Shown piece by piece: positions 1-64,000 of a stretch of 64,000 nucleotides of DNA. Origin of the DNA: Leptospira sp. (lineage in GTDB: Bacteria; Spirochaetota; Leptospiria; Leptospirales; Leptospiraceae); NCBI GenBank assembly GCA_034439575.1, contig JAWXAQ010000035.1, positions 32,001 to 96,000 of the forward strand, read 5' to 3'. The notes under the pieces were generated by a model that did no database searches, was not told the origin of the DNA, and saw nothing but the letters and a program-made list of their open reading frames with translations. A program made the position numbers and the translations under genes. Every line of letters begins with the position of its first letter. Position 1 is the stretch's first letter.

Positions 1-28
1 AGGTAATTTTCTAAGTATTCAATTGAGC

Positions 29-124
29 AAAAACCTTGTTTCCATCGGTGACGGAGACATGGATGTCGGAGTCCTTCCTTCGAGCACGGAAGTGAGAGGG
101 AAGGGAGATGGGTACGAGGTTTTT
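29..124 (+). repeat. 96-bp structured repeat B, copy 1 (terminal inverted arms, GGA-loop hairpins); IR extended by caattgag/ctcaattg to 20-133
   Basis: aaaccttgtttccatc...gatgggtacgaggttt; near-identical to 1583-1678, 4255-4350 and 4838-4933. Confidence 0.95.
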
Positions 125-171
125 TCTCAATTGGAGAAAAACAAAATAACAATATCCTTTTAATTCCCTTG

Positions 172-309
172 GGCACCTCGCATCCGTTATATTGATGTCA
201 CTTTGTGCGAATAACCGATCCCGCTTTTCGCTCCAATCTTTCGCATAACTTTATTTAAATAAATTTATTTTGGACGCGAAAGGATTTCCGCTTCAATCGG
301 TGGTGCTGG
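172..309 (-). repeat. Structured repeat A, copy 1; overlaps the 3' end of the YdeI-like gene
   Basis: Reverse complement ccagcaccaccgattgaagcggaaatcctt...gttatgcgaaagattggagcgaaaagcgggatcggtt...catcaatataacggatgcgaggtgcc matches 4069-4209. Confidence 0.9.
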
Positions 310-885
310 ATGATTCGCTTTTATGTTTTTTCCAGCTAAATCGACCGTTTGTTCTATTCGCTGTTGTCTTGTCTCGGTTTTTTTAGCGCTGAGTATCCAT
401 AACAAAATTATTTTTTTAGAGGACGACGAAAATAACATAAAGTTGGCATATGCCTTTTTGTTCTTATTAAACAATTTGTGTAGGTCGTCTGGAATCGTTA
501 GATCCTCAATCGAGTCCAAAGCAGTCCATGTGCCCGTTGACTTGGCAAGCTCAATCATTTCAAGTCCAGTTGGAGTCATCAATCCTTGCTCAATCAATCT
601 TGCTACACGTTGTTTGTTGAGCTTACTCCAATTGCTTTTGGGTTTTCGTTTTGAAAAGTATTGTATGCTACTTTCTTCGTCTCGTTTCTTCTTAATGCTA
701 TCAATCCAACCAAAACAAAGTGCTTCTTCCACAGCTTCATCATATGTAACACTCGTTACTGATGAGCTCTTTTTGTATAATACTAACCAGACGCTTTTTT
801 CCTTGCTCTGATTTTTCTTAAGCCAAGTGCGCCATTCTTTTCTGGACTTCGCGTAGAATAATTTATGACCGTCTATAATTTCCAT
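265..885 (-). CDS. YdeI/OmpD-associated (bacteriocin-protection) family protein
   Basis: WRTWL, EAVEEALCFGWIDS, S-x-WSKLNK and IPDDL...KKTETRQQRI motifs. Confidence 0.85.
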   Translation of the reverse strand: MEIIDGHKLFYAKSRKEWRTWLKKNQSKEKSVWLVLYKKSSSVTSVTYDEAVEEALCFGWIDSIKKKRDEESSIQYFSKRKPKSNWSKLNKQRVARLIEQGLMTPTGLEMIELAKSTGTWTALDSIEDLTIPDDLHKLFNKNKKAYANFMLFSSSSKKIILLWILSAKKTETRQQRIEQTVDLAGKNIKANHPAPPIEAEILSRPK

Positions 886-900
886 AATAGATGAACTACC

Positions 901-1203
901 TTATAACTTGAAGCCTTGGATTAGAAAAGACGCTTTGATGGATTGTTCTTTCAAATAGAGAAATTTTTTGCGCTCTTCGTCATTCGAAAAATTCATAAAA
1001 TCCTCTATCGCATCGAACACAACAAGGTGAATTTCATATGGTTTATCTATACTCATTTCAATATAGGCTGAATCATTTGGTCGCATACGCATCAAAAGCT
1101 TTCCATTATATTTTGATATGATTGGTATCGCAATCCTTTCGAACTCTTCGAAGATCGCTTCTTGTCCCTCGTTAATGTATATCAATTGAGTTATGTAGAT
1201 CAT
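901..1203 (-). CDS. DUF1330-like small protein
   Basis: 100-aa ORF; YNGKLLMR and PYEIHLVVF pattern; directly upstream of the YdeI gene. Confidence 0.7.
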   Translation of the reverse strand: MIYITQLIYINEGQEAIFEEFERIAIPIISKYNGKLLMRMRPNDSAYIEMSIDKPYEIHLVVFDAIEDFMNFSNDEERKKFLYLKEQSIKASFLIQGFKL

Positions 1204-1228
1204 AATTTAAGATTAGTTTGTTCAGAAG

Positions 1229-1293
1229 AACCGATCCCTTTTCAAATGTATAGGGATTATTATCAAGAAGAAAATCCGATACCTCCGCTTCAA
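1229..1293 (-). repeat. Degenerate/shortened repeat A remnant
   Basis: Shares aaccgatccc (cf. 213-222) and tccgcttcaa (cf. 287-296) in the same order; inner ggatt/aatcc IR. Confidence 0.5.
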
Positions 1294-1384
1294 AGATTGG
1301 CAATTTACAAAAACAATTGTTAAAGCCTACCCACTCTACTTTCTCTAAATTGCAAGTGGGGTAAATTCTACTAATAAGGAATTT

Positions 1385-1582
1385 GGGACCTAGTTTATTT
1401 TATTATTCGTGGGTGTTTTACGAAATACGATAATTCGCTTCTACTTAACCATCACCATAGACCAAGCAATGCATCTTAAAAAAGCGATTTATTTATAACC
1501 AAATAAACTAAATTCATCTAACAAAAACAAGTTGCCATAATCCATAATAAAGATCCCGCTATTCGATCTTTCTCTTCGGCCA
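1385..1582 (+). repeat. AT-rich leader repeat C, copy 1
   Basis: Aligns to 4372-4576; 47-nt exact identity, 1493-1539 = 4485-4531. Confidence 0.9.
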
Positions 1583-1678
1583 GCAAACCTTGTTTCCATC
1601 GGTAACGGAGACATGGATGTCGGAGTCCTTCCTTCGAACACGGAGGTGAGAGGGAAGGGAGATGGGAACTAGGTTTGC
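1583..1678 (+). repeat. 96-bp structured repeat B, copy 2
   Basis: gcaaaccttgtttccatc...gatgggaactaggtttgc. Confidence 0.95.
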
Positions 1679-1722
1679 AAATTTTGAACCAGTTCACCAT
1701 TAAAAGAACCTTTCTATTCCAA

Positions 1723-2628
1723 GTGCTATCTCCAAATCCCCATGATACTTTTATCAAACGTATTTTTGCAAACAAAGACGATGAGATTGCTTTCTTTCGA
1801 GGAACCTTACCATCCGAAGTTATAGAAATTCTTGATATAGTAAATTTAGAACAAACCAAAGAATCCTTCCTACCCAAAAACCAAAGTCACTCTATAACGG
1901 ATATTTTGTGGAAGATACCGACAAAATCGGGCAAAGAAATCTACACTTATTTACTATTTGAGCATAAATCTTATCATGATCCAAATATATTTTTACAACT
2001 GCTAGGTTATATGGTTCAAATTTATCTATGGCAGAAAGGTAACGGTAAAGAACTTGTTCCCGTGATTCCTTTTGTCTTTTATCACGGAGAAAAGAAATGG
2101 GATTTGGGTCTGAGTTTCAAAGAACAATTTATTAAAAACAAAGACATACAAAAATTATCCCATTACATACCGGATTTTTTCATCGAAGTGTTTGAGTTGG
2201 AAAAGACGGATGTAAAAAAGAAATTCAATCAGTTAACACTTCGCATATTTTTAGAGCTTATCCAGAAGATTCGAGCAGATGTAGACGATTTTCGCCCAGT
2301 TTTTCTTGGGATATTGAAAGAACTGAGCCAAGTAGAAACAGAAGCAAAAAAAGTTGAAATTCTGGAGAAACTTCTTCATTATTTATTTAATGTAAGAGAA
2401 AAAGAGGAAAAAGAATTCCGCGATGTATCGTATTACCAAGTTGAGGGACTCGGAGGAGCATTTATGACAATTATGGATGAGATAAGACTAGAAGGTGAGC
2501 AGAAAGGAAAACTGGAAGGCAAACTTGAAGATGCGGAGAAAATGCTGAACGAGAAAATTGATATTTCTGTGATTTTAAGGGTAACGGGTCTTAAAGAATC
2601 CGACTTACGAAAACGAGGCCTTCTCTAG
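1723..2628 (+). CDS. Rpn family recombination-promoting nuclease/putative transposase (PD-(D/E)XK, Transposase_31-like)
   Basis: NPHD N-terminus, TDILW, LLFEHKSY, QLLGYM, PVIPFVFYHG and C-terminal EGxxEG repeats; GTG 1723 preferred over TTG 1675, which lies inside repeat B. Confidence 0.9.
   Translation: MLSPNPHDTFIKRIFANKDDEIAFFRGTLPSEVIEILDIVNLEQTKESFLPKNQSHSITDILWKIPTKSGKEIYTYLLFEHKSYHDPNIFLQLLGYMVQIYLWQKGNGKELVPVIPFVFYHGEKKWDLGLSFKEQFIKNKDIQKLSHYIPDFFIEVFELEKTDVKKKFNQLTLRIFLELIQKIRADVDDFRPVFLGILKELSQVETEAKKVEILEKLLHYLFNVREKEEKEFRDVSYYQVEGLGGAFMTIMDEIRLEGEQKGKLEGKLEDAEKMLNEKIDISVILRVTGLKESDLRKRGLL
2464..2628 (+). CDS. Putative intragenic RpnS-like small protein (54 aa), in frame with the Rpn gene
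   Basis: GGAGG at 2452-2456, 7 nt before in-frame ATG 2464 (MTIMDEIRLEG...). Confidence 0.65.
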   Translation: MTIMDEIRLEGEQKGKLEGKLEDAEKMLNEKIDISVILRVTGLKESDLRKRGLL

Positions 2629-2656
2629 TAGCCTGCACCACCAAAGAGCTGACTGG

Positions 2657-3187
2657 ATGAACCTGTCTGATGCCACATCGAAGTCTGGTGTCACTGAAAT
2701 AGGGCTAACATCCGTTCTTCGAAATGATGGCTCCTCACATGAAAAGGGTTATTCGATGGATGTTGGAACTATATCTTATTTTAATCAAGCAACCGATAAA
2801 ATAGTAACGGAACCAATAAAATACACGAACAAGGATTTTAAAACTTTGCCAGAAAATACATTAGCAAAACCAAGTGGGACTATCGCTGACTTTCTGGAGG
2901 CAGACAGAATAGAAAGGTCTATACTATACAATCTTAACCCGTATTATATGGTCAACAAGACTGGCGAAGTCATTCCTAATTTCTTTACTTTCGCTCCTAA
3001 GAACTTGTGGGAAACTGACTTTACAAAATTGTCTAAAGAAGACCAGGAAAATGTGGTAACTAGAATGATTGAAGCGGCAAGAGAACATGGGCCAGATTCT
3101 TATACTTTAACAAGAGATATGGCGATCAGAATGTGGGATCATCGCAATCATTTGCACATTTCTGAAACTGGGTTTGGAAGCAAATGA
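2657..3187 (+). CDS. M15/LAS-type zinc peptidase-like domain, probably an N-terminally truncated toxin tip
   Basis: SSHEKGYSMD (SxHxxGxxxD) and HRNHLH (HxH); no signal peptide or clear RBS; ATGA overlap with the next gene. Confidence 0.55.
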   Translation: MNLSDATSKSGVTEIGLTSVLRNDGSSHEKGYSMDVGTISYFNQATDKIVTEPIKYTNKDFKTLPENTLAKPSGTIADFLEADRIERSILYNLNPYYMVNKTGEVIPNFFTFAPKNLWETDFTKLSKEDQENVVTRMIEAAREHGPDSYTLTRDMAIRMWDHRNHLHISETGFGSK

Positions 3188-4068
3188 AAATTTTCAATGT
3201 AATTGCGATTGTTTTTTTCAGTTTATTTTGCAAATCGGAAATGACCAAAGGTCAAACCCAGAAAGAGAACATTTCTCAGTCACATTCTATCGATTATTTT
3301 TTTGATTTGTGGAATATTAATCTCAAAGAAGATTTTAAGAAAGCTTTGAATTCTAATATCGAAGAGGTTCTATATGTAAAATTTAACGATTTTCTGTCAT
3401 TCCGAATGACAAAGTCAATCTTTAAATCAGAACCATTTGATAAGACTCGGTTTTCGATGATTTTAAGTTATCCAGAACCGAATTTTCCAGGAAGAAACGA
3501 TAAAATATTTAACTTTAGAGATGGACGCATTTCTGAGATTTATCGAGAACTAACATATAATAAAATAGAGGAGATAGGGAATACGAATATAGGACTTGCT
3601 TTCACATACAACCAGGGTCTTTTGTCAGAAATATCCTGCCATCACCTGCCGGGATCAAACGGAGCACGATGTGAAGACTCCATCTTTCTCAATACCGATG
3701 GCTCCATTCGGGAAGTAAAAGAATTTAAAATACAATGTAAGCAAGGTTGCGGGCAATTCCAACCTCTACGACAACCAGGGGATTATTTTATCAGCACAAA
3801 CCAAGTATGGGTAAGAGAAAAACCAGATACAAAATCTAAAATCATCGCGGAACTTTCTAAAGATGCAAAGATTGAAGTAATAAAGGATGCCGAGAAATAT
3901 GAAAAGATATTTCCTCATTATGCAACCTGGGCCCAAGTAAAGTTGGCTGACGGCCAGGAAGGTTATGTGTATGGGGCATTTCTTAGAGCACCAGGTGAGC
4001 CTGATGTGGTAGCGATCAAAGAGAAAGCGGAGATTTGGAAAAAGGAAAATGGGGTGATGGGAAGGTAG
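3184..4068 (+). CDS. Exported (possibly lipo-) protein with C-terminal bacterial SH3 (SH3b) domain
   Basis: MKIFNVIAIVFFSLFC signal; VWVREKPDTKSKII...WAQVKLADGQEGYVYGAFL. Confidence 0.8.
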   Translation: MKIFNVIAIVFFSLFCKSEMTKGQTQKENISQSHSIDYFFDLWNINLKEDFKKALNSNIEEVLYVKFNDFLSFRMTKSIFKSEPFDKTRFSMILSYPEPNFPGRNDKIFNFRDGRISEIYRELTYNKIEEIGNTNIGLAFTYNQGLLSEISCHHLPGSNGARCEDSIFLNTDGSIREVKEFKIQCKQGCGQFQPLRQPGDYFISTNQVWVREKPDTKSKIIAELSKDAKIEVIKDAEKYEKIFPHYATWAQVKLADGQEGYVYGAFLRAPGEPDVVAIKEKAEIWKKENGVMGR

Positions 4069-4209
4069 CCCTGCACCACCGATCGAAGCGGAAATCCTTA
4101 CCCTATTAAAAATAAAATATACATACTTAGAGTTATGCGAAAGATTAAAGCGGAGAGCGGAATCGGTTCTTTCGGAAATGCTCCATCCGTATAACACATC
4201 CGAGGCGCC
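4069..4209 (+). repeat. Structured repeat A, copy 2; begins immediately after the SH3 gene stop codon
   Basis: ccctgcaccaccgatcgaagcggaaatcctt...aaagattaaagcggagagcggaatcggtt...catccgtataacacatccgaggcgcc. Confidence 0.9.
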
Positions 4210-4254
4210 AAAAGTAAAGAAAGAGATTTTTATATTCGATCTTTCTTCGGATGA

Positions 4255-4350
4255 GCAAACCTTGTTTCCATCGGTGACGGAGACATGGATGTCGGAGTCC
4301 TTCCTTCGAACACGGAGGTGAGAGGGAAGGGAGATGGGAACGAGGTCTGC
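4255..4350 (+). repeat. 96-bp structured repeat B, copy 3
   Basis: gcaaaccttgtttccatc...gatgggaacgaggtctgc. Confidence 0.95.
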
Positions 4351-4371
4351 TGGGTAAAGCGCACCGAGAAC

Positions 4372-4576
4372 GGGACTAGAAACTAGTTTTTAATATTAGC
4401 GCGTGTTTTACGCAATGCGATAAAACCCCATCAGATTACCATCACCACCAAACACTCATTGAATCTTATAAAAAGCGGTTTTGATTATAACCAAATAAAC
4501 TAAATTCATCTAACAAAAACAAGTTGCCATATTCCATAATAAATATCCTATTATTCGATCTTTCTTTTTTCGGCCA
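4372..4576 (+). repeat. AT-rich leader repeat C, copy 2
   Basis: Aligns with 1385-1582. Confidence 0.9.
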
Positions 4577-4672
4577 GCAAACCTTGTTTCCATCGGTAGC
4601 GGAGCCAGGATGGCGAAGCGGGGGCATTCGAGCAGGAGTGCGAGACAGCCCCGAGATGGGAACAAGGTTTGC
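4577..4672 (+). repeat. 96-bp structured repeat B, copy 4 (divergent interior, same predicted fold)
   Basis: Same arms and length; interior gcggagccaggatggcgaagc-gggg-gcattc-gagcag-gagtgc-gagacag-cccc. Confidence 0.9.
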
Positions 4673-4694
4673 CATCGATGGAAACGAGGTTTGC
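4673..4694 (+). repeat. Extra right arm of repeat B (catc|gatggaaacgaggtttgc)
   Basis: Direct duplicate of the B right arm, preceded by the last bases of the left arm. Confidence 0.75.
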
Positions 4695-4789
4695 CCCTGC
4701 TCCACCGATCGACCGAGCGCCCTCGTCGAGGGAGAGCGGGATCGGGTCATACAAGATTATGTACATCCATATAACAAATCCGAGGTGCC
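4695..4789 (+). repeat. Structured repeat A, copy 3 (short inner hairpin variant)
   Basis: ccctgctccaccgatcga...gagagcgggatcgg...catccatataacaaatccgaggtgcc. Confidence 0.8.
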
Positions 4790-4837
4790 CATCGTCATAA
4801 ATCAAATATAGCTATTCGTTCTTTCTTTCTTCGGCCT

Positions 4838-4933
4838 GCAAACCTCGTTTCCATCAGTAACGGAGACATGGATGTCGGAGTCCTTCCTTCGAGCACGGAA
4901 GTGAGAGGGAAGGGAGATGGGAACGAGGTTTGC
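4838..4933 (+). repeat. 96-bp structured repeat B, copy 5
   Basis: gcaaacctcgtttccatc...gatgggaacgaggtttgc. Confidence 0.95.
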
Positions 4934-5097
4934 TATGCGACATAATATCCTCCATTTTTTCCCAACCCATATCGTCCAATTCTTTTTCCAAAATCAGATT
5001 CGTTTCTGGTTTTCCCCCTTGACTTCGGAGTGGGTACCAAAACTCTTCTCAAAAGACCATCTTTTACCTGCGATCATATATATAAATTAGGTGTTTC

Positions 5098-5259
5098 ATG
5101 AAACGTACATACCAACCAAGCAACGTAAAGCGCATTAGAACTCACGGCTTCCGAACAAGAATGGCCTCTCCAGGCGGACGTAATGTATTAAGCAACCGTA
5201 GAAAGAAAGGACGCCATAAATTGACAGTTTCCGACGAAAAACTCGGGAGAAAGTTCTAG
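5098..5259 (+). CDS. rpmH: 50S ribosomal protein L34
   Basis: Manual translation [53 protein letters not shown] (not in the ORF track). Confidence 0.98.
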
Positions 5260-5262
5260 TAG

Positions 5263-5589
5263 GAGCTTCCTTCGGAGACTCTTTGCGATCAATCGAGGAT
5301 CCAGGAACTCTTTCGTAACCCACGAAAATCAGGAAAAAAGCCCTTACTTGTCCTTTTTAGAAAGAACGAGCGGGATCATTCCTGTTTTTTGTTCTGTCCG
5401 GACAAGTCGCACAAGCGATCTGTCGATAGAAACAAAACGAAACGACTTCTCAGAGAATTAGTTCGTAACCATTTACCGCTGATCCCTAGTGGTTTTGACA
5501 TTGCGTTCCTGGCACATATCGATTTTTCACAAAAAGTTCCGGAAGAGAGACAGGCTATGTTTGTGACTCTCTTTGCGAAATCACCATGA
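5263..5589 (+). CDS. rnpA: Ribonuclease P protein component (start codon unresolved)
   Basis: RNR-like motif [13 protein letters not shown] and GFDIAF; lies between rpmH and yidD; frame open from 5263 but first canonical start is TTG 5389. Confidence 0.85.
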
Positions 5590-5813
5590 ATCGGATTGTA
5601 TTACTTCTTATTTTTTTATATAAGAAATTAATTTCCCCACTTTTACCGCCTTCTTGTCGTTTTACGCCAACTTGTTCGGAATATGCTTTTGAAGCTTTCC
5701 AAAACTATCCATTTTTATCAGCCATTAAACTCAGTGCCTCTCGCATCGCGCGCTGTCACCCCTATCATGAGGGCGGATATGATCCGCTCCCGAAATCAAT
5801 TTCAAAGAGATAA
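5586..5813 (+). CDS. yidD: Membrane protein insertion efficiency factor
   Basis: [18 protein letters not shown]...[12 protein letters not shown]. Confidence 0.95.
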
Positions 5814-5816
5814 CAT

Positions 5817-7802
5817 ATGCAAGAAGAAAGTTCAAATAGACAAGGTAGATTATTTTTAGCTTTATTTATAAGTTTAGCAATTTGGATGGGAATCAATTAT
5901 TTATTCCCACCAGCAAAACCTCCGGTAACAAAGACAACTAACACAACAGCAGTCGATCCCACAAAAGATCCTAAAAAAACAGTCGTTGAAAAAGTCACTG
6001 CCACATCTGCCGCAGAAAAAAGTATCTTAGAAGAAGTAAAAAATCTTCCTGTTGTTAAAAAAGAAGATATCAAAACTTTTTCTGTAAAAACTGATTCCTT
6101 TTTGGTAAAATTTTCTAGCTTAGGTGGAAGGATTACTGAATATTATATTCGTAACCATAAAGAACCAGATGGCAGTGAATTTGTTATCGCTAAAGACCAA
6201 AAGTTTAAAATTGATTTTGATGGCAAAGAAGAATATGCAGTCGAATTATCACGATTCGAAGGTTTTGATTTTAATTTAATTGATAGCAAAGAATCAATTC
6301 CCTTTTCACCTTACAATAGTATTAATTTTGCTTCTTCGTATGACGAGGCGACACGAACCATTACGTTCCAAGCACCATCAGTAGATGGTAAGTATCTTGT
6401 TCAAAAAGAATTCAGATTTTTTCCTTCAGAAAATTATTTTAAATTTAAACTCGTATTGAAAAATTTAAGCAAAGATACGATCACATTAGCATCTGCTAAT
6501 TCTGAATTATATCTGCGATCTTTCGGATCTCTTGGTCCTATTTTAAAAAATCGCGAAGATTTTAATGACCGAGACATTGCACATTACTTTCGTTATTATT
6601 ATTTAGATGGATCTTTTAAAGATCATATCGATGGAAATTCTGCCCAAGGATTCTTTGATAATATAGGATCTTGGTTTGGCGGTTCATCGGCAGGAAAAGA
6701 TGAGCGTTTTGAAATCAAAAAAGGCATAAATGAAAAATTAGATTTCGTTGGAACAGGTAGTCGTTATTTTATCGGAGTACTTGATCCGTTAAACGATAGC
6801 CCGAGTGGAGTTATCTTAGACAATCGCAAAGGAAACGAAACAGGAGTTTTGATTTCTTATGACAATTGGAAACTCGGACCTGGCGAAGAAGTTAAATTGG
6901 ATTATGCGGCTTATGTCGGGGTACGTGAACTCGATGGAACTGCTTTCCGTGATTCAAAACTCGATCCAAAAATCAATACTACCTCTACTTTTGCAGGACT
7001 CAGCGAATCATTAGACAAATCATTTAACCAAGGTATTACGACCCCTCTTCGAAACGGAATCGTTTGGATATTAAAACAAATTTACAAATTTATCCCAAAT
7101 TACGGATGGGCCATTGTTATATTTGCCATATTATTCAAATTAGCATTTTATCCGCTTAACAAAAAACAAGCGGAGTCGATGAAAAAAATGCAAGAGCTTT
7201 CACCACAAATCAAAGCTCTCAATGAAAAATACGCTGACGATCCAAAACTCAAACAAGAAAAAACAGTAGAGTTATACAAAAAGAATGGCACAAACCCCAT
7301 GTCAGGTTGTTTGCCAATGTTAGTTCAAATACCTATCTTTATCGCACTATACACTGCTTTTTCAGATACAGTTGACCTTTGGCATTCACCATTTCTTTGG
7401 ATCAAAGATTTATCAGAGCCAGATACAGTATTTATGACTCCCAAACTGGCATTAGTCGGAGTATTGGCTGTAAATATTTTACCACTCATCATGGTGGGAA
7501 CACAAATCATTCAATCGCGGATGACAACAGTCTCCACAGATCCAAACCAAAAAATGATGATGTATATGATGCCTTTTATCATGTTATATTTTTTCTGGTC
7601 CATGCCAGCTGGTGTGACTATGTATTGGACGATGCAAAATATTCTATCCATTGCTCAACAAGCTTATACGAATAAGTTTGGCAAGACAAATGAAAAGAAT
7701 TTAGCAGCAAACAATGCAAATGCGAATAATGGTAAGGGTACAGCTCCTTCCACAAACAACCAACGTGGTTTTCGCAATAGTAACAAGAAGAAAAAGAAAT
7801 AA
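5817..7802 (+). CDS. yidC: Membrane protein insertase YidC
   Basis: [50 protein letters not shown]. Confidence 0.97.
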
Positions 7803-7826
7803 TTTTTAGCGTATAAGGAAGATTAG

Positions 7827-8549
7827 ATGGATAATTATATATTTGAAGCAGAAGGAAAAAGTAAATCAGAAGCGGAAGATTATACACTCGAGACACTTAG
7901 GTTAGAGCCAGGTGATTTAAAATTCGAAGTTGTTGATTCTGGTAAATCCGGTTTTTTAGGCATCACACAAAAAAAACCTGCCGTAGTACGGGCGTTCGTT
8001 GCCAATAAAGACATTCCTTCTGAAAAAATCATTCATGGTGTAATCCTCACTATCCTTCGCAAAATGGGCATTCCTGCCGAAGTGGTTGGGATGGGCGATG
8101 TGGATGGAAAGATTTATGTAGAGCTCAATAGCAAAGAATCTGGACTTATCATAGGCAAACGTGGAGCTACTCTCGATTCACTTCAGTTTTTAGTAAATTT
8201 GATGGTTGATCCTCGCATTCGTCACAATCGAAAAATTGTTTTAGATATCGAATCTTACCGCGATAAACGCGAGTTATCGCTGATCAGACTTGCAAAATCG
8301 ATTGCCGCATCGGTCATTAAAACTGGTAGATCAAAACTTCTAGATCCAATGAATCCTTTCGAAAGAAGAATCGTTCATATGGCGATCCAAGAAGACGACA
8401 GAGTTTTTACACGCTCAGAAGGCAATGGCACTTTCAAACGTGTCCGCGTCATTTCAGCGAAAGACAAACACAAATACAAAGACATAGAAGATCCGACGAG
8501 AAAAGGCCTTCCTGTAGAAGACTTTGCCGACGAAAGTGAACTTGATTGA
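7827..8549 (+). CDS. jag: RNA-binding protein Jag/KhpB (KH + R3H)
   Basis: [24 protein letters not shown]. Confidence 0.95.
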
Positions 8550-9927
8550 TACGATAGCCGCACTTTCTACACCGCATGGACCCGGAGCGATTGGCATCCT
8601 TCGGGTTTCAGGTAAAAACACTCTAAAAATTGCCACAAGTCTCCTTTTCAAAAACAAATCTCTCTTAACTGACTCCTATATAAGAAATAACTCTCGTTCT
8701 GCGATATTTTGTGATCTTTTTTACAAAGACCAAGCTATTGATCAAATTTTATTTTTATTCTTCGAAGGTCCGAACTCCTATACAGGAGAAGACATGGCTG
8801 AATTCCATTTGCATGGAAACCCAATCTTATTAAAAAAGGCCCTCCAAATCATTTTTGAAGTGGGGGCAAGACCCGCGATCCACGGAGAGTTTACAAAACG
8901 TGCCTATCTGAATGGCAAAGCGACATTGAGCCAAGCAGAAGCGATTGGCAGACTCATAGAATCTAGATCTCGTTATGAGTTGGAATTGGCTCAAAAAAAT
9001 GTTTTTGGTGAAATCACAAAACTAACATCAAAAATACGAAGCGATCTTATTTCATTAAAAGCAGAATGCGAAGCCGAAATCGATTTTTCAACAGAAGACT
9101 TAACATTTGAAAGCAAAGAAGAACGCAAACTACGAATGGTAAAACTAAAGAATTTATGTGAAACTTTATTATCAAATTCAGAACGGGCAGAGAAGTTAAT
9201 TTTACAATCAACTGTCGTATTATATGGTGCACCTAATACTGGTAAATCGAGTTTGATGAATTTACTAATTGGAAGAGACCGTTCTATCATTAGTGATATT
9301 CCTGGAACTACGAGAGATTATATTGCAGAAGAAATATCACTCGATGGTATTCCTATTCGTTTAGTTGATACAGCAGGTGTTCGTGATACCGAAGATCAGA
9401 TTGAAAAATTGGGCATTCAACAAAGTGAACGCGAGGCGGACAATGCAAATTTAAGATTGATCCTTCTTGATGTTTCAAAACCCATTCAAAAATCAGAATT
9501 TTTGCAACAATATAAATCTCGTCTGACTGGTTCGATACTCGTTGCCAATAAAATCGACATTGCCCACCAAACCTGGGATGAGAAGGAATGGACTTCTGAT
9601 GATTCTAAGTTTCAATTTGAATTTGTCAAAGTCTCATGTAAATCTCGAGAGGGCATCGATGAATTGTTAAAGTTTATCAAAGCCAAACTCAGTGATACGG
9701 AATCCACAGAAGATATTATACTTTTGGAGGAACGACAAGCTTATCATATAAGTTCAATACATAAAAATCTTATAGCCGCCATCCAATTAATGGAAGACCA
9801 AACTCCACCTGAAATATATATCCAAGAAATTAATTTTGCACTGCATGAAATTGGACAAGTGAATGGCCAAATTGAGAATGAAGAAATTCTCGGTAGAATT
9901 TTTAGTAAATTTTGTGTAGGTAAATAA
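8524..9927 (+). CDS. mnmE: tRNA modification GTPase MnmE (start may be TTG 8542)
   Basis: [41 protein letters not shown]. Confidence 0.97.
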
Positions 9928-10010
9928 TCCTTATCTTCTATTAATTTTTCTATTGATGAAACTGGTGCTTGGTTTCAAATTGTGTCCACAATCAAATAGA
10001 GGTCTGACGA

Positions 10011-10259
10011 ATGAAAAAATTATTAGCAATTCTCGCTATTTTCTCTTTTACTACTTTCGGTGTTTTCGCACAAACGATGGACACACCTGAAGAAGAGCCA
10101 ACAATGCAAAACGAAGAGAAAGAAACTGTAAAGCCTGAGAAAGAAAACAAAGGCAAAAAAGAAGAGAAGGCAAACAAAAAATCTAAGAAAGCAAAAAAGG
10201 CTAAAAAAGCCAAAAAAGCTAAGAAAAACAAAAAGAAAGAAGAATCTGCTGCAGAGTAA
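10011..10259 (+). CDS. Small exported protein with acidic then Lys/Ala-repeat segments
   Basis: GAGG RBS, signal peptide ending VFA, followed by a terminator. Confidence 0.75.
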   Translation: MKKLLAILAIFSFTTFGVFAQTMDTPEEEPTMQNEEKETVKPEKENKGKKEEKANKKSKKAKKAKKAKKAKKNKKKEESAAE

Positions 10260-10277
10260 TCCCTTCTAATTTATCAT

Positions 10278-10307
10278 AAACCCTGGTCATTACAGCCAGG
10301 GTTTTTT
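10278..10307 (+). terminator. Rho-independent terminator
   Basis: aaaccctgg-N9-ccagggtttttt. Confidence 0.8.
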
Positions 10308-10346
10308 ATATCCTCACTCAGCTTTGACATAACAAACCTTAATCAT

Positions 10347-11264
10347 TCACAAAAAATCTAATAACTTCGCCTGTGCAATTTCAGCAGGTAACAAAGGTTT
10401 CTCTGCTTTTAAATAAGTAAGGTACCTTAAAAATTCTGGATTTTCCTTATTTAAATCCATGACTTTAAGCCTTTTGTACAATTCTTTTTTCCAAAGTTTC
10501 ATAGAATGCGAATATTTTTCTCTATCTATTAACCTAGTGATACTTTCGTTATTTTCACCGTACACTAGTAAATCGGCTCCTGCATCTAATAGAATCTGCA
10601 TTGATTCCACAGAATCCCCACTAGCAGCTAGAAATAATGCTGTGTTTCCATATTGATCTTTTTCCTCTAAGGAAAGTCCTATCCCAATAAGGAATTCCAC
10701 ATCTTCACTTAAATTCTGTTCTGCGGCAATATGCAGAACATTTTTACCAGTTTTATCTTTTTGATTTATTAATTTTGGAAATGTATCCAAAGCCTGCGTG
10801 ACAAAACTAAGATTCCCGGTGGCAACAGCTTCTAATAAAAGAGTGCGACCTTCCTCATTTCGCAATTCCCAATCGTTTTCATTGATTAAATCAGAAATTT
10901 CAAACCATAAGTCTTCATCACCAAATTCGATTACTTTATGAAAAAAAGTATTTCCATCCTTATCCCGAGAACGTAAGTTTGGTGAAGATTTCCAAAGATC
11001 CTTTTTTTCTAAAAATAATTGCAGAAACTTTGTTTTATTCTGTGAAAGAAGATCAAATACGAGGGCACCACCATTTCGATAGGGAAAAAATGGATCTGCT
11101 CCATTTTCAATTGCAAAGGAAAATAATTCATATTCATCTAACTTGACAACCCATGAAAGAGGTGTTGTTCCATATGTGTCGAATTCGTTTGGATCATTAC
11201 CCTCTTCTAGATGCTTAGCCCAATCTTCTTTACTTCCTGATTTTGCAATGTCTACAAAGTTCAA
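10347..11264 (-). CDS. Ankyrin repeat protein
   Basis: Repeated GxTxLH/FLAA motifs (YGTTPL, GKNVLHIAA, GNTALFLAA). Confidence 0.9.
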   Translation of the reverse strand: MNFVDIAKSGSKEDWAKHLEEGNDPNEFDTYGTTPLSWVVKLDEYELFSFAIENGADPFFPYRNGGALVFDLLSQNKTKFLQLFLEKKDLWKSSPNLRSRDKDGNTFFHKVIEFGDEDLWFEISDLINENDWELRNEEGRTLLLEAVATGNLSFVTQALDTFPKLINQKDKTGKNVLHIAAEQNLSEDVEFLIGIGLSLEEKDQYGNTALFLAASGDSVESMQILLDAGADLLVYGENNESITRLIDREKYSHSMKLWKKELYKRLKVMDLNKENPEFLRYLTYLKAEKPLLPAEIAQAKLLDFL

Positions 11265-11273
11265 TCTAAAATC

Positions 11274-13043
11274 CTATTTTTTAATGAGTTTATTTTTTTT
11301 AGCAATGGGAGACTTCTTAGAAACTATATTTTTTTTCGGATTGAAAAGTAATATTTGATCAAATCCCTTTTTCTTTTCAAAAGTAAAAAATGAAATTTGT
11401 TTTTCTTTTTCCTTTGGAGCAATCATACTCATGGCTCTCTCTGACAAAGCAGTGATCGTAAGACTCGGATTCACACCTAAATTCACAGTTAACATAGATG
11501 CATCACAGACATATAAATTTTGATAACCAAAAACACGATTTTGAAAATCAATCACACCTTGGTCTTCATTCTCACCGACAATACAACCTCCCATAATATG
11601 GCCAGTGACTGGGGCACTTAACAGTGTTTCGTTGAGAGAACTTCTCGGAATCCCGCCAACAATTTCCGCTAACTTTCGTGTGAACGCATTGGCAATAGGA
11701 ATATAAGTTGGTGTAGGTTCACCTGTTGATAAAGCGGATGTGATAGTTCTCTGAAATGGCCAAACAAATCTTCGTCGCCGAACAAGTCTGACACTATTGT
11801 CTACCGTTTGCATCACTAGAAGAATGATAGAATTTTTCGCAAATCCAAAAGGATAATGAGCTTTTAAAAAATAGAGAGGATGACGAATCATAGTCCAAAA
11901 AAATTTAAGTGGTCTAGGGAAAAATCCACCTCCATCGACCATGACACTAGCAAGTAGTCCAAAAAAATCTGAGCCACTTGAATACCTAACAGGTTCTATG
12001 TGAGTATTTTCATCAGGATGAACAGACGAGGTGATGGCAATCCCTTTTGAATAATCTACATCTTTACCGCTCACTGTGACTGGGAGTACGGTTTCACTAT
12101 TGGTTCTGACCGTATCACCGAGTTTAGGTGAAAGTCGGATCAATTTTTCTTCTTGTTGCATGCGAAGTAAAAGACCAACTGTTCCCATAACACCCGCACT
12201 AAGGACCACATTTTTTGTTTTGAATTTCTTTTTTGGAAACCCAAACCAACCAGTCGTACTTTCAGTTTCTAATTCGTAACCAAATTCACCGCTTGCTTCA
12301 GGATCGGCTTGCCCTTTTGCATTCAATGGAACTAAACTGATCACCTTTGTTTCGGGAAGAATTTGTGTCCCTTGCTTTTCTGCTAGGTAAAGGTAGTTTT
12401 TATCTAAGGTATTTTTTGCATTGTGTCGGCAACCAACCATACAACCACCACAAAAATTGCAGGGATCTCGATCTGGTCCATCACCTTCAAAATAGGGATC
12501 CTTGGTTTTTGATTTTTGTTTCTCGTTACCAAAATAAATTCCAACGGGAGTTTTTTGGAAAGTATCTTCTTTTCCAAATGATTTTGCTGTTTCTAAGAGA
12601 AGTCTATCAGGTTCCCATAATTTTGGGTTTTCATTGACACCAAGCATATGTTTAGCGACTGTATAAAATGGGAGTAAAGATTTCTCTCCGCCCATCTTTG
12701 CATACGTGGAACTTTGAAAAAACTTCGCCTTTGGAACATAAAGTGTGCATGCATAAACTAATGAACCACCCCCTACGCCCGAACCACTTACGAGTAAAAA
12801 ATCATTTAACAAATTAATTCTTTGTATTCCATAAAAACCTAACATTGGCATCCAAAGATATTTTCGGATCGACCAATTTGTTTTTGGAAAATCTGTCGCA
12901 GTCCAGCGTTTGCCTGATTCGATTACGAGAACAGAATACCCTTTTTGAGCCAAACGAAGAGCAGAAACACTTCCGCCAAATCCTGAGCCTATAACAATAT
13001 AATCAAAGTCATACGATATTGATTGAGGAATGGTTCCATTCAT
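11274..13043 (-). CDS. GMC family oxidoreductase (cholesterol oxidase ChoD-like)
   Basis: [18 protein letters not shown], CxxCxxCxxGC, [13 protein letters not shown]. Confidence 0.9.
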
Positions 13044-13174
13044 GGTTCTTTTTTCCTAATAAGAAATTGAAGATATTTGATAAGACATTCCCGATTCTTC
13101 GTTTACTTCTGCATCTAATCAACACATTTTGTTTTTCATAGCCGAAATTCACTTGGCATTTTTAATAAAAATTT

Positions 13175-14209
13175 ATGACTGAAATTAAAGCTCCACTTCC
13201 CTTATTAAAATCTGATGGCACTCTAAGTCTGGAGGGTTGGGCAAGATCTCCACATTGGAACTATAACCCTGAAAAAATCAAAGCTGGCAATTGGCGTATA
13301 AAAGAGTGGGACTATTATTCCGTTATTTCTCCAAATCAAAAATTTGGAATCACATTCACCACATCTGACTTAGGTTATATTGGATTATTTGCCATTTGTT
13401 TTCTGGATTTCGAAAGAAAAGAATTCATCCAATCAGAAACTATGACATTTTTACCTTTAGGTTCGACAAATTTTCCACGAACAAGCGCTAATGGAAAAAT
13501 TAATTTTGGTGATAACAAAATCAAAGTCGAGATAACAGTTGCTAATGGAGAGAGAAGGATTCGATTTTCTTCACCGTCGATGAAACATTTCGATGGCAAA
13601 ACAGGAATGAATGGAGAAATCATTTTAATTGAACCAAAAGGTCTAGAATCTATGAATATAGCTACTTCTTGGGCTGAAGAACGAAAGGCTTTCTATTATA
13701 ATACAAAAATCAATTGTATGCCCGCAAAAGGTGCTTTTCAATTTGGAGATACAAATTACAAATTCGATCCTAATACAGACTTCGGTGCATTGGACTGGGG
13801 AAGAGGCGTATGGACTTATAAAAATCGCTGGTATTGGAGTTCCGCATCAGGCTTACTCGGTGATAAAAGTTTTGGATTCAATCTCGGTTATGGTTTCTCT
13901 GATCGAACCCCTGCTTCAGAAAATGTCATTATTTATGATAATAAAATTCATAAACTAGATCTTGTAGAATTCAAAATAAATACTAATGACTATTTGGCGC
14001 CATGGAAATTTACAAGCAATGATAATCGTCTTAATTTAGAATTTAAACCAATATTGGATCGAAATTCTGCATTGGATTTATTCTTTATAAAGTCCATTCA
14101 ACACCAAGTCTTTGGTACTTTTTCTGGAACAGTAGTATTGGATAATGGCAAAACCTTAGAATTGAAGGAATTTTTAGGTTTCGCCGAAGACGTATTAAAC
14201 TGGTGGTGA
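13175..14209 (+). CDS. DUF2804 family protein
   Basis: RIKEWDYY, LDWGRGVW, HQVFGTFSG, GFAEDVLNWW. Confidence 0.8.
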   Translation: MTEIKAPLPLLKSDGTLSLEGWARSPHWNYNPEKIKAGNWRIKEWDYYSVISPNQKFGITFTTSDLGYIGLFAICFLDFERKEFIQSETMTFLPLGSTNFPRTSANGKINFGDNKIKVEITVANGERRIRFSSPSMKHFDGKTGMNGEIILIEPKGLESMNIATSWAEERKAFYYNTKINCMPAKGAFQFGDTNYKFDPNTDFGALDWGRGVWTYKNRWYWSSASGLLGDKSFGFNLGYGFSDRTPASENVIIYDNKIHKLDLVEFKINTNDYLAPWKFTSNDNRLNLEFKPILDRNSALDLFFIKSIQHQVFGTFSGTVVLDNGKTLELKEFLGFAEDVLNWW

Positions 14210-14219
14210 GTTTAGAAAA

Positions 14220-17200
14220 TTATTTTCTTCCCCTAAGTTTGTAATAAGCACTAAAACTTGCAGGAATAAAAATCAATGATCCAAAAGTTCCAAAACCGAG
14301 CCCCCATGCAAGGGAAAGTGTCATAGGAATAAGTAAAGGATCGGATCCACCAATTGCATAAGCTGTAGGCACCATTCCCGCCATCGTTGTCATAGTCGTT
14401 ACCAAAATAGGACGAAACCTTTCACTCGAAGCCTCGATGAGTGAATCATACAAACCTACATTCTTTTTTTGAATTTCAAGAATCGTATCCACGAGCACGA
14501 TGGATGCGTTCACTATTACACCAGCTAGTCCAATAATACCAATCATGGCAAGAAAGCTCAGGGCTTTACCAGAAATCAAAAATCCAAATATAACACCAAC
14601 TAATCCTAAAGGAATGGATGATATTATAAGTATGGGCTTTGTTAGGCTGTTAAAAATAATAGCAAGGATAGCAAAAATTCCAAACATAGCCAAAAATCCA
14701 GCTTTGGCAAGGGATTCCATTGACTTAGCAGTTTCTTCTTGTTCACCGCGAAATTTGATTTTGTATCCAGGATATTTTTTTCCTAAATTTCCAAATTCTT
14801 CAATGATCTTATCATTTACGATATTTGAACTAGTGATCGTTTCATTCACATCTGCAAGAACAGTTATCGCCTTTTCATAATCATTGTGGTATAATGCTTC
14901 TATACCTTGGACAACATTTCTGGAAGTAACGGCTGTTATGGGTGTCAATAGTCCAAATTTATTTGTGATGCTGATCGCATCTAAGTCTTCGATACCATCT
15001 CGATACTTATCACTATTTTGTATGACAATTTTTATTTCGTCTTTTCCTTTTCTAAGATTTGATACTTCAACACCTTCCATGGCAGTCCTAACATAAGAAG
15101 CAGCGATTTCAGTATCAATACCGGTCATAGCAGATGCTTGGTCTTTAACACGTATTTGTATTTCATCACGACCACGTTTGTAATCATCATTTATATTGAT
15201 GACACCAGGCTGTTTTCTGAGAAAAATTTGCATCTCTTCAGAAATCTCTTTTAGTTTTTTATAATCTTTTCCTTCGATTGCCACAGTCACTGCGGCACCA
15301 ATCGGTGGACCATTCACGACCAAGTCCACCATAACGCTCGTTGCATCGGGTAACATTTTTAACTCGGATTCTAGTTCTCCAAAAATAATTTGAGCAGTTC
15401 TTTTTCTATCTGTCTCAGGAACCAAAATGATTTGTGCCATACCAAGTTGTTCGCCAATTCTTGTTAGTGGATCAGTTGGATCTGTTTGTTGGATTCCGAT
15501 TTTTAAAATGATACTTTGAACTTCTTCCTTTGGTATTCTTTTAAGAATATTTTCAAAATGACTCATTCTCTTAGCTGTTTCACCCGCGGTGAAATCAGGA
15601 GGAAATTCTGCTTTGATTAAAATATAATCGATCCCTTCTTTTGGAAAAAGATTAAAATTCATTACTCCCAAAAGTAAAATGGAACCTACAAAAATTCCCA
15701 TAATCGAACCAAGGGTGATAAACGGATTAGCTACTACTTTAGTAATAAATCTTGTAAACTTATCTCGAACTGATTGAAAACCATTTTCCAAAAAGGTTCT
15801 AATTTTTGAACGAATTGAATTTGGATTTTTCTTTTGGTTATTTCCAGCAAACTGCGAATAACGTACAGGCAAAAGAAAAAATGACTCAAACAATGATAAG
15901 GTGAGAGAAACAATCACCATAAATGGAATCTGCCAAATAAATTTACCCATGATTCCAGTCATAAATGCCATAGGTAAAAAGGCAGCAATTGTTGTTAAAT
16001 AAGAACCAATAATAGGAACAACAAGTTCGCTTGCACCATGAACTGCCGCATCTTTATCATTCCAGCCAAGTGCTCTATATTTATAAATATTTTCCGAGAT
16101 AATAATACTATTATCAACTAACATCCCCAAGGATATGATGATCCCAAGCATCGAAATTAAATTAAATGATACATCAAAAATAGGAAATGCGATCGTTGCG
16201 GCAAGCAGAGTCAGTGGCAGAGATAAACTTGTAAGAATCGAATCTCTGAGACTAAAAAATACTATCAATACGATAACTACTAAGATAAGACCTTGCATAG
16301 AGTTGTTAACAACAACTTCTAATCGTTTGGTGGCACGAAGACCTTCATTGTTTAACTCATTATATATTATATTTTCTGGAAGCTGCTTTTTTAATTCAGC
16401 CATCCTTGCCTGCACGGCATTAACTGTATCAATGATGTCTGCACTATCTTTTTTGATAATCTGTAAAACATAAGCATCTGTTCCACCTGAAATTGCCAAA
16501 ACTCGAGCTCTTTCGTAAGTGGGCTGAAACGTTGCAATTTGTGAAAGTAAGATCGCATTGCCAGTTTCATTGGATCGAATAGGAATATTTTTTAAATCTT
16601 CAATTTCACTTATCTCGCCCGTGACACGAATGTCTTCTGTACGGGGACGTAGAAATGAACCAGCAGGTACGCTTAGATTCCTTTTTGATATTGCATTATA
16701 AATATCATTAAATCCTAACGTATAACGAGATTTAAGTGCTGGATCTACTAAAATTCTCCATTCTTCTTTTCGTTTGCCAAATGCATCTACGCGAGATACA
16801 CCAGATACCTTTCTCACTTCATCTTCAATAAAACGACCTGTCTCTTGTAGTTCCTTTTCATTGAGTGCACCAGAGATTGCCACTTCAAAGACTGGAAAGT
16901 TGGAACTTTTTTGTTCGGTAACAATTGGTCTATCTTTCACTTGAGTCGGAAGACTAGTGACTCGATCTACTGACCTACGTATATCATTTACCACCTGATC
17001 CGGGTTATCGTGTTCAAGGTCAATTTTGATACTTATATCAGATTCCGAATTTCTTGAAATAGACCTAACAGAATCAAGACCTTCCACTTCTCTGAGCTTT
17101 TCTTCAATGGGGATGGTCACTTTTTTTTCCACATCTACTGGACTCGCACCTGGATATACAGTGAGGATACGCACCTGACGAAAGTTAACCCTAGGGAAGG

Positions 17201-17309
17201 CTTCACGTTTCATGGATAGGATCGAAATCAAACCAGCAAGAAACAAAAAAACAAAAATTAGGTTCGCGACTAGGGGTTTAAAAACAAAAAAATGTATAAT
17301 ATTTTTCAT
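14220..17309 (-). CDS. RND (AcrB/AcrD/AcrF family) efflux permease
   Basis: 1029 aa; GMLVDNSIIISEN, GVIVNASIVLVD, RFRPILVTT. Confidence 0.93.
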   Translation of the reverse strand: MKNIIHFFVFKPLVANLIFVFLFLAGLISILSMKREAFPRVNFRQVRILTVYPGASPVDVEKKVTIPIEEKLREVEGLDSVRSISRNSESDISIKIDLEHDNPDQVVNDIRRSVDRVTSLPTQVKDRPIVTEQKSSNFPVFEVAISGALNEKELQETGRFIEDEVRKVSGVSRVDAFGKRKEEWRILVDPALKSRYTLGFNDIYNAISKRNLSVPAGSFLRPRTEDIRVTGEISEIEDLKNIPIRSNETGNAILLSQIATFQPTYERARVLAISGGTDAYVLQIIKKDSADIIDTVNAVQARMAELKKQLPENIIYNELNNEGLRATKRLEVVVNNSMQGLILVVIVLIVFFSLRDSILTSLSLPLTLLAATIAFPIFDVSFNLISMLGIIISLGMLVDNSIIISENIYKYRALGWNDKDAAVHGASELVVPIIGSYLTTIAAFLPMAFMTGIMGKFIWQIPFMVIVSLTLSLFESFFLLPVRYSQFAGNNQKKNPNSIRSKIRTFLENGFQSVRDKFTRFITKVVANPFITLGSIMGIFVGSILLLGVMNFNLFPKEGIDYILIKAEFPPDFTAGETAKRMSHFENILKRIPKEEVQSIILKIGIQQTDPTDPLTRIGEQLGMAQIILVPETDRKRTAQIIFGELESELKMLPDATSVMVDLVVNGPPIGAAVTVAIEGKDYKKLKEISEEMQIFLRKQPGVININDDYKRGRDEIQIRVKDQASAMTGIDTEIAASYVRTAMEGVEVSNLRKGKDEIKIVIQNSDKYRDGIEDLDAISITNKFGLLTPITAVTSRNVVQGIEALYHNDYEKAITVLADVNETITSSNIVNDKIIEEFGNLGKKYPGYKIKFRGEQEETAKSMESLAKAGFLAMFGIFAILAIIFNSLTKPILIISSIPLGLVGVIFGFLISGKALSFLAMIGIIGLAGVIVNASIVLVDTILEIQKKNVGLYDSLIEASSERFRPILVTTMTTMAGMVPTAYAIGGSDPLLIPMTLSLAWGLGFGTFGSLIFIPASFSAYYKLRGRK

Positions 17310-17344
17310 AATGGAATGCGGCTCACTTTAGACGCGGTTCTTTA

Positions 17345-17358
17345 TGACCGAACGGTCA
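17345..17358. promoter_or_regulatory. Palindromic operator candidate (TetR-like) upstream of the RND gene
   Basis: TGACCG-AA-CGGTCA perfect IR ~35 nt upstream of the RND start. Confidence 0.55.
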
Positions 17359-17497
17359 ATATTTTCTCTAAACTTTCAAATATAATAAAACCTACAACTC
17401 ATTTCGAAACAATTTAGAATCTATAAACTGCAACCATAGGTCTTTTCATGACAAAATGGAAAATTGAATTAAGAAAAGAATCGCCTTTGATTCTGTC

Positions 17498-18157
17498 TTA
17501 TTCCGATTCTTCCTTCAAAATGGTTTGCATCACTTCTTTAAAAACCTCGGGATTTTGAGCTCCACTCACGGCATATTTGTTTTGAAAGATATAATAGGGA
17601 ACCCCACTAATTCCATTTTGATGGTAATAGGAAATTTCCTTTTTTATTTCTTCTTTGGCGGAATCATGATTCCAAATCGTGAGAAACTCCTCCTTACTTT
17701 CAAAAAAATCTTTCGCAAGAAAATAAACATTCTCAAGAATTGTAAGGTCGATCCCCTTCTCAAAATGTGCCTCAAATAAAAGTTCTGCCAATTGGTCTTG
17801 CTGATTGTTATCTTTAAGCGAAGCAATTAAAACATGAAGTCTGAGTGTATTTACTGATTTCGCAATTTTTTCAAAATCAAAATTGATCCCAATTTCATTA
17901 CCAATTTGCACCAATCTTTGCCAAGCACCTTCCACAGCTTTCAGTGAGCCAAACTTTGCCGCCAGATGTTCTTTATAATTTTGACCTTCTTCAGGTACTT
18001 CTGGTGATAATTGGAAAGGCCGCCAATGGATTTCAGGTAAAATTTCTGATTCCATATCTTTCAGGGCAATTTCCAATTTTTTCTTTCCAACATAACACCA
18101 AGGACAGACAACATCAGAGACGATATCAATTTTCATGGGTTTTGTTTTTGGATTCAT
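17498..18157 (-). CDS. DsbA/FrnE family oxidoreductase
   Basis: SDVVCPWCYVG, ISGVPYY, SGAQ. Confidence 0.92.
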   Translation of the reverse strand: MNPKTKPMKIDIVSDVVCPWCYVGKKKLEIALKDMESEILPEIHWRPFQLSPEVPEEGQNYKEHLAAKFGSLKAVEGAWQRLVQIGNEIGINFDFEKIAKSVNTLRLHVLIASLKDNNQQDQLAELLFEAHFEKGIDLTILENVYFLAKDFFESKEEFLTIWNHDSAKEEIKKEISYYHQNGISGVPYYIFQNKYAVSGAQNPEVFKEVMQTILKEESE

Positions 18158-18199
18158 TAAACAAAGCTTTTATAACAATTGATTCAAACTATAAAAAAA

Positions 18200-19396
18200 A
18201 TGAAACATACTCCCCTTTCGCGAAAAAAATTTTTATCAAATGCATTCAAAACAGGCGTCATTCTTTCTCTTTCTAGCGTTTCAAAATCAATTTTTGCATT
18301 TTCTGCATCAGACTCAGAATCGTATCGAAAAAATCCGATCGCCTATGCTGAGGCAATTGGGCTAACCTCAAAAATACAAAAAATATTACTGACGGCAATG
18401 CTTGCACCTAATTCACATAATACGCAGCCATGGAAAGTCAAAATAGATTCAGAAAATAGTTTTTTGTTATATGGGGATGCGGATCGTACCCTTAAAGCCA
18501 TTGATCCAATGTATCGGCAATTTTTCCATAGCCAAGGAACCTTTCTAGAATTAGCAAAACTAACAGCTGATTCCTTAATGTACAATTCTAAAATTACATT
18601 CTTTCCAAAAGGGATTCCTTCATCTGCAGAAAAATTTATTTCCTATCCTGTTGCCAGATTTGAAATCCAAGAAAAATCAGAATGCGTTCATGATTTTTTA
18701 TTTTTATCTTTGCCGAATCGCGTTATGAATCGAAGCGAATACTCTGGAGAGTTTTTAAAGGAAGATGATATTAATAATTTAAATAAGCTAACTTTTGCTA
18801 AATTTGTGAACTTAAAATTTATTTTAGGTGAAGAAAAAATAAAAGAATTTCATTCTCCCTTAATAGCTTCTTTTGAAGCTGAGGTTAACTTACGAGAGGC
18901 AAATGAATTGTCTAGGATTTGGTTTCGAAGTGCAAACGAAGATATTTATACAAAACGAGACGGAATTACTTTGGAAGGAAATGGATTGTCTGGAGTAAAA
19001 CTTTGGATTGCGAAAAAATTCTTTTTAGACCTAACAGAAACTGGATGGCATTCCGAATCTTCAAAAAAAGCAAGCGTCGACCTTGCGAGAAAGCAAGTGG
19101 AATCAGCCAAAGGACTAGTCTTTTTTATCACTGAAGGTAAAGATACTCCTCTCGAATGGGTCAAAACTGGTATAGATTTTATGCGCTTTACTTTAGCGGC
19201 TGCGAATCAAAATTTTGCCTTTCATACGATGAACCAGGCTGTCGAAGATTACAAAGAAAGTCTCTTTTTTCAGAACAAATTGAATGGATTATTAAAACTC
19301 AAAAAAACTGAAAAAATACAATTAATTGGACGTCTAGGACGTAGTGACACTTTTTTCGCCTCACCGAGAAGAGATTTGTCCGAAATCGTATTATGA
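18200..19396 (+). CDS. Acg-family FMN-binding nitroreductase-like protein with Tat-like leader
   Basis: LAPNSHNTQPW, SQGTFLE, SPRR; N-terminal SRKKFL; ATG 18200. Confidence 0.8.
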   Translation: MKHTPLSRKKFLSNAFKTGVILSLSSVSKSIFAFSASDSESYRKNPIAYAEAIGLTSKIQKILLTAMLAPNSHNTQPWKVKIDSENSFLLYGDADRTLKAIDPMYRQFFHSQGTFLELAKLTADSLMYNSKITFFPKGIPSSAEKFISYPVARFEIQEKSECVHDFLFLSLPNRVMNRSEYSGEFLKEDDINNLNKLTFAKFVNLKFILGEEKIKEFHSPLIASFEAEVNLREANELSRIWFRSANEDIYTKRDGITLEGNGLSGVKLWIAKKFFLDLTETGWHSESSKKASVDLARKQVESAKGLVFFITEGKDTPLEWVKTGIDFMRFTLAAANQNFAFHTMNQAVEDYKESLFFQNKLNGLLKLKKTEKIQLIGRLGRSDTFFASPRRDLSEIVL

Positions 19397-19417
19397 TTTA
19401 ATATTCTATGAACATAT

Positions 19418-20221
19418 TTAATAATAATTTATAGGACTTAAATTTTCGAATGTTGGCTTCGCAAATAAAAATCCCTGGTAGTATCTTATTCCCAAATCAA
19501 GTAATGTAGTATATTCTGATATTGTCTCAATCCCTTCTGCTATTACAAGAATATTCAATTCATTGCATATATTCATCATACCTTTGATAATGATTTGAGC
19601 TGTTTTATTTTTATCTACATCTCGAATTAATTCCATATCTAGCTTAATGATGTCTGGAGGAAATTTTGCCAATAGATTTAGCCCAGAGTATCCTGCACCA
19701 AAATCATCAATGGCAGTTAGAAAACCCATATTTCGATATTCTTTAAAGATCGAAACAATATGTGCATGATCAATGACTTCTTCACCTTCAGTGATTTCAA
19801 AAATAATGCGATTAGCTGGAAATAAGAATGTTTTACTGGCTTCCAACGTAGTTCGAATGCAAGACTCTGGTCGGTATACTGCGTTTGGTAAAAAATTAAT
19901 ATTTAAATATGAATCTATTTTTAATCGGCTAGCAAGTTCGATGGCTTTTACTCGACAGGCTTGGTCAAATAGATATCTATTTTTTTCGGTGACGTTTGAT
20001 AAGATATGGTAGGCTGATTCTTGATTTAGTCCCCTAACAAGTGCTTCTTGAGAGTAAACTTTTTTGTTTGTCGCATCAATAATTGGCTGAAACGCCATCG
20101 TAAATTCAAAGTCAAGACCAGCGCCGTCCTTACAGGCTAAACAGGATAATTTTCGGGGAATCGTTTTTCCATCCGAGACTTCTAAGAATTCTTTTGGAAA
20201 TGATTCTTGAATTTTATTCAT
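19418..20221 (-). CDS. Stand-alone EAL domain c-di-GMP phosphodiesterase
   Basis: FQPI, EALVR, FEITE, IDDFGAGYS, IKLD, AEGIE, QGFLF all intact. Confidence 0.93.
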   Translation of the reverse strand: MNKIQESFPKEFLEVSDGKTIPRKLSCLACKDGAGLDFEFTMAFQPIIDATNKKVYSQEALVRGLNQESAYHILSNVTEKNRYLFDQACRVKAIELASRLKIDSYLNINFLPNAVYRPESCIRTTLEASKTFLFPANRIIFEITEGEEVIDHAHIVSIFKEYRNMGFLTAIDDFGAGYSGLNLLAKFPPDIIKLDMELIRDVDKNKTAQIIIKGMMNICNELNILVIAEGIETISEYTTLLDLGIRYYQGFLFAKPTFENLSPINYY

Positions 20222-20279
20222 AACAAAAAATCCTCATAACTATATTTTTGACGTTTAAGTATTCATCGATAGTAAAAAA

Positions 20280-21188
20280 TTATTTTAAAATAATCTTATT
20301 TCCTAAATACCACATAACAACAAGTATCTGCATACACCCGAGTACCCGAAGTATCACATATGGTTTCGCATGGATCGCTTTAAGGGAGCCAAGTCTAGCC
20401 CCTATAAATCCACCAATGGTTCCGACAAGTGCCAATTCAATATGCAATTTTCCTTGAAAATAAAAAAGTAGTGAAGTCCCGAAAGATGTAAAAAATATCC
20501 CAAGAAATGATGTAGCCACTGCCTCTACTGGTTCCATACGAAAATAAAATACAAACAATGGTACGGCGAGAAACCCACCACCTATCCCGAGTAATGAGGA
20601 TGTTGCTCCAAAAGCAATCCCGACCAAAAGTAAAAAAAATATAGATCTTAACGAATCTGATTTTACACGATTCGTTTTATTTTCGGATTCTCTTAAATTT
20701 TGTACAATTTCATTTTCAGCTAGTGACAATTTCTTTTTTTTACGTTCCGCCGAAATCAGATTCCATACTCCGAGAATACTCAAAAAGAAAGTAAAAATAA
20801 ATAGGTAAACTAGCTCTGAAATCGGCATCCCGTAGACTATAGTTTTACCAAGATCAGTATCTTCAAATCTACCAAATTTATAGGCTACGTATTGCGCCGT
20901 GGGAATCGAAGTAATTAGTAAAAGGAATCCTTCTCTAAATTGAATTTTTTTATTTTTAAAATAAACAAAAAGTCCAGACAAAGAAGAAAATGGCATTTGT
21001 GCCAATGAAACCGCTACCGCTTGAACAGCACTTAGGTGAAAGAATGTGTGAAAAAAGGGAGTATAAATAAAGCCACCACCTATCCCCAAAAATGAGGAAA
21101 GGTAGCCCACCAAAAATCCAAGTACGATAACAGAAATTATACCTGGATAAAAACCAAAAATAAATTCATTAAAAACTTGAAAGTCCAA
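20280..21188 (-). CDS. TauE/SafE sulfite exporter family membrane protein
   Basis: Two LGIGGG motifs, AVATS, multiple TM segments. Confidence 0.88.
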   Translation of the reverse strand: MDFQVFNEFIFGFYPGIISVIVLGFLVGYLSSFLGIGGGFIYTPFFHTFFHLSAVQAVAVSLAQMPFSSLSGLFVYFKNKKIQFREGFLLLITSIPTAQYVAYKFGRFEDTDLGKTIVYGMPISELVYLFIFTFFLSILGVWNLISAERKKKKLSLAENEIVQNLRESENKTNRVKSDSLRSIFFLLLVGIAFGATSSLLGIGGGFLAVPLFVFYFRMEPVEAVATSFLGIFFTSFGTSLLFYFQGKLHIELALVGTIGGFIGARLGSLKAIHAKPYVILRVLGCMQILVVMWYLGNKIILK

Positions 21189-21199
21189 AGGTTTTTAAA

Positions 21200-21748
21200 C
21201 TATAAAAATTCTTTAGCATCATCAAAGAATTTTTCTGTAACTCTTTCGAAAACTTCCTTCTCTGTCGCCGTTTCTCCGTTATACCATATGCCAAGTATCA
21301 ATGGCAACCATTGCCCATAGTTTCTAAAAATATGATATTCATAGACTTTTACTTCTTTTCCATCTTTGAATAGATGATATTTGATATCATATCCATCTTG
21401 TTTTGACCAGGCAGGTATAAGTGTTGCCGTCATAGTCGATAATGCCAAAAACGCTAAAGCAGGTTTACTTGGACTGCGATAATCAACTTTCACATTTACC
21501 AGATAACCGGTCTTAGGTACGTCTATACCTTCAATCGTTTTTTTAAAAGGGCTTTTATTTTCGAAATAATTTTTTAAAGCTTCTCTTCCACCAAGATTGA
21601 ACTGAGGAAAATTTGGAAGATTATAAACGAAGTTAGCTTCCTTTGTTTTTTCACTTACCGGTAAAGGTAATAATTTTGGATAATCACGATAACTTATGAT
21701 ACAATTTTGGATCATAAGCATTGAAATTAATATAATAATTTTTTTCAT
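21200..21748 (-). CDS. Spirochaetal lipoprotein, unknown function
   Basis: MKKIIILISMLMIQNC spirochaete-type lipobox. Confidence 0.7.
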   Translation of the reverse strand: MKKIIILISMLMIQNCIISYRDYPKLLPLPVSEKTKEANFVYNLPNFPQFNLGGREALKNYFENKSPFKKTIEGIDVPKTGYLVNVKVDYRSPSKPALAFLALSTMTATLIPAWSKQDGYDIKYHLFKDGKEVKVYEYHIFRNYGQWLPLILGIWYNGETATEKEVFERVTEKFFDDAKEFL

Positions 21749-21762
21749 ATATTACCTATTTA

Positions 21763-22203
21763 TTAATTTTGACTATGATCATGATGGCCTTCTTCATCAT
21801 GTCTTCTTTCCATTTCATCATAAATCTCTTGTTGATCTTCATTAAAAAATAATTCAAAACCGATTCTTAAACAAACAGAATCTTCACCATCTTCTGACTC
21901 GCCCGGTAAAATTAAATTCATCACAAAAAAAGTATCCAATTCTGATTCTTCAATAAAGGCATCTGTTGCTTCCCACTCACCAAACTCTTCGTTATCTGGT
22001 TTACGGAAAGGTTGCAAAATCGTATCAAAGTCTTCTGTAATATAATTAAATTCACCTGATTCACTATCGATCATGAAAATGACATGATGACAACCAGGCC
22101 CCTCTTCTTCCAAAGGAGAGATAACTAGAGATCCACACGATGGACAATGTACCTTTGGATCAATCGCGCCGAAAGGCCATGTAATATTTACGGTTTCTAA
22201 CAT
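21763..22203 (-). CDS. Acidic hypothetical protein with CxxC and His-rich tail
   Basis: 146-aa ORF, AGGAG RBS, HCPSCG, HHDH. Confidence 0.7.
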   Translation of the reverse strand: MLETVNITWPFGAIDPKVHCPSCGSLVISPLEEEGPGCHHVIFMIDSESGEFNYITEDFDTILQPFRKPDNEEFGEWEATDAFIEESELDTFFVMNLILPGESEDGEDSVCLRIGFELFFNEDQQEIYDEMERRHDEEGHHDHSQN

Positions 22204-22331
22204 AGTAAAAGACTCCTAGGAACATCCTAATCAGACGCACATATCGTTCAACCCATTGAGAAGGTATATTTTTGTTTTTTTCTTTCTAATTTTAGTTTAT
22301 GGGAGAATTTAGATTTTAAGAGATACGAACA

Positions 22332-22742
22332 TTGGATTCAATCACCGAATTTTTTGATTCATTTCAATCCAGTTTTCATGAATTTTTTGGCCATGAATCT
22401 GAGCTTGGTTGGGAAATATACAAATTAAATTCCAGTGAATCAGCTAACGAACAATGGATGACCTTTACCATTCGAAATCCCCTTGCGGGTAGAGCTTTGG
22501 TTTTTCGATTTAACGAAACAGAAGACCAGTTTTATGCGTTTTTAAAAGTGCAAGTGATCCCAGGGGAAGAAAATTGGAATCTAGATGTTCTTTTTAAAAA
22601 GAAAGGATACTCTACTTTAGATTCAGAAGATTTAAAAAAAGAATTTGGTGAATGGAGATTTCATACTTTTGCTAGGTATTATTTTGGAATCATACTTAAT
22701 TTTTGTCCACGGATACTAGAGCCGGATTATTTTATCGACTAA
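22332..22742 (+). CDS. Hypothetical protein
   Basis: 136-aa ORF filling the gap between flanking genes. Confidence 0.7.
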   Translation: MDSITEFFDSFQSSFHEFFGHESELGWEIYKLNSSESANEQWMTFTIRNPLAGRALVFRFNETEDQFYAFLKVQVIPGEENWNLDVLFKKKGYSTLDSEDLKKEFGEWRFHTFARYYFGIILNFCPRILEPDYFID

Positions 22743-22785
22743 CGGTTATTGGCCTATAGTTATCGTAATAATTATCAATTATATT

Positions 22786-23634
22786 CTATTTAGTTTCTTT
22801 TCCGATGTCATTTCTTGTTTGGTTCCAAGCATAACCCCACAAAAAAAATGTAGAATTGATATATGCATATAACATAAGTACAACCATCTTAGAAAGCAAA
22901 TAATACGCGAGTGCATAGTTTACACCCACATTTTTTAATTTTAAATAGTATTGGAAACCGAATGTCAAAGGAATCCAAAGTAAGGCGGCAAAAATAGCAC
23001 CTGGTAAAGATTTTAGAATCGATGTTCTACGAGAAGTTGCATAGGAATAGTAAAAACTAAATAGACTCGTTACGACAAAAAACGTAATTACCGCAAGAAA
23101 TATCTCAGGATTTTTTCGAAATAATGTAAACTTAAAAGAAGAATACAAATACTTCTCGAACAAATAAAGACCATAACTAACATAAAAATAAATGACGATC
23201 AAAATACCACTAACCAACATCATACGAAGACTCATCCATTGCGCTTTGATGAATCCAATCTTTTCAGTTATAAAACTGATAGATCTTAAAGATTTAATCA
23301 CTGCCCCAAATATTGAAAGACTCGAAGCAAATGAAATTAATAAACTTAATGCTATAATTTTGTAGTCTTTAACATTAGTCAGGTTCTCTACACTTTTTTC
23401 TATAGGCTGGAAGATTGGTTGAGGTAATACTTTGCCCAATTGGTCGGTAATTAAATTTATCGTCTTTGGATCTTGGATCAGTCCGAGTAAAGAAACAAAT
23501 ACTACGAGTAACGGAAATAAGGTGAGTAAGAATGTGAATGAAATTTCAGATGCCAAGCCGTGAATGTCGGATTCCCATACCAATGCAAAAAACTTCCGAA
23601 GGCGTGACTTTGATTTTGCCATAATTTCAACCAA
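22786..23634 (-). CDS. YihY/virulence factor BrkB family membrane protein
   Basis: ASEISFTFLLTLFP, LPGAIFA; multi-TM. Confidence 0.85.
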   Translation of the reverse strand: MVEIMAKSKSRLRKFFALVWESDIHGLASEISFTFLLTLFPLLVVFVSLLGLIQDPKTINLITDQLGKVLPQPIFQPIEKSVENLTNVKDYKIIALSLLISFASSLSIFGAVIKSLRSISFITEKIGFIKAQWMSLRMMLVSGILIVIYFYVSYGLYLFEKYLYSSFKFTLFRKNPEIFLAVITFFVVTSLFSFYYSYATSRRTSILKSLPGAIFAALLWIPLTFGFQYYLKLKNVGVNYALAYYLLSKMVVLMLYAYINSTFFLWGYAWNQTRNDIGKETK

Positions 23635-23739
23635 TATACTAGATTTAGTCAGAATAGGGAATTTATTTCTCTTGCGACAGGAACTTGTACCGTAACCGTG
23701 GAGAAATCTCAGTGACGTACCTAAAAGGGGAAAACTTCC

Positions 23740-23901
23740 ATGTCAGAAGAAAAAGAAAAGAAAAACAAAAAAATCGCAAAAATGACCATCGAAGAAATCG
23801 ATGCAGCGATCAAAAAATCAACAGATTCGATGAACGGCAAATCTAGCCAATACATCAGACACTTAAATGAAAGAAAAGAGGAACTTTTAGCCAAAAAATA
23901 A
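23740..23901 (+). CDS. Small basic hypothetical protein (53 aa)
   Basis: AGGGG RBS; MSEEKEKKNKKIAKMTIEEIDAAIKK...; followed by a hairpin. Confidence 0.7.
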   Translation: MSEEKEKKNKKIAKMTIEEIDAAIKKSTDSMNGKSSQYIRHLNERKEELLAKK

Positions 23902-23922
23902 GGTTAAAAATCACTGTTTTAA

Positions 23923-23942
23923 CCCGTAGTTAAAGCTACGGG
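23923..23942. terminator. Stem-loop between the small ORF and the ABC-F gene
   Basis: cccgtag-ttaaag-ctacggg; weak U-tract. Confidence 0.4.
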
Positions 23943-23957
23943 CTCCCATTTTCCCAC

Positions 23958-25892
23958 TTGATACAATTCATTCAAATTCACCAACATTTCGGACCTAAGA
24001 CTCTATTCGAAGGATTCAGCTGGCATATCAAACCAGGCTCTCGAGTCGCTCTTGTCGGGCCCAATGGTTCCGGAAAAACGACTCTCTTTCAGATGGCTTC
24101 TGGCAAAATAAAACCAGAATCCGGTGAGGTCATCCGTTCAAAAAATACCCAACTTTCCCTTTTCCAACAAATCCCAGAATTTGATCCAGAAGCAAAAGTT
24201 GTGGATACAGTATTAAACGGAAATTTATTATACAAGGATTATTCCGCCAAACGCTCGCTTATCGAATCAAGGTTTGAAAATGTAGATTCTGAATCAGAAG
24301 CTTTCGAAAATCTTTTACATGACCAAAGTGAACTGGAAGAATTTGCCCATCAACATGACCTTCATGGACTCGAGGCAAAGGCAAAAAAAATTCTATCTGG
24401 TCTTGGATTTGCCCAAGCCGATTTTGAACGTAAAACTAAAGAGTTTTCACCTGGATTTCATCATAGAATCGGTTTAGCCATTGCCCTTTTAAATCCGCAT
24501 AATTTATTGTTACTCGATGAACCAACAAACCACTTGGATGATAAAACAAAAAGTTGGTTAGCTGACTTTTTAATTTCTCAAAACCAAGCCTTTGTTTTGG
24601 TAACTCACGATCCTGAATTTTTAAATAAAACTGTCACAACCATTGTAGAATTAAATCCCAATGGGGTTTTTGAATTTGAAGGCACATTGGAAGAATTTTT
24701 TGAAGCAAAAAATGAAATCCAAGAAAAATTAAAAGTGCAATTCCAAAAAGAAGAATCTTATCTCAAAACAAGATTGGAATGGGTAGAAAGATTTCGTGCG
24801 CAGGCAACTAAAGCGCGTCAGGTGCAATCAGTTATCAAACGTTTGGACAAACGTGACAAAGTCGAAAATCCTGAAGACTCGTTTTGGAATCAAAAACCAG
24901 AATACGCTTTTCAATTTTTACCTTCTAGTAATATCATTCTTAGATTAGAAAATGGATCATTTTCTTATCCAGACAAAGTTACCGGGATAAAAAAACAAAT
25001 TTTTACATCCGCTGAAATCGAAATCTCTGCTGGTGATAAAATTGCACTCGTAGGACCAAATGGTGCAGGTAAATCAACACTTATGCGCTGTTTGTTGCAA
25101 GAACATAAATTGGATGTTGGTAATTTATACTACGGCCCAAAAACCAAATTAGGATATTTTTCTCAAACCCACGGTGAAGACTTAGATTCTAGTCTCAACT
25201 TAGTAGAAACGATTCAAAAAAAATACCCTGAACTCAATGATGAAAAAGCCAGAACCCTTTTGGGACATTTTGCCTTTCCAGGAGACGGAGTTTTTAAATC
25301 GGTAAAGTTTTTATCAGGTGGAGAACAAAGTCGTTTACGTCTTGCCCTACTTGTACAACAACCTAGTAATTGTTTATTTTTTGATGAACCAACAAATCAC
25401 CTAGACATTGTTATACGTGAAGCTTTAAAAAGAGCCTTGGCAGAATACCCTGGTTCCATGTTAATCATTAGCCATGATCCTGATTTTTTAAAAGGTCTTT
25501 GTAATCGTACATTCCAACTTTCGAATGGTGTTTTGAAAAATTTAAATTGTAGTTTTGATGATTATTTAAAATTTCATAATGAAGACGAAGTGACTTTGCA
25601 GAATTCCACGAGCAAAGAGAAAAAGATAGAAAAGAAAGATACAACTACCGCTAGCAAAAATAAGCGAAAAAAACTCGAAAAAGAAATTCTTGAGATAGAA
25701 AACAAATTAGAAAGATTAGAAAAGAACCGAAAGGATAAAGAGGAACTTTTACAAGATCCGGAATTTTTCAAAAACAGAAGTTTTCAATTAGAAATGGATA
25801 CTTACAACGAAATAAAAAATGAGATTGCGAGTCTAACTTCCAGGTGGGAGCTTGCAACATTAGAATTGGATGAAATAGGAGGAGCGGTTTAA
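23958..25892 (+). CDS. ABC-F family ATP-binding protein
   Basis: Two NBDs (GPNGSGKT, GPNGAGKS; LLDEPTNHLD, FFDEPTNHLD), no TM, C-terminal coiled coil. Confidence 0.93.
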   Translation: MIQFIQIHQHFGPKTLFEGFSWHIKPGSRVALVGPNGSGKTTLFQMASGKIKPESGEVIRSKNTQLSLFQQIPEFDPEAKVVDTVLNGNLLYKDYSAKRSLIESRFENVDSESEAFENLLHDQSELEEFAHQHDLHGLEAKAKKILSGLGFAQADFERKTKEFSPGFHHRIGLAIALLNPHNLLLLDEPTNHLDDKTKSWLADFLISQNQAFVLVTHDPEFLNKTVTTIVELNPNGVFEFEGTLEEFFEAKNEIQEKLKVQFQKEESYLKTRLEWVERFRAQATKARQVQSVIKRLDKRDKVENPEDSFWNQKPEYAFQFLPSSNIILRLENGSFSYPDKVTGIKKQIFTSAEIEISAGDKIALVGPNGAGKSTLMRCLLQEHKLDVGNLYYGPKTKLGYFSQTHGEDLDSSLNLVETIQKKYPELNDEKARTLLGHFAFPGDGVFKSVKFLSGGEQSRLRLALLVQQPSNCLFFDEPTNHLDIVIREALKRALAEYPGSMLIISHDPDFLKGLCNRTFQLSNGVLKNLNCSFDDYLKFHNEDEVTLQNSTSKEKKIEKKDTTTASKNKRKKLEKEILEIENKLERLEKNRKDKEELLQDPEFFKNRSFQLEMDTYNEIKNEIASLTSRWELATLELDEIGGAV

Positions 25893-25894
25893 TT

Positions 25895-26236
25895 ATGGTA
25901 CCTGAAATCGATGTGAATACTTTTAAACAAAGACTTGATGCACGTAAATCTGGTAAGGACCATTTTTTTGTTTTGGATGTTCGTAATCCAAATGAACAAG
26001 AAATCGCACTTATCCCAGGTACAGATAAATTGATTCCTGTTGGAGAATTATCTGGAAGAATTTCCGAAATTATCGATCAAAAAGAAAATGAAATTTTGGT
26101 CTATTGCAGATCGGGTGGGCGATCAGGTATGGCTTGCGGAATTCTTGCCGAAGCTGGTTTCAAAAGTTTCAAAAATGTAGCGGGTGGAACTCTCGCCTAT
26201 TCTGACTTAGTTGACCCAACTATGAAAAAATATTAA
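25895..26236 (+). CDS. Rhodanese-like domain protein
   Basis: LDVR...E, VYCRSGGRS, GGTLAY. Confidence 0.9.
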   Translation: MVPEIDVNTFKQRLDARKSGKDHFFVLDVRNPNEQEIALIPGTDKLIPVGELSGRISEIIDQKENEILVYCRSGGRSGMACGILAEAGFKSFKNVAGGTLAYSDLVDPTMKKY

Positions 26237-26241
26237 TACCG

Positions 26242-27294
26242 ATGAAAAAAACTGATAATTTAAGAATTCTCGAACAACATAGCCTTATTCCACCATCCGT
26301 GATCGCAGAAGAATACCCACTAACGGATGTTGCTTCTGATTTGGTAACAAAAACTAGATCTGAAATTTCTGATCTTTTGCATAAAAAAGATGAAAAAAGA
26401 TTATTAGTCGTAGTTGGTCCATGTTCAGTACATGATACTAAGGCTGTTATGGAGTATGCAGAAAAACTTCGTCCCATGATAGACAAATATAAAAATGAAT
26501 TACTCATTGTTATGCGTGTTTATTTTGAAAAACCAAGAACCACTGTTGGATGGAAAGGCCTCATCAACGATCCAGATTTAGACGGATCTTTTCATATCAA
26601 CAAAGGCTTGCAAACTGCAAGGAAACTTCTTCTGGATTTGAACAATATGGGCATACCATGTGGTACAGAATTTCTAGATGTGATCTCTCCTCAGTATGTT
26701 GCAGATTTAGTTTCTTGGGGCGCCATTGGTGCTCGAACCACCGAGAGTCAGATTCATAGAGAACTGGCATCGGGTTTGTCGGCACCCATTGGTTTTAAAA
26801 ATGGAACCGATGGAAATGTACAAATTGCAATCGATGCCATGCGCTCTGCCGGATCATCTCATCATTTTTTATCTGTAACAAACCAAGGAAGCTCTGCTAT
26901 TTTTAAAACTGCAGGCAATCCAGATACCCATGTGATTCTTCGTGGTCACAACAAAGGCCCAAATTATGATGCTGCCACCATAAACGAATTAGGCGCACAA
27001 ATTGAAAAAAGCAATATTCCTTCGCGACTTATGATTGATTGTTCTCATGGAAATAGCCAAAAAGATTTTCGCAAACAACCCATAGTCATAGAATCTGTCG
27101 CAGAACAGTTCCAAGGCGGATCAAAATACATATTGGGTGTCATGATTGAAAGTCATCTCAATGAAGGAAATCAATCGATTGATGCCAGACCTTTAAAATA
27201 TGGCCAATCAATCACAGATGCTTGTGTTTCTTGGGAAACCACCATACCAATGTTAGAAACTCTCGCCACTGCAGTCAAAAATAGAAAAGTTTAG
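26242..27294 (+). CDS. 3-deoxy-7-phosphoheptulonate (DAHP) synthase, class I (AroF/G/H type)
   Basis: GPCSVHD, RVYFEKPRTTVGWKG, IGARTTESQ, DCSHGNS, SITDAC. Confidence 0.96.
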   Translation: MKKTDNLRILEQHSLIPPSVIAEEYPLTDVASDLVTKTRSEISDLLHKKDEKRLLVVVGPCSVHDTKAVMEYAEKLRPMIDKYKNELLIVMRVYFEKPRTTVGWKGLINDPDLDGSFHINKGLQTARKLLLDLNNMGIPCGTEFLDVISPQYVADLVSWGAIGARTTESQIHRELASGLSAPIGFKNGTDGNVQIAIDAMRSAGSSHHFLSVTNQGSSAIFKTAGNPDTHVILRGHNKGPNYDAATINELGAQIEKSNIPSRLMIDCSHGNSQKDFRKQPIVIESVAEQFQGGSKYILGVMIESHLNEGNQSIDARPLKYGQSITDACVSWETTIPMLETLATAVKNRKV

Positions 27295-27426
27295 TAAATT
27301 AAATTTTAGAATCATTCTATTATAAAATTTCGTTTATTGCCATAAATTTGTGTGGCATTTTAAAAAATCTCGATTAGATTTGCTCCTTGCTAAGAACGAG
27401 TTAAAGTTCAAGGCAAAGGAGATTCT

Positions 27427-27705
27427 ATGAAGAAAATACTATTCGGTGTTTTAGTTGCCATGATGTCTTTTGGCTCAGTGAGTCAATTGATGGCTGAAGA
27501 TTGTTTACTCTGCGGTAGTGGTAGCACCAACGGTTGCCAACAATGCCGAGGAACGGATCGGAAAGCATGTGCCGCAAAAGGTTGCAAAGTTTCAGGAACT
27601 GCCACTTGCTCAACTGCCGCAAATGTCAAAGTTTGTAAAGCTGACAAACCTCAGACTGATTTCACATTTCTCACTCCACAACAATCTAAAGTTGTTTTAA
27701 GATAA
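27427..27705 (+). CDS. Small secreted cysteine-rich protein (8 Cys)
   Basis: AAGGAG RBS, signal peptide, own terminator. Confidence 0.8.
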   Translation: MKKILFGVLVAMMSFGSVSQLMAEDCLLCGSGSTNGCQQCRGTDRKACAAKGCKVSGTATCSTAANVKVCKADKPQTDFTFLTPQQSKVVLR

Positions 27706-27714
27706 TTGATTCAC

Positions 27715-27743
27715 AGCGGTTGTGAAATTCGCAACCGCTTTTT
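27715..27743 (+). terminator. Rho-independent terminator
   Basis: agcggttgtg-aaatt-cgcaaccgct-tttt. Confidence 0.85.
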
Positions 27744-27834
27744 GTTCACCCGATCCCGATCTACTCCGCATGATTTAATTCAATTGATTTCCCAAATATT
27801 TGACATCTTTATGTTTTTGTGTTTTGCTGTATTT

Positions 27835-28053
27835 ATGAATACACGTATCACAGCCGATTTAAAGGACGCTCGTTTGATTCAGTTGATTAAAATGGAAGCG
27901 CATGAAAAAGGATGTACACAAGCGGAAGTGCTCATACATTCTCTTGAGATTTATTTTACAGATAAACTTGAAAATAATCTAGTCGTCAAGGCATCGGAAT
28001 TGGCGTTTAGTGAGTGGGATAATGGAAAGGATGCTGAGTATGATCGCATGTGA
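27835..28053 (+). CDS. Putative antitoxin
   Basis: 72 aa with acidic EWDNxxDxxYD tail, overlapping the PemK/MazF gene; TTGACA at 27800. Confidence 0.75.
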   Translation: MNTRITADLKDARLIQLIKMEAHEKGCTQAEVLIHSLEIYFTDKLENNLVVKASELAFSEWDNGKDAEYDRM

Positions 28054-28390
28054 AGCTGGCGATATTCTTTTAATCCCTTTTCCATTTTCAGAATTATATA
28101 AAGTTAAGAAAAGACCCGCCTTATTACTTTGTTTTACCGAATTTAGGAATTCTTATAGCCTCGCTACCATTGCCATGATCACAAGCCAGGTGGATGGATC
28201 GAGGCAGTCTGGAGATGTGATGTTAGCCGATTGGGCAATGGAGAATCTACTTCATCCAAGTATATTAAGATTATCAAAAATTGCAACAGTGGATCGAACC
28301 TTGATCATTTCTAAGCTCGGAACGCTGAGTAAAAGGGATTTCGCTTCGACGAAGCATGAGTTCAATAAAGTATTCTCTACTTGGATTTAA
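28040..28390 (+). CDS. Type II toxin, PemK/MazF family endoribonuclease
   Basis: GDILLIPFPFS, KKRPAL, AMITS, L-x-HPS-x-LRLSKI, KLGTL. Confidence 0.9.
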   Translation: MIACEAGDILLIPFPFSELYKVKKRPALLLCFTEFRNSYSLATIAMITSQVDGSRQSGDVMLADWAMENLLHPSILRLSKIATVDRTLIISKLGTLSKRDFASTKHEFNKVFSTWI

Positions 28391-28435
28391 ATATAAAAAA
28401 TATTAGTTATAATATTTTCCAAAGTCAACGACTCA

Positions 28436-29233
28436 CTAAAATACATTCCCTTCACCTGGAAATATATTTTTGACAACTTCTTCATGGTATAAATTTACCG
28501 AATCTCGTATAACAGTCGATAAATCCACATATTTTTTTAAGAACTTGGGTTTAAAACTTTCATTCATGCCCAGTAAATCTTGCATCACAAGAACTTGCCC
28601 CGAAGTCATTCGACCAGCGCCAATTCCGATCGTAGGAATGCCTGCGGTTTCTGTAATTTCCTGACCCAAAGATTCTGGTATCATTTCAAGTACGATGGCA
28701 AAAGCCCCTGCTTCGGCTAGAGCCTTTGCTTTTTGAATCATTCGCAAACGTGACTCTTCTGTTTTGCCTTGAACTCTATGACCACCTAAGGTATGTACAG
28801 ATTGAGGAGTTAAACCTAAATGAGAAAAAACCGGAACACCCATCTCTGTTAGACGGCGAGTTAGTTCGATCACAAGATCAGAATCCCCTTCCAATTTCAC
28901 ACAATCAGCCGTCGTTTCTTTCATGATTCTGCCAGCATTGCGAATGCCTTCTTCTATTGATGTCTGGTAAGAAAGAAAGGGCATATCTGCAATGACTGTT
29001 TTTTCAGGTGCCCCTTTGCAAACGGCCTTTGTATGATATATGATATCTTCAACAGTTACAGGAATGGTTGAACCATGCCCTTGGATCACATTGCCCATAG
29101 AATCACCTATCAAAATCGAATCAACTTCCGTCTGTGCAAATAGTCTCGCGAAACTATAGTCATAACAAGTGATGACCGAGATCGGAACTTTGGACTCGTA
29201 TTTTTTTTTAAACTGAAGTATGATATTTTTCAT
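28436..29233 (-). CDS. panB: 3-methyl-2-oxobutanoate hydroxymethyltransferase
   Basis: TCYD, ILIGDS, ADMPFLSY, VKLEG, HLGLTPQS, IGIGAG; ATG 29233. Confidence 0.96.
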   Translation of the reverse strand: MKNIILQFKKKYESKVPISVITCYDYSFARLFAQTEVDSILIGDSMGNVIQGHGSTIPVTVEDIIYHTKAVCKGAPEKTVIADMPFLSYQTSIEEGIRNAGRIMKETTADCVKLEGDSDLVIELTRRLTEMGVPVFSHLGLTPQSVHTLGGHRVQGKTEESRLRMIQKAKALAEAGAFAIVLEMIPESLGQEITETAGIPTIGIGAGRMTSGQVLVMQDLLGMNESFKPKFLKKYVDLSTVIRDSVNLYHEEVVKNIFPGEGNVF

Positions 29234-29681
29234 ATACTGATTCCTGAAATAGAGAATAAATCTCAGACTCACCCATCTCACCTAATATCTGTCTAATGAA
29301 AGGACGAGTATATAAAGAATGGTGTGGTAAAATCAAAAAATCCGTTTCCATGACAACGGCTTCATAAGTTAAAATATCTATATCTATCTCCCTTGGTCCC
29401 TTCCAAGATCTATGTTTTCTGCCCAATTTGTCTTCAATCGATAGTAAGGTATCCAATAAACATGGTAAGGTGAAACTCGGAGAAACATGAATTTTTAATA
29501 TCTGGTTTAAAAAATTTGGTTGGTTTGTATTTTCTAAAGGTGCGGTTTCTAATCGTTTAGATTCAGAAATGATTCTGATTTCAGGTAATCGTGAAATTTC
29601 CCATACTGCCTGTTCCATAAAATGAACTCGATCACCAATGTTTGAACCCAGTGAAAGAAAGGCAATATTCGCAAATTTCAT
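29208..29681 (-). CDS. folK: 2-amino-4-hydroxy-6-hydroxymethyldihydropteridine diphosphokinase
   Basis: LSLGSNIG, FLNQ, WKGPREIDIDIL, LPH; ATG 29681 overlaps the upstream stop. Confidence 0.95.
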   Translation of the reverse strand: MKFANIAFLSLGSNIGDRVHFMEQAVWEISRLPEIRIISESKRLETAPLENTNQPNFLNQILKIHVSPSFTLPCLLDTLLSIEDKLGRKHRSWKGPREIDIDILTYEAVVMETDFLILPHHSLYTRPFIRQILGEMGESEIYSLFQESVYEKYHTSV

Positions 29682-30550
29682 ATCATCTTTTCCGTTGAAA
29701 ATTTCATACGGTAATCTGGACATTTGAGTTGTATCTCTTTTGTCATTTCATTCAAACGAGAAAAAATGCGACCTTGCCCACGCTCTTTCCATTCAACAAG
29801 GGAATGATTTGAAGTAAGTAATGTCAGTTTATCTTGTTCATAACGGCTATCAATTAGATCGTATAACTTTCGATTGCTGAATTCGGATTCTTTTTGTATT
29901 CCAAAATCGTCAATGACGAGCACGTCAACATTGGCCAATTCGCGTTCGATAAATCGTTCTTGGCCATGAGTCTCGCTATCTGGCTGGTAAGTGTCACGTA
30001 TGGCGGATAAAAAATCTTTATTAACCTTGGCATACTTGCACTGAATTCCATATCGGAAAATAAGTTCGTTTAATATAACACAGGCGAGAAGTGTTTTTCC
30101 AGAACCTGTGCCACCCCATAAATAAAATCCTTTTCGAAGAAAAGATGGGTTTTGAAATTCATGAACCAGTTCATTGGCCCAATCATGAGCTACAATAAAA
30201 GATAAATCAGGATCACTACTGGTTTCCCCAAGATCAATCGTTGATAAAAATTGAAATCTATAACGTGGAGGAATATTTGCTTTTTCTACTAAAGTCTCAC
30301 TTTTTCTGATCGAAAAACGCGCATTATGACAGACACAAGGAAGCATTTTGTCTTGAGAACGATCAAATACTAGATAAGGAGCTTGGCCTTTCGCTTCACA
30401 AGTGTTACAGTCGCTACCAACACAATGACAAAGCGATAAGGCTCCAGATCTAGAACCTCTGACATGCTCGACAAGAGTAAAGCCTACGCCACCACAGGAT
30501 TTACACTGAGGATTTCCATCGCGGAGTGTGATAATTTCTGATAGATTCAT
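29678..30550 (-). CDS. DnaC/IstB-like AAA+ ATPase with N-terminal Cys motifs
   Basis: GGTGSGKT, VLVIDD, IDSRY...TSN, RIFSRL, DYR; CxxC/CxC pairs. Confidence 0.85.
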   Translation of the reverse strand: MNLSEIITLRDGNPQCKSCGGVGFTLVEHVRGSRSGALSLCHCVGSDCNTCEAKGQAPYLVFDRSQDKMLPCVCHNARFSIRKSETLVEKANIPPRYRFQFLSTIDLGETSSDPDLSFIVAHDWANELVHEFQNPSFLRKGFYLWGGTGSGKTLLACVILNELIFRYGIQCKYAKVNKDFLSAIRDTYQPDSETHGQERFIERELANVDVLVIDDFGIQKESEFSNRKLYDLIDSRYEQDKLTLLTSNHSLVEWKERGQGRIFSRLNEMTKEIQLKCPDYRMKFSTEKMI

Positions 30551-30781
30551 GGGCTAAAAACAAATTTCCCCATCTTCCTCGCCTGTCAAGGAATGAGAAT
30601 TTGTATAGCAAAACCGAATTATGTCCCTTCAAATCTCATCTTTCTAAAATTTTATCAAATAAAATGGTTTTTTTCGTGCTTTAATCGTTATTATTGACCC
30701 AGAGGCATCCGATACTTTCTTTGAAGAGAAAGATTTCTATCTCCTCTTTAAATATTGAAAGAGAAAAAGGGTCAAACGACT

Positions 30782-31678
30782 ATGAAGATTTTTAAATATC
30801 TCCTCATTCTCCATCTGGTATTGGCTGGTAGTGCAGTATTTGCACAGGATACCAATGCAGCAGACAGCCAAGCGGCTAAAGATCAGGTCGACGAACTACT
30901 GAAAGGTGAGCTCGTTCCTGAAAATGATGACGCTGAGTTAACTGCACCGCAGAAGGAACTTAAAAAGAAGACTATGGAAGATGAGTCTCTTTGGAACAAT
31001 CCAGATTACAAAGGTTACAACAAAACTTTTCAAGAGTTACACCAACTTTCAAAAACTTTTGCTAACAACCAATTTCGATTGGCACTATCCAACTATCAGT
31101 CTGGTGTAAACACAGTTCTCAAAAACAGAGAATGGACTGAACAGTACCGCAAAGAAGAAGCTGAAAAGAAGCGTCTTGATGAAAAATGGTACTGGCAAAA
31201 AGTGGATCGCCGCGCTAAAGAAGAACGAGTTGTTTCTCGTGAAAAAATGAAAGCGAAACAAGACTCGCTTAATTACTTCTCAAAAGCTATCAATCATTTA
31301 GATGAAATTAAAAACCCTGACCTAAGAGAAAGACCAGAATTTAAGAGATTACTTTCTGATGTGTATCGTTCTTGGATCATGGCTGAGTATGATATGCAAA
31401 ACCTTCCACAGTGTATCCCGATCCTCGAACTTTATATCGAGATTGATGATAACGAAAAGGAATATCCTGCTCACAAATACCTTGCTAGCTGTTATTCTTT
31501 CGAAGAAAACATGATGAAAAAGTCCAAAGGACCAGACGACATGCTCTTCAAATACAGATACAAGAAAAACGTTCACCTACTCCGTGCTACTGAGTTAAAA
31601 TATGGAAAAGATTCTCCTGAATACAAACATATCGTTAACATCATCAACAAGGATGAGGTTATTTCGGTAGCTCAATAA
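30782..31678 (+). CDS. fcpA: Flagellar coiling protein A
   Basis: Recognised as the Leptospira flagellar sheath protein ([13 protein letters not shown]...[11 protein letters not shown]...[11 protein letters not shown]). Confidence 0.88.
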
Positions 31679-31704
31679 TCCCGAAACATCTCTTTCAATG
31701 AAAG

Positions 31705-31731
31705 AACCCGGTCCATTGGCCGGGTTTTTTT
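31705..31731 (+). terminator. Rho-independent terminator (probably bidirectional)
   Basis: aacccggt-ccattg-gccgggttttttt between convergent genes. Confidence 0.85.
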
Positions 31732-31743
31732 GTATCCATTTCC

Positions 31744-34281
31744 TTATTTGATTTCTTTCAATAATTGTTTGGAAGGCAATCGAAACAAATTTAATATTCC
31801 AATTTGGTAAATCACAAGGGTAATTATGATAACGCCAATAAACACCAAAACCAAATTCCCCCATGGAATCACTGGCCGAAGCTCTAGAATATATCGATTT
31901 AAAATTTCATTTCCAATCAGTGAATAAACAAATCCTATCAAAAATGCAATCGTAGAGATAAGTAGTCCTTCTCGCAAAAAATGCATACTAAGAAAACGAG
32001 AACTACCGCCGATCACTCGCATAAGTGAAAATTCTTTTTTCCTTTCAAAGTGGCTAGAATAAAGAGAAGTAAACACAAGAATGAGTGCTGACATTAAAAT
32101 CAATCCAGTCATAAGACGAATCATTTGAGTCACCTTTTCCAAAATGCCCAAAAATGCTTGGATCGTTTTTTCCGTATCGATCACCGTAATATTCGGATAA
32201 GCTGATACGATTCCTTTTTGCAATTGGTACCTATCCTCGGAATTTTCCAATAACAAAGAAGAAAGGTAAAAACGAGGCGCTTTTTCCAAAAAACCACCCG
32301 AAAATACGACAACGAAATTTGGTTTCATATCTGACCAATTTACAGAACGTAAATTGGAAATTTTGCCCTCTACTTCTATGCCTTGTATATTGAAAGTTAA
32401 AGTATCTCCAACTCCTGCTCCTAAATAACCAGAAAATTCTTTTTCAACGGAAATTTGATTTTGGTCACTTTCGTTCCACCACCTACCATCTGTTACTTTT
32501 TCTGTATCAAATAAATTATTTCTATAAGTCAAAAAGTATTCTCTAGTTCGGGCAGTGGCTCGCCAATTTCTCTCCATTGCATTTCGAAGTGTATCTTCTT
32601 TTTTAACAGGCTCACCATTCACTTTCGCGAGTCGTGCTCCAATAATTGGCGCTAGGTATTGTTTTTTTACCGGAAATTTCCCTAAGATAGTTTCTATTCC
32701 GATTCGCTGGTCTTCCTTTATGTCCAATAAAAAAACATTGGGTCGTCGATTTATTTCACGTGCTCCACTTAATTCCATCAAACTTTCTTGGAGAACGAGC
32801 GACAAACAGAGTATAAATAAAGCAGAACCTAATCCAAGTATTGATAATCGAATCGATCCCGATTTGCGTATGATTTTTTTTGTGACAAGGCTCCACTCTT
32901 TTGAAATCAACGCATACTTTGTTAGTTGGATAAGCAGTATTCCAAACAATTTAAAAAGGCCAAAAACTAAAATCGGTAAACTAACAAGAACAATTGCAAA
33001 AATAAATCCCTTGAAGAGTGATTCTGTTTCAATCGTGGCAAGAAGGACAAAAAGAAGATAAATACCCAAAGACGAAAAAATTAAAATCCATCTATCACTA
33101 CTCGTTTGTTCTCTTGATTCAATTTCTTTTAGAGCGAGTAAAGGTTTTGTTTGTCCCGCATCCCATACTAAAGGCAAGGCTACAAGTAAAGGAACAATGA
33201 TTCCAAGTAACAAACTCCATAAAATAGATGATAGAGTTAATGTTGGTGAAATAGTTCCTAAAAAATCAGATCCAGTGAGGGAAGGTATCCAATTTTGAAT
33301 TTGATAACCTAACAACAGACCAAAAATAGTGGCGATACTTGAAACTAAAAATATTTCGCATATAATTAAAACCAATATAACTTTTGGTTTTGCCCCAAGG
33401 CACATTAGAATAGAAATTTCATTTTTCTTTTCTTTCAATCGTGTTCGAATCGCTGTATAGACGGAAATGGCTCCCAGAAAAAAACCTGCAAGTGCCAATA
33501 ATGACATGTAGTCAAAAGTATTTTTTAAAAACTGTTGAGATCCAGAATTAACTTCTGTATGATGATAAATTGTAAGATCATTTTTTATAAACGCTTCAAA
33601 GTTTCTTTCTTTCCATTCGCTCGCATTTATTTTCTGATCTAACTTTACATAAACGGTATAACGAATCCGACTTCCTCTTTGAATGAGTCCAGTCAAAAAA
33701 GCTGTTTCTTCTAAGATTACAGTTGTTGGGGCCGCACCCACAAAGGAACCGACAGCACCAGGCTCTTTTATGATCCAGCCTTTTACTGATAAATCCTTAT
33801 CTCCCAATGACACTTTATCACCTAACTTAATTTTCAGGTTCTGTCCAAGATTTTTCTCCATAAGGATTTGGTCTTTTTCTAAATTCAAATAGGCATCTTT
33901 TGGTTCAGTTATAAATTCTCCATAAAAAGGGTAATTTTTTTGTATCGCCTTAACATATGTTAATGAACTCTCTGTATTCTTTTTTGCTAAAACCATAGAC
34001 AAAAATTGAATCGAACTAGATCGTTTTGCCCCAATAGGTAGTGATTTTTCTATTAAATCCTTAGCATCAGAGGTAAATTCTTGCGGTGATTGGAAGGCTA
34101 AGTCAGCACCCATTAGATTTTTTGCTTCTTTTTGGATGGCTGCTTGAATCGTATTTTTATAGGAATGTATGCCGATCACAGCACCAACTCCTAAAGTTAT
34201 GGACACAAGTAATAGAAGTGAAAATTCAGGACGTGTAAATAATTCTCTACGTAAATAGAATTTTAATAGACCAGTATTCAT
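31744..34281 (-). CDS. ABC transporter permease, FtsX/YbbP type
   Basis: 845 aa; two MacB/FtsX-like halves; PNVFLLDI, RSVNW-x-PNF. Confidence 0.88.
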   Translation of the reverse strand: MNTGLLKFYLRRELFTRPEFSLLLLVSITLGVGAVIGIHSYKNTIQAAIQKEAKNLMGADLAFQSPQEFTSDAKDLIEKSLPIGAKRSSSIQFLSMVLAKKNTESSLTYVKAIQKNYPFYGEFITEPKDAYLNLEKDQILMEKNLGQNLKIKLGDKVSLGDKDLSVKGWIIKEPGAVGSFVGAAPTTVILEETAFLTGLIQRGSRIRYTVYVKLDQKINASEWKERNFEAFIKNDLTIYHHTEVNSGSQQFLKNTFDYMSLLALAGFFLGAISVYTAIRTRLKEKKNEISILMCLGAKPKVILVLIICEIFLVSSIATIFGLLLGYQIQNWIPSLTGSDFLGTISPTLTLSSILWSLLLGIIVPLLVALPLVWDAGQTKPLLALKEIESREQTSSDRWILIFSSLGIYLLFVLLATIETESLFKGFIFAIVLVSLPILVFGLFKLFGILLIQLTKYALISKEWSLVTKKIIRKSGSIRLSILGLGSALFILCLSLVLQESLMELSGAREINRRPNVFLLDIKEDQRIGIETILGKFPVKKQYLAPIIGARLAKVNGEPVKKEDTLRNAMERNWRATARTREYFLTYRNNLFDTEKVTDGRWWNESDQNQISVEKEFSGYLGAGVGDTLTFNIQGIEVEGKISNLRSVNWSDMKPNFVVVFSGGFLEKAPRFYLSSLLLENSEDRYQLQKGIVSAYPNITVIDTEKTIQAFLGILEKVTQMIRLMTGLILMSALILVFTSLYSSHFERKKEFSLMRVIGGSSRFLSMHFLREGLLISTIAFLIGFVYSLIGNEILNRYILELRPVIPWGNLVLVFIGVIIITLVIYQIGILNLFRLPSKQLLKEIK

Positions 34282-34997
34282 TTTTTCTTCTTCTTTGCAG
34301 GTTTTTTAGATATTCTATTTTCCTTTTTTGGAAGCAATATTTCACCATCTCGCATTTCTAAAACCCTATCAGCTAACTTTGCAACAGCTGGATCATGTGT
34401 AACAATAATTAAAGTTGTATTTAACTTTTTATTTCTCTCCAATAAAAGATCCAATACGACTTTACTATTCTTTGAATCTAAGTTTGCTGTTGGTTCATCT
34501 GCAAATATAATTTTTGGTTCATTGATAAATGACCTTGCAATGGCCACACGTTGTTCTTCTCCACCAGACAACTGTTTTGGAAAATGATTCGCCCTATGAC
34601 TCATAGATACAGAAGCTAACAAGTCCATAGACTTTTTTAATATTTCTTTTTCATTTAAATTACTAGTGAGGTATAAAGGTATCCCCACATTTTCTAAAGC
34701 ATTCATACCAGGCAGTAGTTGAAAATTTTGAAAGATAAATCCTATTTTATTTGCACGCACATTTGCGAGTGATGATTCAGATTCACCAGTCAAATCAATT
34801 TCATCTAATAAAACTACACCTGTATTTGGTTTATCTAAACCAGCCGCTATACCTAAAAGAGTTGATTTACCTGATCCAGAAGGACCAATAATCGCGACAA
34901 ATTCACCACTTCGCACACGAAATGAAATATTCTTAAGCACTTCTATTGGTTCTGGTTCAGAAACAAATGATTTAGACACGTTTATAAATTCTAACAC
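34278..34997 (-). CDS. ABC transporter ATP-binding protein (LolD/YbbA type)
   Basis: GPSGSGKS, LSGGEEQRVAIAR, FADEPT. Confidence 0.93.
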   Translation of the reverse strand: MLEFINVSKSFVSEPEPIEVLKNISFRVRSGEFVAIIGPSGSGKSTLLGIAAGLDKPNTGVVLLDEIDLTGESESSLANVRANKIGFIFQNFQLLPGMNALENVGIPLYLTSNLNEKEILKKSMDLLASVSMSHRANHFPKQLSGGEEQRVAIARSFINEPKIIFADEPTANLDSKNSKVVLDLLLERNKKLNTTLIIVTHDPAVAKLADRVLEMRDGEILLPKKENRISKKPAKKKKK

Positions 34998-35369
34998 TAG
35001 GATTTTCCCCCACTCTTCTTATCGTATAACAAATATTTAATGACAATGAATGGGCATTTATTCTGATAAATGCCGCATAACATAAAAATTTTATTTTCTT
35101 TGAATTATTTATCTTTTTTTATTTCTGTGTTTTTGTTCCAACTCTATTGCACACTTTTGAAAAATTTTCTAAAAAAAAAATTCTCCACTTTTTGAGAGTA
35201 GTGGCTAATTTTTTTTGACCCCAAACCAGTGATTTTATATACAGTAACTTCATCGTAGTGCTTTTGATTTGTATTTGAAACAGACCTTACAAGGTTATGA
35301 ACAGCACTGTCGATAAGCCCTGCTTGATTAGGTAAAAATAGAATGCTTGAATGCGAAACTGAGATAGAT

Positions 35370-35522
35370 ATGGCAACCGAGCCGCATGCTAAAAATAATG
35401 AATTGAGAACCTGCAGCGAATGTGGGACGATTACACTCTTATACCAGAACGATACCTGTAAAAGTTGTTTAGCAAAGAGCTTCAAAAAGCTTGTAAAAAT
35501 CATTGATTCCGTGAGAAAGTAA
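35370..35522 (+). CDS. Small zinc-ribbon-like protein (50 aa)
   Basis: MATEPHAKNNELRTCSECGTITLLYQNDTCKSCLAKSFKKLVKIIDSVRK; two CxxC. Confidence 0.65.
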   Translation: MATEPHAKNNELRTCSECGTITLLYQNDTCKSCLAKSFKKLVKIIDSVRK

Positions 35523-35550
35523 ATATTGTGCATTCTTTTCCTGTTAGTCG

Positions 35551-38154
35551 ATGAGTTATCCCTTCCAAGACATTGAACCAAAGTGGCAATCATACTGGGA
35601 CAAGCACAACACTTTCCAAACAGATCCACATTCTAAAAAACCAAAGTACTATTGTTTAGACATGTTCCCCTACCCTAGTGGTGCGGGATTACATGTAGGC
35701 CATCCTGAAGGTTATACCGCTACAGATATCATATCAAGACTCAAACGAATGGAAGGATACGAAGTGCTCCATCCAATGGGATGGGATGCTTTTGGTCTAC
35801 CAGCCGAAAGATATGCAATGACGACTGGAATCCATCCAAAAGTCACAACAAAAAACAACATCGACAACTTTCGCAAACAAATCAAAATGCTTGGCCTTTC
35901 TTATGATTGGTCTCGTGAAATTTCCACTACAGATCCAGAGTATTATAGATGGACTCAGTGGATTTTTTTGCAAATTTACAATTCCTACTTTGACCGTAGC
36001 AAAAACAAAGCTGAACCAATCAGTAAATTAATCACTGATTTTGAATCAAATGGATCCGCTTCCTTCGAAGGCTTTGAACTTCCGAAAGGAATTTCTTTTT
36101 CAAACAATGAATGGAAATCCAAATCAAGAAAGGAAAAAGAAGATATTTTATCTCACTTCCGACTCGTATATGAAGCAAAGATACCAGTCAATTGGTGTGA
36201 AGCTCTCGGCACAGTACTTGCCAATGAAGAAGTCGAAGAATGGGTTTCCAAAGGTTATTCCGTAGAACGACGACCTATGCGTCAGTATATGATGCGCATC
36301 ACTTCCTACGCCGAACGCCTATTAAACGATCTATCTTTATGTGAATGGCCTGTTTCTACGCTTGAAATGCAAAGGAATTGGATCGGCAAATCAGAAGGCT
36401 TAGAAATTGAATTTCCATTGGCCAATGGAGAGAAAGGTATCACAGTTTATACAACTCGTCCTGATACCATTTTTGGTGCCACTTATCTTGTGTTAGCCCC
36501 AGAACATCCTCTCGTTTCAGAAATTATCACTCTAGATCAAAAGTCGGCAGTCACGTCTTACCAAAAAGAATGTGCATTAAAAAGTGATCTTGAAAGAACA
36601 GAACTGAACAAAGAAAAATCTGGTGTCTTCACCGGTGCATTTGCTTTACATCCTGTTGATTCCTCTAAACAAATTCCGATTTATATTTCTGATTACGTTT
36701 TGTACGGTTATGGGACGGGAGCGATTATGGCGGTGCCAGCTCATGACCAGCGCGATTATGAATTTGCCATCAAATTCCAATTACCTATCATTCCTGTCAT
36801 CGATGGAAAAATCGAAGATGGAAAGGCATTTGATTCCAAAGAATCAAAATGTATCAATTCGAACTCTCCAGTTTTAAATCTAGATGGGATGACCTACAAA
36901 CAAGCGTTTGATGCTATATCCAATTGGGCTGAAGGAAAAAAAGTTGGCAAAAAGAAAATTCAATTCAAATTAAGAGATTGGCTTTTTGCTAGACAAAGGT
37001 ATTGGGGTGAGCCGATTCCTCTTGTTCATTTTGAAGACGGCAGTCCCAAAGCTTTAAATGATACAGAGCTTCCACTCATTTTACCTGACTTGAACGAGTT
37101 TAAACCTTCGGGAACTGGTGAATCACCACTTGCAAATGCCAAAGACTGGCTTATATACAAAGATCCAGAAACAGGCGAAGTCGGTAGAAGAGAAACAAAT
37201 ACTATGCCTCAGTGGGCTGGTTCTTGTTGGTATTATTTACGTTATATTGATCCTAAAAATTCAAATAGACTTATTGATCCAGAACTTGAAAAAGCATGGA
37301 TGCCTGTTGAAATTTATATTGGCGGAGCAGAACATGCCGTATTGCACCTGCTATACTCTCGTTTTTGGCATAAGATACTTTTTGATTTAGGCCATGTGTC
37401 GACTCCGGAACCTTTCCAAAAATTGGTTCACCAAGGACTGATCCTTGGGGAAGACAAAAGCAAAATGTCAAAGTCTAGGGGCAATGTTGTTAATCCAGAT
37501 GATGTTGTGATCGAATATGGGGCTGACACGCTAAGACTTTTCGAAATGTTTATGGGACCTTTCGAAATGACAAAACCTTGGAGTAAAAATGGTGTAGAGG
37601 GAGTCTTTCGATTCCTAAACCGTGTTTGGCGACTTTTTCATTCTGGACCAGAAGAAACCTTCCTTGTTCATGATGTTCCACCATCAGATGCTGAATGGAA
37701 GATTTTACATCGCACTTTAAAAAAAGTAAAAGAAGATATTGATCATTTTTCTTTTAATACAGCCGTTTCGCAAATGATGATTTATGTGAACGAACTGACT
37801 GGATCAGTGAATAAACCAAAATCAATTTTGGAACCATTTGTACTTGCCTTGTCACCCTTTGCACCTCACCTAGCAGAAGAACTTTGGCAAAAATTAGGTC
37901 ATAGTTCAACGATTGCCTTTGAACCATATCCAAAATGGGACGAGAAATATCTGTTAGATGCAGAAATCACTATCGTAGTACAAGTCAATGGAAAGATGCG
38001 AGGCGAGTTCCTAGCATCCAGAGACATCAACCAAGAACAAGCGATCGCTATGGCAAAAAAGGTAGATAAAATTCAGCCGTTTATCACAGGCAAAGACATC
38101 AAAAAAGAAATCTATGTGCCTGGAAAACTGGTAAATATCGTAGTTGCTGGATAG
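35551..38154 (+). CDS. leuS: Leucine--tRNA ligase
   Basis: MFPYPSGAGLHVGH, GTGAIMAVPAHD, KMSKS. Confidence 0.98.
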   Translation: MSYPFQDIEPKWQSYWDKHNTFQTDPHSKKPKYYCLDMFPYPSGAGLHVGHPEGYTATDIISRLKRMEGYEVLHPMGWDAFGLPAERYAMTTGIHPKVTTKNNIDNFRKQIKMLGLSYDWSREISTTDPEYYRWTQWIFLQIYNSYFDRSKNKAEPISKLITDFESNGSASFEGFELPKGISFSNNEWKSKSRKEKEDILSHFRLVYEAKIPVNWCEALGTVLANEEVEEWVSKGYSVERRPMRQYMMRITSYAERLLNDLSLCEWPVSTLEMQRNWIGKSEGLEIEFPLANGEKGITVYTTRPDTIFGATYLVLAPEHPLVSEIITLDQKSAVTSYQKECALKSDLERTELNKEKSGVFTGAFALHPVDSSKQIPIYISDYVLYGYGTGAIMAVPAHDQRDYEFAIKFQLPIIPVIDGKIEDGKAFDSKESKCINSNSPVLNLDGMTYKQAFDAISNWAEGKKVGKKKIQFKLRDWLFARQRYWGEPIPLVHFEDGSPKALNDTELPLILPDLNEFKPSGTGESPLANAKDWLIYKDPETGEVGRRETNTMPQWAGSCWYYLRYIDPKNSNRLIDPELEKAWMPVEIYIGGAEHAVLHLLYSRFWHKILFDLGHVSTPEPFQKLVHQGLILGEDKSKMSKSRGNVVNPDDVVIEYGADTLRLFEMFMGPFEMTKPWSKNGVEGVFRFLNRVWRLFHSGPEETFLVHDVPPSDAEWKILHRTLKKVKEDIDHFSFNTAVSQMMIYVNELTGSVNKPKSILEPFVLALSPFAPHLAEELWQKLGHSSTIAFEPYPKWDEKYLLDAEITIVVQVNGKMRGEFLASRDINQEQAIAMAKKVDKIQPFITGKDIKKEIYVPGKLVNIVVAG

Positions 38155-38163
38155 AATTTCTGA

Positions 38164-39300
38164 CTAAAACGCAGTCATGATAAAAATCAAAAAAGCGATC
38201 AGAATCAAAGCCACAAAGGCACCGATCAAAGAGTAAAGATTTCCATTTCCTTTGGGAACTTCTGGAAGTTTTTTCTTTGGAATGGCCACAGTTGATTTAT
38301 CACCTGAATTATTTGATGCAGTCGCAGGTTTAGGTACTGCCACTTTAACAGGACTTTCTTCGATGGAATGCAACAAATACTGATTAGGTCCCTCAGCGAA
38401 AAGATGGTATTCATTTTTTGCAGAAGCGATTCCACGAAATTTTCCGACGATAGGTTCTTTTGAAATTTTTCCTTCATCATCAAGAGCACCCAACAAACCT
38501 GCATTCGTTGCCCCATCAGGAGTATCGGCCATAACTCTAAACAATATTTCTTGACCAACAACTAGATTATCAAAATCAACTCCACTGATAGGAGATATGA
38601 CTGTTTTCATCATGATTTCTTTAGGGTAACCTTGTCTCATTTGCTGGATCTGACGATCAACTGATGTGAGTTCTGCGGGTGATTTAGGCGTTGAGGATAC
38701 TTCCGGTTCTGGTGTCGACTCTTCTGGAGGTTTGACAATAGGAGAAATCGTACCTTTCATCGGATTTTCAAAACGAAATTTAGCACTAGAAATTTTATCT
38801 ACTTCTGCTTGAAGTTTTACTTTTCCAGCTTTGATGCCATTTAAGATAGCAGGTTCAAACATTTCAGGCAATCGTGAAGGATCTTTTTTTTCCCATAATG
38901 GTAAAAATTCGTCTAACTTCTCTTTGGTTAAAAGTTTGTAAACAATGCGTCCAACAGCTTCTGAAACGGCTTGGTCATATCCGTCTTCTGACTTTCCTAT
39001 ATCACTTAAATCTGTAGAAATTTGAACATGATCGGCAAATGGTCGAATGCGTCGAAAGATAGGTGAGTTTCCTATTACAGAATAAACTTCCATGATATGC
39101 TTTCGTATCGATGATGTTAGTATGAGTATAATTCCTGTTTTATTGTCCAGGTCGACTTTGATTTTGACTAGATAGGAATCTGTGATCTTGCCTTGCAAAA
39201 CTTCTTTTGCTTGTTCATCTGTGAAAACTGCATCCATGGTCAGGCCCAGGAGTTCAGCTTGACGTTTTAATAATTCCGATTTTGAATTTAACTCTGACAT
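38164..39300 (-). CDS. Hypothetical protein with C-terminal membrane anchor
   Basis: 378-aa ORF, C-terminal TM, coupled to the upstream gene. Confidence 0.75.
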   Translation of the reverse strand: MSELNSKSELLKRQAELLGLTMDAVFTDEQAKEVLQGKITDSYLVKIKVDLDNKTGIILILTSSIRKHIMEVYSVIGNSPIFRRIRPFADHVQISTDLSDIGKSEDGYDQAVSEAVGRIVYKLLTKEKLDEFLPLWEKKDPSRLPEMFEPAILNGIKAGKVKLQAEVDKISSAKFRFENPMKGTISPIVKPPEESTPEPEVSSTPKSPAELTSVDRQIQQMRQGYPKEIMMKTVISPISGVDFDNLVVGQEILFRVMADTPDGATNAGLLGALDDEGKISKEPIVGKFRGIASAKNEYHLFAEGPNQYLLHSIEESPVKVAVPKPATASNNSGDKSTVAIPKKKLPEVPKGNGNLYSLIGAFVALILIAFLIFIMTAF

Positions 39301-40010
39301 TAGTCTAAATGTAACTGCTCTTGATCTGATTTTGCAAGCGAAATCACTTGCAGAGGTACCTCAACTTTGGCAATAGTTTCCTGTTTCTTTTCTGAAGAAT
39401 AGATCGAAAAAAGCCTTCTATCAAATCCAGATTGAGAAAGTAGGATTTCAACCATAGTGATTCCCATGCCAGCACCTTCTGTATTATCTCCATGTTCCAT
39501 AAAGAACTCAAAAAGGTTGTCGTACTTTTTAGCATGCAAAAACTTTTCTTTAATCCTCACTGCTTCAATCGGTATCAAAGCAAAATTGTTTTTGATCTCA
39601 AGTTCTAATTTGTCATCTCGATAACTGCAGGTAATCTTTACGTGGTGTCCCACTTCTCTCATTGTTTTTTTATATGATGGAAATTTTCGTTCACTCAGAT
39701 TGTTTTTAAAATGCTTCATGCCCTTCTCATAATCCTCTTCATTGTGGATATTGAGTTTCAGCTCATCAAAAATGATCCGTTTGATAGCCGCTTTAGTGGA
39801 ATTGACGATCAATTCCTTAGCTGCCGTATAAAGCATTTCCATAAGGTCAAAGCGACCGACTTTATTTAGAATCGAGGAAAGAATGTATTTGAGTTTAGCT
39901 TCACCGATATCACCTAACACATAGGTAATCATGGAAACTTTTTTCCCTTCAGCAATAGCTTGGTCTACTGTCTTACAAAAACTAGGGTCAAGTGAGGTTT
40001 CCATTTCCAT
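39300..40010 (-). CDS. Stand-alone HATPase_c-like (histidine kinase-like ATPase) protein
   Basis: KELIVNS N-box, GAGMGI G-box. Confidence 0.7.
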   Translation of the reverse strand: MEMETSLDPSFCKTVDQAIAEGKKVSMITYVLGDIGEAKLKYILSSILNKVGRFDLMEMLYTAAKELIVNSTKAAIKRIIFDELKLNIHNEEDYEKGMKHFKNNLSERKFPSYKKTMREVGHHVKITCSYRDDKLELEIKNNFALIPIEAVRIKEKFLHAKKYDNLFEFFMEHGDNTEGAGMGITMVEILLSQSGFDRRLFSIYSSEKKQETIAKVEVPLQVISLAKSDQEQLHLD

Positions 40011-40060
40011 TCAAATAATTCGACTAGAAGAATTTGCCACAAGGAAATAGTTTTGTCTAC

Positions 40061-41413
40061 TTATTTATGGATACTTATACTTTTCCCTAACACTTTTAAA
40101 ACATCATCTATATTTGCAGGGCAAGGTGTAATGTGATTTTGGTACTTTGAATTTGTCCCCATAATTTTCCCTTCGTGGTAGTTTACTTTAAATTCTGTAA
40201 ACTTAAGCCCGTTTGCTGTCGAAATGACTACAGCAGTTTGTTTTTTCTGAATGGTGCCGTTTTCTATGCACTTAATTAACGCTGCTAAGGCTACACCTGT
40301 ATGTGGATCATTGTACAAGCCATAACGATCGCCGCGTGCCGCTGCATCAGACAATTCTTCTTCCGTCGCGACTTCAACTACTCCATCAAATTTTTTCAAA
40401 ATGCGAATCGCTTTTTTTACAGAAACTGGATCGCCAATTTGAATCGCCGAAGCCAATGTTTTTTGTGCAGTTACCGATTGAAAATTGTTAAAACCTGATT
40501 TAAAGGACTCATAAAGAGGGCTTGCATTTTTTGCCTGAGCTAACACAATCCTTGGTAATTTATTGATAAGACCAAGCTCTTTCATCATTTCAAAACCCAT
40601 TCCCAATGCGGAAACATTGCCCAAATTTCCTCCCGGAATGATCACCCAATCTGGGACTTCCCAACCTAACTGCTGTGTGATCTCAATGGAAATTGTTTTT
40701 TGGCCTTCGATTCGAAGTGAATTCATAGAATTCGCAAGGTAAATGGTTTTTTCTTTGGTCACTTCTTTTACGATCGCCATACATCCATCAAAATCTGTAT
40801 CGAGTGCAAGAACTGTAGATCCATTAGATACAGGTTGAATTAATTGTGCCGTAGAGACTTTGTTTGCTGGTAGAAAAATAATTGATGGAATGCCTGCTTT
40901 GGCAGCATAGGATGCGAGTGCCGCAGAAGTATCACCTGTCGAAGCACAGGCGACAGCCTTGATGGGAACACCATCTGCGATCATTTGTTTGACCTGACTT
41001 ACAAGCACAGTCATACCTAAGTCTTTAAATGAACCTGTGTGTGAGATCCCGCATTGTTTGATATAAAGCCCAGCGAGTCCTAAATCTTTGGCCCATCTGT
41101 CGGCATTGTAAAGGTGTGTCCCACCCTCTCCCGAAGTTACGATATTTTCATCTGCGATATTTGGGAGTACCCATTCTTTTTTTCCCCAAACACCGGACTG
41201 GTAGGGAAATTTTTGAGAACGAAATCGCGAATCAAATGTTTCTTTCCATTCTGTTGCCGAGATTTTTTTTAATTTGTCCAAATCGTGTTCGACAGAGAGT
41301 AATTCTCCTTCATTTTCACACGTATAAACGACTTCGCGAAGAGGGTAAGTTTTTCCGCAAGAGTCTAAAGTGCACCGAAAGTGCGCATCGAATTCATTTT
41401 TTGTAAGTGACAT
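40061..41413 (-). CDS. thrC: Threonine synthase
   Basis: HTGSFKDLG, CASTGDTS, PGGNLGN, STANGLKF; ATG 41413. Confidence 0.95.
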   Translation of the reverse strand: MSLTKNEFDAHFRCTLDSCGKTYPLREVVYTCENEGELLSVEHDLDKLKKISATEWKETFDSRFRSQKFPYQSGVWGKKEWVLPNIADENIVTSGEGGTHLYNADRWAKDLGLAGLYIKQCGISHTGSFKDLGMTVLVSQVKQMIADGVPIKAVACASTGDTSAALASYAAKAGIPSIIFLPANKVSTAQLIQPVSNGSTVLALDTDFDGCMAIVKEVTKEKTIYLANSMNSLRIEGQKTISIEITQQLGWEVPDWVIIPGGNLGNVSALGMGFEMMKELGLINKLPRIVLAQAKNASPLYESFKSGFNNFQSVTAQKTLASAIQIGDPVSVKKAIRILKKFDGVVEVATEEELSDAAARGDRYGLYNDPHTGVALAALIKCIENGTIQKKQTAVVISTANGLKFTEFKVNYHEGKIMGTNSKYQNHITPCPANIDDVLKVLGKSISIHK

Positions 41414-41507
41414 TGAATATCTCTTCCGATCTGGTTTATTTAACTTCCTTATCCACATTAATGAGGTAAGGAAAAATCTCGAATGATTTTTATTTAGTAA
41501 TCTATTT

Positions 41508-42107
41508 ATGACAGAAGAAAGAATACAAAAAACTTGGAAATCGAAGGTGAAACGTTACTTTCGTCGCACTGTATTCCTGATTATTTTCTTATGTTTTCTA
41601 TTATTTATTCGCATTTTTCTTTTTCAAATCTATGCAATTCAGGGAAATTCTATGTTCCCCACTCTTTCCAATGGTTCGATCGTATTTGTTTGGAAGGGGG
41701 GATTCGCCCTTTCTGCCAAATTGTTTGGCACAGAATGGCTCTATACCGAACCAAATATTCAAAAACTGGATCTGGTATTATTTCATGACCAAGCAGGCGA
41801 ACTTGTCGTTAAACGAGTCATTGGTTTGCCGAATGAATTCTATTCTATTGAAGGGGGACGAGTTGTCATTGATTCACAAATGCTTATCGAAAATTATATC
41901 GCCGATGGGAGTTTGACATTCGAACCAACTAACTCACTATTTTTGACTATCAAAAACACTCCTTTTCTTGCCATGAAAACACAAGGAAGAATTCCCCCGG
42001 GATATTACCTTTTGTTAGGTGACAATAGAGAATATTCCACAGATTCAAGAGCCTTTGGACTTGTTCCTGTCGAAAAGATAAAAGGAAAAGTATTCTATTA
42101 TTTTTAG
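41508..42107 (+). CDS. lepB: Signal peptidase I
   Basis: GNSMFPTL, VKRVIGLP, GDNR-x-STDSR-x-FG. Confidence 0.93.
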   Translation: MTEERIQKTWKSKVKRYFRRTVFLIIFLCFLLFIRIFLFQIYAIQGNSMFPTLSNGSIVFVWKGGFALSAKLFGTEWLYTEPNIQKLDLVLFHDQAGELVVKRVIGLPNEFYSIEGGRVVIDSQMLIENYIADGSLTFEPTNSLFLTIKNTPFLAMKTQGRIPPGYYLLLGDNREYSTDSRAFGLVPVEKIKGKVFYYF

Positions 42108-42110
42108 ATA

Positions 42111-43922
42111 ATGAACGAAAGTAAAAAGCGATTAAAATATATATTTTTATTCCTTTGCGGATTATTTTTCATATTGTATGTTAGAGTCATTTACCTTACA
42201 TATTTTAATGAAAGTATCATAAACTTAAAATCCACCAAACTCGTACAACGTGGAACCATCTTTGATAGACGAGGGATAGAATTAGCTCTTTCCCAAGAAT
42301 CAGGGACGATTGGTATCGAACCAAAAAACATTTATGATATAGAACTCACTGCTTCTGAATTAGCTCCTATCCTCGGATTAAAAAGTGAAAAACTTTTTAC
42401 AAGCATTAGTGAAAAAGAAAATTATTTTCTTTTAAAACGTGAGATAGAAATCAAAAAAGCAAATCAAATAAAAAGTTTAGCACTGCCTGGTGTTCGCGTA
42501 GAAAAAGAATTTCGTCGTATATATCCGCAAGGATCTCTCGCATCCAATTTAATTGGTTTTACTGGTTATGATGATGACAAAGCTCTTTCTGGATTAGAAA
42601 CTCTATACAATTTAGAATTATTAACTACGACTGACGCAAATTCTCAAAAAGGAAATAATCTCCACCTATCGATTGATAGTATCATTCAATACCGATTAGA
42701 AAAATCACTAGGCAAAGCATTTTTAGAAACTCAATCCAAACATGGCATTGGTATCATTATGGATGTAGATACTGGAAAAATTCTAGCTATGTCTTCATTC
42801 CCAAATTTTGACCCAAATCATTTTCAAGATTTTTCTATTGATTCACATACAAATTGGGGTATCCGTCATGTCTATGAACCTGGATCCACCATGAAAATTT
42901 TCATCGCACTAATGTTGTTAAACGAAGGTGCCATTTTACCGCATGAAAAATTCAATTGCCCTGGTTTTATTGAAGTCGGCAAAACAATCATTCGATGTAC
43001 CGACAAACATGGTCCAGTAGATTTAGAGGAAATATTGCAAGTATCGTGTAACGTTGGTATCATCAAAGCTACACAAAAAATTTCAGATCAAACATTTTAC
43101 CATTATTTGGAACAATTTCGTTTTGGAAAAAGAACCAATTTTTCACTCCACGAAGCAAGAGGTTATTTGACACCGCTTTCTAAATGGAACAAAAGTACGC
43201 CCTATTTTTTACCGATTGGACAAGGACTTTCAGTGACGCCGATCCAATTGATCACAGCCGCGGCAGCCGTTGTGAATGGAGGCATTCTATTTGAACCTTC
43301 CGCTGTTTCCCATATAACAAACTCATACGGCGAACTAGTTCATTCCTTTACTCCCAAAGGCGAAGCACTGGGAATTAAAAAAGGTGCCGCTTCGAAAACA
43401 TTGGAAGCCATGAGTAAAGCTGTTCGCTCCGGAACAGGTAAAAAAGCATACATAGAAAATTATTTTATCGCAGGTAAAACTGGTACAGCTCAAAAATCTA
43501 AAAGTGGAACAGGATACCAAGAAGGATTATTTACTGCTTCCTTTTTGGGATTTTTCCCTGCTGAAAAACCGAAGTATGTAGGTTTGATCTTATTTGATGA
43601 ACCAGGTGGCTCAGCTCATACTGGTGGCGGTATCGCCGCACCCGTGTTTCGTGAGGTGGTAGAAAGTATCATCCCCATCGTTGAAAAAAGTGAAAAACCA
43701 CAAACCTATACTCTCAAAATCAAAAAAGGAAAATCCTATATTTTAGATAAAAATAAAATGCCAACGATGATAGGCTTAAGTATCTCAGAATCAATCGACG
43801 TACTCAAAAAAATAAATCTGCCTTATCAAATCATTGGTTCTGGATTTGTCACAAAACAAGAACCATCTCCTGGCACATCAACTCAAAATGTATCAGAAAT
43901 AAAACTCATTCTAGAAAATTGA
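42111..43922 (+). CDS. Class B penicillin-binding protein (FtsI-like) with C-terminal PASTA
   Basis: EPGSTMK, SCN, KTGTAQ. Confidence 0.92.
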   Translation: MNESKKRLKYIFLFLCGLFFILYVRVIYLTYFNESIINLKSTKLVQRGTIFDRRGIELALSQESGTIGIEPKNIYDIELTASELAPILGLKSEKLFTSISEKENYFLLKREIEIKKANQIKSLALPGVRVEKEFRRIYPQGSLASNLIGFTGYDDDKALSGLETLYNLELLTTTDANSQKGNNLHLSIDSIIQYRLEKSLGKAFLETQSKHGIGIIMDVDTGKILAMSSFPNFDPNHFQDFSIDSHTNWGIRHVYEPGSTMKIFIALMLLNEGAILPHEKFNCPGFIEVGKTIIRCTDKHGPVDLEEILQVSCNVGIIKATQKISDQTFYHYLEQFRFGKRTNFSLHEARGYLTPLSKWNKSTPYFLPIGQGLSVTPIQLITAAAAVVNGGILFEPSAVSHITNSYGELVHSFTPKGEALGIKKGAASKTLEAMSKAVRSGTGKKAYIENYFIAGKTGTAQKSKSGTGYQEGLFTASFLGFFPAEKPKYVGLILFDEPGGSAHTGGGIAAPVFREVVESIIPIVEKSEKPQTYTLKIKKGKSYILDKNKMPTMIGLSISESIDVLKKINLPYQIIGSGFVTKQEPSPGTSTQNVSEIKLILEN

Positions 43923-43923
43923 T

Positions 43924-45783
43924 ATGAATGTGACTGAAAACTTTTTAGAAAATAATTTAGCATCTATACCAGAGTTTACTGCAAAGAGAATTCAGAATGC
44001 TAGTCCAATTGGTAGTTTACATACTACTAAAAGTGGTGTCACAACAATTGAAGTGGATGGGATATTTTTGCATAGCAAACACGATCCTGTCAAAGAAGCA
44101 GAAAGGTTTATCACGGAACTTCCATTTGATGGAAACAATAGGGTATATTTACTATTAGGTGCTGGTCTTGGTTATGTGATTCCAGGAATTTTAGAAAAAC
44201 CGAATGCACATGTTATATGGCTTGAACCAAATGTTTATTTAATTAAGAAAGCCTTCGAACTCTATGATTTTTCTGAAGCATTCAATACTGAAAAATTGCA
44301 AGTTCTCATAGATTATGAAAACGAAGAAATCCTTTTAAATTCTTTCAAAGGTAAAGCAACCTATCCAATCACATTTGTTCCACACAGAAGCAGTTTCCAT
44401 TGGAAGGAATCTGAATATGGGAAAATGAAACTCATTGCTGAACAACATTTCCATAAAAAAGATGTAAACCTAGCAACTCTTACACGGTTTGAAAAAATTT
44501 GGGCAAAGAATTTATGTTTTAACATAGCAGATCTGATTTCTATGGTACCCATTCAAAAATTATTTGGGATTGCAAAAGGAGGAAAGGTTCTAGTCGCAGG
44601 TGCAGGTCCTAGTTTATTTGAATCTGCACCCGAAATAAAAAAATATAGAGAACATTTTGTACTCATCGCAGTTGATACAGCCTTACCAATATTGCAACAT
44701 TTTAACATAGAGCCTGATTTAGTTTATTCTGTTGATCCGCAAGTTTTAAATAGCCAGTATTTAGAAAGTTATACGGGAAATGCGAATGTAGTTTTTGATC
44801 CGACTTCCACATACGTTAGTTTGCGTCTCAAAAATGGTCCAAAAAAAGGTTTTTTTACTTCATCACCTTTTCCATTGATAAAATTGATCGAAGAAATAGC
44901 TAAATTGGAAATAGGAAATGTTCCATTTGGAGGATCCGTTTCCACAAATGCAGCAAGTCTTGGAACTTTAATGGGTGCAGATACTACCTATCTTGTAGGA
45001 CAGGATTTAGCATTTACCAATGGTTATGCGCATTCTAAAGGAGCGATTATGGAAGAGAGGCTCAATTATAAAGAGTCTCGAAAATTCCGACGAGAATTGC
45101 ACAATTTCAAACAATTATTCGCATTAGATCCCAAACAAGTAAAAGGAAAGGATGGGGAAATTTATCATACGAATGAAAAAATGTTGATATTTAAAAAATG
45201 GTTCGAAAATCATGCATCCGAAAACAAATGGGTTAACCTAACTAAGTTTGGTGCAAAGCTTGAAAATATTCCAAATGCTACTTTTGAATCCGTTTTTAAA
45301 GAAAGTGACATTCAAAAATCGAATTTAATTCGAAATGAAATAATTCATATCATTCAAAACAAATCCAATTATTTAGATTCTAATATTCTAATAGATAAAT
45401 TAAATGAAACGATTCTAAAATTAAATGAATTTTTAGTTCCGGTTAGAAATGGTCTTCGTATCTCAGGGGCTTTATACCAACAAATAAGACAGAATCAAAT
45501 AGATCCAAATCGTTTTCAAAATGATCTTAAAGCTATGGATAAAATCGATGAAGTTGTTTCTTCAAAAAGGGGATTAAACGAGATATTAAGTCTCGGTATC
45601 CAAAGAACCATTTTGTCAATCACGGAAGGGTATAACGATCAATTAACGATTGATGAAAAACAAAATGAAAGATTGGGAATAGCAAAAAAATCAGTTTTGC
45701 TTTATGAAGGATTGTATGATTCTATCCAAGCGACAAAAAGAAACTTAAAACGAAGTCTTTATCGCTTGGAATTAGAAAGTTAA
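43924..45783 (+). CDS. Motility-associated factor (Maf/DUF115) glycosyltransferase-like protein
   Basis: LHSKHDPVKEA, GAGPSL, AVDTAL, GGSVS, GQDLAF. Confidence 0.85.
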   Translation: MNVTENFLENNLASIPEFTAKRIQNASPIGSLHTTKSGVTTIEVDGIFLHSKHDPVKEAERFITELPFDGNNRVYLLLGAGLGYVIPGILEKPNAHVIWLEPNVYLIKKAFELYDFSEAFNTEKLQVLIDYENEEILLNSFKGKATYPITFVPHRSSFHWKESEYGKMKLIAEQHFHKKDVNLATLTRFEKIWAKNLCFNIADLISMVPIQKLFGIAKGGKVLVAGAGPSLFESAPEIKKYREHFVLIAVDTALPILQHFNIEPDLVYSVDPQVLNSQYLESYTGNANVVFDPTSTYVSLRLKNGPKKGFFTSSPFPLIKLIEEIAKLEIGNVPFGGSVSTNAASLGTLMGADTTYLVGQDLAFTNGYAHSKGAIMEERLNYKESRKFRRELHNFKQLFALDPKQVKGKDGEIYHTNEKMLIFKKWFENHASENKWVNLTKFGAKLENIPNATFESVFKESDIQKSNLIRNEIIHIIQNKSNYLDSNILIDKLNETILKLNEFLVPVRNGLRISGALYQQIRQNQIDPNRFQNDLKAMDKIDEVVSSKRGLNEILSLGIQRTILSITEGYNDQLTIDEKQNERLGIAKKSVLLYEGLYDSIQATKRNLKRSLYRLELES

Positions 45784-46910
45784 GGTTTCCCTGAAGAAGA
45801 ATTATCCTGCACGGAGAGGACGCTAAAATCTACTCTTCTATTTTTAATTCTGCCTTGTTCTGTATAATTCGTATCAATACTTGTAGTTTCACCAAACCCG
45901 CGCACATCCAATTGAGAACTATTTACACCTAATTTAATGAGCTCATCGCGGATCAATTTCGCTCTCTCTTCTGAAAGAATTTTGTTTTCATCCAATTCAC
46001 CAATAAAACAAGTGTGTCCTTTAATTCTTGTTCGTATTTGAGGGTATTTTTTAAGAGCCTCTGCAAGAGTAGCAATTTGATCCGAAGAACCAGGTTGAGT
46101 ATTCAATGTCTGTTTAACAAATCCTATGCTAAGATCGTTAATATAACGAATAGCTTCTGAACGTCTTTCAAACTTTATTTTTACATTTCCAGTTCCAATT
46201 TCAGTATGAGGTAATAATAGTTCTCTATTGTTTTCTTTTACCGAATTCGTTGATGACTCAACTTTATTCTTATTATTTACGTTATCTTTTTTTGTAACAT
46301 CACTAGATCCGCTTCGGCAAGAACGAACGATAAAAAACAAACATATAACAAGAATTATAAAAATTCCAATGAACACATAACGTAGATACAATGATTTCTC
46401 TGGCTTTTTACCGTATCGATTTAATTCTACAAGTTCATTATATTCAGGCGTAGGCTCAATTTCTTCTTCCTCTGCTGTATCATAGACATGAAAAAAGGAA
46501 TCTGAATTCTCTTCCGATTCGATTTTTGTTAGTGATGAACTTTTTGCTTTTTTGGGAGATTTGGAATTTGATTTGGATGATTTTTTTGCTGGAGTAGCTG
46601 AGTTTTTTGCAGCCCACTTTCGGATTTCTGTTCTTAAATACTCATCAGCATCGGACGCAAAATTGAAATTATCACGTATATATTTTAAAGTTCGTTTTTC
46701 TATATCTGTATAATCGCCGCCATCAACAATAGCAACAAACAAGCTTTTGGCGATATTTTTATTTAAGGGAGCCTTCGATCGTTTGGATGCCTTTTCGACA
46801 ATTTCCAATAACTCTCGATCATACTGTTTACCTTTGATGGTTCGATAATAACTATCAGCCACTTTGCTACCCCTATGTAGAGTATCGACCAATGGAGTTC
46901 TGAAATCCAA
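45780..46910 (-). CDS. Membrane-anchored OmpA-family peptidoglycan-binding protein (start may be GTG 46862)
   Basis: Central TM; IKGHT...NKILSEERA...GFGE...NRRVD. Confidence 0.85.
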   Translation of the reverse strand: MDFRTPLVDTLHRGSKVADSYYRTIKGKQYDRELLEIVEKASKRSKAPLNKNIAKSLFVAIVDGGDYTDIEKRTLKYIRDNFNFASDADEYLRTEIRKWAAKNSATPAKKSSKSNSKSPKKAKSSSLTKIESEENSDSFFHVYDTAEEEEIEPTPEYNELVELNRYGKKPEKSLYLRYVFIGIFIILVICLFFIVRSCRSGSSDVTKKDNVNNKNKVESSTNSVKENNRELLLPHTEIGTGNVKIKFERRSEAIRYINDLSIGFVKQTLNTQPGSSDQIATLAEALKKYPQIRTRIKGHTCFIGELDENKILSEERAKLIRDELIKLGVNSSQLDVRGFGETTSIDTNYTEQGRIKNRRVDFSVLSVQDNSSSGKP

Positions 46911-46933
46911 CCTTTTTCGACCTTTTAGGGGCC

Positions 46934-48433
46934 TTAGGCATTGTATCCCAATAGAAATTGATTATTTTTGATCTTATATTGCAATGCGCCCCGACTAATT
47001 CCCAATAATTTCGCCGCTTCTTCTTGCGTACTGACTCTCTGAAAAGCCTCTTTGATCCAAACTGCTTCTAACCTTTCCGTTGCAATCTTTAAAGACAAAT
47101 TCTCACTAGGCGACAAAATATCGGAAGGCATACTGTGAATCGGTAATGGACTCGTTAGCTCATTGGAATTTATATCTTCTATTTTAACTTGTGAAAATGA
47201 ATTTGGACCGATTTCTATTTCCGCAGAAACCAAAACTGCATATTGAATCGCATTTTGTAATTCGCGCACATTCGCAGGCCATGTCATGGTTGTTAAAGCA
47301 CGAAGTGCCTCGTTCTTGAAAGTTTTATTTCTCCCATACTGTCGGTTATATATGTGAAGAATATGATGTGCCAGCAAAGGTATATCGCCTCGTCTTTCTC
47401 GCAGAGGAGGAACACGCAATGTTACTTCCGCCAATTTATAATACAAATCCATTAAAAATTTTTGATTCTGAATTTCATCAAGTAAGTCACGTTTGCTTCC
47501 CGTAAAAATTCTTAGACTAAGTATCTCTTCTTCTTTTTGTGGATTTGGTATTTTTTGATCTCGCAAAACTAAGAATAGGCGATCTTGCAATACTAAAGGT
47601 AAATCACCAATTGATTCTATATATATGGAACCGCCGTTTGCTTGTTCCAATTTGCCAGGGTTAAAAATTTTACCGGTGTATGAGCCAAAAAGTTCAGCTT
47701 CCAATAATTCGTGACTAAGACCCGAACAATCTACAGTTAAAAATGGTTTATTCTTTCTTTGAGAGACAAAGTGAAGTGATTTCGAAACCATTTTTTTGCC
47801 CACACCTTCTTCGCCAATGATCATCACAGAAGTATCAGCAGGACCGACTTGTCTGATTCGATTTTTTAAAAATAAAATTAATGGATCATAACCTAAAATT
47901 TCTTCAACAGGGTCTTCTTCCCTTTTCGATTTTTCTACCGCTTCCTTTGCAATACGTTCTTCAAGTATAACGATAGTTAACTGAGACGCAAACAAGTTTG
48001 CTTGATTGATAATATCGGGTTCAAAAAAATTAACCTTATCCGATTCTAAATTAAGTACACCTATAGTTGTATCTCTAGTTAATAAAGGAATCGCTAATTC
48101 TGAACGCACAGATTCAATTAGCTTTATATAACTGGAATCTTTTAAAACATCAGGAACATATATAATTTCTCTTGAAGATGCGGCGAGTCCTGTCACACCT
48201 AATGTGAATGGTAGTTTGGCGGCAATTTTTTTCTCCCAAGCCATACCCTTAGCTGCTACAATTGTAAGTACATGTTCCTCTTGGTCGGCGATAGATATAC
48301 TTCCAGTTGTTGCACCAAACAATGAAAGAGTGGCTTCCAAAATAAAATTTAGACGATCTGTGATATTCGGGAGATGTTGTATCTCTTTTTGAATTTTTCT
48401 GATCGTACTAGAAATATCTTGTGGTTTTGCCAT
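46934..48433 (-). CDS. GAF + sigma54-activator-like AAA+ + Fis HTH regulator (degenerate)
   Basis: GAF, GEEGVGK, LEAELFG, PPLRERRGDI, WPANVREL, AAKLLGISR. Confidence 0.88.
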   Translation of the reverse strand: MAKPQDISSTIRKIQKEIQHLPNITDRLNFILEATLSLFGATTGSISIADQEEHVLTIVAAKGMAWEKKIAAKLPFTLGVTGLAASSREIIYVPDVLKDSSYIKLIESVRSELAIPLLTRDTTIGVLNLESDKVNFFEPDIINQANLFASQLTIVILEERIAKEAVEKSKREEDPVEEILGYDPLILFLKNRIRQVGPADTSVMIIGEEGVGKKMVSKSLHFVSQRKNKPFLTVDCSGLSHELLEAELFGSYTGKIFNPGKLEQANGGSIYIESIGDLPLVLQDRLFLVLRDQKIPNPQKEEEILSLRIFTGSKRDLLDEIQNQKFLMDLYYKLAEVTLRVPPLRERRGDIPLLAHHILHIYNRQYGRNKTFKNEALRALTTMTWPANVRELQNAIQYAVLVSAEIEIGPNSFSQVKIEDINSNELTSPLPIHSMPSDILSPSENLSLKIATERLEAVWIKEAFQRVSTQEEAAKLLGISRGALQYKIKNNQFLLGYNA

Positions 48434-49561
48434 TTAAATTTTGACGCCAGCTTTTAAATTTGTTTGGTATTTTAAATATGCGATAATAAAAGGATCAATA
48501 TCTCCATCCATAACAGGGCTTATATTTCCAGTTTCATAATCGGATCGATGGTCTTTAACCAAGTTATAAGGATGAAACACATAACTTCGGATTTGCGAAC
48601 CCCAAGAAATATCTCTTTTTTCGCCCGCTTTTTTTTCATTTTCTTCTTCAGCTTTTTGTTTTTCCAATTCGTACAATCGTGCCTTTAACATTTTCATGGC
48701 AGTATCTCTGTTTTTTATTTGAGACCTTTCCATCTGACACGATACTACGATACCTGTCGGAATATGAGTCATGCGAACTGCTGAGTCAGTGGTGTTCACG
48801 TGCTGTCCACCAGCACCTGAGGATCGAAACACATCTACTCTCAAATCTTTTTCTTCAATGACAATTTTAATATCATCATCCACTTCAGGAGTCACATACA
48901 CGGAAGCAAAACTTGTGTGTCTTCGTTTATTTGAATCAAATGGTGAGATGCGAACAAGTCTATGAACACCAGATTCACATTTTAAGTAACCAAAAGGATG
49001 ATCACCTTTTACGTACAAGGTGGCATTTTTGATTCCAGCCGTTTCACCTGGTTGGTAATCCACTAAGTCTGCTTTATATCCCTTTTTCTCGCAATAACGA
49101 GTGTACATACGAAGAAGCATATCAGCCCAATCTTGTGATTCAGTACCGCCAGCTCCAGGATGGATATTTATAAATGCAGGTTTATTATCATCTTTACCCG
49201 AAAGTGCATCTAACATCTGTAGATCTTCGAATTTTTCGAATAATTTTTGAAAATCTTCATTTAAAGTTGGTAATCCGTCTTCGCCTAACTCTTCAATGAT
49301 TAATGATATCAATTCTGGGAATTCGGTTAGTTCTTTTTTAAGTTCGAGCCAGGGATCCAATTTTAATTGTAATTCGTTACGTTTTTGTGTAGTCGTTTTT
49401 GCTAAATCAGGATTGTCCCAAAGTGTAGGATCATTCGACTTTTCAACTAACGATTGCAATCTGTCATAATCTTCCTGAAAATTATGTAATTCCCAATAAT
49501 CCTTAAAATGTTGGATCATTTCTCCAGTTTGTTTAATAAGTTCTTTCTGTGAAAGTTCCAT
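48434..49561 (-). CDS. prfB: Peptide chain release factor 2 (continuous ORF)
   Basis: [24 protein letters not shown]. Confidence 0.97.
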
Positions 49562-49615
49562 GGTCTTGTAATATCAGCCTTATAGTATTTGAGATATTTA
49601 AAAGCGAAAATCAAT

Positions 49616-50455
49616 TTAGAAAAGCGAGTCTTTTCGAATTCTCTCCACTTCCCATTGAAAAGTGGTTTCACGCAGCTGTGGAGTATTCCCTTCAACAGTT
49701 GAAACGAGAGAATAACGGGACTCTTCACCATAGACATCTGGTAGTTTCTTTAGAATCAATTTTCCTGCTTGGATTAAATTGATCACATGCAACAAAAAAG
49801 GATCTTTTTCCTTTTTTGACATTTCTTCCATAGCATAATAAAATGTACTTAGGTCTTTATAAAACCAATCCATATATTCATTTTTTCCAAATGCCCAAAT
49901 CTGATTTAATTCGATTTCAGATTCTTGGATCAGAGATTTTCCAAGAAAGGGTTTTTGCAATAATCTACATTGAAAATAAATTTCAAAATTTATATCTCTA
50001 TCTCCGCCTTTTTCATAATCCACTCCGATCCAGCGAATCCATGATTTTTTTTCACGGATCGGCAATGAAGGTATCAATGCAAAAAGGTAACCTTGATCTT
50101 TAAAAATTCTTTCATGGGCTAAATATTCCAATATTTCTAATGGAATCATATAATGTCCCTTTTTCCATTGAACGACAAAGGGAATCGTTTCGAGTAACAA
50201 ATATTCGGCTGGCGTTTCTATGCGCGTTGTATCACCAAACTGAGTTAAAACAAAAATAAAAGACAATAATTCTTGCCTACTCAAGCCACTTAAAATATCA
50301 ACAGAACCACCTAGTTGTTGCAAGGTTCTCCTGATCATAAGATGTTGTTGGAGTTGTGTTTGGTTTTCTGAAAGGATAATGCCTAAATGTTTTTCTAAAT
50401 TTCTAAGGCTGCCTTTTTCAAAGCTATCCACATTGCCAGAAATTGCAAACGGCAT
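49616..50455 (-). CDS. Hypothetical protein
   Basis: 279-aa ORF coupled to the purD stop. Confidence 0.75.
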   Translation of the reverse strand: MPFAISGNVDSFEKGSLRNLEKHLGIILSENQTQLQQHLMIRRTLQQLGGSVDILSGLSRQELLSFIFVLTQFGDTTRIETPAEYLLLETIPFVVQWKKGHYMIPLEILEYLAHERIFKDQGYLFALIPSLPIREKKSWIRWIGVDYEKGGDRDINFEIYFQCRLLQKPFLGKSLIQESEIELNQIWAFGKNEYMDWFYKDLSTFYYAMEEMSKKEKDPFLLHVINLIQAGKLILKKLPDVYGEESRYSLVSTVEGNTPQLRETTFQWEVERIRKDSLF

Positions 50456-51732
50456 TAAAGCGCTCTCCGACCTATATCTTTTCTATAAAAAGTATCCGGG
50501 GCTCTCAACTTAGAAAGATAATGATAACAATAGTCTAATGTTTCTTTCAATGTTGCAGAAACAGCTGTAATGCCAAGAATGCGCCCACCAGTGGAAACAG
50601 TTTTATTGTTTTCTATTTTTGTGCCAGCATGAAATACAATTATTGGTGATTCTTCCGTAACTAAATCGATCGGTATTCCTTTTTTTGGAGTATCAGGATA
50701 ACCATTGGCGGCAAGCACAACTACGGCACTAGCACCATGGATTGTCTTTGGGCTTCTTGTTTCCAAAGATTTTGTAGATGCTTGGTACATTAAAACCAGT
50801 AAATCTTCATCTAACAAACGCAACACACACTGAGTTTCTGGATCTCCAAATCTACAATTGAATTCTACGACATTGGCAATGCCTTCAGAAGAAATCATTA
50901 GCCCAACATACAATAAACCTTTGTAAGGATGGCCGATATTCTTAAATTCAGCTAACATTGGTTTTATAATCGTATTTTCAACATTTTTCAAAATTGTGGA
51001 GGTCACAATTGGTGCAGGTGCATAAGCTCCCATGCCACCAGTGTTCGGTCCTATATCTCCATCAAACGCTCGTTTGTGATCTTGAGCAGCAGGCAAACAC
51101 AAATAATGTTCCCCATCAGTGATAACAAATAATGATGCTTCGTTTCCCTCTAAAAATGATTCAATGACAACTTTTTCACCGCTTGAACCAAATTTTTGTT
51201 CCAAAAAAATATCATCTAGAGCTTGTATAATTTCTTCTTTTTGAAACGCTACGGTCACACCTTTGCCAGCCGCTAAACCATCCGCTTTGATCACAAGCGG
51301 CAAAATTTGTTTTTGGCAATATGCCCAAGCGGAAGTATGATCGGAAAAAACAGCATAAGATGCTGTGGGAACCTTTGCCTTTTGCATCATCTCTTTGGCA
51401 AAGTGTTTTGATCCTTCAATTTGGGCACAATAAGCAGATGGTCCAAAACAAGGAACTCCCACTTCTTCGCACCAATCAGCTAAACCTTTGACTAAGGGAT
51501 CTTCCGGTCCGACTACCACCAAATCCGTATTTGATGATCTCAAATACTTCAAAAACAATTCTTTATCTTCGATACTAATTTGAACATTTGTTAAAATTAA
51601 ATGGTTTGGAATTCCGGCATTGCCAGGAAAAACCTTAAGCTCACCCAAATTAGGCGAAAGAAGAAGTGAGTTTGCGATTGCATGCTCGCGACCTCCCCCG
51701 CCAATCAATAAAACTTTTAAATTACTTTTCAA
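50455..51732 (-). CDS. purD: Phosphoribosylamine--glycine ligase
   Basis: [40 protein letters not shown]. Confidence 0.97.
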
Positions 51733-54412
51733 TTTTTTCTAGAGCTCTCACAATACTTTCTAATTTTTCTTTCCAGGTTGTATGCTTTTCTCTTTCTTTT
51801 TCAACAACTTCCGGTTTTGCTTTTTCCACAAATGATGGATTATTAATTTTAGATTCTAATTTTTCCATTTCCATTAGAATCTGTTTTTTCTCTTTTTCTA
51901 ATCTTTGTTTTTCTTTTTCAAAATCAAAGATTCCGGCAAGAGGTAAAATCACTTCGCCAATGGAGAATGCACCGACCGAATCCGTATTCTCCACCTTATA
52001 ACCGTTATCAAATGTGATGATTTCTGCCTTCGTTAGCTGAAGAATAGATTTCAATTCTTTTTGAATCATGTCGATCAAAGGTTTATCATTTAATTTAAGA
52101 ATTATCTGACATTTTTTCTCAGGTTTTACACCGAGTTCGGCGCGCATATTTCGCACTTTTGTTACAATTTCCTGAACATTTAACATCCTTTTGACGGAAG
52201 GATTTTCCGCAGAAACACCATAAGGTGATGGGAAAGGAGTTAAAGAAATTAAATCACTCGAAAGGAGTGAATGGATCTCTTCTGTTAAAAAAGGCATAAA
52301 CGGATGTAATAGTCCGAGTGCTTTGACCAAAATACTAACTAAAACTTGTCGCGCTTGTTCTTGTGATTCTACGGTAACGTTTCCATAAATTCGAGCTTTA
52401 GAAAGTTCTAAATACCAATCACAAAAAGAACCCCAGATAAAATCATAAATCAAATTTGCCATCTCAAAAAAATGATAATTAGAATATGCCTTCTCATATG
52501 CAGTTAATGTTTTATCAAACTCATGCAATATCCATAAATCAGTTTCTTCTAATGTATTTAAATCTAAAGGTTTGATTTGAAAATCATCAGATAAATTCAT
52601 AAAAATAAATCTGCTGGAATTCCAAATTTTATTACAGAAAGATCGATATCCATCTAACCTAGATTCGTCGAACAAGATATCCTTTCCTTCCGGAAGTACT
52701 GCCGCCAAAAAGAAGCGAAATGAATCCGTTCCGTATTTTGACATCATGTCCAATGGATCGATTACATTGCCGAGAGATTTACTGAATTTTTTTCCATCCT
52801 TGTCACGAACAAGTCCATGTATCAAAACTTTATGGAATGGAACATCCCCCATAAATTTCAAACCAGACATCATCATTCGAGCCACCCAAAAAAAGATAAT
52901 GTCAAAGCCAGTGACAAGAACTGAGGTAGGATAATATTTTTTTAACTCTTCATTTTGATCAGGCCAACCAAACACTGTGAAGGGCCAAAGTCCCGAAGAG
53001 AACCATGTATCTAAAACATCTTCATCTTGCTTTAAATCCGAAATATTTATATGGTTTCCTGATTTTTTAAATAATTCAACAGCTTCTTCTATGGATTCAG
53101 CTACAACATAACTACCGTCAGGTGCATAATAGGCAGGGATTCTATGACCCCACCATAACTGTCTAGAAATGCACCAATCTTTGATATTTTCCATCCATTC
53201 AAAATATGTCTTTTCCCACATTTTTGGCTGGAATTGAACCTTACCTATTCTGACTGCTTCCAGAGCTGGTTCAGATAATGGTTTAATTTTTACGAACCAC
53301 TGAGTCGATAACAATGGTTCGATGACGGCACCACCCCTTTGGTTATGGCCTATACTATGAACATGCGTTTCTATTTTTTCTATAAAACCTAATAATTCTA
53401 ATTCTTCTACGACTTTCTTTCTAACCTCAAAACGATCCATACCAACATACTTACCTGCATGTTGGTTCAGAGTTCCGTCTAGGTTCATGACATTTACCGG
53501 TGTCAAACCAAGTCTTTGGCCTGCTTCAAAGTCATTGATATCATGGGCTGGTGTAATCTTTACAAGACCAGACCCAAATTCTTTATCAACGAATGTATCA
53601 AATAAAATAGGGATTTCTTTATTTGCGATTGGTAAAACAACCATCTCATCTTTTAGATTCGTATAACGAACATCATCTGGATGGGCACATACGGCAACGT
53701 CACCAAACATTGTTTCTGGCCGAGTTGTTGCTACAACTATATACTCGGATGTTTTTAAATCTTTTATCGATTTTCCTGCTTTGATGGCAGAAACTTTAGG
53801 ATATCGGATGTGATAAAGTTTTCCTTGTTTTTCTTTGTATTCGACTTCAATATCTGAGATCGCAGTTTTTGTAACAGGGCACCAATTGATTATCCGTTCT
53901 CCGCGGTATATCAATCCTTCTTCATAGAGTTTTTTAAAAACGAGAATCACAGCTTTTGACAAACCTTCATCAAAAGTAAATCTCTCTTTAGACCAATCAA
54001 CTGATTCACCAAGTAACCGTTGTTGTCTGGTGATCATACCGCCAGAATGTGCCTTCCATTCCCAAACTTTTTTTATAAATTCTTCTCGAGTGTAATCAGT
54101 TCGTTTTTTACCTTCTTTGGCAAGTTCCCGTTCGACTACGACTTGTGTGGCAATCCCCGCATGATCCATTCCAGGAACCCAAACTACGTTTTTCCCTTTT
54201 TTTCTTTCAATGCGGATGATTATATCTTGGATCGTATGATTGAGGGCGTGGCCAATATGTAAATTTCCAGTGACGTTAGGTGGAGGAATAACAATCGAAA
54301 ACGATTCTTTTGCCTTGGTATTTGGGGAAAAAGCTTTTGTTTCTTCCCACTTTTGAATCCATTTTGACTCAACAGATTCAGGTTCGTATCGATCGGAAAG
54401 TTGTCTATTCAT
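51722..54412 (-). CDS. valS: Valine--tRNA ligase
   Basis: [32 protein letters not shown] 54412. Confidence 0.98.
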
Positions 54413-54589
54413 AAGGTGGAAATTTTCTTGCACTTACTATGTTTTGGCACTCTGCTAGGGGTCAAGGAATCTATTGGATTCCTCTTGAAAGTGATTGGTC
54501 GAGTTAAATTATGTCACATCGTCCGCTTTGTAAATACAAAGGAAAAGATGTGATTTGACAGAAAACATTCGTGCCAGAACTTGGAAGGC

Positions 54590-54739
54590 ATGAACGCAAA
54601 AACTGCAAAAATTCTTGGTAAATATGCCGTACTCAAGGGTGTTTCTGAAAAACAATTGAAACGCGAGTGGCAATCCCTTTCACAATTTGACAAAGATAAA
54701 AAAAGACAAGATATCCTCAAAGAAATCGTCAAACCATAA
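54590..54739 (+). CDS. Small hypothetical protein (49 aa)
   Basis: MNAKTAKILGKYAVLKG...; TAATG overlap with the next gene; TTGACA upstream. Confidence 0.65.
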   Translation: MNAKTAKILGKYAVLKGVSEKQLKREWQSLSQFDKDKKRQDILKEIVKP

Positions 54740-55200
54740 TGAATCATAGGTCGTTGTTTTATAAACTTTCGACCGTCTGCATTTTATTTCTTTTTGTTTC
54801 GGCATCAAATTCTTGTAAATTATCTGAGACTGATCCTACTCTTTCCGTTTATACAAATTCACTCATTCTTGCAAAAAATCAAAATCAAAAACTCCTAGTG
54901 ATTTTTGGCGCTGATTGGTGCCCAGATTGTAGAGCTTTTGATGTCTTGTTGCGTGAGAAAAAAATATCGGAATTAATCCTTAAAAAATTCCTTATATTAA
55001 AAATTGATGTAGGGCAATTCGATCAAAACTTGGCACTTAATAGCCGTTTGGGTAATCCAATTGCAAATGGCATCCCTTCAGTTGTCATCATCGATCCATT
55101 AAACCCTGAAAAAATTGTCGCAAGCACAAAGGGTGGAGAATTTTCTACAGCAAGCCAAATGACAGCCGAACAAGTATATAAATACTTTGTCCAGTATTGA
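54739..55200 (+). CDS. Exported thioredoxin-like protein
   Basis: FGADWCPDC, GIP; N-terminal signal. Confidence 0.85.
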   Translation: MNHRSLFYKLSTVCILFLFVSASNSCKLSETDPTLSVYTNSLILAKNQNQKLLVIFGADWCPDCRAFDVLLREKKISELILKKFLILKIDVGQFDQNLALNSRLGNPIANGIPSVVIIDPLNPEKIVASTKGGEFSTASQMTAEQVYKYFVQY

Positions 55201-55739
55201 TGCATCAAATATCGATTATGCGAACGTCATCAAATCATTTCCCTAACAAAATAATAATTTTCCTTATCATAATTGCTCTACAACTACCTATTTTTTCGGA
55301 AGAAATAAAACAATTTAGCGTTGGAGATATTTTTCCAACCTTAGATTTAAAAGACCAATTTGATCAAACTAGAGAAATCTCACCAAACACAAAAAAGGTG
55401 ATATTTATTGCAGATATGGATGCGAGTAAAACCATTCACTCTATATTAGAAAAGGAAGATAAAAACTATTTAGAATCCAAACAGATTATTTTAATTTCTG
55501 ACATTCATAAAATGCCATCTATCATCACTTCACTTTTTGCCCTTCCTAAAATGAAAAAATATTCCTATACCATTCATTTGATCAGAGAAGAAAAGATTGG
55601 GGATCCATTTCCTAGAACTAAAGGTTCTGCCACATTGATCAAACTGGATTCTCGTAAAATCATAGAAATTAAACAATCTGCAATTGCTTCGGAAATACAG
55701 GAATTTATAACAAATTCCTCCTCTTCAGACCGAAAATAG
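55197..55739 (+). CDS. Exported hypothetical protein (redoxin-like fold, no CxxC)
   Basis: Signal-like segment, L-x-DQF, ALPKMKKY. Confidence 0.6.
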   Translation: MMHQISIMRTSSNHFPNKIIIFLIIIALQLPIFSEEIKQFSVGDIFPTLDLKDQFDQTREISPNTKKVIFIADMDASKTIHSILEKEDKNYLESKQIILISDIHKMPSIITSLFALPKMKKYSYTIHLIREEKIGDPFPRTKGSATLIKLDSRKIIEIKQSAIASEIQEFITNSSSSDRK

Positions 55740-55856
55740 CACCAATTTTGCCATAATTTTGGAACAAATTTCCCAAAAGGGATAAATTGTTCTTGAAACA
55801 CTGTTCCTTTTTGTTTACTTTCAGTCACTTAGAGCTTATTCTGTGAGTGAGAAATT

Positions 55857-57281
55857 ATGAAATTACCAAAAGTTTGTGTGATCGGTGCTGGTTCTTCCGG
55901 AATCACTGTGATCAAATCTCTGAAAGAAAACAATATCCCTTTTGATTGCTATGAAAAAGGAAGCGATGTCGGTGGCAATTGGCGTTTCAAAAATGATAAT
56001 GGAATCAGCAATATCTATAAATCCCTACATATCAATACACACCGCGACCGTATGGAATTTCGTGATTTCAAAATGCCGACGGATTATCCTGATTATCCGA
56101 ACCATGAACCCATTCAAAGATACTTTCAATCTTATGTGGATCACTTTGGACTAAGAAAACACATTCAATTCAAAAATGGTGTTAAAAAAGTAGAACAAAC
56201 TCCTGAGGGAATTTGGAAAGTGACACCCGAAAAAGGTCCATCAAAATATTATGATGTGTTAGTTGTTGCTAATGGTCATCATTGGAGTGAAAGATGGCCG
56301 AATCCTGCTTTTCCTGGAAAATTTTCTGGTGAAATCATGCATTCTCATTCTTACATTGATCCTAAAACACCAGTTAACTGCGAAGGTAAAAATGTTGTGA
56401 TACTAGGTATGGGAAATAGTGCGATGGATATCTCTGTCGAACTTTCTCGTCCAGGTGTTTCAAAAAAAGTATTTTTATCTGCACGAAGAGGTGCTTATGT
56501 GATCCCAAATTATTTATTTGGAAAACCATTAGATAAGTTAACAGAAAAAATGCCTACTTGGATACCTTTCCCTATCCAACAAACACTCGCTCATCTATTG
56601 ATTCGTTATGGTGTTGGAAAAATGGAAGATTTTGGATTACCAAAACCTGATCATAAATTTGGTTCTGCTCATCCTACTATTTCTCAAGACTTACTTGTTA
56701 GGTTAGGCAGGGGTGATATTCATCCAAAGCCAGTCATTAAAGAATTAAAAGGCAAAAAAATCCAGTTTGCAGATGGAACTGAAGAAGAAGCAGACGTTTT
56801 GATTTACTGTACGGGATACAATATTAAATTTCCATTTTTTGATGAAGATTTTATTTCAGCACCCGACAATTATATCCCTCTATACTATAAAATGTTTAAA
56901 CCAGGATTCAACAATCTAATGTTTGTTGGTCTTATGCAACCTCTAGGTGCCATAATGCCGATTGCAGAAAGACAAGGGAAATGGATCGCTCAGTATCTAA
57001 CTGGAAATTATTCATTACCGAATGAAAAAGATATGATCACCTGGATCAAAGAAGATGAAGAAGCTATGAAAAAGAGATATGTTTCTAGCACTCGTCATAC
57101 GATACAAGTTGACTTTGATATTTTTATGGCCCAAGTGGAAAAAGAAATGAAACAGGGAAAATCGCGTGCAGATTCTAGCGGAAATTCACTTCCGATTCCC
57201 GCAAAGGCAGAACAATTTGGCCAGTTTTCAACAGGGCAAACGAAAGTTCTAAGTTCAAAAAAGGCATTGTCAAAAGCATAA
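55857..57281 (+). CDS. Flavin-containing monooxygenase
   Basis: GAGSSG, FxGxxxHxxxY (FSGEIMHSHSY), GMGNSA, CTGY. Confidence 0.93.
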   Translation: MKLPKVCVIGAGSSGITVIKSLKENNIPFDCYEKGSDVGGNWRFKNDNGISNIYKSLHINTHRDRMEFRDFKMPTDYPDYPNHEPIQRYFQSYVDHFGLRKHIQFKNGVKKVEQTPEGIWKVTPEKGPSKYYDVLVVANGHHWSERWPNPAFPGKFSGEIMHSHSYIDPKTPVNCEGKNVVILGMGNSAMDISVELSRPGVSKKVFLSARRGAYVIPNYLFGKPLDKLTEKMPTWIPFPIQQTLAHLLIRYGVGKMEDFGLPKPDHKFGSAHPTISQDLLVRLGRGDIHPKPVIKELKGKKIQFADGTEEEADVLIYCTGYNIKFPFFDEDFISAPDNYIPLYYKMFKPGFNNLMFVGLMQPLGAIMPIAERQGKWIAQYLTGNYSLPNEKDMITWIKEDEEAMKKRYVSSTRHTIQVDFDIFMAQVEKEMKQGKSRADSSGNSLPIPAKAEQFGQFSTGQTKVLSSKKALSKA

Positions 57282-57301
57282 ATCATTACAATTTAAAACA
57301 A

Positions 57302-58024
57302 ATGAAACGATTCTGTTTCTTTGTTTTACTTTTTACCTTTATAGGATGCCAATCATCAAAAGGATTTGCCTATACTGGAAATCCTTTGTTTGGTTGGCTT
57401 GGTAGCAGTTCCTTCGAAAGAAAAACGGATACCACATCCATTTTTAAAAGATACCCACAAGTGATCGCAAACGAATTTGAATTTCCGGCTGGTGGCAAAT
57501 TTGCGGAAGGCTTTTACATAGCACAAAAGTTTGGCGTTGAAAATGCGAAATTTGGAAACCGACTTCATCTCGGCGAAGATTGGAATTTTATTGGTGGCGG
57601 TGATTCAGATTTTGCATCACCCGTGTATTCCATTGCTGATGGTGTTGTGAGCCTCATCGCCAATTACGGTGGCGGTTGGGGGAAAGTCATCCGAGTAGTC
57701 TACAAACTACCAAATAACGGATCGCTCGGTGATACATACATTGAAGCTTTATATGCTCATCTTTATACGATAGAGGTTGAACCTTCTCAAATTGTGAGAC
57801 GTGGGGAATGGTTAGGTAGCATCGGGGATGCAGGTGGCAAATATCCATCTCACCTACATTTTGAACTGAGAGAAAAAAAAGATGCACCACTTGGAGGTGG
57901 TTATGCGGTATCAGCAGAAGGATACCTGCATCCTACAAAATTTTTAATCCAACAACTTGCAAAAGAGAAAAAACTAACAGAAGAACAATTTGCTTACGAA
58001 CGCATTGTGCCAGCACAACCATAA
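57302..58024 (+). CDS. M23 family metallopeptidase lipoprotein
   Basis: FIGC lipobox, HLGED, YAHL, HLHFE. Confidence 0.9.
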   Translation: MKRFCFFVLLFTFIGCQSSKGFAYTGNPLFGWLGSSSFERKTDTTSIFKRYPQVIANEFEFPAGGKFAEGFYIAQKFGVENAKFGNRLHLGEDWNFIGGGDSDFASPVYSIADGVVSLIANYGGGWGKVIRVVYKLPNNGSLGDTYIEALYAHLYTIEVEPSQIVRRGEWLGSIGDAGGKYPSHLHFELREKKDAPLGGGYAVSAEGYLHPTKFLIQQLAKEKKLTEEQFAYERIVPAQP

Positions 58025-58039
58025 AAATTTTTTAAGGTT

Positions 58040-58378
58040 TTAAAATCCCTTCATCAAATCTAAAACTTCATCTTCCTTAACACCATTTGTGTCATAAAAA
58101 TTTGCATGAATTTCAAACAACTCTTCACCAGGAAGTTTTGTTGATTTCAAAACTTTGACGATAAAATCTACAGAACCTGTCATCGATATTTGTTTCACTG
58201 AAACTTTAACGATACTTGCCACTTCGATATCTGTTGGACGAAGCATCACAATACCTCTAGCACTAATGTGTTTGTGTACATCGTAATCTTTTAGGATTTC
58301 TAAATTGATTTCGAAAGAAGGAGGGATTTCAGTATAATGATTTGGTTTCATGGGAACTCGGTACTTAGTTACAAACAT
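58040..58378 (-). CDS. PilZ-like fold protein (degenerate motifs)
   Basis: ISARG resembles D/NxSxxG; RxxxR absent. Confidence 0.45.
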   Translation of the reverse strand: MFVTKYRVPMKPNHYTEIPPSFEINLEILKDYDVHKHISARGIVMLRPTDIEVASIVKVSVKQISMTGSVDFIVKVLKSTKLPGEELFEIHANFYDTNGVKEDEVLDLMKGF

Positions 58379-58430
58379 AAGAGGAGTTTAACTTCTCTCA
58401 ATTACTATTTTATGACAGATTCATAAAACT

Positions 58431-60023
58431 TTATCGAAAAAACCAATTAAAGCAACCGAGAAGTAAAATCAAACCCGCTCCCCAAGCCAAGATCTTTGGA
58501 TTCCAAAAATCTTGTTCTCTGTCTCGAGAAGAATACATAAGCCCTTCAAGATCTCGACCTAATACTGGTTTTTCGATAAAACTCACAATCACCATGCTTA
58601 AAAAACATACAAGTCCAGAGAAGATAGCGCCATAGAAATTTGATACCATTGCCGATTTGTAGGTAATTATACCAAAAATTGTAAATATATAATGTGAAAT
58701 CCCGGCTATGGTTCCAAGTAACATTCCATAAAATGCACTCCATGGCGAAGCCTTTTCCCAAAACATACCTAACAAAAATATAGAAATCAAAGGTGCGCTA
58801 AAAAATGAGAATAATAACTGGATATAGTTCATAATATTTTCGAATCGCATAGCAATGTATGATGCGAAAACGGCAAACAAAACGGCAAACATAGTAGATC
58901 TTTTTCCTATTTTCAAATAATAAGAATCGGATTCATTTTTTTTGATATAAGTTTGGAAGATATCATACGTAAAAATAGTATTGAGTGCCGTTATGGAACT
59001 AGACATCCCTGCCATAAATGCGGCAAGTAGTGCCGTCGTCCCTAAACCTAACATGCCGGAAGGATAAAATTCTCGAAGTAAGATCAAAAAACTTTTGTTA
59101 TACTCTCCATTCAATTCTTCTTTGAATTGAGTGAGTGCAATAAGTCCAGGAATCACTGTTAAAAATGGTAAAAATAATTTAAACACAGCACCGATAAGTG
59201 GCGTTCTTCTAGCCGCTTGGAAATCTTTTGCCGCCATTGCCCTTTGCACTTCTGTGAAACCACAGGTCCAATAAGAAAACGAAAGCACAAATCCCAAACC
59301 AACTGTGACGGATAAAATATCCCAACCCAAAGGATTATTGCCATTTGGTAAATAAATCCACATATGTTTGTGCGTTTCTGGAACTTGGGCAAGTAGTCCG
59401 TCCCAACCTCCAGCCTTAACGATTCCTATCCATACAAGGGGAAATAATCCAAATACAGTTAGAAAAAACTGCATCACTTCTGTATAAATTGAAGAACTAA
59501 GACCACCAAAGTAAGTATAAACAAGAACAATAACAGCGCTAATCAAAATAGATAGATGTGGATTCCATCCAAACATGATATCAAAAATTAGCGATAATGA
59601 ATATAAATAGATACCTGAACCTAATGCGAGTGAAACGAGTGTGATAAGTGAATTGAGTAAGTGGGCAGGACGATTAAATCTATAACGAAGGTATTCAGGA
59701 ACAGATCGAATTCTGGAAGAATAATAAAATGGCATCATAAAAATACCTAGAAAAATCATTCCAGGTATGGCTCCTAAATAATAGAAATGAAATGTCATAA
59801 ACCCATATTCGGCACCACTGGCACTCATACCTAACAATTCCAAGGCGGAAATATTCGCGGAGATAAAGGCAATGCCCGTGACCCAACCTGGTATTTTACG
59901 GCCCGCCAGTAAAAAATCCGATGAGCCTTGCATCTTTTTTTTCAGCAAATAACCTATGATAATCATAAAAAATATAAAAACAAAAAGAATTAAATAGTCT
60001 ATTGGTTGTAAGGTGGATTTCAT
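58431..60023 (-). CDS. Sodium:solute symporter (SSS) family transporter
   Basis: DFLLAGR, YTYFGGL, VQRAMAA, LLAAFMAGMSS; many TM segments. Confidence 0.92.
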   Translation of the reverse strand: MKSTLQPIDYLILFVFIFFMIIIGYLLKKKMQGSSDFLLAGRKIPGWVTGIAFISANISALELLGMSASGAEYGFMTFHFYYLGAIPGMIFLGIFMMPFYYSSRIRSVPEYLRYRFNRPAHLLNSLITLVSLALGSGIYLYSLSLIFDIMFGWNPHLSILISAVIVLVYTYFGGLSSSIYTEVMQFFLTVFGLFPLVWIGIVKAGGWDGLLAQVPETHKHMWIYLPNGNNPLGWDILSVTVGLGFVLSFSYWTCGFTEVQRAMAAKDFQAARRTPLIGAVFKLFLPFLTVIPGLIALTQFKEELNGEYNKSFLILLREFYPSGMLGLGTTALLAAFMAGMSSSITALNTIFTYDIFQTYIKKNESDSYYLKIGKRSTMFAVLFAVFASYIAMRFENIMNYIQLLFSFFSAPLISIFLLGMFWEKASPWSAFYGMLLGTIAGISHYIFTIFGIITYKSAMVSNFYGAIFSGLVCFLSMVIVSFIEKPVLGRDLEGLMYSSRDREQDFWNPKILAWGAGLILLLGCFNWFFR

Positions 60024-60148
60024 AAATTTTTATTTTTTCTTCTAAATTTAAAATAGGAATTAAAAGAATTTAATGGGAAAATTTTCACTTTAAAAGTATA
60101 TTTTTTCTTGCGTTTCCATATTTTGAATCAGTTTTAGAATTTCATATT

Positions 60149-60670
60149 ATGATTGAGAAAAAACCTCTTGATGACTCAAATTTTGGACTTTTTGCCAATA
60201 AAAAATATCAAATAGGAGATATGATTCTTACGGAAGCTATGTGGTATGCGGATCTGACAGAGGATTGGATCACACTTTCGGTTGAGGAAATACAATCATT
60301 AGATCACAAAAAGCGAGAAGCTTTTTTAACTTATAGTTTTGATGTCGCCTTTGGCCAAACTAAGGGTACGTTTAGCACAATGGCTCTCATGAATCCTGCC
60401 AACTTCATCAACCATGCCTGCGACCCAAATACGGAATTTGATGGCCATGACAATATATTGGCAAGAAAGGAAATTCAAGAGAATGAACAATTAACAATCG
60501 ATTATGCAACCTTCACAGTCAATTTTGATCAAACTTTTGTTTGTGGATGTGGATCTTCCTATTGCCGTAAGCAGATTAAAAAAGACGATTGGAAAGGAAT
60601 TTCAAAACCTGGAGGATACAATTTAGCAAAATTCATTCGAATCACCCTGAATCATCCTTCTCATTCGTAA
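60149..60670 (+). CDS. SET domain protein with post-SET motif
   Basis: FGLFA, FINHACDPN, QLTIDY, CGCGSSYCR. Confidence 0.9.
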   Translation: MIEKKPLDDSNFGLFANKKYQIGDMILTEAMWYADLTEDWITLSVEEIQSLDHKKREAFLTYSFDVAFGQTKGTFSTMALMNPANFINHACDPNTEFDGHDNILARKEIQENEQLTIDYATFTVNFDQTFVCGCGSSYCRKQIKKDDWKGISKPGGYNLAKFIRITLNHPSHS

Positions 60671-60802
60671 GATTTTTACTCCTGTTTTTCTAATTTTGAC
60701 CGATTTTGAGAATAGAATCAAACCATTGACAAATTGTTTCGTCCGATAAAAAAGACTTTTCGAATTATGTCACATAAGTAGTTTGATTCCGACGGAGGCC
60801 TT

Positions 60803-60949
60803 ATGTTCTATCTCCTACTAGCACTTCTCCATGAGGATTTATCTTCAGGACGAATCGACTTCAAATCCTATACCGAAAATATTGAGTTGTTGGCATTGGA
60901 TCACCAAAGGATCAAAGAAAATCTCAGAACGACTAAAGTAGCAGCTTAA
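60803..60949 (+). CDS. Small hypothetical protein (48 aa)
   Basis: GGAGG RBS at 60794; MFYLLLALLHEDLSSGRIDF...TTKVAA. Confidence 0.6.
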   Translation: MFYLLLALLHEDLSSGRIDFKSYTENIELLALDHQRIKENLRTTKVAA

Positions 60950-61017
60950 AGCTCTATTTGAATCTAATCTTTCTTCTCTAATAATTATAGCAGGATGTAA
61001 TTCAGCATCCTAATGGG

Positions 61018-61041
61018 CAATTGTTGACAGTATAACAATTG
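61018..61041. promoter_or_regulatory. Inverted-repeat operator candidate overlapping a TTGACA hexamer
   Basis: caattgtt-N8-aacaattg. Confidence 0.45.
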
Positions 61042-61356
61042 TAATCTAAAAACTTTCTTAAAAAATATTTCTTGAAGTTCATTCATGTAAGCTCGGTCCG
61101 AAAAGCCAAAATCGCCTAATCACTATTAAACACCAAATAATCTATCATTCGGTATTTAAACTTCTCTAATATAAAGTGCAATTGATATTTAGAAAATAGA
61201 TATTTAAAATACTAAGACTGAAACGACGCCAGGAAATTTAATCTATTATAAATTTATATCCATTGGTTCTTAGCCCAAATCTTTGCATCAATTTTCTCCT
61301 TGTTTGCAGAAGTAGTTTTTCTAATGTATCAGAAAAACCAATCCTAGGATCATATA

Positions 61357-62526
61357 ATGACAACTGCAAAACTTCTCTCAAGTTTCAATGCTCAGTCTCA
61401 AAAATTTTTTTTGCAATTTGGAGGACAAGGCTCCCCTTACCTCAAGGAATTATCTAAACTATACCAAGAACCAGATCTTAAAGAATTCTTCGAAGTTACT
61501 TTTAAAACGACCGCAGAAATATTTACTCGTGAAAGTAAAAGTCCTTTCCTTAATGAAGGTTTTGATTTCAAAGCATGGGTAGAAAATCCAGATGCGGCTC
61601 CCTCAGAGGATTATTTAGCACGTGCACCAATTTCCGTTCCTGGTATTTTTATGACACAAATTGCCAATTATGTTTTAATCACCAAACGTGGCAATCCGAC
61701 ATCCGAATTAATCAAAGCTACAAGTGGCATCTCAGGTCATAGCCAAGGTGTAATTGCTGGTGCACTTGTTGGTCTCGGAAAAGAAGGTGCTGAATTTTTA
61801 AAAGCATACGCTGACTTTCTGAAATTTGTTTTTTATCTGGGATACAATGGCCAAAAAGTTTATCCTGACTTTTCGATACCAGCTGACGTAGCTCAGGCGA
61901 GTGAAGTAAACGCAGACAAAAATCCATCCCCTATGGTGGCTGTGATTGGCTATTCAAAAGATGAATTGGAATCGCGCGTGAAAGAAACAAATGAATCTCT
62001 TGGTTTGAAAGGACAAGATACCATATATATTTCTCTCTACAACACACCAGATTCTATGATCCTCTCTGGACTTCCCTCTTCTTTGGTAAAATTTCGCACA
62101 AAGTGGAAAGCGGAAATGGATGAAAAAAAATTCAAATTTGTTTTTTTAAAAACCACAGCTCCCTTCCATTGCCCATTTATGAATGAGTCTCTTCCTTTAT
62201 TTGAAAATGGTGATGCGAGTGTTGTTCCATTCCCGTATTCGGGAAGTGATTTAAAGGTTCCCGTTTATAGTATCTTCGATGGTCATAATTTACAAAAAGA
62301 TGGAAATCTAAGAAACATACTTTTTAAAATGGTACTTATCGAACCACTTTACTGGGATTTGGCGATTGCTCCTGTTTTCACAGACTCAATCCATGCTATC
62401 GTTGATTTTGGACCAAGCGTTGTCAGTCAAAGACTCACAGGCGGACATCTAAAAGCAAAAAACATAGAAAAACAATCTCTCTGTGCATCCAACGCTAAAG
62501 AATTAAAGGTTTTACTCGAAGTTTAA
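61357..62526 (+). CDS. ACP S-malonyl/acyltransferase resembling type I FAS acyltransferase domains
   Basis: FGGQG, GHSQG, ISLYN, APFH, DFGP. Confidence 0.85.
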   Translation: MTTAKLLSSFNAQSQKFFLQFGGQGSPYLKELSKLYQEPDLKEFFEVTFKTTAEIFTRESKSPFLNEGFDFKAWVENPDAAPSEDYLARAPISVPGIFMTQIANYVLITKRGNPTSELIKATSGISGHSQGVIAGALVGLGKEGAEFLKAYADFLKFVFYLGYNGQKVYPDFSIPADVAQASEVNADKNPSPMVAVIGYSKDELESRVKETNESLGLKGQDTIYISLYNTPDSMILSGLPSSLVKFRTKWKAEMDEKKFKFVFLKTTAPFHCPFMNESLPLFENGDASVVPFPYSGSDLKVPVYSIFDGHNLQKDGNLRNILFKMVLIEPLYWDLAIAPVFTDSIHAIVDFGPSVVSQRLTGGHLKAKNIEKQSLCASNAKELKVLLEV

Positions 62527-63473
62527 TGAATCCCTCAACGCTTCGTGCGGCATCCAAACTTAATTTGATCAGGATACTTTCCTCACATCCTGAAGGATTA
62601 AGTTTGGAAGAATTACAAAAAATTACAGGTCACAAAACAATCACCGAACTCAAAAAAGAGTTAGGTGAATTGTATATGATAGAAATGTATCCGTATTCGC
62701 CACAGGACTGCGTTGACATTGATTATGACGGTGAAAAAGTAAAAATCATACTTCCTATTGATGTAGATAAAATCCTACCTTTAAATCCGGATGAATGGAT
62801 TTTACTCAGACAAATGGTTTTATCAAATTTAAATTCTGATGAAACGAAGAACAAATCTATCATCGAATCCATTGTAAAAAAAATTGATTCGATCATTCCT
62901 TCGGGAAATTGGGAAACAAACCAAAAAGTAAAAACATTTCTCAAAGAAGCCATTCTCCATAAAACTAGTGTTACGATCAGTTATTGGAAAAGAGACAAAA
63001 AAGAAAAAGAAGATCGAATTGTACAACCTTGGCTTTTATGGGAAGAAAATGATTCTTATCTTCTGGCCTATGATCTCCAAAAAGAATCGTTTCGATCTTT
63101 TAGGTTAGATTGTATTTTATCTTGTATCAATGCAGAAAATAAATTTGTAGATTTGCCGAAGAACGCCAAAGATTGGTTAGAAGGTTTTACTCAGCTAATT
63201 TCTGCTGAACCAAAATCAAATGATGAATTGGCTAAACTTTATCTTACTGATGCCTCATCTTATCATTTGAGTCAAAAATTACCCCTGAAAGACTTATCCG
63301 AATCCAAAGTCATAGATGGAACTACCTATTATTTATATGAAGCACCCATACGCGAAGAAGTTTGGTTTATCAATACTATTTTAGGTTATGGTAAAAGCAT
63401 AATTGTCACTTCGCCTATCCATATGAAAGAAAAGATATTACAGCAGTTAAGCGACACTCTTTCTACCCTCTAA
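62526..63473 (+). CDS. WYL domain transcriptional regulator (PafC-like: wHTH-WYL-WCX)
   Basis: N-terminal HTH; R-x-V-x-P...SYLLAY...RSFRLD; ILGYG...VTSP. Confidence 0.88.
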   Translation: MNPSTLRAASKLNLIRILSSHPEGLSLEELQKITGHKTITELKKELGELYMIEMYPYSPQDCVDIDYDGEKVKIILPIDVDKILPLNPDEWILLRQMVLSNLNSDETKNKSIIESIVKKIDSIIPSGNWETNQKVKTFLKEAILHKTSVTISYWKRDKKEKEDRIVQPWLLWEENDSYLLAYDLQKESFRSFRLDCILSCINAENKFVDLPKNAKDWLEGFTQLISAEPKSNDELAKLYLTDASSYHLSQKLPLKDLSESKVIDGTTYYLYEAPIREEVWFINTILGYGKSIIVTSPIHMKEKILQQLSDTLSTL

Positions 63474-63485
63474 TAAAAAAATACG

Positions 63486-64000
63486 ATGTCCCTCTCTGTA
63501 GCAAAGATCAACTTAGGGCTTGACGTTCCGAGTAAGAGACCTGATGGATATCATGAAATCAGAAGTATATTTATTAGGACAGATTTTGGTGATGATTTTG
63601 ATTTTGAAAGTTTTCCTCTAAAAAACAATGAAGTACCAGAATTCCAATTGGTATCAATAAACCAACTGAATCCACAAAAAGCCACACTTTTCGAAGCAGT
63701 ATCAGAACGTGGTGATATTTCAAAAAATATTTTGACCAAAGCTTATTTAAAAATATTTCCCTACCTAAATGATAAAATCGGACTTAGAGTTCACCTAACA
63801 AAACGTATCCCTCCTGAAGGTGGCATAGGTGGAGGAAGTTCCAATGCAGGTAGCCTTCTGAAAGAATTGTTTCTTCTTACATCTTTAAATCCAATTGAGA
63901 AAAACCAATTGGCCAAATCGATAGGTGCCGATGTCCCTTTTTTTCTCCAAGACCAAAACTGCTTTGTTTCAGGAATCGGAGATATCTTAGAACCCATTAA
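63486..64000 (+). CDS. ispE: 4-diphosphocytidyl-2-C-methyl-D-erythritol kinase (partial, runs off the window)
   Basis: Manual translation AKINLGL...RPDGYHEI...KRIPPEGGIGGGSSNA...IGADVPFF. Confidence 0.93.
   Translation, partial: MSLSVAKINLGLDVPSKRPDGYHEIRSIFIRTDFGDDFDFESFPLKNNEVPEFQLVSINQLNPQKATLFEAVSERGDISKNILTKAYLKIFPYLNDKIGLRVHLTKRIPPEGGIGGGSSNAGSLLKELFLLTSLNPIEKNQLAKSIGADVPFFLQDQNCFVSGIGDILEPI

Follow-up and report, generated by a model that had tools for sequence, protein, structure and literature searches.

The locus described here occupies the first 4933 nt of the window, by which we mean the whole 64 000-nt stretch of Leptospira sp. DNA that was analysed, and it precedes rpmH (L34; 5098–5259, + strand), an ORF named by eye which opens a conserved block. 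Five cargo ORFs are present, two of them on the − strand. The first is a ydeI/OmdA-family gene encoding 206 residues (265–885; PF13376, 66.4 bits), with 59% amino-acid identity to a gene in the sister species G020. The second is an ORF of 100 residues (901–1203), which was named DUF1330 in a preliminary description of this DNA but is only weakly DUF1330-like (PF07045, E = 0.051, 14.4 bits versus a cut-off of 23). On the + strand, rpn (1723–2628) encodes an Rpn/YhgA-like PD-(D/E)XK nuclease that scores above the curated cut-offs (PF04754, 158.8 bits versus 21; TIGR01784, 101.8 bits versus 52.1), and its probable GTG start codon at 1723 was inferred from alignment with G020. It is the sole Rpn/YhgA-like gene in the genome and is found in two of the 41 genus genomes. 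The earlier naming of both ydeI and rpn therefore stands.

The next ORF (2657–3187, + strand; 176 residues) had been called a peptidase. It has no Pfam match at E < 0.1, and a structure atlas gave weak leads to M15/Extensin-like_C folds (TM 0.33–0.43), so that a possible M15-like (LAS-fold) cell-wall peptidase is a lead only. It shares 36–41% amino-acid identity, in two segments, with a G020 gene adjoining an SH3 gene. Here too an SH3 gene follows (3184–4068, + strand; 294 residues; PF08239, 39.3 bits); its G020 homologue is 43% identical at the amino-acid level and is likewise followed directly by the repeat element A. The cargo had been characterized as defence- or conflict-like, yet none of the five proteins matches PADLOC. 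As first described, no integrase, cas or Y1/HUH transposase gene is found in the locus by ORF listing and Pfam.

Comparison with related genomes shows that the locus is the repeat-rich right half of a lineage-specific insertion of about 10.5 kb, which extends from a conserved thioesterase gene to rpmH. In the three nearest of the species that were examined, these two genes are 163, 512 and 891 bp apart. Past the final repeat, at 5008–5018, conservation begins with all 24 genomes of the genus that were compared, and the rpmH block is 69–79% identical in 24 of 24 relatives. The nearest genomes differ by 21–31% in the conserved flank, and the sequence of events therefore cannot be read. Genome-wide searches for the repeats found none in the left 5.5 kb of the insertion. 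By the sum of their coordinates the repeats total about 1.45 kb of the 4.93 kb, close to the earlier estimate of about 1.3 kb of 5 kb.

Repeat elements of the locus

The three repeat families first noticed in the sequence are real: B is present in five copies, A matches a known RNA motif, Flavo-1, and C is present in two copies. Their order relative to the genes, from B1 to B5 and rpmH, was given correctly, and nhmmer detected none of the three families again in the remaining 59 kb of the window. A supposed remnant of A near 1215–1300 proved unsupported (nhmmer E = 2.9).

Element B is 96 nt long, has inverted ends of 18 bp and forms a three-way-junction hairpin. All five copies are on the + strand (19–124, 1573–1678, 4245–4350, 4567–4672 and 4828–4933) and have 70–94% identity to the reference copy (nhmmer E values of 5e-26 to 5e-35). 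Copies were scored with a covariance model, R1. The 96-nt core of the three-hairpin repeat scores 103.6 bits in B1 (29–124; found by repeat search), the 5' arm of which is degenerate, 113.2 bits in B2 (1583–1678), from which the probable start of rpn is about 45 nt downstream, 109 bits in B3 (4255–4350) and 112.9 bits in B5 (4838–4933), the final repeat. B4 (4577–4694) belongs to subtype 2, in which both inner hairpins are altered in a compensatory manner, and its core is followed by a 4-nt spacer and by the extra 18-nt arm (4677–4694) that had already been noted.

The fold of B covaries. Paired positions account for 91.9% of cells compared with 84.4% in shuffled alignments, and 11 pairs are changed on both sides, a number reached by 0 of 500 shuffles. 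Pairing in the 18-bp arms reaches 94.6% of cells, the two subtypes have compensating hairpins, and the G020 copies add further compensating hairpin-2 sequences. On the + strand U-G pairs are kept, at 22/24 for one pair and at 16/24 and 12/24 for two others. Read from the alignment, the B copies are mosaic: three internal blocks vary and are combined in five different ways.

Throughout the genome there are 31 B places (about 30 copies, 74–99% identical) in 14 clusters. R1 gives 30 matches here versus 19, 19 and 13 diverged copies in G004, G044 and G049, respectively, and none in 26 of the 41 genus genomes or in 73 genomes from 13 other genera of the family. B is therefore limited to the genus and has undergone recent amplification in this species. 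Neighbouring full-length B pairs are co-oriented in 13 of 14 cases by our own genome-wide count (binomial probability about 9e-4). Four of the 14 clusters have a tRNA gene no more than 2 kb away (random mean 0.49; at least four in 0.0005 of 2000 random placements), and one further cluster adjoins a 5S rRNA gene. Matches to the B arm are in or beside B or B-like copies in 51 of 53 cases, the other two being isolated matches with three mismatches. No target-site duplication was visible by eye at the flanks of 26 copies. The genome has no multi-copy segment longer than 755 nt, no match to PF01548 or PF01609 and a single, broken rve gene; it is metagenome-assembled, so insertion sequences may be absent from the assembly.

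Element A is a long hairpin with two AGCGGA motifs; the outer 5-bp stem that closes it covaries by eye (GCGCC/GGCGC, GCACC/GGTGC, GCAAC/GTTGC, GCGAC/GTCGC, GCGCA/TGCGC and GCGTC/GACGC). Two copies are of the long Flavo-1 type: A1 (125–315, − strand) matches RF01705 at 213–311 (58.8 bits, E = 2.8e-11), and A2 (4063–4244, + strand), which includes a tail, matches at 4063–4168 with 42.4 bits, the gathering score being 42 bits. A3 (4690–4827, + strand) is the short form: it shares its ends with A, and a short GC hairpin takes the place of the apical part. Neither A3 nor B or C matches RF01705. The elements closely adjoin the genes: the first 46 nt of A1 supply the C-terminal codons and stop codon of ydeI, the TAG stop codon of the SH3 gene is the start of A2, and directly after the rpn stop codon is a 14-nt stub equivalent to the 5' end of A (2630–2643, + strand), recognized by eye against A2 (4066–4080) and too short for statistics. 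C1 (1380–1576, + strand) is a leader whose 3' end resembles the A tail, and is 81% identical to C2 (4370–4568, + strand; repeat search and nhmmer). There are about six C copies in the genome, others being at C11 and C33.

Genome-wide, 33 Flavo-1 matches were found, of which 23 are at or above the gathering score. The repeats cluster at about 14 places, mostly as leader-B units in which A or C is followed by B, and A also occurs singly at about 20 further intergenic sites, in no fixed orientation to the genes. These solo copies end in ...GGCGCC, without the B leader. Upstream of rpmH, G004 carries an A3-like element and G016 a long-form A. The A family is old, and its members accompany the genes that they follow.

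Module boundaries in related genomes

The locus is apparently built from modules of one to three genes which are dispersed in the sister species. In G020 the B–rpn module, the peptidase-like and SH3 genes followed by A, and the ydeI module are at three separate sites. There, rpn and an upstream B fragment lie between the orthologues of genes separated in the present genome by 130 bp, the peptidase-like gene, SH3 gene and A are on another contig, and ydeI is on a third. The preliminary description had suggested comparing the region upstream of rpmH across relatives; this DNA proved to be lineage-specific, gene content is not identical in the relatives, the breakpoints are not unrelated to the repeats, and the repeats are not scattered at random with respect to variable genes.

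Breakpoints coincide with repeat edges. Homology of ydeI to G020 ends at the edge of A1 (311). At cluster C8, in L023, a B ends at 5612 and conservation restarts at 5614, 2 nt after it, and the modules at 2604–2988 and 3496–4963 of L023 are each conserved independently in other contigs. All six repeat clusters that were compared with the five nearest species are at synteny breaks or in accessory DNA. The idea that structured repeats delimit modules is supported in part: the breakpoints agree with it, but some arrays are free of cargo, such as the A-B-A-B-A array of C22, and the left half of the insertion has no repeats. Moreover, B3 is absent from the orthologous SH3–A–C junction of G020, which indicates that at least some repeats arrived after the modules were in place.

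A single candidate recombinant was found. One groundwater contig joins a C11 cassette, C and B to A3–B5–rpmH with the switch inside B; it is a 1.4-kb metagenome contig with a labelled coverage of 2, and as the switch falls within about 60 nt that are identical in both parents it may be an assembly chimera. When the contigs of four runs were compared with the locus, the only joints seen were explainable by repeat collapse.

Related systems and possible origins of the arrangement

REP elements and BIMEs consist of palindromes of 20–40 nt in hundreds of copies with alternating orientation, and are known substrates for rearrangement. The units here are 96–190 nt in length, number about 30 and are co-oriented within clusters, and the genome (99.98% complete) has no RAYT gene (PF01797, 0 matches). 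Correia and ERIC elements, which are of the MITE type, resemble the present repeats as intergenic units of about 100 nt with terminal inverted repeats and lineage-specific bursts. They differ in that insertion here is site-specific, beside another repeat family, with no visible target-site duplication and no insertion sequence with matching ends found. What the repeats share with the REP elements and BIMEs of enterobacteria and pseudomonads (PMC2817692) is their organization as intergenic non-coding mosaics of a few structured modules in recurring order, in tens of copies or more. They also resemble the Flavo-1 RNA motif (RF01705) of Weinberg et al. (2010; PMC2864571), whose curated score is reached by both A1 and A2, and which is likewise multi-copy and intergenic, with no set orientation to genes. 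The differences are that the host is a spirochaete lineage and not a member of the Bacteroidota, that the element extends beyond the Rfam model in its covarying outer stem and has the short form A3, and that it is coupled to a second module. This module, B, has no Rfam match and stands alone here, whereas G049 has a B-like core enclosed by Flavo-1 arms.

In our view, offered tentatively as the leading candidate, the Flavo-1-type repeat mosaic serves as portable homology for the shuffling of modules, which would be moved by recombination between copies and not by a dedicated enzyme. It is possible, though we consider it unlikely, that the repeats are instead passive litter: selfish or regulatory elements that pile up in tolerant, newly acquired intergenic DNA and mark junctions without causing them, the modules having moved by ordinary horizontal transfer and rearrangement. 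The later arrival of B3, the cargo-free arrays, the repeat-free half of the insertion and the solo A copies with no preferred orientation are all in keeping with this. Random insertion, however, would not predict the co-orientation of 13 of 14 neighbouring pairs, the restart of conservation 2 nt past a B or the mosaic B copies.

A site-specific cassette system is improbable. In such a system B, or a leader-B unit, would be the recombination site of an XerA-like tyrosine recombinase encoded at G000:C11:40691-41608, and the locus in the window would be a recombinase-less, CALIN-like array. A B lies 3 nt from the stop codon of this recombinase, after which come five B copies of one orientation, split by two VapBC-like PIN pairs and small ORFs, and the protein passes NF040815 ('tyrosine recombinase/integron integrase'; 231 bits versus a cut-off of 220). 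The G016 homologue has a weak B-like element (36.7 bits) some 0.4 kb downstream, and the A stub after rpn resembles a half-site. As in integrons and CALINs, co-oriented folded sites part short unrelated cargo, partly toxin–antitoxin, although cargo is found between some B pairs only; one array starts at a tyrosine recombinase gene and others have none. The recombinase nevertheless fails TIGR02249, the model for integron integrases (162 bits versus a cut-off of 265, with the match in two stretches), and its closest solved relative is an archaeal XerA. Its homologues (51–59% identity) are found in 17 of the 40 other genus genomes, and four that were examined over 10.7–16 kb have no repeats of at least 40 nt and no Rfam match above the gathering score; conversely, G004, G044 and G049 have 13–19 B-like copies and no such recombinase at E ≤ 1e-40.

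The sites themselves also appear to differ. Integron attC sites have R''/L''...L'/R' boxes, conserved AAC/GTT triplets and bulged bases, which give strand choice, and IntI integrases have a family-specific extra domain. A full Rfam scan of the locus gave no attC match; the B ends contain AAC and GTT, but within near-perfect 18-bp stems without bulged bases, and the sites are highly identical to one another. Extra leader modules (A, C, E and D) are found between cassettes, some arrays are cargo-free, the locus encodes no recombinase, no IntI-type integrase was found and the link between recombinase and array is not conserved. The earlier suggestion of integron-like gene capture is not supported. 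The repeats could not be linked to any dedicated recombinase, and on our reading the locus is not an integron. As of 2013, in the account of PMC3607928, Treponema was the only spirochaete clade known to have integrons.

We regard it as quite improbable that the leader-B units are primarily RNA elements, either untranslated-region structures or small RNAs, which act in gene regulation and have only a secondary link to variable DNA. The strand-specific U-G wobbles of B do hint at an RNA function and are left unused by our preferred explanation. Loop sequences are conserved across species, three of the B copies in C11 are followed by a same-strand D element of about 115 nt ending in a hairpin and T-run, and a study of Leptospira reports Flavo-1 regions among stretches that are transcribed but unannotated (bioRxiv 10.1101/2023.03.29.534852). 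Against this, B has the same direction as its neighbouring genes in the window but opposes most of its neighbours in C11, a simple scan found no promoter- or terminator-like site in the repeats, and flavobacterial Flavo-1 matches are reported as sense or antisense to transcripts without distinction (PMC9723704).

Least probable is that B–rpn is an autonomous unit in which the Rpn nuclease mobilizes B or promotes RecA-independent joining at B: the two genomes with rpn have B or a B fragment 45–120 nt upstream of it at different chromosomal sites, G020 has the top-scoring foreign B, and Escherichia coli Rpn proteins raise RecA-independent recombination (PMC5350276), but rpn does not co-occur with B-like families (it is lacking in G004, G044 and G049 and in G024 and G052, which have close B copies), neither A nor B lies within 3 kb of any of 45 further Rpn loci in other organisms (25–41% amino-acid identity), and Rpn proteins are also described as toxin–antitoxin-type phage defence (PMC10400941).

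Under the preferred explanation of shuffling by homology, small structured repeats of the Flavo-1 type, non-coding and arranged as a mosaic, would occupy the module junctions, and B would insert immediately after A or C elements, at their ...GTGCC end, to give leader-B units. In keeping with such insertion, solo A copies have no B leader and SH3–A–C occurs without B in G020. Against the explanation as a whole, the repeats may simply insert in intergenic DNA at pre-existing junctions, as with B3, and part of the co-orientation is local tandem duplication (the C22 array and pairs in G049). With about 30 near-identical copies dispersed in the genome, the repeats could act as portable homology, and recombination and gene conversion between copies would excise, join and re-insert the intervening DNA. 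The expected outcome would be arrays of a single orientation located at synteny breaks, in many cases with a tRNA, rRNA or rpmH gene alongside.

Repeats and genes upstream of rpmH

The first 4.9 kb of the window contains three repeat families, an observation in which the preliminary description was largely right: A, a hairpin of the Flavo-1 type (RF01705); B, a three-hairpin element whose 96-nt core has two inner hairpins between inverted ends of 18 bp; and C, a leader with an A-like tail. Within the window all three are confined to this locus, no copy having been found in the rest of it, and the 'A remnant' also described there received no support in the repeat search. The five B copies are all co-oriented. 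A1 (window 213–311, minus strand) and A2 (window 4063–4168) match Flavo-1 with 58.8 and 42.4 bits, respectively, the Rfam gathering score being 42 bits. A3 (window 4690–4827) has both ends common to A, with the apical part replaced by a short GC hairpin. C1 and C2 are 81% identical. The genes of the locus are ydeI/OmdA, a DUF1330-like ORF (a weak match, E = 0.051), rpn, a 176-amino-acid ORF whose only leads, at the level of the fold, are to M15-type peptidases, and an SH3 protein gene; none of the five proteins has a PADLOC match.

We note that the stop codon and last 14–15 codons of ydeI come from A1 (window 265–311) and that the homologue in the sister species, G020, aligns only to residue 192 of 206. 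Many sites in other species of the genus, G007, G016 and G023 among them, carry the 31-nt core of A3 (window 4707–4737) with 94–100% identity, which indicates that short-form A forms a separate family conserved throughout the genus.

In the 25 copies of B used for the fold test (24 distinct rows), 91.9% of the cells are paired compared with 84.4% in shuffles, and 11 pairs change on both sides, which none of 500 shuffles reached. Two subtypes account for most of the both-side changes, so that few events are represented; two G020 copies add two more compensating hairpin-2 sequences. Three internal variant blocks of B, read from the alignment, occur in five combinations, which points to gene conversion among copies. 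Covariation of the outer stem of A was read by eye, because the search for the longest complementary run (16 copies with runs of at least 6; control mean 8.3, maximum 15) was swamped by AT-rich chance matches.

Distribution in the genome and the genus

Across the whole assembly under study (G000; the window is C35:32001–96000), B occurs at 31 places in 14 clusters, the 33 Flavo-1 matches include 23 that reach the gathering score, and C has about six copies. The A–B composite, of about 280 nt, is the largest repeat unit of the assembly. Directly 5' of nearly every B, on the same strand, lies an A, a C or a C-like leader; solo A copies end in ...GGCGCC and have no 45-nt B leader. By our count, neighbouring full-length B pairs within clusters share their orientation in 13 of 14 cases. 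A tRNA gene lies within 2 kb of four of the 14 B clusters (random mean 0.49; a fraction of 0.0005 of 2000 random placements reached four), one more cluster has its end at a 5S rRNA gene, and G020 has B-like copies close to a tRNA triplet and to the end of a 23S rRNA gene. The idea that A is a 3'-end element was rejected, since a co-oriented gene end precedes only 16 of 33 copies and a co-oriented gene start follows 20 of 32, which gives no rule. When a 10-nt word was used to look for more A half-sites, it returned 269 unrelated matches in coding DNA and was discarded as uninformative.

Three further observations concern individual clusters. A metagenome contig, L068, links contig C10 of G000 to C28, end to end, across two tandem leader–B units, which indicates that these repeats caused at least some of the assembly gaps. 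Paralogous two-gene modules, the first gene of which is weakly Peptidase_C39_2-like, are present on contigs C8 (L023:3580–4971) and C33 (L029:917–2118), with 64% and 37% amino-acid identity, and after each of them come an A tail and a B in the same orientation. Locus L024 (G000:C11:39001–47218) contains three D repeats of about 115 nt (3560–3690, 7320–7460 and 7700–7855; partial at 5865–5914), each of which immediately follows the 3' end of a same-strand B; they share a 3' end of about 10 nt, a hairpin and a T-run with the neighbouring 5S rRNA gene (L024:8110–8218). At E < 0.01 none of them matches an Rfam family, and they could be small-RNA genes or attachment-site copies at the 5S end.

The range of B was measured with a covariance model built from it. 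The model gives 30 matches in G000, diverged copies in G004 (19), G044 (19) and G049 (13), one to five copies in eleven further genomes of the genus, and no match in 26 of 41 genus genomes or in 73 genomes from 13 other genera of the family. In G049, Flavo-1 arms enclose a B-like core, which suggests that B is the apical module of a long-form Flavo-1 element and has come to stand alone in G000. The same genome carries a 397-nt direct repeat (L090, G049:C1:298501–306500; copies at 2678–3074 and 5523–5919, 98.7% identical) which holds Flavo-1 with the nested B-like core and encloses a 2.8-kb segment of four ORFs; another locus, L091, shows a tandem duplication of about 5 kb with 90% identity. 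The plasmid and phage collections contain no match to the A2–B3 unit.

The insertion at rpmH and differences in gene order

In all 24 genomes of the genus in the first draw, conservation begins at window 5008–5018, about 75–85 nt past B5. The left conserved flank is a thioesterase gene, present in 19 of the 20 loci compared. Between it and the rpmH block lie 163 bp in G020, 512 bp in G004, 891 bp in G024, 4.3–7.7 kb in 16 other genomes and about 10.5 kb in G000, and the same six genes occur in 14–16 of the 18 gaps compared. The gap sizes and the shared genes mark this DNA as a lineage-specific insertion in G000, and the recurrence of the six genes rules out this interval as a genus-wide hypervariable hotspot. 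The left half of the insertion has no repeats. Just upstream of rpmH, a short-form A is found in G004 and a long-form A in G016, from which we infer that A3 is probably old at this site. In the 512-bp G004 spacer (L003:13578–14089) a second GC-rich, hairpin-rich stretch lies beside the short-form A; nothing in G000 or G020 corresponds to it.

The modules of the window locus are dispersed over separate sites in G020. There, rpn is flanked by orthologues of two genes which in G000 are separated by 130 bp; a B fragment precedes it, and the far end of the module carries C-like and A-like sequence. The peptidase-like and SH3 genes are on a different contig, where A begins at the SH3 stop codon and a C-like element follows without B. 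The ydeI gene is on a third contig, and its homology stops where A1 has its edge, at window 311.

The comparison with the five nearest species took in five further clusters. Synteny breaks at a solo B at 3–11 kb of contig C30, and the cluster at 48–53.5 kb of C33 is another synteny break; the cluster at 141–149.5 kb of C30 is entirely accessory; on C8 conservation resumes 2 nt past B, and two of the modules between repeats are conserved elsewhere, each by itself; on C22 a conserved tRNA block is followed directly by the array. With the window included, all six clusters compared coincide with a synteny break or accessory DNA. The proposed reading as a shuffling hotspot delimited by structured repeats is supported in part.

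Possible roles of the repeats

In our view the repeats are best read, with somewhat less than even confidence, as a mosaic of Flavo-1-type elements that is comparable to BIMEs and serves as portable homology. Direct evidence of module exchange is thin. A groundwater metagenome contig, L074 (1418 nt, labelled coverage 2), from a near-identical strain, joins a C11 cassette with C and B to A3–B5–rpmH, the switch between arrangements lying inside B; the B preceding A3 has a different leader and cassette to its left, and an extra 22-nt B arm follows B5. This contig may be an assembly chimera. In a metagenome scan with the B arm it was the only one of 13 loci to differ from G000; the other 12 are 100% identical and thus represent the same organism. 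The locus is present in 24 public runs, and in the contigs of the four runs compared with it every joint falls in repeat copies; repeat collapse in short contigs explains these joints, which therefore speak neither for nor against excision or alternative arrangements. Passive accumulation of the repeats is a lesser possibility, which we consider rather doubtful.

The repeats might instead be sites of an integron-like cassette exchange without IntI or attC, catalysed by a Xer-like recombinase encoded on C11 or by a host factor, which we regard as unlikely. Circles of one repeat and one to three genes would be excised and re-inserted at any other copy, co-oriented arrays would be built at rpmH, tRNA and rRNA loci, and the candidate host factor would recognise CGGA-motif hairpins. 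The C11 tyrosine recombinase, which most closely resembles archaeal XerA, has a B 3 nt downstream, followed by an array with two PIN pairs. The integron-like capture suggested earlier is not borne out. This recombinase does not pass the integron-integrase model, and the four homologue loci examined, from homologues present in 17 of 40 other genus genomes, have no arrays or Flavo-1 nearby. A Xer-like site-specific system is, if anything, a shade less probable. An RNA function of the repeats is more doubtful again. U–G pairs of B conserved on the plus strand hint at one; a promoter and terminator scan of the repeats found no such site. Mobility driven by Rpn is very improbable, and the expected co-occurrence of rpn with the repeats failed to appear: rpn lies just downstream of B in the only two of 41 genus genomes that have it, but is absent from three genomes rich in B-like copies, and none of 45 other Rpn loci has A or B. 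No gene of the Y1, IS110 or DDE_Tnp_1 type is present in G000, whose only rve gene is broken.

No Leptospira integron is described in the titles or abstract openings of the integron and attC literature on the genus, and no title among the listed papers on Leptospira repeats concerns A, B or C elements. Flavo-1, catalogued since 2010 (PMC2864571), is not known to have been explained. In G000 it is found outside Bacteroidota and is modular: besides its arms it has a short form, and its three-way-junction core has proved detachable and is now a separate, recently amplified repeat. The coincidence of repeat copies with interspecies differences in gene order gives a testable idea of their effect on the genome, namely that they shuffle small gene modules as portable homology or recombination sites. 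The cassette-exchange reading, if true, would be a new means by which genes are captured in a group for which the literature searched, as far as its titles and abstract openings go, reports no integron, and would assign a function to the orphan Flavo-1 motif.

Follow-up and report, generated by a model that had tools for sequence, protein, structure and literature searches.

A structured 96-nucleotide repeat of Leptospiraceae as a candidate protein-bound RNA module

A 96-nt unit that occurs five times in the window (the whole stretch of 64 kb of Leptospira DNA analyzed here) folds on one strand into a three-way junction with two hairpin arms. We are highly confident that the folded single strand is real and selected and that the family is new; that this strand acts as RNA rather than as DNA is held with less assurance, as the favored option. 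The best reading, at a probability of about 0.4, is a novel structured RNA module that has been amplified in some genomes and is probably bound by protein, with CsrA as the leading candidate. The family lacks any annotation and has no Rfam entry; nearly all of its pairs show compensatory changes, which is unusually strong support.

Copies, fold and covariation

A repeat search of the window found a single family, whose five 96-nt copies lie where the initial annotation had placed them, all on the + strand: copy 1 at 29-124 (R1 score 109.1 bits, fold -40.3 kcal/mol), copy 2 at 1583-1678 (114.2 bits, -44.3), copy 3 at 4255-4350 (111.9 bits), copy 4 at 4577-4672 (89.5 bits, -52.4 kcal/mol, z -7.58) and copy 5 at 4838-4933 (116.7 bits, -50.5), the last with the rpmH ORF (5098-5259) 165 nt downstream. 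The repeat-family copies, ending at 124, 1678, 4350, 4672 and 4933, are 85, 100, 91, 70 and 94% identical to the reference copy, respectively, and the mean column identity over an ungapped alignment of the five units is 91%. Copies 2, 3 and 5 share the common interior subtype. Copy 4 carries a second one; it had been singled out as the deviant copy and is indeed the most divergent, holding most of the alignment differences. The outer helix of copy 1, which begins AAAAACC, reaches further into the flanks.

The 96-nt length describes the folded unit correctly, but the true repeat is longer, since approximately 25-45 nt upstream are also conserved in most copies, on the left arm side only. In flank alignments, the conserved segment of copy 2 (1538-1582) consists of an A/T-rich stretch followed by a pyrimidine-rich box ending in TTCGG; those of copies 3 (4198-4254) and 5 (4778-4837) contain a CGAGGYGCC box, and that of copy 4 spans 4532-4576 (all on the + strand). 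Nested and partial copies occur as well. Reading of the sequence immediately after copy 4 reveals an extra partial 3' arm of the outer helix (4673-4694, + strand), which is part of a 118-nt match on the opposite strand at 36577-36694 (contig coordinates).

The fold common to all five copies consists of an 18-bp closing helix, P1, and two hairpin arms. In copy 4, P1 is formed by 4577-4594 pairing with 4655-4672, the P2 arm occupies 4599-4619 with its loop GGA at 4608-4610, and the P3 arm occupies 4621-4652 with a GGAG loop at 4635-4638. Folding energies of the + strand range from -40.3 to -52.4 kcal/mol (z -4.5 to -7.6), with none of 200 shuffles as stable in any of the five copies, whereas the - strand is less stable in every copy (-28.7 to -44.1). 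P1 is uninterrupted, contains only G-U wobbles as irregularities, and has neither extrahelical bases nor an unpaired spacer; its sequence varies freely as long as pairing is kept, and the loops and junction are better conserved than the helix. Four compensated helices had been proposed from comparison of the copies. Three of them (ac/gt vs gc/gc, gaca/tgtc vs gcca/tggc and cctt/aagg vs gggg/cccc) belong to both the minimum-energy fold and the family consensus. The fourth (ccttc/ggagg vs gcattc/gagtgc) can form in both subtypes of this genome, but it is an alternative in which the second GGA loop becomes buried, and it is not the family fold, in which 79 of 85 members place GGA in at least two hairpin loops.

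The choice of the + strand had been based on G-U pairs, and this argument holds across the family: 216 G-U/U-G cells face 93 A-C/C-A cells in 85 copies. With the covariance model, the modeled strand scores 40-117 bits, and the reverse strand of these loci never exceeds 31 bits. Covariation was measured on an alignment of these 85 diverse copies from 34 genomes and is strong, with changes on both sides in 35 of 36 pairs. Paired cells reach 85.0%, compared with 60.0% in shuffled and 38-47% in slid alignments, and the covariation score is 0.621, compared with 0.198 and at most 0.119, respectively, figures to be read knowing that the alignments were fitted to the model, so that pair counts favor the structure. 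Unaided, RNAalifold predicted 26 pairs, every one with compensatory changes, and recovered P1, P2 and P3 independently. Folded singly, 75 of the 85 copies form exactly two hairpins. Covariation in the larger alignment thus supports the initial claim that selection acts on a multi-branch single-stranded structure. The P2 hairpin is lost in two copies downstream of the 23S rRNA gene rrl (in genomes G016 and G024), which counts against the best reading.

Family identity, genomic distribution and the Flavo-1 partner

The unit could not initially be assigned to a named family, and Rfam searches agree. Rfam 15 yields nothing on any copy in the window at the gathering score, and nothing at E<=1 on seven loci holding diverse members; over window positions 1-5100 at E<=1, the only hit is a chance-level hairpin match to mir-4716 (E 0.55, 21.8 bits where the gathering score is 76). 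The idea of a 5S rRNA, suggested by position after the 23S gene, was discarded: no 5S match appears at E<=1 at locus L041, nor at the gathering score at loci with an element downstream of the LSU gene. The 96-nt unit is not described in the literature searched on miniature inverted repeats and intergenic repeats of Leptospira, where the closed lists of PMC11602168 and PMC4863578 might include copies. As far as the accessible parts of these sources go, a census reports many unnamed MITEs in Leptospirales (PMC11602168), the candidate structured RNAs given for Leptospira are the ilvB and sucC-II motifs only (PMC8632094), and a "CsrA-like ncRNA" is predicted in L. biflexa, with coordinates in Table S6 (PMC4863578). 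The unit most probably belongs to an undescribed family native to one genus-level group of Leptospiraceae.

Covariance model searches find 29-31 copies in this genome and 265 matches in the genus at E<=1e-4, distributed over 33 of 40 genomes. Full matches are also present in records titled Leptospira idonii and L. ilyithenensis. A variant form occurs in one sister genus; it keeps both CA-Y-GGAUG loops, while internal loops are swapped for ordinary pairs. Beyond the genus and the sister genus, the searches returned nothing convincing. A 63-nt one-arm match in a Spirochaetota MAG (L140, 31 bits) was chosen by the pattern itself and is therefore not counted as a member. All 31 copies in this genome are intergenic. 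Relative to the flanking genes, 10 have both in the same orientation and 6 both in the opposite one, the two mixed arrangements account for 5 and 4, and 6 lack one flank; with no fixed gene orientation, the element is not a consistent UTR element.

Diverged single copies occupy stable positions, either following the 23S rRNA gene or next to a TPR gene with a tRNA cluster. At eight loci in six genomes, the 23S rRNA gene is followed, approximately 150-350 nt further downstream, by a co-oriented element. Among 15 sequences of this rrl-downstream subfamily, 14 are preceded by a hairpin and T-run, and five have a T-run directly after P1, as in a small RNA gene. At the TPR/tRNA locus common to G000, G026 and G033, P1 is wholly different and the core nearly identical. 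Conservation at the shared locus and downstream of rrl is counted for a function beyond selfish spread.

Several copies are joined to Flavo-1 (RF01705). In the window, a match on the + strand (4063-4168; 42.4 bits, gathering score 42) lies 87 nt upstream of copy 3 and forms a fixed-distance composite with it; another, on the - strand (213-311; 58.8 bits), follows copy 1 after 89 nt; and a degenerate Flavo-1-like segment between copies 4 and 5 (4697-4745, + strand) shows its likeness by eye without reaching E<=1 against Rfam. Ten of the 33 Flavo-1 matches of this genome are within 250 nt of an element, with a spacing of 85-89 nt in six of the ten adjacent matches, and 20 have no element nearby. 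In some relatives, the element can be read between two halves of Flavo-1-like sequence. The element is not itself Flavo-1: matches to the 76-position model adjoin the 96-nt units and none falls on them. Both are multi-copy, strand-specific, structured, intergenic, rich in CGGA-type motifs, present in Spirochaetes and functionally unassigned, but they have no sequence or model match, and the three-way junction differs from the Flavo-1 consensus fold. In Flavobacterium, matches to Flavo-1 reportedly run sense or antisense to transcripts and commonly fall beyond their limits (PMC9723704), and a control search of B. thetaiotaomicron, a member of the phylum in which Flavo-1 was originally described, gave no CsrA match. 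Both observations make the partner repeat point away from RNA. The orphan Flavo-1 motif gains a physical partner and a new context.

Rival readings and classes of mobile repeat

The rival that survives best, though on balance improbable, is a selfish intergenic repeat acting at the DNA level, in the manner of REP/BIME or REPIN, whose single-stranded DNA fold would be copied by an undiscovered enzyme and which would have no RNA function. The patchy copy number within one genus (0-50, with no match at E<=1e-4 in 7 of 40 genomes) is the pattern of such a repeat. Copies within a genome are near-identical (up to 98%), many sit at contig ends of draft assemblies, and the mosaics with Flavo-1 at a fixed 85-89 nt, the partial and nested copies, and the exclusively intergenic location in mixed orientation to flanking genes all speak in its favor. 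Against it, RAYT genes (Y1 transposase, PF01797) were found in none of five high-copy genomes (G000, G011, G012, G017 and G036), in a search whose control matched 6 of 14 known genomes. No reverse transcriptase was found in G000 or G011; a retron was likewise dismissed, the unit also being too small. In this genome, no multi-copy transposase recurs beside the copies, and the search for a parent IS was negative; in four other genomes, copies have an IS481-like gene in their vicinity, with no consistent relation of ends. Plasmid, phage and viral collections gave no match, and no replichore strand bias is visible by eye among the G017 chromosome copies listed. Moreover, shared loci retain diverged copies in which the core is conserved and compensation in P1 is complete. 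In the nearest genomes compared, one flanking conserved gene is approximately 66-73% identical and the other flank is unconserved, so that no insertion boundary can be defined.

The alternative first offered, an ncRNA or a REP/MITE-like element, is therefore weakened in its second half by the missing RAYT genes in the five high-copy genomes and by target-site duplications that do not exceed chance. MITEs, such as Correia, ERIC and RUP, resemble the element in a length of approximately 100 bp, intergenic location, amplification and 18-nt terminal inverted arms, which pair here. However, target duplication is absent in 11 of 26 copies, 2 nt long in 13 and 3 nt long in 2, tested at the P1 boundaries +/-2 nt, which is chance level by a mismatched-flank control (0.58, 0.34 and 0.07 for none, 2 nt and 3 nt). 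Two further differences are the conserved sequence extending 25-45 nt past the left arm and arms that covary freely between subfamilies around a conserved interior, the latter being the reverse of a MITE. REP/BIME and REPIN sequences are similarly extragenic, form multi-module mosaics, fold on one strand and vary widely in copy number, but REP/REPIN units are palindromes of 20-40 nt with a RAYT. The element is longer, branched and without a RAYT, and unlike them it keeps its loops across species and its place at shared loci.

A cis-acting RNA end structure (a terminator, 3' stabilizer or RNase III stem), in which the 18-bp helix would do the work and the arms would be incidental, is improbable to a higher degree. 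An 18-bp duplex has the size of an RNase III substrate. Convergent downstream genes end within -9 to 4 nt in three cases, one copy follows a co-oriented stop codon by 35 nt, and the position after the 23S rRNA gene, with the T-runs right after P1 there, would suit such a role. Against this, the terminator scan returned nothing for the five copies in the window, other copies precede genes or are situated between divergent ones, and the greater conservation of loops and junction over the helix is the opposite of what a plain terminator needs.

Sites resembling attC, used by a Xer-like tyrosine recombinase, were suggested by contig C11 and are by now largely refuted, retaining very little probability. 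Integron attC sites are defined by RYYYAAC...GTTRRRY core sites, an unpaired central spacer and extrahelical bases. The element shares with attC sites and Vibrio cholerae repeats its size, imperfect palindrome, single folding strand, within-genome identity and, in part, arrays with small ORFs. On C11, five co-oriented copies form an array; a tyrosine recombinase gene terminates 2 nt from the first of them, small ORFs lie between them (two encoding PIN domains), and the strand that folds better is the bottom one with respect to these ORFs. In G013 and G036, too, an orthologous recombinase is found no more than 1.5 kb from an element. The window likewise has five copies with ORFs between them, but in these arrays the ORFs occupy both strands and two of the intervals lack one, and many copies elsewhere stand alone. 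The element is present at only 3 of 22 recombinase loci, and G011, G012 and G017, with 36-50 copies, have no orthologue of the recombinase at E<=1e-40. The C11 enzyme is best assigned to the Xer-type family NF040815 and scores 162 bits against the integron integrase profile TIGR02249 (cut-off 265), in two stretches (the start of the second being taken from orthologues) that leave profile positions 179-239 or so unmatched, the IntI-specific part. P1 is continuous, the element ends (GCAAAC...GTTTGC, by direct reading) do not fit the attC core sites, and the loops keep their sequence between species, which attC loops do not. MITE, REP/RAYT and attC thus each fail a defining test and are rejected as classes.

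A ligand-sensing riboswitch or self-cleaving ribozyme, suggested by the conserved junction and loop nucleotides, is very improbable, as the multi-copy, dispersed element has no fixed gene association or orientation, no such Rfam family at E<=1 and, by reading, no hammerhead-type core motifs.

GGA loops and CsrA

Each of the two hairpin loops contains GGA, in most cases within CA-N-GGA-UG, which is the consensus for CsrA. Of 85 units, 81 have one or more CA-N(0-2)-GGA-N-G sites and 59 have two or more. A unit contains on average 5.29 GGA and 0.99 TCC, compared with 2.94 +/- 1.42 GGA in shuffles, amounting to approximately one GGA per 18 nt. This genome has a single csrA gene (86.1 bits). We know of no RNA antagonist of FliW-partnered CsrA. 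The E. coli CsrA consensus, RUACARGGAUGU, presents its GGA in a hairpin loop (PMC8668096). In the portion of that study dealing with Leptospira, CsrA is of the FliW-partnered type, csrA and fliW are present and csrB/csrC are said to be lacking, and gel shifts show L. biflexa CsrA binding a GGA site (ACACAGGAGGGT) upstream of flaB3 (PMC8668096). On motif content, CsrA leads the candidates for the protein partner, an assignment that we consider plausible without expecting it; alternatively, the GGA may serve the fold itself and not be contacted by a protein. The resemblance to CsrB/CsrC and RsmX/Y/Z lies in the many hairpin-loop GGA motifs in a CA(N)GGAUG context, without Rfam homology. Rather than one long RNA gene, the element is a predicted 96-nt two-site module with a long closing helix, dispersed in 0-50 copies.

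RNA-labeled metagenomic contigs (X19, X20, X21 and X23) cover mainly rpmH/rnpA (5086-5722); over the elements they contribute short pieces only, for example 34 nt of X23 at 4630-4663, after which that contig is unlike the window. Contig X20 is probably DNA.

For the protein-bound RNA module, the following course can be proposed. Old diverged copies would have stayed at fixed sites while one or a few subfamilies multiplied in some genomes, to approximately 30 copies here, carrying along about 45 nt from upstream and, in many cases, a Flavo-1 repeat, giving the mosaic arrays at 1-5000 of the window. The unit would be transcribed from the + strand, and its two loops would be bound by a protein dimer, most likely CsrA, so that each unit could act as a two-site CsrA decoy or handle, with copy number setting capacity. 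A putative promoter is inferred from a weakly conserved A/T hexamer; a sigma-70 scan gave nothing upstream of the window copies, and sigma-54 and ECF-type promoters do not fit the conserved upstream boxes. More speculatively, and with less than even odds by a wide margin, the elements could be the missing RNA antagonists of CsrA in spirochetes: modular two-site decoys built on a three-way junction, with an rRNA-tied ancestral copy making decoy output follow growth rate and amplification with Flavo-1 tuning CsrA titration.

In practical terms, the element breaks draft assemblies and marks variable regions. If selfish, it would be a repeat that fits none of the MITE, REP/RAYT or attC definitions, and its mode of spread would be worth finding. 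A dispersed module with two consensus CsrA hairpins raises a testable question on Leptospira CsrA. If the decoy role is true, a FliW-partnered CsrA would have its first RNA sponge, which would also be the first sponge built as a family of dispersed repeats instead of one or two sRNA genes.

Fold of the repeat and the strand under selection

The five 96-nt copies lie on the + strand where the initial annotation placed them, at 29-124, 1583-1678, 4255-4350, 4577-4672 and 4838-4933 of the window, and form one repeat family: a repeat search of the window gives identities to the reference copy of 85, 100, 91, 70 and 94%, in that order, and the gap-free alignment of the five units has a mean column identity of 91%. 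On folding, all five adopt one three-way junction. It is closed by an 18-bp helix (P1) and carries a longer arm (P3/P3b) and a short one (P2), the latter built from 2 bp, a 3x3 internal loop of purines, 4 bp and a loop of 3-4 nt. Energies on the + strand range from -40.3 to -52.4 kcal/mol (z -4.5 to -7.6), with 0 of 200 shuffles folding equally well, and the - strand is weaker in every copy (-28.7 to -44.1). The fourth copy had been read as keeping four compensated helices. P2a, P2b and P3 are indeed kept through double changes despite its different interior, but the fourth helix is an alternative pairing without support in the wider family, and it would bury the second GGA loop. In most copies the repeat unit reaches 25-45 nt beyond P1 on the upstream side.

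The covariation proposed from these copies persists in larger alignments, A4 (58 sequences) and A5 (85 matches from 34 genomes). Standard pairs fill 88.4% (A4) and 85.0% (A5) of the paired cells, a count that is favoured by the fitting of both alignments to the covariance model, against 62.7 and 60.0% after shuffling and 36-46 and 38-47% when partners are slid by 1-3 columns. In each alignment 35 of 36 pairs are changed on both sides, and the covariation score (0.600 and 0.621) compares with 0.191 and 0.198 when shuffled and at most 0.144 and 0.119 when slid. RNAalifold, run on A5 with no structure supplied, predicts P1, P2a, P2b and P3, with 26 pairs, compensatory changes in all of them and a covariation term of -6.64. 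When the 85 members are folded singly, free of any alignment, exactly two hairpins form in 75, and GGA occupies at least two hairpin loops in 79. The innermost helix, P3b, scores poorly (54-58% in A4 and A5) because subtypes are misaligned by one register; by eye it is a stem of 3-6 bp with a loop of the form A(C)GGAR. Pairing is the only constraint on P1, whose sequences are unrelated between subfamilies, and sequence conservation falls on the loops and the junction (CGG..., ...GAG).

The + strand, singled out at the outset from G-U mismatches, is borne out by 216 G-U/U-G cells vs. 93 A-C/C-A. GGA occurs 5.29 times per unit vs. 2.94 +/- 1.42 in mononucleotide shuffles, and its complement, TCC, 0.99 times. 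The G-U excess and the GGA and TCC counts therefore indicate that the selected object is a single strand, RNA or single-stranded DNA.

Copy number, range and shared loci

About 30 loci are found in the source genome (G000) by blastn. R1, a covariance model based on the five window copies, gives 29 matches there on the modelled strand (40-116.7 bits), compared with 19 of at most 31 bits on the opposite strand of the same loci. Three matches carry a recognisable core inside a completely different P1, two in tandem upstream of a gap-like gene (contig C30) and one beside a tRNA cluster (C36). R1 detects the motif in 17 of 41 genomes of the genus; a second model (R2), derived from 58 diverse matches, detects it in 33 of 40 at E<=1e-4, the E-values of both being rough because calibration was shortened. 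Copies per genome by R2 range from 0 to 50 (G012 50, G017 37, G011 36, G000 30, G036 28; most others 1-7). In each high-copy genome several subfamilies coexist, at within-genome identities of 41-98%, and subfamilies are common to different species, one G012 copy being 97% identical to a G017 copy.

In a sample of the wider family, the element occurs in 5/5 genomes of its own genus, weak matches occur in 4/5 genomes of the sister genus g91, and none of 29 genomes from twelve other genera has any match. The g91 matches represent a true variant: the three-way junction is there, with ordinary pairs in place of the P2 internal loop and with both CA-Y-GGAUG loops retained. A 27-letter degenerate pattern covering the junction and the P2 arm, scanned over one genome from each of 185,579 species, matched 33 stretches: 15 from Leptospira idonii (7), L. 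ilyithenensis (5), L. ognonensis, a Leptospira MAG and a Spirochaetota MAG, and 18 from unrelated, mostly G+C-rich organisms. R2 was run on all 18 of the latter and on five of the 15 spirochaete stretches. Four Leptospira loci score 52-84 bits; none of the unrelated loci falls below E 1e-3, three giving chance-level matches of 21-23 bits. The Spirochaetota MAG locus (L140:3089-3151, 31 bits) is a 63-nt one-arm hairpin with the same purine internal loop, a CAGGGAUG loop and no third arm; its kinship to the element is uncertain because the pattern itself had picked the locus out. No element turned up in viral contigs, phage records or plasmid records.

The retention of diverged copies at shared loci is evidence that the element is more than a selfish repeat. 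G000, G026 and G033 share a locus, with the same TPR gene and tRNAs, at which the core of the element is nearly identical and P1 is wholly different yet compensated. In four genomes (G007, G008, G015, G038) an element directly adjoins the same 499-aa gene at its 3' end, and at eight loci in six genomes an element on the same strand as the 23S rRNA gene follows it at ~150-350 nt. In an alignment of this rrl-downstream subfamily (15 sequences, 11 genomes), a covarying hairpin and a T-run precede the element in 14, a spacer of ~42 nt holds a weakly conserved A/T hexamer, and a T-run directly follows P1 in five. Judged from these features, the layout is that of a small RNA gene with a putative promoter. 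Two rrl-downstream copies, L083 (G016) and L099 (G024), with the element at 1501-1587 of each locus, have lost the P2 hairpin; a short GGCC palindrome stands in its place, as though deletion between direct repeats had removed it.

Genomic surroundings and known repeat classes

All 31 G000 copies examined for their setting are intergenic, in mixed orientation to the flanking genes (10 same/same, 6 opposite/opposite, 5 opposite/same, 4 same/opposite, 6 with one flank missing). They cluster, five in the window, five on contig C11 and four on C8, and accessory-looking ORFs lie between them: YdeI/OmdA, an Rpn/YhgA-type nuclease and an SH3 lipoprotein in the window, and two PIN-domain genes on C11. 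The start of the single-copy Rpn/YhgA-type recombination-promoting nuclease gene (1675-2628, +; PF04754, 158.8 bits; TIGR01784) falls within 3 nt of where copy 2 ends, and no such gene recurs beside element copies elsewhere.

The element is coupled to Flavo-1 (Rfam RF01705), which has 33 matches, 23 above cut-off, in this spirochaete genome, including window 213-311 (-) and 4063-4168 (+). Ten of the 33 lie within 250 nt of an element vs. ~0.15 expected from the genome fraction covered, six of these ten at a spacing of 85-89 nt. Reading of flanks in other species gives one and the same order across subfamilies: Flavo-1-like segment, CGAGGYGCC box, ~30 A/T-rich bases, pyrimidine-rich box and element; some copies sit between two halves of Flavo-1-like sequence. 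A ~213-nt unit of Flavo-1 3' half, spacer and element is tandemly duplicated at C22:29070-29561. GCGGA-type motifs are repeated within Flavo-1 itself.

Further short repeat modules and partial copies also surround the elements. Copies 2 and 4 are preceded by a second repeat of ~100-190 nt (1383-1576 and 4383-4568), with a 100-nt core 88% identical and a box of the form TTTACGCAATRCGATAAAA that recurs beside copies on C11, C28 and C33. Another G+C-rich repeat of ~100 nt, which starts AATTTGCAAG and has internal hairpins, follows three C11 copies (C11:42580-42690, 44800-44914, 46350-46461). An extra partial outer-helix arm directly follows copy 4 (4673-4694), and ~28-nt 3' pieces of the second subtype, one at C8:231991-232023 and one downstream of C7:102021, directly follow complete copies, with the same junction in both; such fragments look like nested or recombined copies. 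In one metagenome contig from run X20 the 3' end of an element (window 1633-1677) is joined to the sequence immediately before rpmH (4980-5147), with 3302 nt left out. The contig points to a relative whose array is shorter, although the short side, 45 nt with six differences in an alignment at 90% likeness, may come from another copy or organism.

In distribution the element is most like REP/BIME or MITE repeats, of which it is not a member. For a MITE, target duplication in the flanks is no greater than in a mismatched-flank control, a parent IS was looked for and not found, and conservation is reversed, with the interior conserved and the arms free. The Y1/RAYT gene of REP/REPIN elements is absent from all five high-copy genomes. 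An integron attC origin could be suggested by the C11 recombinase gene (C11:40691-41608), whose end lies 2 nt from the first of five arrayed elements and whose orthologues adjoin an element in G013 (there after 23S rRNA) and G036. However, this tyrosine recombinase is Xer-like (NF040815, 231 bits), reaches only 162 bits with the integron-integrase model (cut-off 265) and skips a segment of it that we take to be IntI-specific. Its orthologues occur once each in 18 of 41 genomes and are missing from G011, G012 and G017, and an element is present at only 3 of 22 recombinase loci; P1 has none of the attC irregularities. A retroelement is dismissed by the lack of a reverse transcriptase in G000 and G011.

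Searches of the copies against Rfam returned no family, in agreement with the initial annotation, whose interpretation of selection on a multi-branch single-stranded structure stands. The element is a structured intergenic repeat or small RNA motif outside any Rfam family, a real and well supported finding. No description of it was found in the literature searched, a search lying outside the unnamed-MITE lists of PMC11602168, a census that reports Leptospirales as rich in unnamed MITEs.

Two GGA loops and CsrA

The most conserved letters of the element are its two loops, S-C-A-(N)-GGA-U-G-S in P2 of most copies and C-A-(C)-GGA-R-G in P3b. Sites of the form CA-N(0-2)-GGA-N-G occur at least once in 81 of 85 units and at least twice in 59. 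The two GGA loops are ~27 nt apart, a spacing within the range bridged by a CsrA dimer, and csrA is single-copy in G000. Conserved loops resembling a CsrA site, the presence of csrA and this spacing therefore lead to the reading of the element as a CsrA-binding module, of which structure, strand, loop conservation and csrA are observed. It would be transcribed as an RNA module, its two loops would be bound by a CsrA dimer, and it may serve in the cell as a CsrA decoy or handle.

The loops have the letters of the published CsrA site. In E. coli the consensus is RUACARGGAUGU, its GGA lying in a hairpin loop, and CsrA of L. biflexa binds in gel shifts to a GGA site upstream of flaB3, binding being abolished by GGA to AAA (PMC8668096). 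The same source describes Leptospira as lacking csrB and csrC, with fliW adjoining csrA, and one "CsrA-like ncRNA" has been predicted in L. biflexa from motif density (PMC4863578). In what it displays, the element is most like a CsrB/Rsm-type sponge, without being a member of that class. Among the weightiest points against the reading as a transcribed, CsrA-bound module are the repeat-like copy-number pattern (0-50 per genome) and the coupling to Flavo-1, which occurs in either orientation to transcripts in Flavobacterium (PMC9723704) and whose original description came from a phylum with no CsrA in its control genome. CsrA binding is a concrete, testable lead on the function of the element.
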